A stretch of 64,000 bases of DNA from Mytilus californianus (GCF_021869535.1 NW_026262667.1:6820001-6884000), one strand, 5' to 3'; positions 1 to 64,000 are shown, counted from the stretch's first letter. The notes: generated by a model not told the origin, from the sequence alone. Program-made: numbers and translations.

Positions 1-734
1 GGCAACATACTATATTATAAATGTATACTGTTCAACAATAAAAGATACATATACCGGTGTAAGGTAGAACAATGTTTTCCACAATACATTCAGGCAAAAT
101 AATTATTGTTTTCTGCATGAGAGATTTTTTATTCAAATTAAGTAAAAAAACTATACCTAACTTCATGATATAAATGAAAATGTATTGAAACATTATTTAT
201 GTTTCACAGGTATCACCAGCTCCGTATTCAGCACAACCTGTCAAGGCCCTCGATTAAGGAGGTTTGAACATCGGTAAACTACTGTCGCCTTAATTTAGAA
301 TAATGATTTATTTTTACAGAAGGGTATTGTGCATCATTGACAAAACAGCATCAGTTTGAAAGGGTCCCATACTGCGGGTTTATTGGGTTAAATTCCTGTT
401 TGAAATAGAGACACTTAGGAATAAAATGTGTATTGCGTACAAACAGGAATTCCTCTTGAATGTATGCTGTTCAAGAACATTATTCTCTTAAATATTATGG
501 TTGGCTTTTATTTATTGGTTTACCTGGTCTTTTGTGGTCTATTTGATTCTGCTATCATGATGCATGAAATATATAAAGAGTTGTTTTCATCTTTTATAGA
601 CGTGAGGGGCATACAGTTTCCAAGTATGTTTGTCCGTTTTGCTCATGGTTAAATGTAGTTTTATAATAAGAAGAAATGAAATGTAAATGAAAATTCATGT
701 TGATGCACGGGGATCTGAAGAATACTTAAGGTTA

Positions 735-1069
735 GGGGAGGGAAGACCGCTCACATACATGTTTAGCTCGTCACTTTCTTTATCTACCTGTCCCAAGTCA
801 GAGGCCTGTAGTTCAGTGATCGTCGTTGGTTAATTTTTGTCATATTTGTTTTTCATGAAATTATTTTGTTATAAATTAGACCGTTAGTATTCTCAATTGA
901 ATTGTTTCACAATTTTTTATGTCGGGGCATCTTATAACCGACTATACGATATGGGTTTTTCTCATTGTTGAAGGCCGTATGGTTGCCTATAGCTGCTTTT
1001 ATCCATTTCATTTTGGTTTGATGGATAATTGTCTCATTGGCAATCTTACCACAACTTCTTATATTTCTA
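735..1069 (+). repeat. Family D 3'-region copy
   Basis: cctgtcccaagtcag..gcctgta..tcagtg..ttgttgaaggccgta..gtctcattggcaatc..accac. Confidence 0.8.
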
Positions 1070-1509
1070 TTTATGCAAAACATTGTTGGTAGACTGATAG
1101 CGACTTGCACAAAGGTTGATCATATTTTTGTAAGTTTTAAATATTTAAAAATGACAGCATGACCTAGGTTAATGATGTTCCATATTCATGTCATAACATT
1201 CAGACCATGACCATACAAAGAACTTCTTAATTTAACTCTGTCAGAAACAAACTGATAATCCAAAGGTCATTGTGTTGTTTTATATTCATATGTAATGAAT
1301 GCAGTTCAGTGTGGTGTAAATTGTTCATGAAATTGACACGGAAATCATAGACCTGGTTCTATTCAAAACTAAGTACTGCTAATTTTTAATTATCTGATTG
1401 TACTTTTTATTGCGATTGTTCAGCAATGAATAAATATGATAAATTAATATATAAGATTTCAGGTAATGCTGCATACAAATAATGCAATGAAAATTTCAAA
1501 AAATACATA

Positions 1510-1693
1510 GAAGATACCAAGGGTGCGTATTGAATTCCAATCGCAACAGGCAATATCATGGCCAAAAATAGTAACAACAAAAAACATACAATAACAAAAT
1601 AATACATAGAAAACAAAAGACAGAGCAACACGAACCCCACCACAGTGAACTCATGTGCTCAGGAAGGTTAAACAGTTCTTGTTCTACAGGTCA
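1510..1693 (-). repeat. Family A 3'-end/pLTR copy, degenerate
   Basis: aagataccaaggg...catggccaaaaa...gagcaacacgaacccc...gtgctcaggaagg. Confidence 0.65.
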
Positions 1694-1835
1694 CATTTTA
1701 AAGTGCGAGATTAATTTGTTTTTTACAAACAATAAACACCTTAGATATATCTTACGATCTACAGTTGTTGTTTCATATTACTGGAAATAAAGAAAGGTTT
1801 CTGTTTGCTTTACACCTTTGCTTTTATAGCTTTAA

Positions 1836-2228
1836 GGAAGTTCGCTCCTCATGTTTTTGAATTTTTGCCAGATATTCGGAATCCTCTGGTTTTATCCATG
1901 TAGTGCCATTAAAAAAATTTGCCCATTAACCCCTACTTTTCTTTCCATTATTTGATTAAACATAGTTTAAAGTATCTTCTTTGAAAATCTTATAAAATCC
2001 TTGTTATTTTTTAATCGGTTTTGAAAGAAAAAAGGTGTCAATGTTAAATATATTAAAAGTCTAGAGAGAATTATTTCCCGCCAAATTTTCAATGGCTTAT
2101 ATCTCGAAAACGAGCACACTGACCCATATTTTTTTTTTTTTGCTTTTTTCGTTTCTTTATTTTCATACTATCAATATATAATAGTCTTTTTAAAAGCTTG
2201 TTATTTTGAAACAGAGTAGCGAACATCC
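1836..2228. mobile_element. Non-autonomous DNA transposon (Kolobok-type MITE, TTAA TSD), 393 bp
   Basis: TTAA|GGAAGTTCGCTCCTC ... GAGTAGCGAACATCC|TTAA; 15-bp TIR with 2 mismatches; RR termini. Confidence 0.75.
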
Positions 2229-3159
2229 TTAAAGTTTGGAAACTTGCATTCGAACGCAATAGGAAATAAGGTTTGCTTTCATTCATTGTCATTGGCATAT
2301 TTACATTTAAGAGGCTGAAAATAAATTGATGTGTGAGCAATATTTTTCATATGAAACTCAGTTGACCCTGACTTCATTTTACCCCAGAAAGACTTGAGTT
2401 AAGTTCTGCATAAATTTCCAGATTTTAGGAGCTACTTATTAGATAGAAACTATTATTAGTCATGTCATGTATTGATGAAGGTCAACAGTAAATTAGGTAA
2501 TTTTGACTTTCAATTGTCCTATAAATGGCTTCAGTTAAGTTTTACATTAAAACCAGGATCGAAGCAACTACAAATCATACAGAAATGGCAAATGACGCAT
2601 CATGTTATATTATAAACAATTGACTCTAAACTAAAATGACCTTAACCTACATTAATGATCAGAATTGCAGATGAATAATACTCGAGAGGGGTAGCTACCA
2701 TTCAAGATAATTCCATTTTTTCATTGGTGCCTTATATTGTATTGTAAATGAAATGGTAAAGACTCATTGTTTTATGTTCATGTTTAATGCAAATTTGGTG
2801 AATAAATGTTATCCCTGTCGTAATAAGCATATTGTGTTTTGTAATTTACTCGGATACAAACCGGATGAACTAGGGTAAGCATGTTGAATGCAGACGAAAA
2901 AACTAAAAAAAAAATAGCCTTTAGAATTTGCTTTCAGAAAATAATCATAAAATTGGGTCACAGGACTCATTTTCTTGTTAAACAAACAAAATAAGTCAAT
3001 TTAGTACACATTTCCGTATAAACGTTAAGTTATCAGAGTTATCTCTCCTTGTATGGCAAATTAGAAAATATAAATAAAGGAAATCATTAATTTCTAAAAA
3101 CAGTCGTTATAATACAATTTTCATTTTTTAATAAGCTTTGGAGTTTTTTTTGGACTCGA

Positions 3160-3203
3160 GGATCACTGAAGAGACATTTATTGTAGAAATGTGCATCTGG
3201 TGC
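3160..3203 (+). ncRNA. Degenerate minimal hammerhead (AUGUGCAU; closing pair of stem II lost)
   Basis: ggatca ctgaagag acatttattgta gaa atgtgcat c tggtgc. Confidence 0.55.
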
Positions 3204-3488
3204 AGAAAAATTGGTACCGTTAATTTTATTATTTTAACACGTAGTTTTCTTCATGTAATGAAAAGTTAAACAAATAAATTACATTCCTCTCTCAAAATTT
3301 GCATATTTTATTTAAGATCTAGACTGATTGTGTTCTGCTCTTTTATAATACAAGATGGCGAGATCACCGATCTACCTTAATCCAACCGATTGTGTGTCCT
3401 CAGTCTGTAATGTTTACTTTCCAGCATTTCTTCTGTCATCTTAATTTTCTTTTAATAGATACACTGCCCTTCGATACACTGTGTATGT

Positions 3489-3772
3489 AAAAGAGAGGCA
3501 AAGGATACCAAAGGGACATTTAAACTCATAAGTAGAAAATAAACTGACAACGCCATGGCTAAAAAAGAAAAAGACAAACAAACAACAGCACATAAAACAC
3601 AACATAAAAAAACAAATACTGAGCAACACGAACCCCACCAAAAACTAGGGGTGATCTCAGGTGCTCCGGAAGGGTAAGCAGATCCTGCTGCACATGTGGC
3701 ACCCGTCGTGTTGCTCATGCTAGTTCAAACCAGGTAATAAGTCTAATTCGGTAGGTCACATTCAGGGAAAAG
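3489..3772 (-). repeat. Family A 3'-end/pLTR copy
   Basis: Near-identical to the 3' ends at 23950 and 31741; lies about 170 bp downstream of the HtrL-like stop. Confidence 0.9.
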
Positions 3773-3945
3773 TTCTCTTTGTACGTGTTGCAAGCGTTGG
3801 ACAGTAAGAACTCCACACAGGATGCAAGAATCCCTTGCAACTGATATTTGTAATTATGAAAGTAACAACAATAATTATTGTAATTGTTTGCATACATTCA
3901 AAACCAAGTAAATGAACTGAACAGGTAAAGATATATTAAATATTA

Positions 3946-4853
3946 TTAAGCGATACATGTGTCTACACTGTCATTTAATTTTATAAACCTCTGACAGAGT
4001 TTACCAAGAAAAAACCATCGATCGTTTCTTCCTTTTTTCAAACTCATTGGGTTAAAAAAAGTTTGAATTGGTATCCTAGGATGAAAGGATAGTTTTAATG
4101 AATACAATATATACAACACTTGCTGATCAGAGTTCATTAGATTCATTTCAAGCAAGCGTTCAACGGCAGACTTATAATCCTCAATGAACAACATAAGATT
4201 GTCCGGTCTTCCAATGAAAAAACCGCAAGCTATATATAATCTACTTGTATATATAATTTCTGTCAGATTGAGCTGATGTTTGAAAAAATCTACTTGCGAA
4301 AATAAAATATGATCATCTCTAATATCCTTAGGAGTTTCCATTTTAAAACAACCGGGTTCTTTCTTTCTAAAATAGCCTATATCGATCCATGCAATATATT
4401 TCGTCCTAAATAACTTTTCTTTTATTACTTGTTCCATTAATTCATACTTAGCATGCATTGCAGATGAATAAGCAGGCACACCTACATTTGGATAATATTT
4501 CGGATACCCCGGTTGGTTATAAATCTCTTCGATTCTTGCTTTTAATTGAAAAGCCCAAAGACTTGTTTGATTCACTATAAATACCTTAGTCATATGTTTT
4601 GGAAAATGTGCACGATATAATTCAAATTGCACCGATAAATCAATTACGTCCGTATAAAGGATGACACAATTGTTCACAGACCGAAAATTTTTCATCCAAG
4701 TATAATATCTGCTTGGTGAATATATAAGATGTGGACCTTTTTTGAACGATCCGATGTTGAAATAAGCTGTTATTAATGTCAATTCGCCTTCCTTTTCATG
4801 ATCATTGATATTTCCACGACCCATAACCTTTACTGACAAATAATTCTGGAAAT
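3946..4853 (-). CDS. HtrL/YibB-like protein (putative glycosyltransferase), main coding exon
   Basis: Long open frame. Motifs LTLITAYFNIG, VILYTD, AYSSAMHAKYEL, YIAWIDIGY, GFFIG and DQQVL resemble the HtrL_YibB family as recalled. Acceptor tacatttttttcAG at 4855-4854, and the frame stays open from there to the ORF-track start. Confidence 0.75.
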
Positions 4854-5005
4854 CTGAAAAAAAATGTAGTTGATTATAGCGATATATTAAACCTGTGCAT
4901 CAAAATCGAATGATTGGTTTAATTTGTAAGTAAAGCATGTAATATTAATCTTTTAAAAGTTATTTAAAAAGCAGGCAATGTGGTTCAAACTTTTCATCGA
5001 ATTAC

Positions 5006-5051
5006 CATTTCGAGTGCACAATTTAAAAAAGAGACAACAGAAAAGGTTCAT
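5006..5051 (-). CDS. Probable first coding exon of the HtrL-like gene (MNLFCCLFFKLCTRN)
   Basis: ATG at 5051, short hydrophobic stretch, phase-1 donor G|GTAATT matching the phase-1 acceptor at 4854. Gives a 152-bp intron and a 317-aa product. Tentative. Confidence 0.5.
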
Positions 5052-5826
5052 TCTAATTCTACGCTATTTATCAGCTATGTTCTATCCTCACATTTGTGTC
5101 CTATTCAATATTCACAAATCTATGCCCTTTTTTTCTAAAATATGGGCCCTATTCTATGTGTTGACGTCAGAATTATTCAAACGTCCTCGCGGACCGCGTT
5201 TTGTTGTCAAACATATCTATACGACTTTTATGTTCGATTTAATCAAATACCAGACTGCAGTTAAGGAAAATGAATGCGTGTTGAACTATGTAAATAGGAA
5301 CTTACAGTTTCTTGCAATAAAACATTGTTAGAAAACTTATACCTTTTATCTTACAGTCAGTTATAAGCAATATTATCAAGTTTTAATTTCTTATTTTCTC
5401 TAAATCAAAATTCGGTACTCTCTTTTTTCTTTTTGCCAGTTATTTTTGTGCTTTGTGCCGATATGTGGAGTCGAGCCCTTTCCAACAGATTTATTCAGTT
5501 TGTTCTTATGTAGTTACACCACGGTCCCAGGTTCATGTGAGAGTTGAGCTCTTGGAAAGATGTTAAACCCGCCACATTTTACATGTACATGTCACATACC
5601 TCAAGGTCTACCTTATAAAAAGGACATGGACTTGGATTAACAAAGGGCCTCAGATGTAAGTGCTATGACGCCTCGGAACACACATCTGAGGAAATGACAT
5701 GTTTTTCAGGCTTGAAAAAAAGTCACAAATTGGTTGTTCATGACGTTAAGGGGTACAGATACGAACCCCACCAAAAATTGGGGGTGATCTCAGTGCTCCG
5801 GAAGGGGAAAGATCTTGCTCCACATG

Positions 5827-6600
5827 CTTAACTGGGAGATATATACTACATATGCAAGCGCTGATAGAATTTTGCTACAAATAAATAAAACATTTAAAGG
5901 TGAAGATAAAGGATAGCTTCTTTTCATACTTTCTAAGGAACTCCTGTAAAAAGTCTTTCTCGTATGAAAAAAGAAACAAGATGGAAATTAGAGGAACACA
6001 GTTGGATTTTTGAGAATGCCAAATGTTTGTTGAATAACACGTCCTTCAGCGTAACAGATATGTTGTTAATCAAGAAATGAAGCTTCCTGATAATATTATT
6101 TCTAGAGTATTTTTTGTTTTAATCAGAATGGTTTTATACGAAGTTTGGTTTGTCCCTACCCGAAACAAGATATATGTATCTACAAAATGTACGTTGGCCA
6201 TTTTTTTTGTTTTTTTTTTATACACAGTGAGACCAATTCAGTTTGTCTATAAGTTTTGAATGGGGAATACTTGTGTGATACTTGTGTGATACTTAGATTG
6301 TATGCATGTATACTAACAGATCTTTGCAATATTTAAGCATCCACATCTGTTGCACACCGCCCTTAGATTAGTAGTTTGACAATAATTCTGAAGCTCGGCT
6401 TTTAATTGCTGATTATATTGACAACAGTTTGTGAAGAAGTTACGTTGGAAGACACAGCAATGTGACGTTGGTTGTAAGAACAATTTGTAATTTAAGTATC
6501 CAATACAGTGTGAAGAAGGATCCAGTTCTTCATCTTCGGTAGAAATATTTACAAAGCAATAAAAATAGCTAATTCATTTTTGACATTGATGAATTTGGCT
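5827..6600 (-). mobile_element. Degenerate Penelope-like RT fragment
   Basis: Frameshifted remnants read LPSLYWILKLQ..YNQRHIA and GVQQMWMLKYCKDL. Nucleotide similarity to 32640-32900 and 24460-24530. Confidence 0.65.
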
Positions 6601-7057
6601 ATTTCTTTTTAGTTCTCTTTTGTTATAAAAATTCTTACGTTTCTAATTATTTATCATTCTTGGGTCTCAAATATTTTGTTTGAGCGTTCCTGATTAAAGT
6701 CATTCCAAAAAAGCACTCGCAACGAACGAACTTGAATAAGTGTTATACTCATTTATTGGCCCTGATATGTATAGATTTATGATTTATAGGTTATATATTC
6801 ATACTGAAAGTGCATTTTAAATCAAATGGAAAAAGTCGCACAGAAATGTTTCTTCCGAAAACATAACATTTTTTTAGTTCTCTCTCATATTTATTACTAT
6901 GTGTTTCAACAAACAATTGGCAGTCCCATGGGAACCAACTGTGATGTTCTTCCTACCGACGTGTTTATTCATATGGGCTTGACTTCATACCGGAGCTTCT
7001 TAGGAAGAAAGAAAAGAAGTTAGTAGTATCCTTTAACTTCACTTTCCGCTATATAGA

Positions 7058-7237
7058 AGAGGGACGAAAGATACCAGAGGGACAGTCAAACTCATAGATC
7101 GAAAAAAAACTGACAACGTCATGGCCAAAAATAAAAAGACAAACAGACAAATAAAAGTACAGATGACACAACATAGAAAACTAAAGACTAAGCAACACGA
7201 ACCCCACCAAAAACTGGGGGTTCGTGTTGCTTAGTCT
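7058..7237 (-). mobile_element. Nested family A 3'-end insertion with fold-back 5' end
   Basis: Splits the RT codons at tataga|...|tagatgatg (TAGA duplicated); 21-bp perfect inverted repeat 7185-7205/7217-7237. Confidence 0.85.
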
Positions 7238-7337
7238 AGATGATGTTCTTTCACTAAATAATTCAAAGTTTTGTGACTATGTTGGACGCATCTATCCCAT
7301 CGAACTTGAGATAAAAGATACAACAGATACGGTTAAG

Positions 7338-7502
7338 CCCCAGTTTTTGGTGGGGTTCGTGTTGCTTAGACTTTAGTTTTCTATGTTGTATCATCTGTCC
7401 TATTATTTGTCTGTTTGTCTTTTTATTTTTGGCCTTGGCGTTGTCAGTTTGTTTTCGATCTATGATGTTGACTGTCCCTCTGGTATCGTTCGTCCCTCTT
7501 TT
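7338..7502 (+). mobile_element. Nested family A 3'-end insertion
   Basis: Splits RT sequence gttaag|...|gagtctgc; starts ccccagtttttggtgggg and ends ccctcttttt. Confidence 0.85.
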
Positions 7503-8909
7503 GAGTCTGCGTCATATCTTGAAATCTAGAAATTGACCATGAGGGTTGTTTGAACACAAAACCTTACGATAAAAGAGATGATTTTAGCTTCCCAATTGTG
7601 AACTTTCCATTTCAATGTAGCAACATTCCAACAGCGCCTGCATATGGAGTACATATTTCCCAATTGATACGATATTCCAGGGCTTGTATGTCCTATCATG
7701 ATTTACTTGATAGAGGGTTGCTGCTCACAAGGAAGCTATTAAACCAAGATTTCCAAGTGGTGAAGTTGAAATTATCACTTCGTTAATTTGACGGACGCCA
7801 TCACGAGTTGGTTGACCGTTATCTGTTTCAACAACAATCTCTTCCTCTTTTCCCCAAATGTGACCTACCGAGTTAGACATATAACCGGATTCGTAAATAC
7901 ATGACCAACACGACGGCTGCTTACCCTTCCGGAGCACGTGAGATCACCCCGGTTATTGGTGGGGTTCCTGTTGCTCAGTCTTTAATTTTTTTATGTTGTA
8001 TTTTGTGTACTGTTATTTGTCTTTTTGTCCTCTTTTTTTTGCCATTGCGTTGTCAGTTTATTTTCGACTTATGAGTTTGAATCTGCCCTTTGGCATCTTT
8101 CGTCTCTTTTCTATCAGTTTTATGTTTTTAAATAGGCAGACCGGTTTGGAGTCAATATCTAGGTATTGGGAAGGTAATTGTAATTTTGCCAAAAATCGCT
8201 GTTTGTTATTATATATAATATAACATTTAAAACGAAACAAGATATATATTGGTAATTTCAATCATATGTCCACATCTGACAACTGTTACATCAATATACT
8301 AATTGAAAATATAAAGGCTGTTGAGTTTTTCAGAGTTGATATATCTTATTTATATTTTTAAGAAAGTACAAAAATGGATCGCAAATGCATTACTAGAAAG
8401 TAGTCCGCGCAAGAGCGGGTCATTTACACAGATATTTATGAATACGACAGAGTCTTTCTTTATTTTCTCTTAATTTCAGTTTATATGAATTTACCAGTAA
8501 ATGAAATATTTACTTGGTGCAAACGACAATTATGTTTAAAAAAAGCACCAAAGATACAAGGCTAACGATTTTGTACGACAATTGCATAAATGGATCTCAA
8601 AGGGTGAAATTTGTAAACTATACAACGGTTACAAACAAAAATTTAATTATTTGATTGATTGTTGGTTGCTTAACGTAGTATTGAACGGAACGGATATGAT
8701 CTCTGCGCCGGAGATTAAACGTCCGGTAGCAAATATTTCATGCATGTTCAGGACGAGGACAAATAAAATTTATTTCAATTCCGTTATAGTTGGATTTTCC
8801 CTTTTCTATTTCTATCTTTAGAAACTGTGGAACTAGTTTGTAGAACTAGTTTGATTAGTATTTAATTATAAGTCTATGTGTTAGTACTGCACGGATATTT
8901 CTTTGACGG

Positions 8910-9772
8910 TGTTACGGGTGGCGTTCTTTAGCCATATATAAGTCCGATACTTGTATAGTATGTATCGAGGTGATCACAGTAATTTTAAGTATAACACGTT
9001 TTGCATAGTATATTGTTTACATTATATTATATTGGTTTAGTGTAGAAGAGCTATATGTGTGTTTGTTCGGAGATGTTTAATATGTTTTTTGTAATCTTTA
9101 CTAATTGTTGCATCGCACTGCGAGGAAACCAAGCTTACATTTTGACTTGCCTCTGATCTAGCCATCTAGATAGATTAGAAATGTTTTAAATTCAGACGAC
9201 GGAACTTTAACAATACATAAAATAGGTAGGTCCAGTGATAGAGCCTGTCCGAGATGAAGGTCGAGTAAATTTGGACTGCCACTGGAAAATGAGAGTATAT
9301 CGGATAGGAACAGAATTTGACTAGCAACATGCCATCTATGGATCCATCAAAGAGTTGTAACAAAGATACTTTCCGTGCAGAGAGCAATGGCAACGGATTT
9401 AACGTCCCCATTCGGACCAGACATGGCTGTATACTTGTACATCGTTCACAGCTAAAAGCTACTGATTGATAACTTCACAGGGTTGGCAGCGCATATTCCG
9501 GAATCAGTAATGGATTATAAGGCGTTTTGTTACCCAAATAGGCACATAACAGTAAAGGAATGTGAAAGAGAGGCGAAACATACCAAATGGACATTCAAAC
9601 CAATAAGTCGAAAATAAACTGACAATGCCATGGTTGAAAAAGAAAAAGACAAACAGACAAACAACAGTACACAAAACACAACACAGAAAACTAAAGACTG
9701 AGCAAGACGAACCCCACCAAAAACTGGGGGGTGATAACTGTCAACCAACTCAAAGACTTCTTCAGGGTAACA
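8910..9772 (+). mobile_element. Possible solo LTR (TGTTAC...GTAACA) with a nested family A copy
   Basis: 6-bp terminal inverted repeats and a more GC-rich interior; no matching TSD seen. Confidence 0.35.
9565..9735 (-). repeat. Family A 3'-end copy
   Basis: aaagagaggcgaaacatacc...gagcaagacgaaccccaccaaaaactggggg. Confidence 0.85.
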
Positions 9773-10463
9773 CATGAACATTATTTGTCAATGGTTCTTT
9801 TGAATTTAAAATCATGCTATTTGCACACAAAATAATTAAGTTTTGGCTGAATGTATTGTTCTAAAGTATGGACTTTACGTAAAATTATTTCACTGCAAAT
9901 TACAAAATGTTTCACGTATGCGAAAACATAAAAGGTATGGTTCATCAATAATTCTGGTAGTCGAAATACATTAAAAGATAACTAACACAGAAATTTTCAA
10001 CAAATACCTAGCACTAAAATATATATCTTAAGGCAAGAGTAATCATTAATAGAAGTATAGTTATGGTTTCAAACATGGAATATAATGCGATATTACGGGC
10101 TTAGGGTATATATATAGGGAATAAAAATATTGAATTGGAAATATCACATTACATATCTCCCTGAAACCTGAATAGCTATAACAACTTTCATATAAACGAC
10201 AATTTCTGATAGTAAAGCGGGTATATTGGTGGGTGTAAAATGTTACCATTTTAGATTAAAAAGTATTTGAAAAAATATGACGTATTTTTTTTATTTTCTA
10301 AATAATTATTATGTTTAATGCAGACCAATACAATTGATTGTCAAACACAAAGAAACCTACATATTAATCTGTGATCTAGTTCTATATAAATAAGAATTTT
10401 AAAATGAACAAAGCAGTGGTTTTATTTACAATAAAAAAGCCAAGATTGTACGAAAGTGCATTA

Positions 10464-10839
10464 TTTTGTTATTATAAAACACACATGCAACCACAAATCC
10501 CATAATACCTGATAGGACCCGACACTATGGGATGCGTGGTTGCATGGGTGTTGTATTATAACAAAGTGAAGGAGACATGCTTACTAGATCTAAGACTATA
10601 ACATAAAATTGACAGTTGGACCCCTGATGATGGCAAATCTGTCATAATATCTACTGATGATGAATTTAAATATAAATGTATCAATATACACATGAAGAAA
10701 TTTCATATTTGATTATATTAAAGTCATACATCTTAAGATGACCATTTTAGGCTTTAACTGCCAAAATAGTAGAATAGTTTCGGGTCTTATCAGGCATTAT
10801 AGTATGCGTGGTTGCATGGGTGTTTTATAATAACAAAAT
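10464..10839. mobile_element. MITE-like element with about 65-bp TIRs and an extra internal fold-back
   Basis: 10464-10527 is the inverted complement of 10774-10839; 10526-10564 is a second inverted copy of the outer TIR part. Confidence 0.7.
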
Positions 10840-11049
10840 CAGTACTTTTAGTTTTCAGCATATTTTGCTTATATTAAAATACAAGTCAATTATATGCGTA
10901 ATACAATCAATAGCAGTTGCGTTGTATCAGTCATCTGTGATGATATTGATATAAGTACCGTTTGCAAACCCTATTAAAGATACAAAAGGAATAGTCACAC
11001 TCACATTTAGTCGAAAAGCTGTACAACGTCATGTCATCGATAGCAGTTT

Positions 11050-11333
11050 CTTTTCACGAATGTGACATACCGAATTAGACTATTTACCGGATTTGTAATA
11101 ACATAAGCAACACGACGGGTGCCACATGTGGAGCAGGATCTGCTTACCCTTCCGGACCACCTGAGATCACCCCCAGTTTTTGGTGGGGTTCGTGTTGCTT
11201 TGTCTTTAGTTTTCTATGTTGTATCATCTGTACTATTATTTGTCTGTTTGTGTTTTTATTTTTGGCCATGGCGTTGTCAGTTTGTTTTCGATCTATGAGT
11301 TTGACTGTCCCTCTGGTATCTTTCGTCCCTCTT
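11050..11333 (+). repeat. Family A 3'-end/pLTR copy
   Basis: cttttcacgaatgtgac...gggtgccacatgtggagcagg...ggtatctttcgtccctctt. Confidence 0.9.
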
Positions 11334-14300
11334 CTGCTTAGATAATAACTATTGAACATTCACAACATAGACGGAACAGATCTTAACTGACTGCACTCGA
11401 ATTGTCTGAACAGTACTGAACTTATCACGATGGATAATTCTAGCAATTGTCTAAAAAAACTCAACATGACTAACGAATGTATTGTTCATTCTCCTCAGAG
11501 CGGAATGACACTTTCAATTTGAAAATTGTTTATTTTTATTGATAAAAAAAATCCTTCCGGAGGTACACGTATATTGACTGCGGGTTTCCTAATCCGATAT
11601 AGGATTTTTAATAAAAGCCAAAACATAATGCCACTCTTTTTTAATGTCGACATAATCGTTAGTACCAGAATATATAAAAAAAAAGATACAGGTCCAGGTA
11701 GTGTTGACAGCAAGTCATACTGCAAGGGATACATTCCGTAAGTATTTTTCGAAATGAAAAAAAATTATAGATATTTGTATTAGTTATATTGTGCCAAATT
11801 TTCACAGGCTTTGCCATCACGTTTCCATGTTTAATGTCATTTTCATTGTAATTTACAGTTCCTACCTCGGGTTGTGGAAGGGATACATAGAACTATGAGT
11901 GTCTATCCGTATGTAAGACTCGATTTTGTACAAATTTACTTCTCAGATAAAAGAGATTTTTCAATATGTCAAATTTGCTCTTGAAAACCGATACATATGT
12001 TGACATGGTATCATGCCAATCCTGAGAAGATGCACTGTAAGAAACCAATGTATCTACTAGCTATTAAACATCATTTACTTTACTTTTAGACCTTTTGTCA
12101 ATCTAAAATTATTGTCTGATTGATTGTCAGGGATAAAGTTCAATAAAACACTAAAAACATCTATTTTGATATTTCGTGGTAGAGCAGACTAGAAATTTCC
12201 AAAGTTTGAAAAATATTGCCCTAGATAATTAACACAAAAAAAGAAAAGAAGATAAGTTATGCATTTTTAAGATTAAAAAATAAAGTTTGTTGTCACAGGC
12301 TTTTGGTAAAAAATTCAAGGCGGTTTTAGTGAACGGTGTGTCCGACTATTCTGTTTTAGTACATTTTACGAATAAATCAATCAATATGTCTAATTTTTTT
12401 TTTTAAATGAGTTAACATAAATTTTTAAAATGTACCGATATACACTGAAAGTTATATATATATATAAATATTTGTAATAGGACGAAACTTTTGTTTTTTG
12501 TTATTCAAACACACTCATGACTCATTACAAAGGTAATTCACTTGATCATTTATATAAATTTGGTTACTGCGAATCATAAATGTTATTATATTAACACGTA
12601 GCCCTTCATAATTAAAATAATGAAACTTGAAGCGAGGTTATATCTCAATATTTGTGTTAAGTACATTTTTAGAACACAACATTAATTTCAAACACGTCTG
12701 AACGTAAAATAGTGTACCCGACTTTCTTATTAAGATAAGAATATTGCCCACTTTAGAATTTCTTTCCCCATACAATTAATCCCTTCTTTTATCTTTCTAT
12801 GATTTGCTTTGCAGTGAAATTTATGCTTATGCATTATAAAGATCCATATGTATTTGCAACTGCCGAAATCGTCTTTTTTGTGAAAATCTGTGTTTAATTC
12901 AAAAGTTGTACAAATATATCTACGCTCCGTACTGTATATAACAAGTTTATGAGATAGACAAAATCCTAAATATGTACCTACATTAAACTTTTAAAGGCCA
13001 CAGAAACAGACGTCAACAACCCAAATGTACCAACTGGGCCATTTTAACCTTCTCTGATCCAGTTACATCGCTTTCTTTTAATTTCAACCAGATACCAGCC
13101 TGAACAATATATAACTGGGTATGCTTTTCTCAATATCAGAAATGATTTGTTACGATTCTAATATCGCATATGAAGACGAGGGATGTATAGATTAGAGGCA
13201 TGCATTCGGGTAATTTATCAAATACATTGGGTTTTCTTAATTTGTCTATCGTCAGCCTCTTTTTACCGGCATCATGAACCAGATATTTACGTCTGATACT
13301 GATTACAACAGACCCTTTTGGACCTGGTAATAGAGATATATAAGATTCAATAATGTTGAATATAATGAATCATTTCTTACAATACTGATGTATCAATTGA
13401 TGTACATTGGGAAGATTGTTTTGGATTTTTTGTTATTTAAATTACTTGTTATCATATTTATATGTATTAAACAACAGATAACTGGCTAAAATGATTATGA
13501 TTTATCAAAGATTTAAATGGAAATTTTTCTCATTGTTTCTCTCCTGTAAATATTTTCTGTAAGGTATTGCTGATGTTATTGTATGTTATCCATGTTAGCC
13601 TTGTATGCCATTTCCTGATGGTATACGCGTCGATGTAATCCGTATGCATGTCATGTATATGATGTTACCTAGTTTTTTTTTATTACGTTTCTGAAATTGC
13701 TATATCGGATTAAATGGTGGGACCAACCTAATAAGTTTATTCAATTTCTACATTTGTCGCTATTCACATCTTTTTTTTCAGTGCACTACTTCATACCTTA
13801 CTTATAACAAAATTTCAATACACTTTATTGTTGGCTTGTTTTGGTCATATAGCATTAATGTGTTCACGCTATTTTATAGTATATGATAGTATATGATGCT
13901 TAAACAGGACTGATAATGGCTAGTTTTTACAATACGATATGTAATATGGATACCTATAATGTAGATTCAATATGTGTATTACTTTTGATCCTTCATATAA
14001 CAACCATATGGTCTAACTGTTACTTCATTTATTTTAAAATTCTGTAAACTTAGAACCGAACAAAAAAGTCTCTTAGAATAAAACTACTTACTTTGATATA
14101 CTTTCAATATATGCATAAAAAGTAATAAAGTGCAAATCAGTAACGGGACACAATACAAGGTTTGGCAACATTTTATCCATCTCTGAAATGCAATAGATTA
14201 CGTGTGAATATATCAATTTGCATTTTCGTGTTTTGAAAAGCAATACAGTTTTTCAATGCATATCCAAATACTTTAATGAAAAAACCGGTAGTTCTTATCC

Positions 14301-14807
14301 AAATAAGCATATGTATATTATGTTGATACATGTCAGTGAGATTCAATTTTATGTTTTTTTAAACTTTCACAAAAATTGTCCATAAGTATTTTTCGAAATG
14401 AAGCAAAGCGATTTCAGACGACGAAATTAACTTTATCGTCAAGAAGAAAGATAAAGAAATATGTGTCTCGATTTACATAGTTTACCTTTAAATGAAAAAT
14501 GTTCCTGATATTCCTTAAAGCCATTTTACGCTGAAAAAGGTATTTACAGTTTAAGAAAAATAAAGTATGATTTGCTTGATTAGAGTTTAAAGCATATTTT
14601 TGTTGTGGTTGGGTAATTTTCTAATGAACTCAGTGTCGATCAGATCTAGATTCTGAAAGGTTATGAAAAATCTATTCTACAACCTTCAATAGCAACCAAT
14701 CCAATCTTTAAAAACTAAGAAAATATTGTTTTTACATTTTCCACTAATACATAAAATGCTTGAACAACTAAATATTATTGTTATACACATATGTACGTTC
14801 ACGGTCC

Positions 14808-15316
14808 TACAATCTGTCGATACCTATATTTTGGCATTGCACAAAGAGTACTCTCAAATCTGTTCTTTGTGTCTTTTGTGTTTTTGTTATGTTGTTTTGT
14901 GCTTTGTATATATCTGATGAGTTAAGCCATTTTCAACTGATTTTTATAGTTTATTCTTATATTGTACTGTAACACCACTGTCCCTGATTAAGCGAATGGT
15001 TAGGCGCTAAATTTAACCCCTCCAGTATTTGTATGTAAAAGTCCCAAGTCAGGAGCCTGTAATTCAGTGGCTGTCGTTTGTTACTGTATACCATATTAGT
15101 TTTTCGTTCATTGTTTTGTGCATAAATCAGGCCGATAGATTTTTCGTTTAAATTGTCTTACATTTTTAATTTCGGGACATTTTATAATGTACTTTGCGGT
15201 ATGGATTTTGCTCTTTGTTGAAGGCCGTACGATGACCTATAGTTGTTAACGTCTATGTCAGTTGGTCTCTAGAAGAGAGTTGTTTAACTGGAAATCATAC
15301 CATATTTTATTTTTAT
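14808..15316 (+). repeat. Family D 3'-region copy with internal deletion
   Basis: tacaatctgtcgatacc...tctgatgagttaagcc...gaaggccgtacgatgacctatagttg. Confidence 0.8.
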
Positions 15317-15374
15317 ATCGACTGACATTTAGGCGACCCAAGTTAAGCGATATTTAGATATTATCGATCTAATG

Positions 15375-15925
15375 AGGAGACAAATCAAGGTAATTAACAA
15401 AAGTTGAGGGAATCATATGAATTCGAGAAGGTGCTGACCCTGTGCGTCGACAGAGTAGCGTCTTCTGTCAGTCAAAACATATCTAAACTTCGAACACATA
15501 TTGCAAAGGGGTTTATATTACTTTTTGTAACGGTCAACCAATTAATGATGATGACATTAAAACTTATGTAGTGTCTATTTCAGTCATTGTTTCCTCATAA
15601 CTCTGTTCGATCATTTTTGTGTCTCGTGCACACTCCTTCTGATGACGTCTGTATATTGTGAACATGTATACACGTAATGTATCAATTAAGATATGGTAAC
15701 GGATGTTTGGGAAGAGGTTATTTAACTGCCTAGAACTAGGTAACAGTTGGAAAGTTGAAATCATTACGTTTGTTATAAATTTTAGTTCGAATTTTGCATG
15801 ACAGGTTTTTTCTTTTTGTCTCTCAAAAAATATCATCTGAATTCTGTTCCTATGAAAGAAGTCCGACAGTAGGGTTGCACAATTAGAACCAATTGGAAAA
15901 CCGACGGATATAAACATTTGCTGTT
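15375..15925 (-). mobile_element. Degenerate Penelope-like RT (third family)
   Basis: SVGFPIGSNCATLLSDF resembles TVGIPMGTNCAPLLADL; 3' end at 15375-15480 is shared with 40910-41000. Confidence 0.55.
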
Positions 15926-16071
15926 ACAGAATGTTTGCAAACAGGGAATATATCTCCCTCATGCAAAACTCTGATTTCTGGCCGACTTTAGCTATTCTTT
16001 TTGTCTTGTTTATTTTTATCAGCTCTCCAATGTTTTAATAAGTTTTGGATTTTCAAAGAATTTGACCTTGA

Positions 16072-16115
16072 GCACCACTGAAGAGACATTTATAGTCGAA
16101 ATGCGCATCTGATGC
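16072..16115 (+). ncRNA. Minimal type I hammerhead ribozyme, near-intact (palindrome AUGCGCAU; predicted cleavage after C16109)
   Basis: Stem I gcacca/tgatgc (1 mismatch), core CUGAAGA, stem II gac/gtc, GAA, palindromic stem III, AUC cleavage triplet. Confidence 0.75.
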
Positions 16116-16182
16116 AGTTGCATTGGTACCGTTAATGTGATTCAGTGAGACCTTATCTATATAAAGTTTATCAAGTCGAAAA

Positions 16183-16880
16183 GAAAAAAAACCAACCAAA
16201 TGACAAACATTTCACAAAACACATCATAGAAAACTAAAGACTGAGCAACGCCCCCCCCCTCTCCCCTCCCCCCCCCCCCCCAAAAAAAATAGCCGGGTGG
16301 ATCCTAAGTGGTCCGGAAGGGTAAGCCGATCCTGCTACACAGGTGGCACTCGTGGCACCTGTCGTTATGAACACTTGTTTACATTCAGATTTAAGGGCCT
16401 GGTCATATTAGGCAAGAACATGTGTAACAATATTAAACTTAATAATCTAATTTTGGTGTACTGTGTTAGTATCTTCTGCGCATCGTTGCTTTTGAAAATC
16501 ACTCTTATATTTTGTTCTCATTCATTTATAGTGAACTGCCACACAAAAATTGAAGGAATGAAGTCAAGCAAAAGTAAGTACAAAATTTTGCGACCAAATA
16601 TGATCATAATGTGAAGTATGAGATTATGAAAAATAAACGTTAACGTGTATAGTAAAACAAACAAAAATCATAACATAAGAAAGGAAAATCAAAACATATA
16701 TGTCGAACATAGACTGACAAAACATGCGAGGGGAAAAACAAAAAACGATACAAAGACATACAAACGTCTACAAAACACTACACAAAAAACTTAAGACTGA
16801 GCAACATTAACCCAACCAAAAACCCTGCGAAAGGCTAAACAAATGCTGGCCCCATGTGACACCCGTATTGTTTTTATGCT
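16183..16880 (-). repeat. Two degenerate family A 3'-end copies (about 16183-16372 with a poly-C expansion, and 16735-16880)
   Basis: aaaactaaagactgagcaac and ccggaagggtaagc motifs. Confidence 0.6.
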
Positions 16881-17122
16881 AGTAATGATCGTTTTGAATT
16901 CGTTACTTCAGATATTGCCTACGTCGCATCATCATATAGAACGTCTAAATTCATGCACCCGATATCTTAAAAAGTATTCATTCTACACTTTGTTACATCT
17001 TCATAAATAATGAAGGGCTGATTTATGTACAAAACAATGAACGAAAAACAAATATGATATACCGCAACAATATTTGGCAATGCAAAATATAGGTATCGGC
17101 AGATTTTAGAACCATGAATATA

Positions 17123-17319
17123 CTATCAGATTATTACATGACATTTTTCATATCAGATATATTATCAGCCTAAGGTTCAATATCAGCCCAAGATTCTTAT
17201 CAGATGTATTATCAGCCCAAGGTTCAATATCAACCCAAGAACCGAAGACTCGAGGGCTGATATTTAGCGAGGGCTGATAATACATCTGATATGAAAAATG
17301 ACATGTAATAATCTGATAG
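17123..17319. mobile_element. MITE (about 48-bp TIRs, TA flanks, internal about 45-bp tandem duplication) inside a larger palindrome 17077-17366
   Basis: ctatcagattattacatgacatttttcatatcagat / atctgatatgaaaaatgacatgtaataatctgatag. Confidence 0.7.
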
Positions 17320-18961
17320 TATATTCATGGTTCTAAAATCTGCCGATACCTATATTTTTGCATTGCATAAGGTCATGTTTTTCTCTGAATGTTAATAACG
17401 TCTTTACACTAAATCCATTGGATGTTAGATGTGTACTGATTGATATGTTAGTCTTAGACACATGATTTTTTAAAGAATGATCCTGTTAAGTGGTTCTCAA
17501 AAAGTGAAAAGTTTACGAACGACGGACGCCAAATGTGATACATCCGATATGAAATCTTTCTATCATATGCCTCAACAGAGGAGAAAAAGAACTGTATAAT
17601 ATATTTTTATATTGACAAAAATCAACAAAACATAATGAACACTGTTTGGAAAAGTCAACATTTGTAAAGTAACTTGCTAAATTATGCTGGAAACTTTGAA
17701 AAATGCATTTATTGTATAATTTGTTTTGCATTTTGCATAATATAATTTTCTGTTTCCTAATATTTGTTTTGTATCCTACTTTGTTAGTTTTTCACTGAAA
17801 ACGTACCATTGAGGTGTATTTAACGGAATTTGCCGAGTACGCGTTGGAATTCCATTCAATAACTTTATGGAAAGGCATGGGATAATAGCCGGAAGCAGTT
17901 GATAAATTTTTAATATCAGCCCGCTAAGCAACATGTCAGAAAATACGGAATTCACGTAAATGAAATGCTATTATCATACTGTAAAAATTATAAGTTATTT
18001 ACTCTAAGAATAAGATAAATATGTGTATAACAATAATATTTACTTTGGTTTAAATTTACTGATAACAAAATCAATATTTATACTGATAAAAGTATTTAGT
18101 AAAGGTATTAAGTAATTTGGTAACGAAATCCTTCAAATACATAGATTACGTTCATTGAAATCCAAAACATCAGTATAGATAGAGGCATAGCGAATGCGTT
18201 GGGATATATAAACACCGTTAGATGGTGCAAAATGAACATCAGCGTCCAAAAAAGGAAAACTAACAATATGGAACAAAAAAATCGAGTTTCTCGTGTAAAA
18301 CTGAAATACCCAAATCTAGGAAAAGACAGTTATTACCGTTTATAAAAAATAAAATAACAAAAATACCGAACTCAAAGGAAAATTCAAAACGGAAAGTCCC
18401 TTATCAAGTGGCAAAATGAAAAGCTCATACACATCAAACGAATGGAATATCGATTTATTTTAAGTAAGTTCCTTTGGGTACATTTTGCCAGTATATTTTT
18501 AAAAATCTTGATTATTTAACGAAAAATATGAAGATAAGGGTAGCAGCTGTTGTTGGATTTATCAACTAAATTGAACTTAGACGAGTTTTAGGCCATACAC
18601 TGTATTTCATAACAGTACAGGAACAAGTCTACTATTAAAAGGGCGAAATTGGTGCCCATGGGAATACCTACAATCTGTCGATAAACTTCATTGTCGAAAC
18701 GTACATAAATATTTGCAAGGAGAACATTTACAGCTTCAATCATCTCATCACACATCTAGTAAGTACACCTACCATATTCTTTCTATTTAAAGAAGAAGGC
18801 TTCATATGAGTTGCAGCAAATAAATTTTCAATCATATTTTTCACACGACCATTTAATTAAATATGAAAAATTTTGTTTGATGAAATTGTGTGGAAGTGTA
18901 GTGTAAAGAGTTGAAAAGTCAAAACTGTCATCCGAATTAAAAGGACCAATAAAAGCACGAA

Positions 18962-19168
18962 GGGGCATCGGTGGCCGAATGGTCTTAGTAGTCGAACTAC
19001 TGTATCACTAGCCTCGACTCTAATCTTAATTGACTAGGATTGTCAGTTTTCCTATCGAAGGTCATTGGTTCTCTCAGGGCACTCCGGCTTCTTCCACCAG
19101 TAAAAACTGACCGCCACGAAATAGCACAATAGTGCCGAAAGTGGCGTTAAAACAATCAATCAATCAAC
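18962..19168 (+). mobile_element. tRNA-derived SINE (V-domain-like core), B-box region deleted, (CAAT)n tail
   Basis: A box tggccgaatggt; core ctctcagggcactccggcttcttccacc; 3' gaaagtggcgttaaaac. Confidence 0.75.
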
Positions 19169-19417
19169 CAAACGCACGTAATTTATCTAAAACATTTTTT
19201 CACACTCTAAAATAGTTAATTCCACTATTTCAAATGTTTTATTACAAGAGTTAATGATAAGTTCTTTGATAGTAGTTAAGAAACTGGTTAAAAGTAACGA
19301 ACGTTTTTTTGTAGAACACTTACTAGAAGCCGAGAAAAAACGATGTTTTACGGGTTTTTTGTAATGGCCGGACCTTTACGAATAACCGACGATTGGGCTC
19401 AAGCAGAATACGACTAT

Positions 19418-19915
19418 CAGGTGCTGATACTTTAATCTATGAATCAATCTGACAAATGGTAAAAAGCCGAAAAATACAAATTAAATAACAATTTTGAAAT
19501 GGTTGAATAAATGTTATGATGACCAAAGTGTTAAATATAAATGATAGCACAGTTCGTTGAATGCGAGAAAACGTTGTAATTTTAAGAACAGTTAAATTTC
19601 CAGTATTTCACGGAGAAAGAGTTCAAATATGTGACGAGCAGTTTTAAGGCATCACATACAATGTTATAAATGTAACTCAATCTGTGTTGAGCCAAACATT
19701 GTGTCTACGATGACGTCTGTTCCTCGGTTCCGTAATGACCTTGCAGTACTGTCCGAGATACGTGTGAAAAGGGAACTGGTAACACTAATTTCGATTATCA
19801 AATGTTTTACACATGTTTAAGATGTATAATCCTCCTAGATTTGGAAAACATACATTGATTATGAAAATAATCAAGCAAACTATATAAATTGATGAAAGAG
19901 GTTCCAAAATACTGA
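19418..19915. repeat. About 500-bp diverged direct repeat, left copy (right copy 23124-23915, interrupted at 23513-23811)
   Basis: Colinear blocks such as caggtgctgatactttaatctatgaat, ttttaagaacagttaaatttccagtatttcac and aaactatataaattgatgaa. Confidence 0.85.
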
Positions 19916-20970
19916 TATCTATCGGATATCACTATTCCACGAATAAATAATATATGAATATAAGATTACTATATTAATACATAGTTTCACTAATCTATAG
20001 ACACTTAATAATCATCTTCAGGAATCATGTCCACGATCGGTCGTCTGAAAAAGGTTCGTAATTCATCCTATGGGAAACTAGGTATGCCACAGTGTTTATT
20101 CCTTCTGAATAACGACGCCTCCTTTGATAAGATAGCGGCGATCTATGATCCAAGATGGTCCTACAGTTAGTCAGACGAGAGTTAGTAATCGGTTTTCTTC
20201 TGAGTTTGCGGAATGTCAATGTTTTGCGAGTAACAGACGAAATTGAGCGTTTCACCCTAACGTTTCATCCGGCAGATCTAGTTGCTGCCTCTGTGAAATA
20301 GCAACCTCGATGTTTGATCTTGTCATAGTAGTGTCGGACAAAAGGCATTGCTATATGATGACGTCCAGATAGGATCACTGGTTCCGTTTCACTATGACTG
20401 AAATCCGATTTGACGATACGGTCTCCTATTCGGAGTCGTCCTTGCTTGTGTAAAAGCGGATTGAAGTTGGCCATCGGGCCTTGCTTCGGGATAGGTTGCT
20501 GTCTGCAAATACAAGTTATTTCTTTTCCATTAACTTCAGGTCATGGTGATTCCAGAATAAAATTTGCGTCATCCAAAAAATTCCCCATAGAAGTCAAAGA
20601 TTTTGCCTTTGGTGACAACAAGAAGTGTCCATTTAGAGACATGCTTAAATACATTAGACTACGATCCGAGTCCGGTACACTCAAATAATTGTATGGCATG
20701 CGTTTTTCCAACCTTGATAGTTGAAATTAATTTCGGTCGTTATCTGGAACAACGAGTTGATTTTGCTCCTCCAAGGTTCTTTTCGGTCTCGTGACAAGAT
20801 TTGCTGTGGTTTGCTAGTCAAGATGTTTGTTATCTTTGCGTTTACCTCGAAAGGAACAGTTTGCTTTCCATGTGTGTCTCTCCAACTATGACCCAACCCA
20901 GTTTCAGCTTTTGGGCAAATGGAGCTCTGGATGGTCCTTGGCGTTGTTCAGGGACGTGGTGGTGTGCCTC

Positions 20971-21157
20971 TTCCGGAGCACCTGAGATCACCCCAAGTTT
21001 TGGGTGGGGCCCGTGTAGCTCAGTCTTTAGTTTTCTATGTTGTGTTTTGTGTACTATTGTTTGTCTAACGGTCTTTTTCTTTTTTAGCCATGGCGTTGTC
21101 AGTTTATTTTCGACTTATGAGTTTGAATGTCCGTCTGGTATCTTTCGCCTCTCTTTT
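20971..21157 (+). repeat. Family A 3'-end copy inserted into the BEL/Pao element
   Basis: Splits the BEL reading frame ILLLIGKV | EAHHHVPEQRQGP. Confidence 0.88.
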
Positions 21158-22878
21158 AAGACTTTTCCAATAAGCAGTAGAATTTTGTACTGTTTATCAA
21201 ACTGTGAAACTCTTTCGCTAAGGTATTGTAAGTGTCGATAGTGCAAAGTTTGACCAGGTGTCGTTATTTCGTTCCGATTATTGGGAATATTATCACATTC
21301 AATTAATGTAGGCAAATCGAATTGTACATCACCATGTACGGATTTCATGACGAAATCTCTTCCTCTTTTCCTCGAAGTAGCTACTCTGCCGGAGCACGTT
21401 AATAGAGTATAGTTTTCCAGTTTATCTCGTACACCAAAAAGACTGGAGAATTACGACGAGGAAATAGGCCGGTTGCTTGGGTCGTCAATGATGGCGTGCA
21501 TCCGGATCGCTTTTTTAGCCTTGTCCTTGTTAAACACATCTACTGTTAATATCTTGTCACAATATTTCCTTCTCTTAAGATCCATGTAGATTTCTGTCGC
21601 ACTTGTAGCAAACATTGTTTAGTTTTAACCATTGTTTGCGTTTTTCAATTGGCTTGGCTCGGAACACTAGGCATTCGTTCAACGGATGCTTTGTTTGGTG
21701 TAGGATACAAAGATCTTGTTGTTGACTGCTGTCTCAAAGCTGCTGTTTAAATTCCGTTGGTTTTAGAGTGCATCTGAGGTGTGAACTTTGGTGCAGCACC
21801 TTTTGTAGCTAGTGTGACTTCCAATTCGATGATGAATCCATGATCGTTCTTGATATTGCTTATTTCTCTGATAAATGCAGAGAATTCCGTATAAGGCGGA
21901 AAGGCAAGTTCGTATTTGGACGTATATCTTGAAGCCCTGTTTATCCACTTTTCTTGGAGTCCATAAGGCAATTTTGACACCATTTGTTTTATTCCGAATA
22001 GTCGAAGTAAGCAAGCAAACATGTCAGCTTGGGATTTTCCCTGTGATATTTCATTTCTGATAGAATATCAGACAATTCATAAAGAAGTTACTTGTCCTTG
22101 TTAGTCATCTTTGGGAAGTTGACAAGTTTATTCACGAGAGACGCCTCCAACATTTCTGGAGCACCATACCGCTCGTCAAGTATCTGCCATACTCTTTGTA
22201 GATTTTTTGTTTGGTTGTTGGCGTTCGACGCCCTCTTACTAATGGCATGTTTGACAGACTCTTGTCCTAGCCACTTGATCATAAGGTTTATCTGTTTCGA
22301 GTCTGAAACTGGTTACTCTTCCCTGACGTTCTTGAAACAGGCTTTACATGCGTGAAAAGATTCAGCCCGGTCATGGAAGTTTGTTAACCTGAACATCAGC
22401 AGGTCCTTACGCAGGAGAAATCTTGTTATATCCGATGACGGATTGATATAATGATTGTTATTGGTAGGCATGGAAGTTTGAATCACGGGTGTTGATTGGT
22501 GAGCGACGGGGATCTCCTCTGAAACGCTCTGTTTTTTGTTTGTTCGTTACTGTTCCCAGATCTAGGAAAAAAGTAACTTCTGGTGACGTAGCATTTGCAG
22601 GTGAAGCAGCAGGTTCTTGTAATAGAGAGTCTCTATCCTAAGCTGGAACAAACTCATGCGCATTATGAATCAGACTAGCTATGTTTTATGTATGTGTAGA
22701 TTCACGCATGCCGGTTGCTTCTGGCACGACTGCAGAATTCAGATTTTAGTTAACAAAGTTTTGTACACGTTGGAGTTTGTCTTCAGTTTCGTCAGGAAGA
22801 TCCCTCAGCCCTTGACTGTCGTCGTACTCCAGTTCAATGAGTTCACATAATTGCCTAGTCTCGGGATTTTTTACTGGC

Positions 22879-23121
22879 TGTACAGCATCTACTTGGAATT
22901 CCGCTCCTGCTTGGATTTTTTTTTCCGGACGCTCGATTCCTTCTTGTCATTCTACGTGTTTTTAATTAACTAACAGTTTGTACTATTAAAATATAATGTC
23001 GCCATCGTTGCCACAACTTCTTTGGTTTGCTGCATTGGACACACATTCAGTGCTGCGTATTGTTGAGTAACAATTACGAACTATGCTTCGTTGTATTTCC
23101 ACGTCAGGATAAGTGTAGACA
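22879..23121 (-). repeat. Putative 5' LTR of the BEL/Pao element (TGT...ACA)
   Basis: Minus strand starts tgtctacac and ends gctgtaca, directly upstream of gag. No partner LTR is present to confirm. Confidence 0.5.
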
Positions 23122-23512
23122 GGCAGGTGCTGATACTTTAATCTATGAATAAATTTGACAAATGGTAAAAAGCTGAAAAAATAACAATGTCACAATGAGC
23201 CGAATAAATGTTATTATGAACGTAATGTCAAATATAACTGAATGTGAGAAAATTTTGTAATTTTAAGAACAGTTAAATTTCCAGTATTTCACAGAGAAAG
23301 AGTTCAAATATGTGATGAGCAGTTTGAAGGCATCACATTCAATGTTATAAATGTAACTAACTCTGTGGTAAGCCACACATTGTGTCAAAGATGACGTCTA
23401 TACGAAAATGTTCATTGGTTCCGTAATGACTTTGCAGTTTTGTTCAGATACGTATGAGAAAGAAAATTGGTAACAACATTTTCGATAATTAGATGTATTA
23501 CAATGTTGACTG

Positions 23513-23811
23513 CTGTACCCTAATTTATTTAGGTAATATTTTTACCTATTATGTCTGTTTGTTTTGCTCACACATTGTTGTCAATATTATAGAATTTTAT
23601 GCCACTGTCATACAAGTGAGATGTTTAGCTAGCTATAAAACCACGTTTAATCCACCATTTTCTACATAAGGAAATGCCCGTACCAAGTCAGGAATATAAC
23701 AGTTGTTTTCCATTCGTTTGATGTGTTTGAGCTTTTGATTTTGCCATTTGTTAAGGGACTTTCCGTTTAAAATTTTCCTTGGAGTTCGGTATTTTTTTAT
23801 TTTACTTTTTA
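23513..23811 (+). repeat. Family E-related 3' segment inserted in the right copy of the 500-bp direct repeat; further copies at 18338-18445(-) and 41893-42058(-)
   Basis: aagggactttccgtttaaaattttccttggagttcggtattttt; absent from the left copy at the equivalent position. Confidence 0.75.
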
Positions 23812-23949
23812 CACAGGTTTAAGATGTATAATCCTCCCAGGTTAAGAACACATACACTGATTGTGAAAATAATGAAAACAAACTATATAAATTGATGAAC
23901 GAGGTTCCCGAATAGTTGTCTAGGTAACAAATATACAGTAGGGACCTTT

Positions 23950-24851
23950 AAAAGAGGGACGAAAGATACCAGAGGGACATTCAAACTCATAGATCGAAAA
24001 CAAACTGACAACGCCATGGCCAAAAACCAAAAAACAAACAAACAATAGTACAGATGACACAACATAGAAAACTAAAGTCTAAGCACCACGAACCCCACAA
24101 AAAACTGGGGGTGATCTCAGGTGCTCCGGAAGGGTAAGCAGATCCTGCTCCACATGTGGCACCCGTCGTGTTGCTTATGTTATTACAAATCCGGTAAATA
24201 GTCTAATTCGGTAGGTCACATTCGTGAAAAGGGAAGGGTATTGTAGTTACGACATAAGGAACATATCCGATATCATCTGTGAAACGGTTATTCCATAACG
24301 GTCAACCAACTCGTGATGGCGTCCGTAAAATTTACGAAGGGATGATTTCAACTTCACCATTTGGAACTCTTGGTTTAATAGCTTCCCTGTGTGTAGCAAT
24401 CCTCTATCAAGGAAATCATGATAGGAAATACAAGCCCGGGAATATCGTATCAATTGGGAGATATATACTCCGTATGCAGGCGCTGCTGGAATGTTGCTAC
24501 ATAGAAATGGAAAGTTCACAATTGGGACGCTGAAATCATCTCTTTTGTCGTAAAGTTTTGTTTTCAACCGACCCTCATTGTCAATTTCTAGATGTAAGTC
24601 AAGATATGAGGCAGACTTAACTGTATCTGTAGTATCCTTATCTCTAGTTCGATGGGATAGATTCGTTCAACATAGTCACCAAATTTTGTATTATTTAGTG
24701 AGAGAACATCATCTATATAGCGGAACGTAAAGTTAAAGGATATTGCTAACTTATTATCTTTCTTCCTAAGAAGTTCCTGTATGAAGTCAGCCTCATAATA
24801 ATTAAGAAACAAGTCGGCAAGAAGAGGGGCACAGTTGGTTCACATTGGAAT
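23950..24851 (-). mobile_element. Penelope-like element family A, 5'-truncated RT C-terminus plus 3' end
   Basis: ORFs 24588-24812 (FRYIDDVLSLNN) and 24247-24567 (KLYDKRDDF...AYGVYISQLIRYSRAC); same 3' end as 31741. Confidence 0.88.
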
Positions 24852-25539
24852 AAATGTTCACAAGAAGCCTTAAGCTGAGATGTGGTCATAATATGATTGT
24901 TTATTATATGACTCACTGTGGAGCACAAGGACCTAAATGTAAAAAAACTTACCATGTCAGTCTTAAGAACTTATGTGTTGTATTTACGTCACCACATGGT
25001 TGGCTGCTTTGTCTGCAAGTTCGAACACAAACCGCTGTGTATATTTGTTTGAGAAAGATGAACAATAGCAAGTAATTTGCAAAATATTTATATAAAAACT
25101 CTGGCAAATAAAAAATTATAACCGTCCTTTAATAGTCTTTTACAGTTATAAAATCCCGACAACATTTAGTAAAGACGAGGTATGATAAGAGCCATTTTAG
25201 TTGACCCTGAAATTGAAAAGTAAATAGTAAAATTCTTCTTTCCTTGCAAACTATGCTGATTCTACTGATAAATGAATAGATTATAAAATCTAGACACTTC
25301 AATTCTGAAAAGTCAATTGTAATGTTACCATAACGTTAATTTTCATTGTTATTAATAAATGTTATATGAGTATTTTAAACCAAATCTTAAATTCTATCCT
25401 AATTCTATCCTATTTTGAGGAAATTTCAGAAATTCAAATGTGACGTCACCTTTTTTTTTTGCGTTGATCTCTTTGGCTAGCTCGGCTGTGAAATTTTATG
25501 TGCTGGTTTATGTTTTTTTATGTATCCGTTTTTATTCTG

Positions 25540-26193
25540 TAGTTAGTCACCACTTCGGTGTTATCATGTATATCCATTATATGGTCATTTGTATAAATTT
25601 ACTGTTTGCAAAAGTATGAATTATTCTAAATACTAAGGATTTTCTTATCCCAGACATATAACCTTAGCCGTATTTGGCACAACTTTTTGGAAGTTTTGGT
25701 CTTTAATGCTCTTCAACTTTGTACTTGTTTTGGCTTTCGAACTTTTTTGATCTGAGCGTCACTGGTTAGTCTTGTGTGGACGAAACGCGCGTCTTAAAAT
25801 TTAAACCTGGTACCTTTTGTTAGCTATTATTCGTATGTTTCTCTGTCCTATATGTTCTCCCATTTATTTTTATTGTAGTCCTGTCATGTAATGTTGTCAT
25901 TTTAATGTTATATTTAACATTGCCATAAAAGTGGGGGGTTTGGCCAGCCACAAAACCAGGTTCAACCCATCATTTTTTTCTTAAAATGTCCTGTACCAAG
26001 TCAGGAAAATGGCCACTGTTATATTATAGTTCGTTTCTGTGTGTGTTACATTTCAATGTTGTGTTTCTGTTGTGTCGTAGTTCTATTCTTATATTTGATG
26101 TGTTTCCCTCAGTTTTAGTTGGTAACCCGGATATGTTTTTTTTCTCAATCGATTTATGAATTTCGAACAGCGGTATACTACTGTTGCCTTTAG
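25540..26193 (+). mobile_element. Hammerhead-bearing repeat family E (PLE pLTR or retrozyme-like); related copies at 37088-37480(-), 27590-27830(-), 28670-28745(+), 46275-46355(+)
   Basis: Dispersed copies share ...cagcggtatactactgttgccttt and gagcgtcactgatgag-type motifs. Confidence 0.72.
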
Positions 26194-27615
26194 TTATAAA
26201 CATTGTATATTAGCCAAAACGGTCGCTCTATATAAAGTGTTTGTTTAAATTCGTTATGAGCCAAGCAATTTTTTAAATATATTGTTTACCCGCATTAACA
26301 TCTTTGTAGCAAAATATATGATTTTGTTCATAAGTAAGGATTGATAAAAAGATCTCAGATTCAGGGTATATTGGCCGATCTTGCAGTTTTGCATAAAATT
26401 CAAGTAACTTAAAGCTCTGGATCAAGTAGGTAAGGAAAAACTGAAAAAATATTGATACTGATATCTGTCAGCCTAATGTCTTGTTAACATTTGAGTGACG
26501 TTGTTTGATATGTTTATAATACTTTCGTTTTTCGAAATACAGACATAAAATGACCATATTATTGCTTCTCCTTTCTCTCAAAAATCACCTGATATATTAA
26601 GGATTAAGATAAAATCATCGTCATGCAATATCCATTTTGTTTTCAAAAGGATTTGTGAAGTTCACTAAGCAGAAAAATCTTACCTGCTGCGATGTTTTCG
26701 ATGATTATTCGGTTAACCGAGTAACAACTGCTAATAACAATGTTGAAAATAAACGAAGAAGTACGTGTTTTCCCATGAGTGATTTTTTCGCATATTCAAT
26801 ATTTTGATAAATAATTTGAAATAAGGAATGAAACACGATTTGGAAACAATGACAGAAAAGGTAACCAACATATTATAATATATCAAGAAAGCAATGACAC
26901 TTAAATCAAAAACATAAAAACTAAAACAAAAATAGTAAAGCCAACTGAAGCTGTGCATACCGTCATGTAATGTAAAAATGTGCGTACAAAAGTCTAAATC
27001 TAATTTTCATCTTTTTCAAATAGCGCTATAGCTGTAATTCCTGTCCTTGATCGCATACGTGTATGTTAAAAGACACCAAGATTTATTAAAACAGTGTTAA
27101 CACACGCCTTTGCGCTATAGGTTGCTTCCGTACCACAATTAAATAATAATCCTGGATCATATTTAATAAATTTTAGCGCTGCATATATGCCTACAGAAAG
27201 AGCTGTTTTACATATACATAAGGTATACAGTCCATACTTGATTAGATGATAAAAAGGTACTCAAAATAAGAATACTATAAACAAAGAGAAATATTCCTTA
27301 CCACGCAATGAAAATGTAATGTGTAACATTTTAGCTATTGATAATGAGAGTACAAATAAAATTGCAAACAAACATAAATAAAAAAAAAAACATTTATTAC
27401 TCTCATTAATTTTTATCTTCTAGTGAATAGAGTATAATAAAACATTAACCGTTTAAATCAATTATACAGGTATCTAACATATGTTTTGTAGGCGAAGCAG
27501 TTAAAATATTTAGCCCAATGTGAGTATTATCCTATTCTTGCATAAGTAGATAATTTTGTAAGATTGTGCAGTTTAACTGAATAAACTCATCATAGTTACC
27601 AGGATTACTTTTTGT

Positions 27616-27660
27616 ACGCCAGACGCGCGTTTCCGTCTACAAGAAACTCACCAGAGACGC
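27616..27660 (-). ncRNA. Degenerate minimal hammerhead (palindrome ACGCGCGU intact, core CUGGUGA mutated); related dead copies at 25756-25794 and 46287-46330
   Basis: gcgtct ctggtgag tttcttgtagac ggaa acgcgcgt c tggcgt on the minus strand. Confidence 0.6.
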
Positions 27661-28037
27661 TCGAATAAAAATATTTAAAGTTGAAGAGCATTAAGGACCT
27701 CACATTCTGAATGGTTTTGTCAAATACAGCTAAGGTAATCTATTCCTGGGGGTAGAAAATCCTAAGTATTTCGAAACAAACCCAAAGTTTTATAAACAGT
27801 AAATTTATAATCATGACCATATGAAAGGAAAGAGATAATGAGAGGAAAATCCAAAAGCATTTCTCGAAGAAAATCGTCCTTGCAAACAACCTATTTAAAA
27901 TTTAATTGAATCCGTCGTTATTTAATTGACCGTTTTGAAATATTTGTGTAACAAATGACTACGGGTACGTTCGAATTGCCATAGCCATAACCCGGCTTTT
28001 TTCCATTTGGGAATTCTCTATTAAAATGTTTCAATAC

Positions 28038-28583
28038 ACAATTTGTAAATGTTTTTTTGTCTCAATGCTCAAACAGCAATTTATCCCAAAAGGACCCCGA
28101 TAAAATTTGCAGATTGGAAGTTGTGTCTTAAGAATTAAAGTGTTGTTACACAGCACATGATTTATTGTAGTAGGACGATGGAATACCTTGAGGATTCAAC
28201 TGCGTTTGTATTTCAAAAAGGATTATAAAAATAAACTTGCACTCTATTCAATATAACTTTATTTTATACGTCTTTATATATATATGCCACAACTTTATGA
28301 CAGACTTTCATACAATTTGTAAATGTTTTTTTGTCTCAATGCTCAAACAGCAATTTATCCCAAAAGGACCCCGATAAAATTTGCAGATTGGAAGTTGTGT
28401 CTTAAGAATTAAAGTGTTTTTACACAGCACATGATTTATTGTGGTAGGACGATGGAATACCTTGAGGATTCATCTGCGTTTGTATTTCAAAAAGGATTAT
28501 AAAAATAAACTTGCACTCTATTCAATATACCCTTATTTTATACGTCATTATATATATATGCCACAACTTTATGACAGACTTTC
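28038..28583. repeat. Recent tandem duplication, 2 x 274 bp, nearly identical
   Basis: acaatttgtaaatg at 28038 and 28312; cagactttc ending at 28309 and 28583. Confidence 0.92.
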
Positions 28584-29212
28584 TCTTCCTGATCCGGTTA
28601 TACAAGGCAATCCTCATTGCTAAAATTAGTTTCGTCTGAATTTAGTTAAACAATGTTAGTTTTGTTATTATGATTAACCCGGATTTGTTTTTATCTCTAT
28701 CGATTTATGAGTTTTCGAACAGCGGTATACTACTGTTGCCTTTATTATGCTGCAGAAAATTTTGTACTTCACTTAGCAGGATTTTATCCCATGCTTCCAT
28801 GTCTTCATGGCAACGTTGTCTGCACTAAATTTCGCCTCGCTTCGTAGAATACTAGGCAGACTGGGTACAAATTAAGCTTTCATTAATCTTTCCTTGTCAT
28901 GTCAACTAGGTTTATAACACAATATATTGTACAAGCTATATTGTTGCATAAAGATCGTCAATCTTGCAGATCATTATGTTTTAGCCCGTAAAGAATCGTC
29001 ATACTTGAATCATGATATATCAGATAATACATTATAAAAAATAGGATCCAGAAACATTGACCCATTTCTCTGACGTCAGTCTATAGTTCTTACTTTAGAT
29101 TATTTTTTAAGAATCCACTGACCACAGTGTTAACTTAAGAAAACTTATATTATAACTTTTAACTTTTAACTTACGATCTTCTATCCTCTCAAAATCGAGT
29201 TTCATATGAAAG

Positions 29213-29292
29213 GTTCGAACTCGTGCGTATTTTCATCGTAAATCGTTACAGTCTTCAGTATATGCATGATACCACTATACCACGAATGCTGA
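29213..29292 (-). mobile_element. tRNA-derived SINE head remnant (similar remnant at about 31190-31250)
   Basis: A box tggtatagtggt and B box gagttcgaacc; no full cloverleaf. Confidence 0.45.
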
Positions 29293-30366
29293 CATAAATC
29301 AATATTTAAATTATACTCTTAAAACGCTTAATTGTCAAAACATGTCAATAAACTGGATTTCTGTCTCATTGATGATTAACTTTTGTAATCTATGAAATAT
29401 ATATTATGTCTTGGTTTGTTCATCATTATATGAAAATGAAATATATAATACCCCTAAGATTAAATTGATTGGTCGAGAAAAAATTAAAGATGAAAAAATT
29501 TCATTCTGGGTACTAGGTTTGCACTCCGTACTGTTAATGTCACCGCTATGACTTTCATTACCAACGACTAAACCATCACAGTTATGAACAGCTTGATTGA
29601 AATTTAAAAAAAAATTAACATACTTAAACATCTGTAGCAGGAGCAATTTTGCTCGGGATTCGGGGAGGCGTACCAAAGATTATACTAGCTTATTGACTGA
29701 TTGACGATGGATGCCAAATGTAATAACGCTAAAATAATCTAAACTTAATGAAACGGAAACAGTTTAAACAACATTTATATATAATTGTTCAAATAAAACC
29801 GTTTGCACATAAGTTTATTTATTTTGGAAAGCAAAATGAAATGTAGCTATATGAAACGGTAGGTATACGGAAGATGCGCTAACCTTATAGATTTGGATTA
29901 GTACTGCACATTGGTAGCACGCCCTCTGACAATATCATAAATTTTGCTGAATACTATATATAATATATAAATTTCAAAGGTTCTAAATTTTGGTAATTAA
30001 AATTCTTAAACTTTTCAGAACAAGATAAATAAATTCTGTATATCAATATATGCTTTTTTGAATAAATCAAAAATACCAAAATCTCTTAAATTTAAATAAT
30101 TTGTAATGATTAAACATTATAAATGAAATATTTATTAACCAATATGAAATTTGGTGTTAAAAAAGGAAGCTAACACCCCATTTAAGTTATATCAAACTTA
30201 TGTTAACTTGTCGAATGTATAAATATAGATGTGAACCGTGTGGATATAATCATTTCCAACTATTATAGAATAAAAAAGACAAAATACGAAATTATATTTA
30301 TGAAAATCCGTTGGTTTATTGTCAAAACGTAAATCAGACAGTCGTTTTACTAGAAATGGGTTAAGC

Positions 30367-30472
30367 TAGAGAATTTATAAGAAGTGGTGGATTCGGAAAC
30401 GATGATCAACTTGCGACCAGCGTTGCTCGTTGATTATCGTTTACGAATCCACTACGTCTTATAAATTCTCTA
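30367..30472. mobile_element. Hairpin MITE, about 106 bp
   Basis: tagagaatttataaga..gtggattcg..aaacgatgatcaac / gttgattatcgttt..cgaatccac..tcttataaattctcta. Confidence 0.65.
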
Positions 30473-30861
30473 ATACAGAAACAGTGATTATTTTAGTCTA
30501 TTATGCTTCACATTAAAATGCCAGATTTTGATTGGCTAATACGAGGAAGATAATTTACTCTATCCTATGGCTCAGCGGGAGACAATTTTTGAATGTGACG
30601 CAGACCAATCAAAATCGATAATTTAAAGGACAATAAATTGAATTTACATCAATATTTTTCAAGACAATGCTCAAGTTATACGTTTTGGCCTCAGAACTTT
30701 TTCATAGACTATAAATAAAGATACATCTTGCTTTACTTTTGTCGTTTTTCTAAAATATGTAACGTTGTTATGTACATGACATCATAGATAACTACTCTCA
30801 AACTAAAACTTAAAAGACAATAATGGCAAAACATTCAGTATAATAAATCAAATAACACATA

Positions 30862-30976
30862 GCTGAGACGCTGATAGAGCAGATTGTTACCCTTCGAATA
30901 AACATTGTCAACCTTGGCTTCGCCTCAATCGACAATGTTTTCTCGGGGTAACAATCTGCTCTATCACCCTTTCAGC
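30862..30976. mobile_element. Hairpin MITE with TA TSD, about 115 bp
   Basis: TA|gctga..tgatagagcagattgttacc..aaacattgtc / gacaatgttt..ggtaacaatctgctctatca..tcagc|TA. Confidence 0.7.
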
Positions 30977-31740
30977 TATGTGTTATTTATATACCGTCTC
31001 CAATTCTTTGATGCTGTCACATCGATTTTATTCTATAATGTACTTCACTATATATGATTACTTAACGACAGACATTATCCATTGGATTAATTCAGGGTAC
31101 AAAAGGATAAAACTTCAGATTGCAAATCTTTCGTTTCAAATTAAGCCCAATAAAGCTGTTATGAAAAAATTGCTATTACGAATCTTTGTCCACGCAACAG
31201 CGGGATTTGAACCCATGGTTCTGTGAAACCTAGAAGCATCGCCTACACTGTCAAGATCCTTACATCATTCCCCAAGATTTAATTCGTTAGCTTCTTCGAG
31301 GAATGCAACACTAAACAATATGCATTGTAGCATGTTGATGGTACACCTTGAGGATCAAAACTGTGTTTGTTGTTGAAAAGGATTATAATACTTGCCATAT
31401 ATTCCCTTCAGTATCATTTTTGATTTTATAGTAAAACTAAGTGATAACTTCATGACAGATGTCCTCTAGTAGGGTTATACAGGGTGTATACCGCTATAAA
31501 CATTTACTTCGTCTTGAATTGAACTCAATAATGTCAGTTCAAGCAAAGGAGAGTATATGATAAAGCTCTCTTTGATGCCAAAATTTCAATTTAACTTTAT
31601 TTTCAAAATTTTGGAATTAGTGGTGGCTTTATCAAACCTCTCTTGGTGCTTAATCTGACATTATTGAGCACATGATTTATTGTGGTATTTTGTTTTACAG
31701 ATTTTCTTAATCTAACAAATCACATCCGTCAAATGTTCAT

Positions 31741-32951
31741 AAAAGAGGGACGAAAGATACAAGAGGGACAGTCAAACTCATAGATCGAAAAATAAACTGA
31801 CAACGCCATGGCCAAAAATAAAAAGACAAACAGACAAATAAAGTACAGATGACACAACATAGAAATCTAAAGACTAAGCAACACGAACCCCACAAAAAAC
31901 TGGGGGTGATCTCAGGTGCTCCAGAAGGGTAAGCAGATCCTGTGGCACCCGTCGTGTTGCTTATGTTATTACAAATCCGGTAAATAGTCTAATTCGGTAG
32001 GTCACATTCGTGAAAAGGGAAGGGTATTGTAGTTACGACATAAGGACATCATCTGTGAAACGGTTATTTCATAACAGTCAACCAACTCGTGATGGCGTCC
32101 GTAAAATTTACGAAGGGATGATTTCAACCTAACCATTTGGAACTCTTGGTTTAATAGCTTCCTTGTGAGCAGCAATCCTCTATCAAGGAAATCATGATAG
32201 GAAATACAAGCCCGGGAATATCGTATCAATTGGGAATATATACTCCGTATGCAGGCGCTGCTGGAATGTTGCTACATAGAAATGGAAAGTTCACAATTGG
32301 GAAGCTGTAATCATCTCTTTTGTCGTAAAGGTTTGTTTTCAACCGACCATCATTGTCAATTTCTAGATGTAAGTCAAGATATGAGGCAGACTTAACTGTA
32401 TCTGTAATATCCTTTATCTCTAGTTCGATGGGATAGATTCGTTCAACATAGTCACCAAATTTTGTATTATTTAGTGAGAGAACATCATCTATATAGCGGA
32501 ACGTAAAGTTAAAGGATATTGCTAACTTCTTATCTTTCCTCCTAAGAAGTTCCTGTGTGAAGTCAGCCTCATAATAATAAAGAAGCAAGTCGGCAAGAAG
32601 AGGGGCACAATTGGTTCCCATTGGAATTCCGACAGTCTGTTGAAAAACACGTCCTCCAAACGTAACAAATATGTTGTCAATCAAGAAATCAAGCATCTTG
32701 ATAATGTCAGTTTCAGAGAATTTTTTGTTTGAATCAAAGTGATTCTTTACAAAGTAGGATTTATCCCTCCCCAAGACAAGATACTTGTATCTACGTTCGC
32801 CATTCTTATTAATAAAACAAAGTAATACCAACTCTTTCAATTTGTCTTTTAGTTTGGAATGGGGAATACTTGTGTAAAGTGTAGAAAAGTCAAATGTTTT
32901 AATACTATTGCAAGATGAGAGAGTCTTAGATTGTATGTACTCTAAAAGATC
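31741..32951 (-). mobile_element. Penelope-like element (Naiad-type, family A), 5'-truncated: RT domain plus 3' end/pLTR, with frameshift
   Basis: ORF 32226-32975 contains IKTFDFSTLYTSIPH, VGIPMGTNCAPLLADL, FRYIDDVLSLN and YLDL. Thumb region continues in ORF 32002-32229. No C-terminal GIY-YIG, consistent with N-terminal-EN PLEs. Ends in ...ctttcgtccctctttt. Confidence 0.88.
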
Positions 32952-33344
32952 ATAAGAGATAAGTATGTAATACAAAAGTATTTAAATGTTTGAACAATGT
33001 CTTACATATTTGCATTTGGGGCTTCAAACGTCTTGTAATAGGTACAACCTTCTGAAATAGCTTCATTTTGAGATATGGTTATTAATATTGAGAAAAATCC
33101 AAGGCTTTACCCCAAAATATGTATTTTGCAAATATCGTCATGTAGTTACAAATCCTTTGGTTTAAGATTTTGCTCATTGTAGCGCTGATCGGAATTGTAA
33201 TATACTTTTGCTAAAACTACCTGAATGCAACAATCAAATGCTTCTTAACTTTACGAATCAACGTTTCAAACTAACAGTCGTACTCTTGTTAGCTAGTAGA
33301 TAGACAAAGATAACTACACGATTACAAAGTCCCTGTTACAAATC

Positions 33345-33800
33345 AAAGAGAGGCGAAAGATACCAACGGGACATTCTAACTCATAAGTCGAAAATAAACT
33401 GACAACGCAATGGATAAAAAAGAAAACGACAAATAGACACAAAACACAACATAAAAAACCAAAGACTGAGCAACACGAATCCCAACGAAAACTGTGGGTG
33501 ATTTCGGTTGCACCTCATGTGGCACCCGTCGTGTTGCTTATAAAAGTACAAACCCGGTGATAAGTCTTATTCGATAGGCCACATTCGGGGAAAAGGGGAC
33601 GGGATTGTAGTTACGACAATTGGAACATATCCGTCGTCGTCTGTGAAACAGATATTCCATAACGGTTGACCAACTCGTGATGGCGTCTGTAAAATTTACA
33701 AAGGAATGATTTCAACTTCATCCCTCGGAAATCTAGGTTTAATAGCTTCCTCGTGAGTAGTAACCCTCTATCAAGGAAATCATGATAGTAAACGCAAGCT
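33345..33800 (-). mobile_element. Family A RT C-terminal remnant plus 3' end
   Basis: ccaactcgtgatggcgtc...caaggaaatcatgata matches 32080-32200. Confidence 0.8.
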
Positions 33801-34283
33801 CTTGGAGTTAAATATATAAAATGATATTTATCAGGTCGATGGATCGATGCATTGAAATACTAGTACATATGTTAACCATTATTTGGCACGTATACTGTTA
33901 TCGGTGTATTTTTGGGGAAGTTATGTATAAATGAACATTTTAGAACAAAAATTGAAAATCGTGCGGTACGTGATTGTGAATTTATACATCCCGCACAACC
34001 AAACGAACGCCAAACTTTGGCAAGGGTTTTACTGCCGGTTGATAAAAGACCAATTTAATAACAATTTTAAATGCCCCAGTCAACCCCTAGGGTAAATAAA
34101 TTATTGGCATCAGAAACGTGTGCAGAACCAACTTATGTCCAGCCTATTTGGAAGGAAATGCATAATTCTGCGTTGCTGAACATTTTAATCCGTTTGTTTT
34201 ACGTAATCTTGACATCCTGTTTCAATTCTATTGCGTGATTCCTAATCACTTGCCATAACTTACCAACGTCTTTTATAGGAGTA

Positions 34284-34506
34284 CCACGACGGGTGTCACA
34301 TGTGGAGCAGGATTTGCTTTCCCTTCCGGAGCACCTGAGATCACCCCCGGTTGTTGATGGGGTTCGTATTGCTCAGTCTTTAGTTTTCTATGTTGTGTTT
34401 TTTGTACAGTTGTTTGTCTTTTTGTCTTTTTCGTTTTTGCCATGGCGTTGTCAGTCAATTTCGATTTATGAGTTTGAATGTCCCTTTGGTATCTTTCGCT
34501 TCTCTC
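34284..34506 (+). repeat. Family A 3'-end copy
   Basis: cacgacgggtgtcacatgtggagcagg...ggtatctttcgcttctctc. Confidence 0.88.
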
Positions 34507-34747
34507 TTATACAGGAACAAGAATTTTTTTTTTTCGAACGCAATGTCGAAATAATTGTAGCCCCTTATTTTCAATGGAAATTTCCTTTCTGAAAATTGTT
34601 TATGAAGGCATTTGGAACCGAAAACATTATTTGAAATAAAGTTATTCATAATTGTAATCAATTTATTAGTGCAATAATATCTTACAGTATTAACCTTATC
34701 ATTTGTGAGAATCAGCCCAAGATTTTCGCTGATACTCCTTTGACTGA

Positions 34748-34970
34748 TGTAGTCTGAGTAGATGGTCGACAGTGATCTCTGATTTTGTGAGTTCGAACCT
34801 CGATCGTGGTGCGGACCGTTTGTGCCTGATATCAAATGACAAAGATTGACAGTTTTTCCTGTCAAATGTCGATGGTTCTCTAAGGGAACGTCGGCCTCAT
34901 CCACCAATATAAACCGGCCATCACTAAGCCAAGTCTCTGAAAGTGGCGTTAAACACCAACACACAACCAA
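34748..34970 (+). mobile_element. Same SINE family, degenerate full-length copy
   Basis: gagttcgaacc B box; gattgacagtttttcct; gaaagtggcgttaaacacc. Confidence 0.65.
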
Positions 34971-35324
34971 AAATAAACAAATGTTTTTGTATTTTTTCAT
35001 TTAAGAACCTATGCATGTATGTACGTAAGTTGATTGATTGATCGATGCTTGCTGATATTTCTGTCCCTAGTACTAAATCCCTTTCTTTAATAGAAATAAT
35101 TGTTTTCAACTTTTTTACTTTTCTTTTAATGGCATATAGAAATATTGCAATAACTATGTTTGAAGTGTAAAGAATTTTGTATGTTTAAGATAAATTTTAT
35201 GTTTGTAATGGTCCTTTCAATTCGGTGGACAGTTTTGACATTTTGACTCTCTATCCTACTGTATGCGATCGCACAATCTTTGATGAGGTGATTAAAGCTG
35301 CAAATCCTCTGCTTGCAAACACAT

Positions 35325-35725
35325 CTGTATAACAATGAAACAACTATCCACCGGAGACCAAATGACGTAAATGTTATCAACTATAGCGTAATACTGTACG
35401 GCGTTTCACAATCAGCAAAACCCATATCATATAGCAAACCATAAAAAGTGCGACATGACAAAATGTAAAACAATTCAAACAAAATAACCAACGCCCTGAT
35501 ATAAGCAAAAAAAACAATAATCGAAAAACAAATATTATATAGAGCAACAAACGACAACCACTGAATGTTACCCTTCTGATTTGGGAGTCACATATAAAAT
35601 GGGCGGGGTTAATGTTGTTTGCAGGCGCCCAACCCTTCCCCTTATCTTGGACAATGATGTAACAGCAAAACATAAGAACAAAGTGTAAAAATCAGTTAAA
35701 AAGGGCTAAACTTGTCAGATCGATA
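35325..35725 (-). repeat. Family D 3'-region copy
   Basis: Reverse complement of the 48650-49040 motifs (aaacgacaaccactgaa, gcggggttaa, aaaatcagttaaaaaggg). Confidence 0.72.
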
Positions 35726-36100
35726 CAAAGCACACACAAAGCCTACAAAGTTCCGATTTAACAGTACTTAGAAGTACTGAAAGCTAGTTCGAAACAATTT
35801 ACAATCTTATAGAAACAGTAATACGTGTCCTTTTCCACATTTTTTTTTGAATATTTCAGTTTAACACGGGAAATTCTAGACAAAAAAAATAACGACAAAC
35901 CAAAGACGATGTTTTGTTATCTTTTTGCAATTTTTCTACTTTGAAAAAGTGATGTTCCTTTGACACCGTCTGAAACTGTTTATATTTCCCGACTAGTTAG
36001 CTTTAACTTTGTCTTTACTGACGTTTTAGATTTTAATAAATGAGTATATGCATAATTTTTAGTTAAGGATTTCGTCTTTAACGAATTACTGAAACTTACT

Positions 36101-36460
36101 AACATGAGCAACACGACGGGTGCTACATGCGGAGCAGTATTTGCTTACCCTTGCGGAGCACCTGAAATCACCCCCAGTTTTTAGTGGTGTTCGTGTTGCT
36201 CAGTCTTTAGTTTTTATGTTGTGTTTTGTGTACTGTTGTTTGTCTGTTTGTCTTTTTCTTTTTTAGCCATAGCGTTGTCAGTTAAGTTTTGACTTATGAG
36301 ATTGAATGTCCATTTGGTATATTTCGCCTCTCTTTTACTAAATTCTTTCTTAGATACACAATTTTTGTTCGGAATTTTAGCCGTACCCGTAGGAACCTTA
36401 TTACAAACGGGGTTTCACATCCTACTGTTTACGGTGATGGTGTTTATATAACCCTTACAA
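36101..36460 (+). repeat. Family A 3'-end copy (36101-36336) abutting a family D RT C-terminal fragment
   Basis: Family A motifs, then TKFFLRY...LITNGVSHPTVYG, similar to 48060-48170. Confidence 0.75.
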
Positions 36461-37557
36461 TTATGTACGAGTGACGTAAACTTATTTATTATTTTAAAAG
36501 TTAATATATTTTAATCACTGTACTGAGATCTTTGAATATTGACTTTGTCAGGACTAAAATTTAATTTGATCTCAATAAGTTAAATCATAACCAAATTATG
36601 AATCCGCTCGATGCATAGGAAAACATTATTAATTTTGTTTATTATTTGCAATTGGCACGAAACAAGCTTTAGGTAACTGGAATAAGATCGATACATTGTG
36701 TCTTTTGTATTTTTTTTTTTTTTACATGTTTCGAGTTTTTGTTTTGTGCTGATCCCCTAATGAATCATAAAACCCTTTCCTACAGAGTTTTACAGTTTCG
36801 AATAATTAGGCGATTCGGTATAAAGGCCAATGAGACAACTATCCAAAAGAAACCATATGTTTTTATGTTGAGTTGATTTTCTAAAATAAATTATTGAGCA
36901 TTTTGTATTGTCGGGAATTTGATAGCTTTCTATACGGTACTTTTTTTGCTTATTGTTTAAAGACGTACGGTGACCGATAATTTTTTACATTAATGTCAGT
37001 TGGTCTTGGGTCGAACTCTATCTTAATGGCGATTATACATGTACCACATCTCCTTTTTTTCAAAAAATAGAAAAAAATGGATATCTATAAAGGCAACAGT
37101 AGTATACCGCTGTTTAAAAGTCATTAATTGATTGAAAGAAAACAAATCCGGGTCAGAAAACTAAAACCGAGGGAAACACATCAACTATAAGAAGAAAACA
37201 ATGGAACAATAGAAACAATGAAGTGCAACAAAAACAAACGCAAATGCAACATACATAGAAACGAACTATTTGATAACAACTGCCATATTCCTGACTTGGT
37301 ACAGGACATTTTAAGAAAAAATGGTGGGTTGATCCTGGTTTTATGGCTAGCCAAACCTCCTGCTTATATGGCAATGTTGAAAATACCGTTAAAATGACAA
37401 CATTACGTGACAGGAATACAGTACAAATAAATGCAAAAACACTCAGGACAGAAATTACATAAATAAATAATATAACATTTCCACATGTTAACCACAGAAT
37501 AAAAACGAACACCTAAAATTAATTTTCGACAGTACACAAATACAGCATAATAGAATT

Positions 37558-37609
37558 ATGAACAGTGCATCACACGAATGTATCAACGCCACACAAAGTG
37601 ACGTCACAG
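37558..37609 (+). CDS. Possible first coding exon of the fucosyltransferase (MNSASHECINATQSDVT)
   Basis: ATG plus phase-1 donor CAG|GTAAAT, compatible with the acceptor at 38778; would give 341 aa. No independent support. Confidence 0.3.
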
Positions 37610-37904
37610 GTAAATTTCTAAAAATTGAATTCAAAATCGGGATTAAGTTTGTAATGGTGTTATTCGATGTATTTTCTAACAATTACAAGAATATTAATGT
37701 AGAATTGTGTTAGTAAGGGAGCAATTAATTGTATGTTCTAACCAAGTCGGTTTGTCTTTTAAATAAAACTGTGTAAAAACTAATAAATCCCACAACAGTC
37801 ATATTCGTGAATAGGTCACGTTCGGTACTTAAAAGACCAGACGACGTATATGGTAAACCACAATCTAAGACGTGGTAAAATGTCTTTAGTTATTTTAGAC
37901 ACAG

Positions 37905-38599
37905 ATACATCTATAGATCAACCCGTTCGAGATGGTGTCCATAAAATTTACGGAGTGTCACTTTTAATCTTTCCGCCTCCTAAATCCGTTGTAGCAGTTT
38001 CTGCGTAAGGAGCACACTCCTGTATATGAAGTCTGTATAGTGTGAACATGCACGAGCATAAAGTATCAATTGAGATATGTAATTACCATACGATGGGGCA
38101 GCGGGTATGTTACTGCTAAGAAGTATGATTTACTTCAATTAAATAGCTTATTAAAACACTAAAAACAAAATACATCATGTGTATATACACTGAAAATACC
38201 GAACTCCCAGTTGAATTAAAAAAAGCGGGAATTAAGTCTATAAAACCTGAAAAAATCAAACGCTCGATTATAAAATCAACTGTCATATTACCTTCAAACT
38301 TATAAGTCGAAAATAAACTGACAACGTCATGGCAAATAATGAAAAAGATCAAGAGCCAACCAATAGTACACAAAACACAACATAGAAAACGAAAGACTGA
38401 GCAATACGAACCCCACCAAAGACCGGGGTGATCTCAGGTGCTCCGGAAGGGTAGGCAGATCTTGTTCCACATGTGTCATCCGTCGTGTTTCTAATGTAAG
38501 TAAAAACCCGGTGATAAGTATATTCGGTAGGTCACATTCCGGTAAAAGAGGACAGGTTGTGGTTACGACAATTGGAACATATCCGTCGTCATCTGTGAA
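37905..38599 (-). mobile_element. Degenerate family A RT remnant (37905-38110) and 3'-end copy (38303-38599), upstream of the FUT main exon
   Basis: caacccgttcgagatggtgtccataaaatttacg; ataagtcgaaaataaactgacaacgtcatggc...atatccgtcgtcatctgtgaaa. Confidence 0.75.
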
Positions 38600-38778
38600 A
38601 TTAGTGAAAAAGTTCAACCAAAACTTGCACATATTCTACGTCTGCTCTTTTAAAAAAACACACCAATAATCCAAAACCATTATGAACTGGGATCAACCTA
38701 GTTACCGTTTGCCACAAAGTTATAAATTTTTTACAGACATATCTAATGAACTCTTGTTATAACTTTTTAACATTTTAG

Positions 38779-39752
38779 GTGGCCTGATACTATTTTTAGT
38801 TTGCTGTATACTCAGTCTGACTGATATCATTTCGCCAGTGTCAATAAAAAGAAAATCGACAGCTGAAACAATTTCACAGGTGCCTTTATACATAGAATCA
38901 ACAGTCACAAAACATTATTACAGTTTGATCGAAAACAGGAAGGGTTCAATATGTCCTATCTTGCAAGGTGGACTCGGAAATAGATTGTTTCAATTTTCTA
39001 CTGCGTTTGCTGCTGCAAGGGCTAAGAATATGAATCTTATCATACCGTCTGATACTGAAATCAGCATGGTTTTTGAAATTAATGAGACCTTCAATGAAGC
39101 AAGACAATTGTGTAAGGGGTTTCGTAAGATTTTAGATAAAGCATCTCCAACTTTCCATAAAAACTTGATGAACTTTAGCTCACATGATAATATTCAACTT
39201 GGATATGGGCTTCAGTCGTGGAAATATTTTCATATGTATGATAAACAGCTAAAGAAGCAATTAACATTTAGAAAGCATATACAACATGAAGCAAAACAGA
39301 CAATCGATAAAATACTGCAACGACGTAACATAACGTCACGCAAGAGTGTTAATTTGGTTGGTGTTCATATAAGGAGAGGCGATAAGGTTGGTAATGATGA
39401 TGGGTTTAACATCGCAACACCAGAGTATTTAAGTAGATCTGTTAACTATTACACTAAAAAATATGAAGCTGTTTTATTTCTAGTTATATCAGATGGAATG
39501 TCATGGTCTAAAAAAAATATGCCTTCTCATGTTCCAGTAGAATATATATCATTAGGTAAAAGAGAACTTGATATGGCAACTGCAGTTGCCTGTGACCACA
39601 CAATTATGACAATAGGAACGTTTGGCTGGTGGATCGGCTTCTTAACTGGTGGAGAAGTGGTATTCGTGAAGGATTCTGCAGCAAAGGGTTCACGATTTGA
39701 AAGGATACTAAATTTTGAAGATCATTACTATCCTCACTGGGTAGGACTTTAG
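38779..39752 (+). CDS. Galactoside alpha-1,2-fucosyltransferase (GT11, FUT1/FUT2/Sec1-like), main coding exon
   Basis: GT11 motifs QGGLGNRLFQF, VGVHIRRGD and DMATAVACDHTIMTIGTFGWW. The frame extends upstream of the ORF-track start through a TM segment GLILFLVCCILSL to acceptor cattttAG at 38777-38778 (phase 1). Confidence 0.93.
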
Positions 39753-40322
39753 ATAATCTGCATCATGTACAAATCTCGTTTTAAACATCTTTATGAAAAT
39801 TCATTGAACTAAAACTTAATTTAACCATTGGCGGACACATATAATCAGATTTGAAGATTTTGATTAGAGGAAAAGTAAAACCTAAGTGCCGTCCAGTTAT
39901 AAACACTATCAAAACTACTGCAGAATGTGATCATTGATTACTGTAAATTAAGAAATAATTGCGAGGTTTTTATCATTGCGAATAATTCAAATGGGTGAGT
40001 ATCGCAATAATAAGAACTCGCATTCTGATATCTGATACATATATCTGTATGCAGATTTTCTTGAAATCGCAATAATTAATCTCGCATTTGATAAACTATC
40101 TAACGGTTTAGGTTTAGGTTTATACTATGCACCAACGTATTGTGTTAACATATTACAATTGATAGGATACCACATGCATATTGACATTTTGCGGACTTCA
40201 TTATAAGGGTTGTGCGCATAACGCAAAAACTACTGTAGTGGGGTTATATGGAGAACAATTCGACACTGCATAATGGTTTCTATCTTGAATTGGTTAACGA
40301 ATATTATGTGTCTGTGTCTCAA

Positions 40323-40402
40323 CTCCCAAGTGACACTAGTTCGTTGTTTATGATAGTCATATCTCCCAAGTGACACTAGTTCGTTGTTTATGATAGTCAT
40401 AT
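40323..40402. repeat. Perfect tandem duplication, 2 x 40 bp
   Basis: ctcccaagtgacactagttcgttgtttatgatagtcatat twice. Confidence 0.92.
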
Positions 40403-40909
40403 GCTTTGAAAATTTACCGATTGTGTCCTATTCCATACTATAACAATTCGACAGAGTCTGGATTCGTAATGTGTTTGATGCATTCATAGCATAATACGCT
40501 TGCCCGTACGGCGCAGTAGGTGTCGGTACTTTTTTAATGCATACTAGTTTCTTAGTTGTTCTCATTTGATTTGTTAATTCAAGATAGGTTAACGAGATAT
40601 CAATATTGGTAATCTTATCTAACTCATATGAAGATTATATTGTTCCTGATGTTCGGTTCGCTACTATACAAGTGCAAAGAATAAGACATCATCGAGTCGT
40701 GATAAATCTCGCAGGTCCTGGAGCAATTTCGTCCTGTATTTCTTTTGGTACTTTTTCTGTAGAAATAACATTGATTGTTTTCCGTTGTTCCTTATATGTG
40801 TCTCTGATATTTCACGGATTACAATGTGATATTAAAATCTAAAAATATATGAGTAATGCAGGCGACAATAGTTTACCGATGTTCAAATCACGAAAGTCGA
40901 TTGAAAATA

Positions 40910-41700
40910 GACAAATCAAGGTAACAAACAAACACTAAGGGAATCGCAAAAACCTTCTGAAGGGGCGAGATCGGATGCGTCGACAGGTTGTGGGTCTCCT
41001 GCTATGTATGTATCACCCGCTATACGAATCAATACCAAGTCATAATGTCGCAATCGGGAAGAGGGCACAGTCGATAAAATTCCAGATCAGACGACTATAC
41101 TGGTATCTACTGATTTAGCACCTCGAACACAAGTCGCTTGTGAGTTGAGAAATCGACACAACGTATCGGTCAGCTAATTTGTGATGGTCAACGTAAAACT
41201 TAGTAGTGTCGATTTCGATCATTCATTTTCATAACCCTGTTTGAGCAGTTTTTGCGTAAGAAGCACACTTCTGTTAACGAAGTCCGAAAGTTGGGAACAT
41301 GCATAAAAGCGAAACGTATTACCTGAGATATGATAACCCATACAATTGAGCAGAGGATATTTTACTGCTGAGAAATTGGAAGTTGACAACTGGAGAGTTG
41401 AAAATATCACGTTTGTCATAGATTCTTGCTTGAAGTCGTCCGTCCTTGTCAATATCGAAGAAAAGATAAAGATATGAAGAAGATAATTTTTCTTGTGTAG
41501 CTAAATTGATATCAAGTTTGCTATGATGTATAAGATGTAAGTACTCACTGAATGTGGATTATTTAGTGTTGTAGCTGTTTTTATGTAAGAAGCACACCCC
41601 TTCTCAATCAATAGTTCTGATATTTCTTTTTTTATATCAATAATTGAAATGATGTAGTGGTATAAGAAAACCTTAGACTTGTTCAGCAATGGTGGATTTT
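40910..41700 (-). mobile_element. Degenerate Penelope-like RT C-terminus plus 3' end (third family)
   Basis: YACSQLSDFVNRSVLLTQKLLKQGY and RTDDFKQ..NFSAVKYP..GYHIS resemble the PLE thumb region. Confidence 0.65.
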
Positions 41701-42952
41701 ATTACAAACACTTACCGGCATCAATTAAGCGTGGTCCTATTTGTTGGCTATTTCAGTATCAAAATCAGTTGACTTGGTAACTCAACGTGGATTGTATTGT
41801 AAAAATGTGTGACACATTTGCTATACATTTAATAAAAGTATTCCGTGTTTTGGCAATCTAATATTTTCTTCTTTGATTTAAAAGTATTAACCTTTAAAAA
41901 GTAAAATAACAACAATAACGAACTCCAAGGAAAATTCAAAACGGAAAGTCCCTTATCAAATGGCAAAATCAAAAGCACACACATCAAACGAATGAAAAAC
42001 AACTGTCATATTCCCGACTTGGCACAGACAATTCCTTATATAGAAAATGGTGGATTAAGTTAATGTTTAAATGTTATACCATAATATGTACCGTATGCGT
42101 ATTTCTCAATAGCTCTGGCAAAATATTTAAAAAATCAAAAAAAAAAGGTACAGAAATTATATATGTCAAGATATAGTTTGAAAAAATTCTCATTTGAAGG
42201 ATGTAACAAGGAAATTCAAATTTCAATTATAAAGACTAATTAAGTGAATGTTTACAAGAATCGATTTTAAATACAAACAAAGAGATGGTGTTACAAAGAT
42301 AAAACACGATGACCTGTCAAAAACAGACCTGCCTATAGGTTTGGTAGGGAGCTGCCCTGTCTTCCGAATCAGTTAAAAGTAGATCTGTCAGCATGACAAA
42401 AGACCTTGAACAGTTACTAGCGATCATGGCTGGTATTGTAGTGATAAAGATGGCCTGCTTGTCTGCTTCAGATAAATAACCTTAACTTTGAAAGGGTTTT
42501 AAATTTTTTGTACAGGTTACCTAATACACCACAAATTTTAGTTAATTGATACAGATGGTGTAATCTGTATAAATTAATAAAAATCGGTGTTGTCTTTTTT
42601 TAAGAGTGCCAATACTACATGTATTCATATTCATTGAAAAGCATGAACCATTATTCTAATTCAGCAGACTTGGTAACGCATGATGGATTGTTTTATGTGA
42701 CATGTAAGCATTATTAATATACGGTTATTATGATTCATTTCGGAACTAATTTGTTCCACTTATTTTTCTTTCTTTTTTTTTGGAATCATCGTCGGATTTA
42801 GTCTTGGCTTTCCCATTTTGAATTGTTTCTCATTTTTGTATACCTGGACCTCACTTTGGTATTGGCTTTGGTCTTTTTTAAAGTCTGTATATGTCCAATA
42901 TTTGATTACAGCCTCGTCTCTCTGGTCACTAATGGATAGGTGTCTCATTAAA

Positions 42953-43360
42953 TAGACAATAGACAATAGACAATATTTATTAGCACAAACACATTTACAT
43001 TAAATGGTTATGGCATACAGTACAATTGAAATAATAAACTGACAATAATTAAATAAGAGTGACAGTGGTATTCACACGAAAATGAAGACTACAAACATGT
43101 GTGTATTGACAGATAAACAATTATTAATGTCCATGAACAAAAAAGGATACATATCAAAAAATAAAAAAATAAAAATTATACAGATTTTCTCAATAAAAGA
43201 CAATCATTAATATATTTTTTGGTGATCTTTATAATGACTGGCAAACTTCTCTTCAAAAGTGTGGTGATATGCCTCAGTGTTATAGCTGATTGCGATTTAA
43301 TAAAATTGAAATTAAGATTAGTATTAATTTTTTGTATATAGGTATCCCTCAATGGTATAT
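42953..43360 (-). mobile_element. 3' end of a LINE (CR1/L2-like) with (ATTGTCT)3 tail
   Basis: Simple-repeat tail at 42953-42975; upstream frame YIPLRDTYIQKI...TKKYINDCLLLRK* resembles a LINE ORF2 C-terminus. Confidence 0.5.
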
Positions 43361-43361
43361 A

Positions 43362-43509
43362 GCACGGCCCTTTATAGCTTGCTGCTCGGTGTGAGCCAAG
43401 GCTCCGTGTTGAAGGCCGTACATTGACTTATAATTGTTAACTGTTTAAACATTGTGACTTGGATGGAGAGTTGTCTCATTGGCACTCATACCACATCTTC
43501 TTATTTACA
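43362..43509 (+). repeat. Family D-related 3' end (further copies at 53445-53506 and 63165-63299)
   Basis: gtgagccaaggctccgtgttgaaggccgtac...ttgtgacttggatggagagttgtctcattggcactcataccacatcttc. Confidence 0.82.
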
Positions 43510-43728
43510 TTTTACAAGATCATACCTCATCTTTTATTTTTATATTGGCCTATATTAAATGTAAGCCATATGGTAGGGATGTAACTAAACTGTATGCTGG
43601 TATTGCTACAGAGTGTCCATACTGCGTTGTTTCATTGAAAATCATGTATTTTTTTAATTTACCAAAATGGAGATATGTTTAGTGAGATAATTATTTCATA
43701 CCACAATACACTGAACTGCAGCCAAGTT

Positions 43729-44185
43729 TAGCGTTTGGTTATTCATTGATTACCCTTCTGGCCTGTCACAAACAAACATGTTGTAACCTCCCATTTCATT
43801 GGCCGAAAGATACAAATGCAGCAACAATCGTGCTCGTGAATTGACACAGGTGACCGACAATGGAATGTACTATGTTACTACGGAAGTGAAATGAATTGAA
43901 AGAATATTTGTTTAATGTTGTATCGTCTCCTGTAATGGGTTGCACATTTCTCTTTTGTTTTCATTCTATACAACGAATAGACAGTAGCTTAGCGTTTGGT
44001 CATTCATATATAACATTGTTACGAATCACAAACGAAACAAATCGCAAAGTCCTATTCATTCACCGATTGATACAAGCAAAACAACAAAAATCGTATTGTA
44101 CAAGTGAATGATCGCAATTGACGGACAATAGAATGTACTATCATACTTACTACGGAAATAAAATGAATTGAATGCATATTTGTTT
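43729..44185. repeat. Old diverged direct repeat, two copies of about 190 bp
   Basis: ttagcgtttggt.attcat ... gacaat.gaatgtactat ... tactacggaa.t.aaatgaattgaa at about 43729 and about 43989. Confidence 0.65.
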
Positions 44186-46012
44186 TAAAAAGGGTTGAAA
44201 TGTTACACTGGCAGGGGCTTCTGCATGTGTTGAACAAAAGAACTAAATACTTATTAGAAATGTCGTAGTTTATAAGAAACAATATAAATATACTGTTTGA
44301 ATTTTTATTGGATGTAAATTTGTCTTTTTATTTCAAACTACTATGAACATAGAGCTTTGCGGAACATTTGCGACCTTTTTTTTTCCAAATAGATGCACAC
44401 TTGTTTAAAGAAAATATCGCATATTCTTCAAAACTGAGGGCAATACTAATGTCTCTAAGTAGTTATCCCCTTGTAAAATAAAATTTTTCTTGGTTTAAAT
44501 GCACAAGTCACAATGTAATTCATCGGAGGATTCAGATGTAGGGTTCTTCTTTAAAAACTAAGTATAAGTTTACAGAGAATATCAATAAAAATACTATAAA
44601 ATTAAGGGTAAACAAATGAATTGTGCTTTTTTTAAGATGAAGTACAAAGTTATACATGTATACTAAACTGTTAAACGAAATATAAAGAAATTAAGAGTGA
44701 CAATATACAAGTACAAGGAGGGACTAACCTTTTTATTAATACACTTAATGAATTAACGCAATTTTTAAAACTGAATGTTTTCAATTACCAAACAGTGAGT
44801 TAATTGACATAATACTTGGCCTATGTGAACATTTACAAAGATAACTTACGTTCGTTTTTCAACAGAGAACAACAAAACAAATAATTATAAATCCATCGCC
44901 TATATCGCCGTAGTTACATAAAGTATATTTCTTTTCACTGCGGTCAATGTTTTGCCATCTCCATTTTTCTATATTATAATAAACAAATCATGGTAACCTG
45001 CTCTGAAGTTATATAAAATTTAAAAAAAATGTGTGTAGTACCCATCTTTCTCGGGATTTATTTTTTCAAAGTCAAGTAAACTGAATCAGAAAAAAATCAC
45101 ACTATCCAAAGTCGAATCCATAAAATCCCAAACTTCCCTGCTTTTAAAAATAACTGGATTATGCCATGATGTAAATTTGAGTTGTCTTTATAATTTGTCA
45201 TGGGGATTCCCCTTTTCTTAATAATTTGTATATGTAGTTTCATATTTAAAAAAGGTTTAGTATAATTGAGCCTACTTTAGAGCAAACTTACAAAATAATG
45301 TTTATTCATATGCAAAAATTTATATAGACGAACAAATTCAATTCGTCATGTTAAATACAAAACTGCTTCTAATTGTCAAAAATAAAAAAATACGATGTTT
45401 TTATATTTCTCTGGTCAAACGATGTGACATGTATTTATTACTGTCTTATTAAAATTATCTGCCATTTAAGACATTAGATTAGTTTCACATTCAATAAGAG
45501 ATCGAAGCCATCAATTTCGATACATACACTCTATATTTCAATAATATTGGGTTGATGCCATATTGAATTACATATCATTGTTAATCGTCCATATCTACCT
45601 CATGAAAATTGGAAAAATGCCCTAGGAGTTTGAAGCTATAAGGTCACTAAAGCCTCACTATAACTAAATTGTAGGATTTTTGTCAGGTTCAAGAAAGAAA
45701 TGAAAACTTGTCAACTCATCAGTAAATAAAATGTATCATTTTCAGTACTAGATGAGGTTAAAACGAGCGGTATCAAGAGTTAGTTGCCGTTACTGAATAT
45801 TTGCCACAGATGACCACAGATATGTTTCAATTAATGTAGCTGTTCTCGAGTGCTTTTTTCCTATATAATGACACCACCAAATGAGACTTAACATTTATCT
45901 GATTTTCATTTGTTTAGTTTTGAGCGTTCCGGGTGATGGTAAATCCATAAAAAGCATCGAACGCAAGAAAAGAATATTCATAAAGGTTCATTTAACCAAG
46001 AAATTGTACTTA

Positions 46013-46250
46013 CCATGAGCAACACGACGGTTGCCACATGTTGAGCAGGATCTACTTACCATGAGTATCACGACGGTTACCACATGTGGAGCACGATCTG
46101 CTTACACATCCGGATCACCTGAGGGATCACGTACGGATTTTGGTGGGGTTCGTGTTCCCCATTCTTCAGTATTTTATGACACGTATACTATAGTAGATTG
46201 ATGTTTGTCTCTGTATGACTTCTGTTTCAATTCTCCCTTTGGTATCATTT
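46013..46250 (+). repeat. Degenerate family A copy with a tandem duplication of its 5' about 45 bp
   Basis: ttaccatgagcaacacgacggttgccacatg repeated as ttaccatgagtatcacgacggttaccacatg. Confidence 0.7.
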
Positions 46251-46677
46251 TTATACCTGTTAATCCTGTTCCCCTTTTTAATTCGAGCATCTCTGATGAG
46301 CCTTTTGAAGACAAAACGGGCGTCTGGCGTACTCAATTATAAGCCTGGTACCTTAAATGAGTATTTTTTCCTATATAATACATGGAAATAAGTATCAAAC
46401 GAAAAATAAATAATTCTCCGTAATAAAGACTTCCAGAAAGTAGATAGGTAACCGTAGATTAAAGTCACGTGATTAAAGTTGAATCAATTTCTAAAATCAT
46501 ACAAGTATATAAATATTTGAATTTTAGAATGTGCCAAACATTGCGACATCAGCTTCAGGGTTTTTAGAATTTTTCTAACATTTTAACATTTAGTCCGTTT
46601 GAAAACATTGGAACCGTGAAGGTCTATCAAAAGACAGAATCAGTCTTACGAATATGTAACGGATTTCATCATCAAAG

Positions 46678-46820
46678 AGAGCATCTGTGGCCGAGTGGTC
46701 TAAGAAGTCGAACTACTGTATCACTAGCCTGTCAACACTGAAGGTTTGAGTTCGAAACCGGCACGTGACAGGTGCGTTCGACTCCAATCTTAATTGACAA
46801 GGATTGTCAGTTTTCCAACA
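46678..46820 (+). mobile_element. Same SINE family, 5' half with intact A and B boxes
   Basis: tggccgagtggtctaag ... gagttcgaaacc; colinear with the 18962 copy. Confidence 0.78.
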
Positions 46821-47912
46821 GATGAAACATATTAAACAAATGGAGTAATCGGAGTGTAAGAAAACTTATTATTTTGGAAGACAAACCTAAATTTTAAAGG
46901 AAAATTTATAGACACAAATATGTCTTTGTTTATCAGATAAAAGGTTCAGAAAAGTAACTTGGGTGTAAATATTTGTAAAAATAAAGGGAGCCTATGATAT
47001 ATATTGTTGTGGCCATCCTTTGGCGCGGTCAGGTCACCCAATTGGCTGGGTCAGATCAGGTAAACCTGTGTCTGTTACACCCACTTAAGGACTTTATTTA
47101 CAATAGACTTTTAAACTTGCGGGAGCGTCAAATATCTCTCAATGCCTCAAAAAATAAACTACAGAAGTAAACCTAGTGTTTTGATTAACATTATTCTTTA
47201 CTGGCGTCATTGTTAAGTTTCGATAAACAAATCATTATGGTATCGCACGTATTTTGAGCATAACAATAATTTTTTTCTAGCTTTACAATAGTAGTAAATT
47301 TGCTAGCAATTACCTTTTTGGTTTCTTTCAACTTATTTCTTCTAAACATTTTTTTTTTAGAACGAATGCATGATGAACTTTAAATCGTGGAGAAATTATG
47401 AATATATAAAAGTGTCCTTTCGAACATCTTTTACGTACATGCAAGATATTTGAGCTGTTTGGACCTACATGTAGCTTTATACAATTTGCATTTACTTAAT
47501 GAAATAGATAACATTCAATTCAATATCTAAATATAAGCATTTATTGCAGTAATTTATTTACATTAGAAGAGGTCTTTACTGAAACGCTAGAATTTTATAA
47601 GATTTTAAATTGGTTGGTCCGACGTTCATCTGACTGACTTGGCAATCGAAGTTGGTCTTACTAAATCATCTTGAATAATACATAATAGTTAGATGTATAG
47701 AAAACTGCCTTTTCTGCTTACCACTTTACTTGAGAAAAACCCAAACTTCGCAGCAGAAACGTATTCCTGAATTCATGATGTTGCCCGTACCATTCACTTT
47801 TTCTGAGTTTGTGTTTTTTTGTGTGTGTTTTTTTTTTTCTCAATAACACTCACTGCATTCACGTAGTTTGTATAAAAAAACTGTACTGTTTCAAACTAAA
47901 TGCGCAAAAGAT

Positions 47913-49047
47913 ACTTGTCACCATCTTACGGTGCTTATATAACACAACTCGTTCGCTATGACGGTGTCTGTTGTGACGTTTTTGGATTTCAATGTATGTA
48001 ATCTATGTATTACTGGTAAATTATTAAGTCAGGGATTTTGTTACCACAAATTACTTAAAACCTTTACTAAATTCTTACATAGATATAACGATTTGGTTAT
48101 GAAGTTTGGTTGTACATGTAGAAAACTTATTTCAAACGGGATAGCACATCCTCATTTTACGGAGATGTTGTTTACCGTGCCCGGAAATTTAGAAACGATC
48201 CGGGTAAACTTATCGATCCTTTAAATAAACTTATTCTAAAAGGCTACCAATTCAACACTGTAATTAGATCTTTGAATATTGTTTTTATTGTTATTAATAT
48301 TGATTTTGTTATCAGTAAATTAAAATCAAACTAAATATTATTTGTATATACATATGCATATTCATGACTCTACAATCTGTCGATACCTGTATCTTGGCAT
48401 TGCACAAGGTCATGTTTTTCTCTGACTGTTTATGACGTCTTTACACTAAATCCATTGGATGTTGGAAGTGTACTGATTGATATTTTAGTCCTAGATGCAT
48501 GATCTGTTTTATTAGTTGTTATTGGCTTTGAACTAGCTGTCAGTACCTACGAGTACTCTCAGATCTGTACTTAGTGTCTTTTTGTTGTGGGTATGTATAA
48601 GTACCCGTCAACGTTCACTCTGTGTTTTTGTTAGATGTATTTCTATTTGTTTCCATCTGATGAGTTAAGCCTTTTTCAACTGATTTTTATAGTTTGTTCT
48701 TATGGTGGACTGTTACACCACTGTCCCAAGTTAGGGGAGGGTCGGCGCCTTCAAACGAGTTTAACCCCGCCACATTCTGTATGTGCCTGTCTCAAGCCAA
48801 GAGCCTGTAATTCAGTGGTTGTAGTCTGTTGCTGTTCATTATTTTGTACATAAACCAGGCTGTTAGTTTTCTTGGTTGAATTGTTTTACATTTGTCATTT
48901 CGGGGCCTTTTATAGCTGACTATGCGGTATGGGCTTTGCTCATTGTTGAAGGCCGCACGGTGACCTATAGTTGTTAATTTTTGTGTCATTTGGTCTCTTG
49001 TGGAGAGTTGTCTCATTAGCAATCATACCACATCTTCTTATTTATAT
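47913..49047 (+). mobile_element. Penelope-like element family D: RT thumb/C-terminus plus about 700-bp 3' region
   Basis: SYGAYITQLVRY..DFN..LCITGKLLSQGFCYHKLLKTFTKFLHRY..GIAHPHF. The 3' region recurs elsewhere in the window and ends ...ataccacatcttcttatttatatt. Confidence 0.78.
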
Positions 49048-49145
49048 TAGTACATTCCGATTGTTCAAGCCCCTGATTCTACCCAAGGATCTTGATTGTG
49101 TTCGTGAACTGCTCTTTAGTTTTCTTTCTAGTGTTTTGTGGCAAT

Positions 49146-49950
49146 TTTGTTTGTTCTTGTGACAATATTTTTTGTTCGTGTGACAATGTTGTTTGTTCTT
49201 GCGCCAATGTTGTTTGTTCTTTTGTGTTGTTTGTTCTTGTGACAATATTGTTTGTTCTTGTGACAATATTGTTTTTTCTTGCGACAAAGTTGTTTGTTCT
49301 TGTGACAATATTGTTTGTTCTTGTGACAATGTGGTTTGTTCTTGTGGTAATGTTGTTTGTTCTTGTGGTAATGGTGTTTGTTCTTGTGACAATATTGTTT
49401 GTTCTTGTGGTAATGTTGTTTGTTCTTGTGGTAATGTTGTTTGTTCTTGTGATAATGATGTTTGTTCTTGTGGTAATGTTGTTTTTTTGACAATGTTGTT
49501 TGTTCTTGTGGCCGGTTGTTTGTTGTTGTGGCCGGGTGTGTGTTGTTGTGGTCGGTTGTTTGTTCTTGTGACTGGTTGTTTGTTGTTGAGGCCGAGTGTG
49601 TGTTGTTGTGGCCGGTTGTTTGTTGTTTTGGCCGGTTGTTTGTTGTTATGACTGGTTGTTTGTTGTTGTGGCTGATTGTTTGTTATTGTGGCTGGTTGTT
49701 TGTTCTTGTGACTAGTTGTTTGTTCATAGGGCTGGTTGTTTGTTCTTGTGGCTGGTTGTTTGTTGTTTTGGCCGGTTGTTTGTTGTTGTGACTGGTTGTT
49801 TGTTATTGTGGCTGGTTGTTTGTTCTTGTGACTAGTTGTTTGTTCATAGGGCTGGTTGTTTGTTCTTGTGGCTGGTTGTTTGTGCTTGTGGCTGGTTATT
49901 TATTCTTATGGCTGGTTTTTTGTTCTTGTGGCTGGTTGTTTGTTCCTGTG
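49146..49950. repeat. Minisatellite: about 16 x 21-bp units, then about 23 x 20-bp units
   Basis: ttgtttgttcttgtgacaata (21 bp) up to about 49490; gctggttgtttgttcttgtg (20 bp) after. Confidence 0.92.
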
Positions 49951-50009
49951 GGAGTGTTGTCTGTCTTTCTTTGACGTTTTTTTTTTCTGGCCTCTCGATT
50001 TCTTCTTAA

Positions 50010-50400
50010 GGATGTACTCAGGTGAGGTTTAGGAATTTTTGTCAGATGTTCGGACTCCTTGGGTTTTTCCTACGACAGTGTAAAATATTTTTCCCCATAT
50101 CACCCTTTTTTTTCTTTTCACAGAAGACTTTAATAGGTCATAAAAAGGTCATTACAAAAATTTAAGCAGATTCTAGATTTTTTTCTTACGATTTGAGACC
50201 CAAATAATGCCAATGTTAGATATAAGGTAACAGTCGGAGTCAGCCTTTTCCCGACATTTCTTAAAAAAATCAAATATCTCAAAAAGGAGTTCCATAACCT
50301 ATCAATATTTTTAGCTTATTTTGTTCCTTAAATAATGTTCTTCTGACTTATAGTACAAATTTTAAATTCTAGATTTTTTTTATTTCACCTAACTACATCC
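50010..50400. mobile_element. Kolobok-type MITE, 391 bp
   Basis: TTAA|GGATGTACTCAGGTGA ... TCACCTAACTACATCC|TTAA; subterminal similarity to 1836-2228. Confidence 0.78.
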
Positions 50401-52042
50401 TTAATTGCTGTGGAGTATTCTTCTAAGCTGATTCAAATGAGCGTTTTACCGCATTCCGGGAAATCAAGTGCCTCATTTGATTGTATCTGAACAATACTAT
50501 ATGACAATATGGAAAATTTGTAAAATTAAACTTTAAACATCTTATACTAATCGGACTTAAATGATTTGAAGTAATTTTTACACACACTTTATATTTCTTC
50601 AATGTGCAATGATATATTTACATGCGAGTCAATTTGTTTCAAAATCTTATTGAAGAATATTTTTATTCCAAGTTAGGTCATCAACATTTGACATAGAAAT
50701 AACATTAATAATTGAAGTGATGTGAAATTTACTTATAAATTATTAACATGTTGAATTTGGGTTCTTTATATTGTCCTTATTTTTTCATATCTAACAACTA
50801 ATATTTTAAATATCTTAAAAGATATTTACAATGAAAAAAATTCCTACGAAGAAAAATTCAGTTTACCTTAAGCTTTTGAAGCGAATGTATTGTACTGTTA
50901 GACACATTCATTCAATACGTTCTGTTCTGAAGAGTCAAAAGCTGTCAATCGTTGGCCAAAATCGGAGTTGTCTAATTATGAGACAGGTGTTTCGAGGAAA
51001 AAATGAAAATTACGAAAACGAAATGTTTTTGAAACCAATAAACTATAAATAATGGATTCTTTTAACAATGGTCCTTAATATTTTTATCATTTGAATGACC
51101 TTGACACATTTGATCAATGACCAACTATATTTTTCCTGGGACATAATAAATACATTCATAATAAATATATTGTTTGATGGGATTTATTTAATTTACAGTC
51201 GATAATCGTATCGATTTCGTTGTCGGGGAAGTTAATAGTCCGAGGACACAGTTATCGTCATTTGATTTGCAAATATAGTCCAAAGTATAGTATGTCAAAA
51301 ATATTTGGCTGATGAATATTTAGGAAATGTTTTGATTTGGTCCAGTTAAAAAAGGTCAAAAATTAGTATGTCTGAAGTCAAACTGAATCATTGAATCCCT
51401 TAACATAGAACTGTCCGTATTTTGAGTTAGAACTGGTAGACTTTTCTATCATTTTGATATAATTTGCCCCAATAGTAGTAAACTGCACTGTAGAAATCTT
51501 TTTGAGATAGAGCAGGTGCGAGTTTTTAAATCTAAATTTATTGTATAAAAGAAATGCACTACGAAATATCTGTGTTCTCGGGCTTAATAACAGATATTGT
51601 ACAGAAGCGGAAATGTGTAAACGGATGTATTAACTATTATTGCCGATAATTTACAGTTTTATCGCATCGACTTGTATAATTCATACCAGTTTTAAATATT
51701 CTTGTTTCTAATTCGTATACTATAAAATATATTGATATTTAAAATTGGAATTCAAAAGTTAATTTAATGAAATATTAGAAACATTTTGTAAAGAGAAACA
51801 TATGAAATTGCACAACAGTATGATTTTTCTTGCGGAATTTCTTTCTTTTTTTTCAATTACCATTTTTAATTGACAACAGCTTTACAATAAAGAAAAAAAG
51901 AAAAAAAAGAGTTCACCACAATTGGACTTTACGAAGAAAACAAAGAGACTTTCATGAGTGTGCTATAATTTACATTTGTTTTACATGCCAATTTTGATTT
52001 CAATATCTTGAGTGCCAATAAAGACATATTATATATATATTT

Positions 52043-52818
52043 GGCAATCGCCATGGCAGTCAGCAGGGTTTAAGATAATCCGTTGTTCGACCTGCTAGTC
52101 AAATGCGTTTTGTTAAAATATACTTATTTACTTTTTTGGTCTTTTGGAAAATGTTGTTTGTGCTGTATTTAGACCCCTCTACCAAGAAATTTGTTTTGCA
52201 TGTACACGTATAAAAATTGCGGTTTTTATCCAACGCAATCATAGGTTTGAACGTTGTTTTCAATTTAGACTTGTTTATATTTTTTCGTTTGGGCTTGTAT
52301 TATATTTGCCTTCGGGTTTATATAATCCGTTCATCTTATTTCGACTCTTCAAAATCCAAGAGTCAATTCTAAATTGAGGTAAATCATATGGCCTTACAAA
52401 TACCGTTTCGATTCCTAACATCACTGAAGAGACATTAATTGTCGAAATCCGGATATGGGGTACAAATTTTTGCACCTCATGTTTGCGGTATACCATCTTT
52501 TCCGCAAGTTTATTGTTTTCTGTTTGGTATTAAATTAATAATTAAGATCCATTTTGTTACATCTGGTGATCCGTTTATTCGGCAGTCGCCATGGCAGTCA
52601 GCAGGATTTAAGAATATCCGTTGTTCGACCTGCTAGTCAAATGCGTTTTGTTAAAATATACTTTTTCACTTTTTTGGTCTTTTGGAAAATGTTGTTTGTG
52701 CTGTATTTAGACCCCTCTATCAAGAAATTTGTTTTGCATGCACACGTATAAAAATTGCAGTTTTTATCCAAAGCAATCATATGTTTGAACGTTGTTTTCA
52801 ATTTAGACTTGTTTATAT
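52043..52818 (+). mobile_element. Retrozyme/pLTR-like partial tandem: 538-bp unit present 1.44 times, with one hammerhead
   Basis: Direct repeats 52043-52280 and 52581-52818, nearly identical; flanked by TA-rich microsatellite sequence. Confidence 0.78.
52418..52461 (+). ncRNA. Minimal type I hammerhead ribozyme (palindrome AUCCGGAU; predicted cleavage after A52455)
   Basis: Stem I acatca/tggggt, CUGAAGA, stem II gac/gtc, GAA, ATCCGGAT, then A. Confidence 0.7.
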
Positions 52819-53324
52819 ATACAATATATGTATATTGTCGGAAAATATAAAATGTGTTTGTACGAGCTTTAGATACAGGATGAAAAGCGAAAATGTGGAT
52901 CCTTTACACGATGTCCGCGACTGTATTTAATATTGTCTGTTGGTAAATTAGTGATATCGTAATGTTCATTGTCAGATTTAAAATGATCATCAACTGCGGT
53001 AGTCTGAGAATCAATGTCTTTTTGAATTACAGTTTCAATTAACCAAATGTCAAAAACTCCATACTCCATAATACGGTTCTAGTCCATTGCACAACTCTTG
53101 GTCTTGTTGATTCGGACTTTTGAATTTGATAAACCAAGTAACTAAAACTGTTCAGTTTAACAAGATAGGATCCACCCAAATTATACTAGTTTCGGACTAA
53201 TCATAACGTTTGGCTTAGATTCATGTACCCATACGGCATCTCTAACAGCCTACGGTTTAAAATTAACATTGTAGTAATAAAACCATTCATGTTTATCACT
53301 GGCATTATTAATGTTTTCTTGATA

Positions 53325-53675
53325 CTGTTGCTGATGGACTATCGGTCCCCGAGAGTATCATCAGCTCAGTTGTCAGTACTTCGGTACTGACATGATTTAT
53401 TACAAACCTTTGTTAAATTGTCCGTTTATAGATTTACTTTTATAAAATTTTGACTTGGATGGAGAGTTGTCTCATTGGCACTCATACCACATCTTCTTAT
53501 ATCTATTATGAATTATCAAGAAACTAAGGTTTTAACTCCCTCAGGCAAAGTTGACCTTAAATGGATTTGGCTATAATTTTAAGGCCCTTTTTGGTCATAT
53601 AAGTCTCCAACTGTTTGGGTTCCTGATGAATATAAATTCAGAAAAGCGCTTCGGACGCATGCAATTTATATTCAT
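53325..53675 (+). mobile_element. Hammerhead-bearing retrozyme-like family F copy (interrupted by a family D end); further copies at 54905-55140, about 6660-6750 and about 45900-45985
   Basis: aagaaactaaggttttaactccctcaggcaaagttgacc...gttcctgatgaa...gaaaagcgcttcggacgca shared between copies. Confidence 0.7.
53617..53658 (+). ncRNA. Minimal hammerhead-like motif (palindrome AAGCGCUU; stem II weak)
   Basis: gggttc ctgatga atataaattca gaa aagcgctt c ggacgc. Confidence 0.55.
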
Positions 53676-53761
53676 TTTTGTCACGGGCAAATTTATGTAC
53701 ATTGTCCTCATGTGTATCAAATAATCCGGGTGTTTATCAAAATGCTCATCGTTACTAACAG

Positions 53762-53975
53762 TTCCGTATAACAAGTCAATTGGGTGTCTTGGTAGTGTCA
53801 TGTTCCGCGCTACGATATGCTATCATCTGTAATGCCAGTTCTGCTATTCGTTATCCACACATGTAGCTAGCATTGCTTCCATACATGAGTTTTAACGCTC
53901 AACCATTCCATCGGATTGGGAATGAAGTGCAATATTCCTCGTTTCATCCACTTATAAAAGTTTACAGAGTTCATG
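53762..53975 (-). mobile_element. Ty3/Gypsy integrase core remnant
   Basis: ELCKLL*VDETR..HSQSDGMVER..MEAML...PIDLLYG matches the Gypsy IN motif HPQSDGMVERFNRTL. Confidence 0.75.
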
Positions 53976-55299
53976 GATTACTAGTAGCCTTCAAACCGGC
54001 CGTACCTTTCAGTGATCTGAGAGTTTTTGCTCCGTATAGAAGGCATTAGTTTAACTTTGAGATAAAAACAGCAATAAAACGCTGCTCCTTTGCTTTTTGT
54101 GTTTTTTGCTGAGCATGTACTGATTTTGTGTCATAGATGAATACCCCATATCCTTTCTTTTCTTTTTGATTCGAAGTTTGTATCTTGATATGCAAATATG
54201 CATCGGCACTCCATAAAGCTTCACAAGATGTTCAACACACATTTTATTGTTTATTATTGTTTCTGTTTCCTTGTCGGGTGGATTACATATCTGTTATTTC
54301 GTTCAGTGAGCGGTTATGGTCCCATTATGTCTACATCTATTCTTTCCATGGCATATTCCTAAATTAAGAGGCACATGATAACATTGTATAGTTAGTCTGT
54401 CTTTTTATCTATTATTTTTAATTATATTAAAATCGACCAGAATGTTTTCTTGTGAAAATATAATCCATAGTGTTTGGGCCGAACACTGACTCAGTAAGGG
54501 TGATTACTTTTTGTCACTAGATTTTCCTCCGGTACTCCAGGTGTTCACCTTTCAACCAAAGCACCATAGTGGTTAGTTAAATCAAGGAGGTCTTATATAA
54601 CCTCATTTGTTAAATAAATGTGAGATACTATTGCTCGTTCGATCATGAACCGACCAGTCGATGTTGGATGAACTGACGCTGTTTTCATGAAGTAATCCTT
54701 CAGTTTGATCCACCTTTTAACCAATTTAATGCACAAGCAACCATCAAGTGAATTATTCTTATTATAGCTTTGATAACTATTTTGTATTTCCTCTTCAACT
54801 GTTAACTCACTAGTGTCCTCTTGTTGCTCTGTCCTTCATTTCATTATAAAGAAATATTAAACTAGCATTCCAAAAGTAGCACACCTTACTTTCATTATCT
54901 GTTGATAATATTGTAAATTATTAAAACACTAAGGTTCCAATTCACTGAGGCAAAGTTGACAAGTTAAGCCTAGGTGGATTTTGCTATTCTTTTGAGGAAC
55001 CTTTCGGTAAAAAAGCTTTAAAGTATTCCAGTACATGTACATCTTTGGCTTTCACATTTTATGGTTGTTGTGTTCCTGATGAAAGTAAATCCAGAAAATC
55101 AGTTTGAACGCATCAATTTATAGATTATTATTTTAATTTTCAAGAGCCATCACCTTATCTACTTTGTTGATAAGAGAAAGAGGGCCAATACGCTGCAGAG
55201 TTTTCCCAACAATTTTCAAAAGTGTATTTGTACATATATCATTTAGACATACTAGTAGATATATTTGAATAGAATACATTTATTTTCCATGAACACGTT

Positions 55300-55436
55300 T
55301 TTTGTTTGGGGTTCGTTTTGCTCAGTCTTTAGTTTTCTATGCTGTGCTTTGTATACTGTTGTTTGTCTTCTGGTCTTATTTTTTTGCCATGACGTTTTCA
55401 TTTTATTTTGGACTTATGAGTTTGAATGTCCCTTTG
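55300..55436 (+). repeat. Family A 3'-end copy
   Basis: ggggttcgttttgctcagtctttag...gagtttgaatgtccctttg. Confidence 0.75.
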
Positions 55437-55963
55437 CTACATATTATATAAATAAGGTATAAGGTGACTTGCTTGACTCTCACAAACATTGGGTGGCGTG
55501 AAGTCACGTCGCAGTTGATTAATTCTGTCAAAATTACTACTAAACTGAACCAAAATGAGAAAAAAAAAATAAACCAGTATTGAAATCTTACACCAATCAA
55601 AGATTTGTCCGCCGGAATGCTCTGCGTCGTACCGGTTCCGTTTACGTCCAAAATAAGAAATAAAAAAAAATCAATGCTTGCCGATTTCAAATTGCTTTTG
55701 CAATCGCAAGTAGTACTATTTACTCAAATTGCGACAGCAAAATCAATGCATTTATTAACATGATTTACATTTTTTTCTCAAGTAGGCTAGCATAAGGTTA
55801 TATATCAGCTAACCGCCAATAATCTAGGACAAAACATATCATGATGACACATATGCAGTATTCATCAGTATTGTACTAATAAAATAAAACAATATGGTCG
55901 TTTGTTCAGACGATTTCAATAAAAACAAGTACGCCGCGAAGATGCTCATTACTGGAAAAAAAT

Positions 55964-56104
55964 TCAACAAGCAAGTTTCCAGTTTTTCATTCCAACTTTG
56001 ATTAAAGTATTCATGTCCTGAGGTCGGTTTGACGATGAGCATATCTCTTCTTGCTTCTGGTGACCTTCTGTGATAGAGCTCACGTATTGGATGTGGAACA
56101 CCGG
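55964..56104 (-). CDS. GH114 gene exon 5 (terminal; frame not shown in ORF track)
   Basis: Acceptor tcaattttAG|CCG; PVFHIQYVSSITEGHQKQEEICSSSNRPQDMNTLIKVGMKNWKLAC*; joins as RK-PVFHIQY, matching the family KPVFxxEY motif; phase 0. Confidence 0.88.
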   Translation of the reverse strand, partial: PVFHIQYVSSITEGHQKQEEICSSSNRPQDMNTLIKVGMKNWKLAC

Positions 56105-59100
56105 CTAAAATTGAATAAATCAAATGTATGAAAGACTAACGGTGCCTACCAAGATGACAAAATAATAAATGATACAAAAATTCCTGATCCGGAAAAAAAT
56201 TCAGTACTTGTTTCTGGTTTATTATGTTATTAAATTATTGTCTTACTAACTTCAACTCAACTTCTTCTTATATTCATACTTCCTAAAACAAACTTGCGAT
56301 GACAGCCTTCTTTGATATTGGGTCAAGTTCGTCTACTTTTACCGAAGTAAAATTATAGCATATGAAGTCCCAAATCAAGATCTGTTTGTTTTTTCTTCTA
56401 AATATTAGTCGAGTGTCAGTCTTAGTTCTTGAACACATTCTGCGTGGATGTGAAAGAAACATTATAACGCACTTCATTTAGACATCCATACTGCATCATG
56501 TGGTAAGTAAACTAAACTTAACTTTATCCCGTCATATTTTTCCGAATGTGACCTACCGAATTAAAGTTATCACCGGCTTGGTACTTACATGAGCAACACG
56601 ACGGGTGCCACATGTGGAGCAGAATTTGATGACTCTTCCAAATCACATGAGATCACCCGTTTTTTTTTGTGGGCTTATGTTTTGTATACTATTGTTTGTC
56701 TCTTGGTTTTTTTTTTCGTGTTTTTTTCCATGACGTTGTCAATTTATTTTTCGACTTATGAGTTTGAATGTCCCTTTGATATCTTTCGCCTCTCTTTTAT
56801 AGTTTAATGTTTACAATTTTTATCATTGTTTTAATTGAATTTTAATCAACTTCGATTCAACCTCAAATTGGGATTGAAAGTGATTCCAATGGATAACTGT
56901 CGATAGACACCAACTCATGGTTCTGATGTAAATAAAAGAGAAAGAAAAAACTACTTCTGTCAGATGAAGATGTTGATTAATTGAGTATGAGAATCAGAAA
57001 CTGGTTAGCTTTTTTTTCAAGGAAAAGTGAAATCACCAGTTGAGTTTAAATAGAGATTTACAATTCTTACTGAATCAAAATCCGCATTATATACAGGTCG
57101 GTTATAAAATAAACTGTTATATCATATTGTGTAGTTTTCATTATATTTTTGATTTGAGTTTAACAAGGAAAATGTAATATATTTTCAGTATACCTTTCTA
57201 GCATCAAAAAAAGGTTTGTACAGGTCACATTCGTGATACTCCATACAGGATTCGTTTATGGCGAAGTCAAAGTCGCCTACCAGGTCACTAATTTGGCTTA
57301 CATCGTTCTTCAGTCCTATAGCTAAACCATTTTCATGTGCCACTGCAAATTTATTTTCGAAAGTAAAATATAGTGCATAACTCAAGAAAATCTTCTTCTT
57401 GGACAGAGATCTTTAATTCGTATTCTGTTGAAAGATAATGATATCTTGTTTTATCAAATGGGACTTTCAAAGTAAACCAGTAGAAACAGGCAAAAGATTC
57501 GTAACTCGTTTGAAAAAAAATGATGTCGATCCCAAAGTATTTCATTTTCTATGAAAATGTAAATGTATATCAATTTCCGTATAAAAAATTAAAATGTAAT
57601 TATCATCTATATACACATTTAAAAAACGAAACTTTGTATAAAAAATATGTTCAAAAAACAACAAATAGCTATGTGTCGTTGCATTGGCTGTTATTTTAAT
57701 GAAATATAACACACATTTCATTTTAATCACAAAACCTTAAAAGCAACGAGGGGAATTAAAATTATGGAGATTGTTTATGATTTGAATGTGATCTTTCCTG
57801 TCCTAAACCTTTGAAAGAGCGATCATTATAATTAAAACACACATTTCATAAAATGAGCCAATAGAATACACCTATATGACTACTGTTGAAACACTATACA
57901 AATCTCGGCCTAAAATTGGACCCACTGACATTATTTGAAATTAAAAAAGTAACTGCACAAGTTTAAGAAAAACTGACAACGCCTTGACAAAATACGAAGA
58001 CTACAAAAAGACAATCAAGTCCACTAAACACTACATAAAAATCGTATAGACTGAGCAAAACGAACCCCATCAAAAACGGCTGGTGGTCGCAAGTGTTGTG
58101 GAAGGGTTGGCAGATCCTGTTTTTCTAGTGGCACCTGTCTGTTTCTCATTATAAGTCTATGTGTAGTGACAAGTCTCATTCAATGGTGTCTCAATCAATC
58201 ATAAGTACGGTAATGCGGCCATTTTAATTGGAACACGCCCGCGGCCGTTCGTGACACAGAAAATTCAACAATCGTCAACCAAACTCAAAACTCCCGAAAG
58301 GATAACCATTACTCCCACAACCCGAATCCGCCGGCCCAACGGCACTCCAGCAAGAAGCATTCCTCCACCACGGAAACGAAAGCTCTAGAATGTTTTATTT
58401 GGGAGACACACACTTCGCATGCAGGCGTCGCCCGTATGTCATTTAAGACTTGAAATCACTATTTATCACAGAAAAAGCTGCATTGTTGATGTTTTACACC
58501 ATTAAGTCTTCAACTAATATTTGAAGTTTGACTTGGTGTATCACAAAAAAGTGCTAGCAAATAATCCCTTATTCGACAAACTGTCATAATCATCGGTAAG
58601 AGAATCTAATATATATTGGTGGTTTCGATTCTGATTAAGATTATAATGTCATAAGGAAAACAAATATAAATAAATTCACTTTAATTATTTACAATGATTA
58701 GTTTTACAGCGCAATACAATTCGTCAACACGTATTTTATCCGTTATCACGAATTACAAAAAATGTGATCACGAATTTAATCGGTTATTGCGAATTACAAA
58801 AAAAAACTTTAACTTATTCCGTAAATTCGTGATAACCAATTTTTGGAGTGTTTCACCTAGTTTTTAGCATGTCACAATTCCCCACAATATACCTATTTTC
58901 CACCTCTAAGTTTTTGAGTGCGCCGGTCTGCTCTTGTCACGAGAACTTTCAATATATAAACATTGTCTTTTCGTGAATATAACGACTTAAAAGATGTGTC
59001 TGTGCAGATTTAAACATTAAAGACAAAAAACGATTTTTGTACATGTATTTGCGGTCTTCACGATGTATTCGCATTCAATGTGTACATCGGGATAAGGTCC

Positions 59101-62100
59101 AAGTAAGTTAATTTGAAAAGAGTTAATATTTGCTGCATTCGATTATTTTGGTATTTTGATTTCTGCACATCTCTGATCTCCATATGCAAACATAAACAGA
59201 TAATTGGCATGTTCCAGAGAGGTAAACAACTAGCAGAAAAATAAATTGAAGTGGATACTAAGGGAATTTATGCTCATAGCAACATTTTAAACCAATTTCA
59301 AATAAAGCTTCTATAGCCTGCTGTACTCGTCGTTTTCTTTTTTAGGGGGGATTGAATATATGGATATTTTGATTTTATTTCAATTTGTTTTTATTTTCAC
59401 TACTTACCAGAACGTTTTCTTGTTTATAAGAAATAAAGTCCTTGAAAAGATCAAGTTTCAGTTTTTGCTGGAGATGTAATATGTAAACACTTAATTTCAC
59501 AGTGTCCGGTTTTAATGTTTCATATTGCAATGCTTTCGGAACTTTTTGTCTCTATCGTAGTGTACTTTATGAAGATTAATCCAGAAACACGTGTCTCGCC
59601 CACAAAAATCGGTATCATACGTTGTGTGCACGTGATATGCAATAGTTGGACGTTGAAATAAACATTGCCCAATCGAAAAACCGTCGTTCAGATGAAATTG
59701 GATTTCCTTGATATCCACCTCTAAATTTTGATATCTAAAGTTCGTTTATATCTTTTAAAAGTCAACGTGGAATTAAAAATTCTGTGAGGAAATTCTAATG
59801 TGTAACATATGTATAGTTCACTAGTATCATTATTACAAAGTTTGACAAGGACGAAGAAAGGATGTCAAAGTATAAACATGTATTACCTGTCGCTAAATAT
59901 CTGTTATAGTCTAATTGATCATCTTGTGTTAAATGGAGTCCTGCTTGATTCTGTGACCATCCATTTACATTATCCGGATCTACACCATCACAATGTCGGG
60001 AATTTGCATATTCAATCCGATCTCTCATTATACGTCTAACTCTGCAAACATGATAATATTATGAAATATTGTATTGATTTAATGATTTCGATTGATTGAT
60101 GGCAAATTAACTTTCGGCGCTAAGTATTATGTTACATAATAGAAAAACAAAGGATATGGAGTATCAATCCATGACATAAAACAAATACATGCACAGCAAA
60201 GCAAAGCAAAGCAAAAAGCACACAAACCAAAGGAACAGCGCATTTGTTGCTATTCTTTATCTCAATGACGGCCCCTAGCACTGGTTTGAGTGGTATTCTT
60301 TGCAAAATAAATCGGTTAGACTTTGTAAGATGTACCACCACCAAATGCATATTCAGGAAAATGACATGTTAATGGGACATAAATATATCATGCTATGAAC
60401 CAGACTGACACATTTTAATGGGCTGGCCCTCAAGTCAATAGTCGGAGAAGATACATCTCCAGAACCGATCAGCCTCCCACTGAGAAGCAGCAAATAATAA
60501 TAAAGTCTTTGTTTTGACCCACTCGAACACGCTGATGACATGTCTCGCCTGCTTTACTGACCATGATTGACTTTAAGTTGAAAGATAAAGATTTTACTAC
60601 GTGTATCACATAAACTTGATAAAGGTTTTACTACATGTATCACATACAGTAATACCAATGATCCAGATGAACCAAGCTAGAAGGACATGTTCGCCTTGCA
60701 ATCTTTCCATACACCAAATATAGCTGACTTTTTCAGTTTCAAAGGAACAGACTTTACAAAGAAACTTAACATTGCCCAATTACCTGGACATTGAGGTCAG
60801 ATCAGATGAACACTGAGAGGTATACATGTACACCTCACAATCATTTCACACACCAAACATAGTTGACCTATTGCTTATAGTACCAAACTAAGGAAACTTA
60901 ACTTACGAATAAACCACGAAATGAGGCCAAGGTCAGAAGAAAGATGCCAAACTGATATCTACACCTTACAATTATTCCATACATTACATTTAGTTGTCCT
61001 ATTACGCATAATGAGTGAAAAACTCCCATGACGATAAAACTATTATTTTTTTAACTTGTCGCTTAAAATGAGTTCGAGGACAATGGACATATGACAGACA
61101 GAACATTTGTTACATATTAAAGGCATCTGTATAAAAGGTATGAAACATACATGTTTTTTACCACCGGAAGTATAAAGCTTTATACAAATATTTTACATCG
61201 CCAATAGCGCCGCCGGATTATATCCTTATGTCTCGCATTCTGTGGCATTCGTCGTAGGCGTTGCAAAAATGATATATACACACTGACTATTTCTGATGTC
61301 CACCCATGTCTCGCCTGGCCAGTCCTTATTAGGAACTCCAAGTCCATTAGATGGAAACTCGCCGGCATCGTTTCGCCAATTTTCTTTCGTTCCAGCCGAA
61401 AAGTAACATATCACCTTCTTCCCATTCCTGATTTTTGAAAACAAAATATTACATGGAAAGAATTAGTACAAATATGACGTACGGTTTTAATATAGTAGCA
61501 ACAACAGTTTATTACAAATTGTCAGAGGTAGTGGGGTCATTATTATTCATAACGACACAATTCATAAGTTACATATGAGGATGTATGTTTGCAACACATA
61601 ATTGGAATGCTACTGAAGCCAGAAGATTAATAGCTCACCAGTAATATAATCGACTCAGTATTACTAAATAAAAAAAAAGAAAATAAGCAGTAAAATTTAC
61701 TAATAAAGTTCGGTACCAAATACATAATAAATGGAAATTACATAAGTGTTTAGTATATGTTTTACGGCAGAAAAGAAATGCGCTTTCGGAAAATAATTGG
61801 ATGCCATTATTTTGCAGTGTCGTCCTTTTAATTTCTATGTTTCCCATTTTTTTAAGCAGATCCCCCGAAAGGCATTTTTCAGCAAGAATAGATATTTTGT
61901 AATCAACAATATGACATACCTGTGGAGATTATCAATAATGCTTTTAGGTACATCAAACAAATCGACGACAAACATGGTACCATGGATTTCAGTGTTGATG
62001 TGAGATTCACCTATCACATCGTTCCAGGCCATGTGCGGATGTAGGTGCCACCACGATGCATGTTCAAATGAAAAACACATTATGAAAATTACCAAAATAA

Positions 62101-62122
62101 GTGATATGTTCAAGCCAAGCAT
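55964..62122 (-). CDS. Secreted GH114 family endo-alpha-1,4-polygalactosaminidase-like protein, 263 aa; join complement(61920..62122, 61284..61427, 59887..60041, 57194..57342, 55964..56104)
   Basis: Five exons of 203+144+155+149+141 = 792 nt give 263 aa plus TGA. All introns are GT..AG with matching phases (2,2,1,0). Motifs in family order: signal peptide, WWHLHP, VVDLFDVP, GKKVICYFSAGTKENWRNDAGEFP, WPGETWVDIR, CDGVDPDNVNGW, DQLDYNRYLA, AHENGLAIGLKND, FDFAINESC, KPVFHIQY. These are recalled hallmarks of Glyco_hydro_114. Confidence 0.92.
56538..56798 (+). repeat. Family A 3'-end copy in GH114 intron 4
   Basis: gaatgtgacctaccg...gagcaacacgacgggtgccacatgtggagcag...atctttcgcctctctttt. Confidence 0.82.
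57194..57342 (-). CDS. GH114 gene exon 4 (contains INESC motif, putative catalytic Glu198)
   Basis: Acceptor aatttgcAG|TG; AHENGLAIGLKNDVSQISDLVGDFDFAINESCMEYHECDLYKPFFDARK; donor AAG|GTATAC. Confidence 0.92.
57968..58180 (-). repeat. Degenerate family A copy in GH114 intron 3
   Basis: aaactgacaacgcc...gactgagcaaaacgaacccc...ggaagggttggcagatcctg. Confidence 0.7.
59887..60041 (-). CDS. GH114 gene exon 3 (contains DPDNV motif, putative catalytic Asp139)
   Basis: Acceptor tgtttgcAG|A; VRRIMRDRIEYANSRHCDGVDPDNVNGWSQNQAGLHLTQDDQLDYNRYLAT; donor G|GTAATA. Confidence 0.92.
60387..60530 (-). mobile_element. Degenerate SINE with Meta-domain-like core, in GH114 intron 2
   Basis: Minus strand gttcgagtgggtcaaaacaaagact...tatttgctgcttctc resembles bivalve core SINEs as recalled. 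Confidence 0.45.
60536..61268 (+). mobile_element. Helentron-associated non-autonomous element (HINE/DINE-like) in GH114 intron 2
   Basis: Subterminal atgtctcgcct near the 5' end and tatgtctcgc...gtaggcg..aaaaa at the 3' end; degenerate internal core repeats (gaggtcag/gaggccaaggtcag, caccaaa..tagttgac, cacct.acaat). Confidence 0.5.
61284..61427 (-). CDS. GH114 gene exon 2
   Basis: Acceptor ttttcaaaaatcAG|G; NGKKVICYFSAGTKENWRNDAGEFPSNGLGVPNKDWPGETWVDIRNS; donor CA|GTGTGT. Confidence 0.92.
61920..62122 (-). CDS. GH114 gene exon 1 (ATG, signal peptide, N-terminal strand)
   Basis: ATG at 62122; MLGLNISLILVIFIMCFSFEHASWWHLHP...VVDLFDVPKSIIDNLH; donor AG|GTATGT after 61920. Confidence 0.9.
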
Positions 62123-63532
62123 TGATCTATTCTATGTTTAGTATCTTTGTTCAATGTTTAGTTTTCTAATCAGTCGTGACCTCTCGTTATTTATATATAT
62201 AGAGATTTTAGAACAAAGGTTTCGTTATGTGAGTTAACATATTGTATGAAAGTCTAAGTTGGCGGTTTAAATTATATGTGTGCAGTACAGGCATTGCTAA
62301 ACCAAGCTACTGAAATAACTTTGTGCATTAGTGTAACAATATGTTACTTCTCTTCGTTTTACACAGGAATCACTCTTTCCAAACTGAAAGACAGATTGAA
62401 AGAATGAGCCAAACATCTCTTTCAGTTGATGCGATATCTCAGGGCTTATGTTTCCAATAGATCATTATTAACTTGATAAAGGGTCGCTACTTACAGGAAA
62501 ATCTTTCCAATATAATCCCGATAACTAGAAGTTCTCCAAAATTTTTATGGACCTAGTTATAGACTAGATGTGTCGGAACGATCGAATGGACCCGCTCGCG
62601 CAAAAAAGCTCTGTGGAAATCTAAGAATGAAAGTCCGTATAACTGTTATTTTCACAAAATTGTCAAAATCTACAGTCCGTAATTTCAGCAAACATCAGCG
62701 GAGCGGAACAACTCATTATTGTAGACTCACATACTAAAAATCAGCTCAATATGTGAAGGCGTTTAGAAAAAAGTCCTTAGTGTCTAGTCCACAGAGATGT
62801 ATGAGATAGCCGAAGTCAACGAGGCAGAAATGTTAGTAAGGGACATGATAAGAAAATAAAATATTAGTTTAGAAACAAAATCCAATCAAAGACAGAATAT
62901 ATAAGTTCAAGGATACGAATCAAGATATTCGTTCCTTGCCAAAAAAAGGAAAAAACACAAAAAAAGCATAAAAACAAAACAAAAACAAAAACCAAAAAAC
63001 AAATACAGAAAACGGATATTTTGGCAAAAGCATATGAACAATTTAAGGAAATAAAAGTATCTGGAAGTTGTTTTGCTTGCTGTACTTTAAACTAAGATGA
63101 TTTGCCTGTGACATTTACTACATAAAAAATAGATGAACTAATACCAACTTATATAACTTTAAAGCTTGCTGTTCGATGTGAGCCAAGGCTCCGTGTTGAA
63201 GGCCGTACTTTGACCTATAATTGTTTACTTTTTACACGTTGTGACTTGGATGGATAGTTGTCTCATTGGCACTCATACCACATCTTCTTATTTATATTTA
63301 GTACATTATGGCTAAACCATGATTCAGAGGTGTTTTAGAACAGAAAATAAAACGATCTTAGTACAGATGTCGATGCAAATTTTTTATTAGTTTACGGTGT
63401 ATCAGATATTGTGTATTTCCTTAAAACCCTTAACAAATGTCCATTTCTTTGTATATGAAGTGAACATATCAGGAATTACATGCTGTAGGAAGCTATGCCA
63501 TGAACATGTATTTTCTATCGAAATCCTACGGG

Positions 63533-63806
63533 GACTTTTTTGAGTTTATTACTACGACATGCTCACTACTCACAAATGTAAATCTTCTTTCTTTTTGTAA
63601 TGCGTCTCTACTAAAGCTAGAAATTACCAAATATACGGCAAATAATAACGGAGCTTTATAGGATTAGGACAATCAATGGCCATTATTCTCACCATTCTTG
63701 GCAAACAACTTTGCCGTAGGAAACTGTACACAAATACGCAAAAGTGAGCCCATACCCATAATTGACTTTTTTGAGTTTATTACTACGACATGCTCACTAC
63801 TCACAA
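63533..63806. repeat. Perfect 43-bp direct repeat (63533-63575, 63764-63806) bracketing 188 bp
   Basis: gacttttttgagtttattactacgacatgctcactactcacaa twice. Confidence 0.88.
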
Positions 63807-64000
63807 GGAGGAGGTGTGTTTTCATTTTGAGAAAAAAAAGATTGCTGCTGTCATTCAAAATAAACTATTGTAGTTTGGGCATATAATCTATCCGAAAAAG
63901 TATCCAACTAGATAAATATCAAATCAGGTTTGATAGACATACTTAAAACTTAATTTGAAATGTTTTGCTGGTAGCTGTCATTCAAGATGAATTCTAAAAG

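What the first reader, a model, noticed from the sequence alone, without database searches (positions are those of the whole stretch)
55964..62122. Intact, intron-containing, secreted GH114 polygalactosaminidase-like gene in an animal genome
Seen: five exons splice with GT-AG borders and matching phases into a 263-aa ORF with no stops or frameshifts. It has a signal peptide, and exon 5 is invisible in the ORF track. The DPDNV (Asp139) and INESC (Glu198) motifs are present, 59 residues apart. Established: GH114 enzymes such as Aspergillus Ega3 use an Asp/Glu pair in these motifs to cleave alpha-1,4-galactosamine polymers (fungal galactosaminogalactan, bacterial Pel-type biofilm polysaccharide), and the family is known mainly from bacteria and fungi. 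The introns carry host SINE, PLE and Helentron-like insertions, so this is a resident gene rather than contamination. Inference: an old horizontal acquisition domesticated by a filter feeder as a secreted anti-biofilm, antifungal or digestive enzyme.
Basis: partly seen in the sequence, partly recalled or inferred. Interest (0 to 1): 0.87.

Follow-up and report, generated by a model that had tools for sequence, protein, structure and literature searches.

The report
Bacterial-type biofilm-sugar enzyme gene in mussel
This California mussel gene is real and intact, and it encodes a secreted enzyme of a family (GH114) otherwise known from bacteria and fungi, where it cuts a sugar polymer of microbial biofilms; molluscs as a whole seem to have picked it up long ago, most likely from bacteria.

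Summary
On the minus strand, five GT-AG exons (62122-61920, 61427-61284, 60041-59887, 57342-57194, 56104-55964) splice into a 263-aa ORF. It is 100% identical to RefSeq XP_052090580.1, "uncharacterized protein LOC127727172" of Mytilus californianus. The window is JAKFGE010000019.1:6,820,001-6,884,000.

The protein is a GH114 in the strict sense:
- Pfam PF03537, E 5e-75.
- AlphaFold model pLDDT 93; best PDB match Ega3, TM 0.83-0.86.
- D139, E198 and W104 align with Ega3 Asp189, Glu247 and Trp154.
- Six conserved cysteines.

An intronless 914-nt contig from a related mussel aligns to exactly these five exons. dN/dS is 0.25-0.48.

The family is not specific to filter feeders. A conserved "B-type" occurs in chitons, gastropods and bivalves. 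It forms one clade (99/99) among Myxococcota-dominated bacterial sequences, with 55-60% identity. The window gene belongs to a fast-evolving, multi-copy "A-type" seen only in mussels and oysters. Several A-type copies have lost catalytic residues; this one has not.

A- and B-type bivalve genes share all four intron positions and phases, which argues for one ancient origin. A fungal sister group is disfavoured but not rejected (AU p 0.18). Substrate and biological role are untested. I found no paper on molluscan GH114.

The parts
61920..62122 (-). Exon 1. ATG at 62122. Encodes the hydrophobic N-terminal segment (residues 6-19) and the start of the barrel, and ends at the first two bases of codon 68.
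   Evidence: GT donor; the related-mussel transcript L002 aligns to 62172-61915, including about 50 nt of 5' UTR contiguous with the exon.
61284..61427 (-). Exon 2. Carries the ICYFSAG motif and Trp104, which corresponds to the lid-loop Trp154 of Ega3.
   Evidence: AG/GT borders. Pfam PF03537 E 5e-16, profile positions 38-82; block 61430-61284. W104 conserved.
59887..60041 (-). Exon 3. Carries CDGVDPDNV with Asp139, the predicted nucleophile.
   Evidence: E 4e-15, profile 91-140; alignment to Ega3 6oj1/6ojb. Ega3 Asp189 is the nucleophile.
57194..57342 (-). Exon 4. Carries AINESC with Glu198, the predicted acid/base, and Cys200 and Cys206.
   Evidence: E 4.4e-16, profile 143-191; alignment to Ega3, where E223 of chain 6ojb is Glu247.
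55964..56104 (-). Exon 5. Encodes the last barrel strands, Cys239, the C-terminal Cys263 and the TGA stop.
   Evidence: weak Pfam hit, profile 192-223; block 56106-55898, including about 66 nt of 3' UTR.
62190..62201 (-). TATA-like box (TATATATAAATA) about 70-80 nt upstream of the ATG. Candidate core promoter.
   Evidence: The related-mussel transcript reaches 62172, which fits a start site just downstream. This is inference only.
56526..56812 (.). Copy of a dispersed host repeat (Naiad-type Penelope-like element tail) inside intron 4.
   Evidence: 70-84% identical to at least 12 other places in the window, including 11051-11333, which holds the element noted earlier at 11104-11200.
57950..58149 (.). 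Second copy of the same dispersed repeat family, inside intron 3.

Best explanation
The locus is LOC127727172 of Mytilus californianus, an intact five-exon nuclear gene. It encodes a 263-aa protein with an N-terminal secretion signal and a single GH114 (beta/alpha)8-barrel domain.

Proposed mechanism, by homology with Aspergillus Ega3: a retaining endo-alpha-1,4-galactosaminidase. Asp139 acts as nucleophile and Glu198 as acid/base. A mobile loop tipped by Trp104 closes over an acidic cleft that binds cationic, de-N-acetylated galactosamine polymers such as bacterial Pel and fungal galactosaminogalactan.

Proposed history:
- A GH114 gene, most likely from a Myxococcota-like bacterium, entered the molluscan stem lineage.
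- In bivalves it carries four introns at fixed positions. The time of their gain is unknown, because no gastropod or chiton gene structure could be read.
- It persists as a conserved 'B-type' gene in chitons, gastropods and bivalves.
- In the ancestor of mussels and oysters a duplicate diverged quickly into the 'A-type'. This expanded into several paralogues, at least four of them on this scaffold.
- The window gene is an A-type copy that keeps the full catalytic set.

The likely role is extracellular breakdown of microbial matrix polysaccharide at mucosal or gut surfaces, for defence, anti-fouling or feeding. Shown here: gene structure, family membership, fold, residue conservation, purifying selection, distribution and intron conservation. 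Inferred: secretion, substrate, biological role, donor.

Confidence by part: gene model and GH114 membership about 0.97; ancient non-animal origin about 0.85; bacterial rather than fungal donor about 0.7; galactosaminidase activity of this copy about 0.55.
For: Gene and identity:
- Gene model, and exact identity to XP_052090580.1.
- The window equals the M. californianus scaffold.

Family and fold:
- Pfam PF03537, E 5e-75.
- AlphaFold2 pLDDT 93, pTM 0.88.
- Foldseek PDB ranking: Ega3 6oj1_A (E 5e-28, TM 0.83/0.86, 37% identity), then F. solani GH114 9ep6, then GH191 and PelA with 12-15% identity.
- Asp139 and Glu198 align with Ega3 Asp189 and Glu247. These are the experimentally verified nucleophile and acid/base (PMC12054363).
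- Trp104 corresponds to the lid Trp154, by numbering offset from Asp189.
- D139 and E198 are at least 90% conserved, and six Cys are invariant or at least 90% conserved, in 60 homologues.
- Predicted pI of residues 23-263 (taken as the mature protein) is 5.5.

Expression and selection:
- The intronless contig L002 from a related mussel matches the five exons.
- dN/dS is 0.25 against paralogue LOC127727175 and 0.48 against L002.

Resident in the host genome:
- The scaffold is 12.5 Mb.
- Host repeats lie in the introns.
- Paralogues lie at 6.38, 6.40 and 6.91 Mb on the same scaffold.
- The oyster, unionid and clam homologues lie on chromosome-scale records next to animal genes.

Distribution:
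- Five Mytilus species and four oyster species.
- Sinanodonta and Mactra.
- Pinctada, two chiton genes and five gastropods.

Single old origin:
- Intron positions and phases (2, 2, 1, 0) fall at identical alignment columns in mussel A-type, oyster A-type and Mactra B-type genes.
- In Sinanodonta the last two introns fall at the same columns and phases, and an exon-2-like piece lies unannotated in the long intron.
- The B-type clade has 99/99 support, with chitons branching first.
- A tree holding A and B together is as good as the free tree (AU p 0.57 and 0.44).

Bacterial affinity:
- The B-type clade sits among Myxococcota-dominated sequences.
- The chiton protein is 55-60% identical to these bacterial proteins.
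- B-type proteins share Glu137 with the two Myxococcota-type proteins in the alignment, whereas the one fungal protein has Asp.
- The one fungal gene examined has no introns.
Against: - No RNA-seq or protein evidence for this exact gene in M. californianus was available. The transcript evidence comes from a 74.5%-identical relative, whose Asp139 is replaced by Glu.
- No signal-peptide predictor was run. Ega3 itself is membrane-bound, so a signal anchor is not excluded.
- The A-type clade has a very long stem (about 1.2 changes per site). It is placed unstably, away from the B-type, in every free tree.
- Holding molluscs and fungi together costs only 23.7 log-likelihood units (AU p 0.18). For the A-type alone it costs nothing (p 0.51).
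- The branches that link the B-type clade to Myxococcota have only moderate support (84-89).
- Intron positions could not be checked in any gastropod or chiton.
- My hit lists were cut at 120 rows, so other animal phyla with more distant copies could have been missed.
- Several A-type paralogues have lost catalytic residues. The subfamily may therefore be drifting away from hydrolysis.
- No molluscan or bacterial GH114 of this clade has been assayed. The authors of PMC12054363 could not produce bacterial GH114 enzymes in soluble form.
Confidence: 0.7

Rival explanations
1. Vertical descent. GH114 is an ancient eukaryotic (opisthokont) gene shared with fungi. Among animals it survives only in molluscs and was lost elsewhere.
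For: - AU tests do not reject a clade of molluscs plus fungi (p 0.18). For the A-type alone p is 0.51.
- The FastTree run put the A-type next to fungi and Plasmodiophora, with weak support of 73.
- GH114 also occurs in Plasmodiophora, Diplonema and a diatom.
Against: - The best trees place the short-branched B-type inside a bacterial clade, and the fungi are separated by a 99/96 or 95/97 split.
- The chiton protein is 55-60% identical to myxobacterial-type proteins. The window protein is about 43% identical to fungal ones.
- No non-molluscan animal appeared in three searches.
- This history would need losses in nearly every other animal lineage.
- The Diplonema domains sit with other bacterial groups, and Plasmodiophora is a very long branch. 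This suggests repeated transfers into eukaryotes.
Confidence: 0.08
2. Transfer between eukaryotes. The molluscan gene came from a fungus or another microbial eukaryote, not from a bacterium.
For: - The same non-rejecting AU tests apply.
- The best solved-structure match is fungal Ega3, at 37% identity.
- The A-type shares Asp137 (VDPDNV) with the fungal protein in the alignment.
Against: - PDB holds no bacterial GH114 structure (PMC12054363), so Ega3 ranking first says little about the donor.
- All B-type molluscan proteins but two (Pomacea and one Sinanodonta copy) carry Glu137, as do the two myxobacterial-type proteins in the alignment.
- The constrained tree is 23.7 log-likelihood units worse.
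- Identities to bacteria are higher.
Confidence: 0.1
3. Two acquisitions. The mussel and oyster A-type, including the window gene, entered independently of the mollusc-wide B-type.
For: Free maximum-likelihood trees never join A and B. The A-type lands near Chloroflexota, Gammaproteobacteria or fungal groups.
Against: - All four intron positions and phases are identical between A-type (mussel, oyster) and B-type (Mactra) genes. In Sinanodonta the last two introns match as well.
- That match is very unlikely for independent intron gains.
- Trees with A and B held together are equal or better (lnL +2.9, p 0.57; lnL -3.7, p 0.44).
- The A-type placement has support of only 28-57, and its stem is about 1.2 changes per site. 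Both are typical of a long-branch artefact.
- The C. virginica A-type and B-type genes carry consecutive RefSeq gene numbers (LOC111134233 and LOC111134234), which hints at a tandem origin. I did not check their coordinates.
Confidence: 0.07
4. Changed or lost enzymatic function. The A-type proteins, possibly including this one, no longer cleave galactosamine polymers. They may act on another glycan or serve as sugar-binding (lectin-like) recognition proteins.
For: - The A-type stem evolved fast.
- dN/dS is moderately high, up to 0.48.
- The family has expanded in Mytilus.
- Several copies carry catalytic substitutions: LOC127727174 and M. coruscus P0005 (D139T, E198V, W104S), M. gigas (D139G), M. 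trossulus LOC134706562 (D139N, E198D), and the M. galloprovincialis nearest relative of this gene (D139E).
Against: - The window copy keeps D139, E198, W104, D134, N140, N197 and all six Cys.
- Its model superposes on Ega3 with TM 0.83-0.86.
- dN/dS is below 0.5, so the protein is under purifying selection.
Confidence: 0.2
5. Contamination or assembly artefact. The gene is microbial DNA mis-assembled into the mussel genome.
For: None beyond the bacterial and fungal affinity of the family.
Against: - The gene has four spliceosomal GT-AG introns that carry host repeats.
- It lies in a 12.5-Mb scaffold.
- Homologues exist in five Mytilus assemblies and in oysters on chromosome-scale records beside animal genes.
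- CDS GC is 41% and GC3 is 40%, against 34% for the window.
Confidence: 0.01

Closest known systems
Ega3 of Aspergillus fumigatus (CAZy GH114; PDB 6oj1, 6ojb), an endo-alpha-1,4-galactosaminidase
   Same: - Same Pfam family.
- Best structural match: TM 0.83/0.86, 37% identity.
- The catalytic Asp and Glu and the lid Trp align.
- The six Cys that are conserved across the family are also present in the one fungal GH114 in my alignment, an Aspergillus undulatus protein.
   Different: - Ega3 is described as membrane-bound and is part of the fungus's own GAG biosynthesis cluster (PMC12054363). The mussel protein has a short hydrophobic N-terminus of signal-peptide type, and no galactosamine-polymer synthesis genes were identified in the window.
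- The mussel gene has four introns. The Aspergillus undulatus GH114 gene I examined has none.
- The mussel protein's activity is untested.
Bacterial GH114 'endo alpha-1,4 polygalactosaminidase' proteins of Myxococcota, Burkholderiales and Gammaproteobacteria
   Same: - They are the nearest sequence relatives outside molluscs: 44-55% identity to the window protein and 55-60% to the chiton B-type.
- They have the same length class, cysteines and catalytic motifs.
   Different: - They are prokaryotic and intronless.
- According to PMC12054363, bacterial GH114 enzymes could not be produced in soluble form, so their biochemistry is almost unknown.
CAZy GH191 (Thermotoga TM1410, PDB 2aam and 9eux; environmental enzyme, 9ep5) and GH166 (PelA hydrolase domain, 5tcb)
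   Same: They have the same modified (beta/alpha)8 barrel, an Asp/Glu pair in equivalent places, and galactosamine-polymer substrates. GH191 proteins also match Pfam PF03537.
   Different: - They share only 12-15% identity and have lower TM scores (0.66-0.71).
- Exon 3 finds Ega3 and FsGH114 by sequence but not the GH191 chains.
- The mussel protein is therefore GH114 in the strict sense, not GH191 or GH166.
Other carbohydrate-active enzymes in molluscs ascribed to horizontal transfer, such as GH45 cellulases and fungal-type GH13_1 alpha-amylases of bivalves (PMC13084967, PMC7003070; titles and abstracts seen)
   Same: The general pattern matches: a microbial-type glycoside hydrolase, patchy among animals, that has acquired introns and is kept as a secreted enzyme.
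   Different: The family and presumed substrate differ: cationic microbial exopolysaccharide rather than plant, algal or storage glucans. I found no paper that mentions GH114 in molluscs.

Membership tests
CAZy GH114 / Pfam PF03537 Glyco_hydro_114 | Significant match to the family profile over most of its length | tested here: met
   P0268 scores E 5e-75 and 252 bits (gathering score 27), residues 41-253 on profile positions 9-223 of 231. Exons 2-4 each pass the threshold on their own, in colinear order.
CAZy GH114 / Pfam PF03537 Glyco_hydro_114 | [quoted passage not shown] | tested here: met
   AlphaFold2 model with pLDDT 93 and pTM 0.88. Foldseek top hits are 6oj1_A (TM 0.83/0.86) and 9ep6_A (TM 0.80/0.73).
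CAZy GH114 / Pfam PF03537 Glyco_hydro_114 | Catalytic pair: Asp nucleophile in the DPDN motif and Glu acid/base in the NE.C motif (Ega3 Asp189 and Glu247) | tested here: met
   Asp139 and Glu198 align with the Ega3 residues. Both are at least 90% conserved in 60 homologues.
CAZy GH114 / Pfam PF03537 Glyco_hydro_114 | GH114 in the strict sense rather than the sister family GH191, which also matches PF03537 | tested here: met
   Identity is 37% to Ega3 and 27% to FsGH114, against 12-15% to GH191 structures. Sequence search with exon 3 finds only the GH114 chains.
CAZy GH114 / Pfam PF03537 Glyco_hydro_114 | Mobile lid loop with a Trp at its tip (Ega3 Trp154) in the beta3 insertion | tested here: met
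   Trp104 is at the matching position by numbering offset from the nucleophile. It is at least 90% conserved. Loop movement itself cannot be tested here.
CAZy GH114 / Pfam PF03537 Glyco_hydro_114 | Conserved cysteine (disulfide) pattern of the secreted enzymes | tested here: inconclusive
   Cys75, 133, 200, 206, 239 and 263 are invariant or at least 90% conserved in molluscs, bacteria and fungi. I did not examine which cysteines pair in the model.
CAZy GH114 / Pfam PF03537 Glyco_hydro_114 | Endo-alpha-1,4-galactosaminidase activity on de-N-acetylated GalN stretches, with a retaining mechanism | not testable with these tools
   This needs recombinant enzyme and GalN oligomers, GAG or Pel substrates.
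Horizontally acquired gene in an animal genome | Physically part of the host chromosome, not contamination | tested here: met
   Four GT-AG introns with host repeats, in a 12.5-Mb scaffold. The bivalve homologues from other orders lie on chromosome-scale records.
Horizontally acquired gene in an animal genome | Nests inside a non-animal clade in a phylogeny | tested here: inconclusive
   The B-type molluscan clade (99/99) sits among Myxococcota-dominated bacteria, but the connecting branches have support of 84-89 only. The A-type placement is unstable. A clade of molluscs plus fungi is not rejected (p 0.18). Every topology found has molluscs surrounded by microbes.
Horizontally acquired gene in an animal genome | Restricted, patchy distribution among animals | tested here: inconclusive
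   Only molluscs (Polyplacophora, Gastropoda, Bivalvia) appear among named animal hits in three searches. The lists are cut at 120 rows, and no animal-genome tblastn was possible.

The most novel reading that the evidence does not exclude
Molluscs carry the only GH114 family found in animals in these searches, acquired once from a Myxococcota-like bacterium before chitons and shelled molluscs split. In mussels and oysters a duplicate became a rapidly diversifying, multi-copy set of secreted proteins. Some members are active biofilm-matrix hydrolases, such as this gene. Others have lost their catalytic residues and may be sugar-binding proteins. On this reading a bacterial enzyme was turned into an innate-immunity or anti-fouling gene family that targets Pel- or GAG-type cationic exopolysaccharides.
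Probability: 0.3. Interest if true: 0.7.

Novelty: new member of a known kind. Interest (0 to 1): 0.5.

Why it matters
GH114 enzymes such as Ega3 are studied as agents that break up Pseudomonas Pel and Aspergillus GAG biofilms. An animal-encoded, secreted version would be a new kind of host factor acting on the microbial matrix.

It would also give a dated example of a bacterial gene fixed in a whole animal phylum, followed by lineage-specific expansion and partial loss of catalysis. The enzyme is small (about 28 kDa without the signal segment) and predicted with high confidence. The claim can be tested directly with recombinant protein.

The limits are these. The gene is already in RefSeq as an uncharacterised protein. 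Acquisition of microbial glycoside hydrolases by invertebrates is a known pattern. The biochemical role is still inferred.

Tried and rejected
- The joined protein could not be typed in as a query, so I began with single exons by reference. A 51-aa exon 3 query against the representative library led to full-length relatives. A cluster look-up then gave P0268, which is identical to my spliced product.
- Exact look-ups of the exon 3 read-through ORF and of the neighbouring GT11 ORF found nothing.
- The protein-atlas search with exon 3 only repeated the GH114 label.
- A FastTree run of 318 domains put the A-type beside fungi and Plasmodiophora with support 73. I do not rely on it. Careful IQ-TREE runs moved the A-type, and AU tests show its position is not resolved.
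- A careful search on 97 rows did not finish in time and was replaced by focused sets.
- In one search the Sinanodonta partial sequence grouped with the A-type (89/51). After the full B-type set was found, it belongs with Mactra in the B-type.
- The chiton locus was not on record. Intron positions outside bivalves therefore remain unknown.
- The Ega3 paper (Bamford et al. 2019) is not held. Ega3 facts are taken from PMC12054363.
- One literature search was wasted by a loose term setting.
- Contamination was considered and rejected.

Full report
**1. The observation**

On the minus strand I rebuilt the gene from the raw sequence. The exons are 62122-61920, 61427-61284, 60041-59887, 57342-57194 and 56104-55964. 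Every intron begins with GT and ends with AG. The exons start at codon offsets 0, 2, 2, 1 and 0, and they join into a 792-nt CDS of 263 codons with no internal stop. DPDNV begins at residue 137 and INESC at 196.

Only one copy lies in the window. Pfam GH114 (PF03537) hits exons 2, 3 and 4 independently, at E 5e-16, 4e-15 and 4e-16. The hits fall on consecutive parts of the profile, and exon 5 adds a weak continuation. That pattern is far beyond chance.

**2. Identity of the locus**

A spliced protein has no reference form, so I searched with exon 3 alone. I then searched with a full-length relative that this turned up, and looked up its cluster members. One member, P0268 = XP_052090580.1, is [quoted passage not shown]. 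It is identical to my spliced product at all 263 residues.

The gene lies on GCA_021869535.1 scaffold JAKFGE010000019.1, which is 12.5 Mb long. The window equals positions 6,820,001-6,884,000 of that record, base for base over the 18,037 bases compared.

Three paralogues lie on the same scaffold:
- LOC127726959 at 6.38 Mb.
- LOC127727175 at 6.40 Mb.
- LOC127727174 at 6.91-6.93 Mb.

**3. Is it a real, working gene?**

- *Host context.* Introns 3 and 4 each hold a copy of a roughly 280-bp dispersed repeat. It occurs at least 12 more times in the window. One of those copies spans the Penelope-like element tail noted earlier at 11104-11200.
- *Composition.* CDS GC is 41%, against 30-36% in the introns.
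- *Transcript evidence from a relative.* A 914-nt Logan contig (SRR26849181, locus L002) carries an uninterrupted ORF for a 261-aa protein that is 74.5% identical. This protein clusters with M. galloprovincialis LOC143063633, which is the window gene's nearest relative in the trees (100/98).
- *Junctions.* L002 aligns to the window in exactly five blocks. Their ends coincide with my splice junctions, and the blocks add about 50 nt of 5' UTR and 66 nt of 3' UTR. A contig that lacks all four introns must come from spliced RNA, so the exon structure is confirmed in a related mussel.
- *Promoter.* A TATA-like box sits at 62201-62190.
- *Selection.* dN/dS is 0.25 against LOC127727175 and 0.48 against L002. 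This indicates purifying selection, though not a tight one.
- *What is missing.* I have no transcript or protein data for this exact gene in M. californianus.

**4. What the protein is**

The whole protein matches PF03537 at E 5e-75, over residues 41-253. PF03537 now covers two CAZy families, GH114 and the new GH191 (PMC12054363), so I tested which one applies.

- Exon 3 finds Ega3 (6oj1 and 6ojb, E 4e-10) and the Fusarium solani GH114 (9ep6), but no GH191 chain.
- The AlphaFold2 model has pLDDT 93 and pTM 0.88.
- Its best PDB matches, in order, are:
  - Ega3: E 5e-28, TM 0.83/0.86, 37% identity.
  - FsGH114: 27% identity.
  - GH191 and PelA: 12-15% identity.

The protein is therefore GH114 in the strict sense.

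From the printed alignments, chain positions D165 and E223 of 6ojb correspond to Ega3 Asp189 and Glu247. PMC12054363 describes these as the experimentally verified nucleophile and acid/base. They align with Asp139 and Glu198 of the mussel protein. Trp104 matches the lid Trp154, by numbering offset from the nucleophile.

In a 60-sequence alignment, D139 and E198 are at least 90% conserved. Six cysteines (75, 133, 200, 206, 239, 263) are invariant or nearly so. Residues 23-263 have a predicted pI of 5.5, which fits an acidic cleft for a cationic polymer.

The N-terminus (residues 6-19) is hydrophobic, lies outside the domain and has low model confidence. That fits a signal peptide. No predictor was available, and Ega3 itself is described as membrane-bound, so a signal anchor is not excluded.

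**5.

The first full-length search found homologues in five Mytilus species and in the oysters Ostrea, Crassostrea, Magallana and Saccostrea. After those came bacterial proteins at 44-55% identity to the window protein. A partial hit proved to be from the freshwater mussel Sinanodonta.

Searching with that sequence, and then with a chiton sequence, revealed a second and more conserved group, which I call B-type. It occurs in:
- Bivalves: Mytilus edulis, Crassostrea virginica, Pinctada, Mactra, Sinanodonta.
- Chitons: two genes of Liolophura.
- Gastropods: Lottia, Patella, Gigantopelta, Littorina, Pomacea.

The window gene belongs to the other group, A-type, which I saw only in mussels and oysters. 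No non-molluscan animal appeared among the named hits. The lists are cut at 120 rows, so this is not proof of absence.

Outside animals the family occurs in many bacterial phyla, in fungi, and in Plasmodiophora, Diplonema and a diatom.

**6. Origin**

*Trees.* In the final careful tree (78 rows, LG+C20+F+G4), the B-type molluscan sequences form one clade with 99/99 support. Chitons branch first, as expected for vertical descent within Mollusca. The clade sits among Myxococcota-dominated bacterial sequences, but the connecting branches have support of only 84-89.

The chiton protein is 55-60% identical to these bacterial proteins. That is about as close as it is to other molluscs. Nearly all B-type proteins share Glu137 with the two Myxococcota-type proteins in the alignment, where the one fungal protein and most A-type proteins have Asp.

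The A-type clade (100/100) has a stem of about 1.2 changes per site. It lands in different, weakly supported places in each analysis.

*AU tests.*

| Rows held together | Log-likelihood vs free tree | p-AU |
|---|---|---|
| A-type + B-type, earlier set | 2.9 higher | 0.57 |
| A-type + B-type, final set | 3.7 lower | 0.44 |
| All molluscs + fungi | 23.7 lower | 0.18 |
| A-type (plus the Sinanodonta fragment) + fungi | 0.7 higher | 0.51 |

Sequence trees alone therefore cannot place the A-type, and they cannot exclude a fungal sister group.

*Gene structure.* Introns fall at the same alignment columns with the same phases (2, 2, 1, 0) in these genes:
- Two M. californianus A-type genes.
- The Ostrea edulis A-type gene.
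- The Mactra B-type gene.

In Sinanodonta the last two introns fall at the same columns and phases. An exon-2-like piece lies unannotated in the long intron.

Four shared positions across Pteriomorphia, Palaeoheterodonta and Heterodonta, and across A-type and B-type, argue for one ancestral intron-bearing gene. On that reading the A-type is a diverged duplicate. The one fungal gene I examined has no introns.

*Reading.* My best account is a single transfer from a bacterium into the molluscan stem, followed by duplication and rapid divergence in the mussel and oyster lineage. Vertical descent from an ancient eukaryotic gene, or a fungal donor, remain minority possibilities.

**7. Likely function**

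By homology the protein should be a retaining endo-alpha-1,4-galactosaminidase that acts on de-N-acetylated galactosamine stretches. Such stretches occur in fungal galactosaminogalactan and bacterial Pel (PMC12054363).

No genes for making such a polymer were identified in the window. A secreted animal copy would therefore most plausibly act on microbial matrix, for defence, for keeping surfaces clean, or for feeding. The B-type's presence in biofilm grazers (chitons, limpets, periwinkles) fits a feeding or surface role at least as well as filter feeding does.

Several A-type copies have lost key residues:
- LOC127727174 and a M. coruscus copy: D139T, E198V, W104S.
- M. gigas: D139G.
- M. trossulus LOC134706562: D139N, E198D.
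- M. galloprovincialis LOC143063633, the nearest relative of this gene: D139E.

Part of the subfamily may therefore have moved to binding rather than cutting. The window copy keeps every residue I checked. All of this section is inference, because no molluscan GH114 has been assayed.

**8. Novelty and verdict**

The gene is already in RefSeq as an uncharacterised protein, and UniProt labels relatives automatically as GH114 domain proteins. In the paper library I found nothing that links GH114 to molluscs or to any other animal.

It is a new member of a known kind: a GH114 enzyme, and one more microbial glycoside hydrolase taken up by an invertebrate lineage. The mollusc-wide spread, the conserved introns and the fast-evolving mussel and oyster subfamily add interest. 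Interest is moderate.

Noticed in passing
window 3946-4839 (-): A 297-aa single-exon ORF matches Pfam PF09612 HtrL_YibB ('bacterial protein of unknown function') at E 1.8e-9. It may be another bacterial-type gene in this mussel scaffold.
   Followed up: no
window 38838-39752 (+): A 304-aa single-exon ORF matches glycosyltransferase family 11 (alpha-1,2-fucosyltransferase type) at E 1e-38. An exact look-up of this ORF found nothing on record.
   Followed up: partly
window 49092-49651: A repetitive tract gives long pseudo-ORFs on both strands. The 48-50 kb bin has a strong strand bias: GC skew 0.26 and AT skew -0.44.
   Followed up: no
window 32226-32975 (-): A 249-aa ORF has a weak reverse-transcriptase match (PF00078, E 6e-6). 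It is probably a retroelement remnant.
   Followed up: no
window, about 14 places (e.g. 3488-3771, 11051-11333, 23946-24230, 33342-33605, 56526-56812, 57950-58149): A dispersed repeat of about 280 bp, 70-84% identical between copies. It includes the Penelope-like element tail noted earlier at 11104-11200.
   Followed up: partly
L004 (M. californianus LOC127727174, scaffold 6.907-6.927 Mb): This paralogue, about 25 kb from the window gene, has lost both catalytic residues and the lid Trp (D139T, E198V, W104S), yet keeps all six cysteines and an open frame. M. coruscus has the same variant (P0005). It may be a pseudoenzyme.
   Followed up: partly
L087:28195-28329 (Sinanodonta woodiana): The annotated model P0012 skips an exon-2-like piece that lies in its 25-kb intron. 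The piece is identical to part of the neighbouring paralogue's protein P0310. This looks like an annotation error or interleaved gene models.
   Followed up: partly
P0118 (record named Carpinus fangiana): This GH114 protein, filed under a tree species, sits inside the fungal clade (95/89 with a lichen fungus). It is probably fungal contamination of a plant assembly.
   Followed up: no
P0002 (Plasmodiophora brassicae), P0013 (Diplonema papillatum): These proteins carry five and three tandem GH114 domains respectively. Such multi-domain layouts were not seen in molluscs.
   Followed up: no
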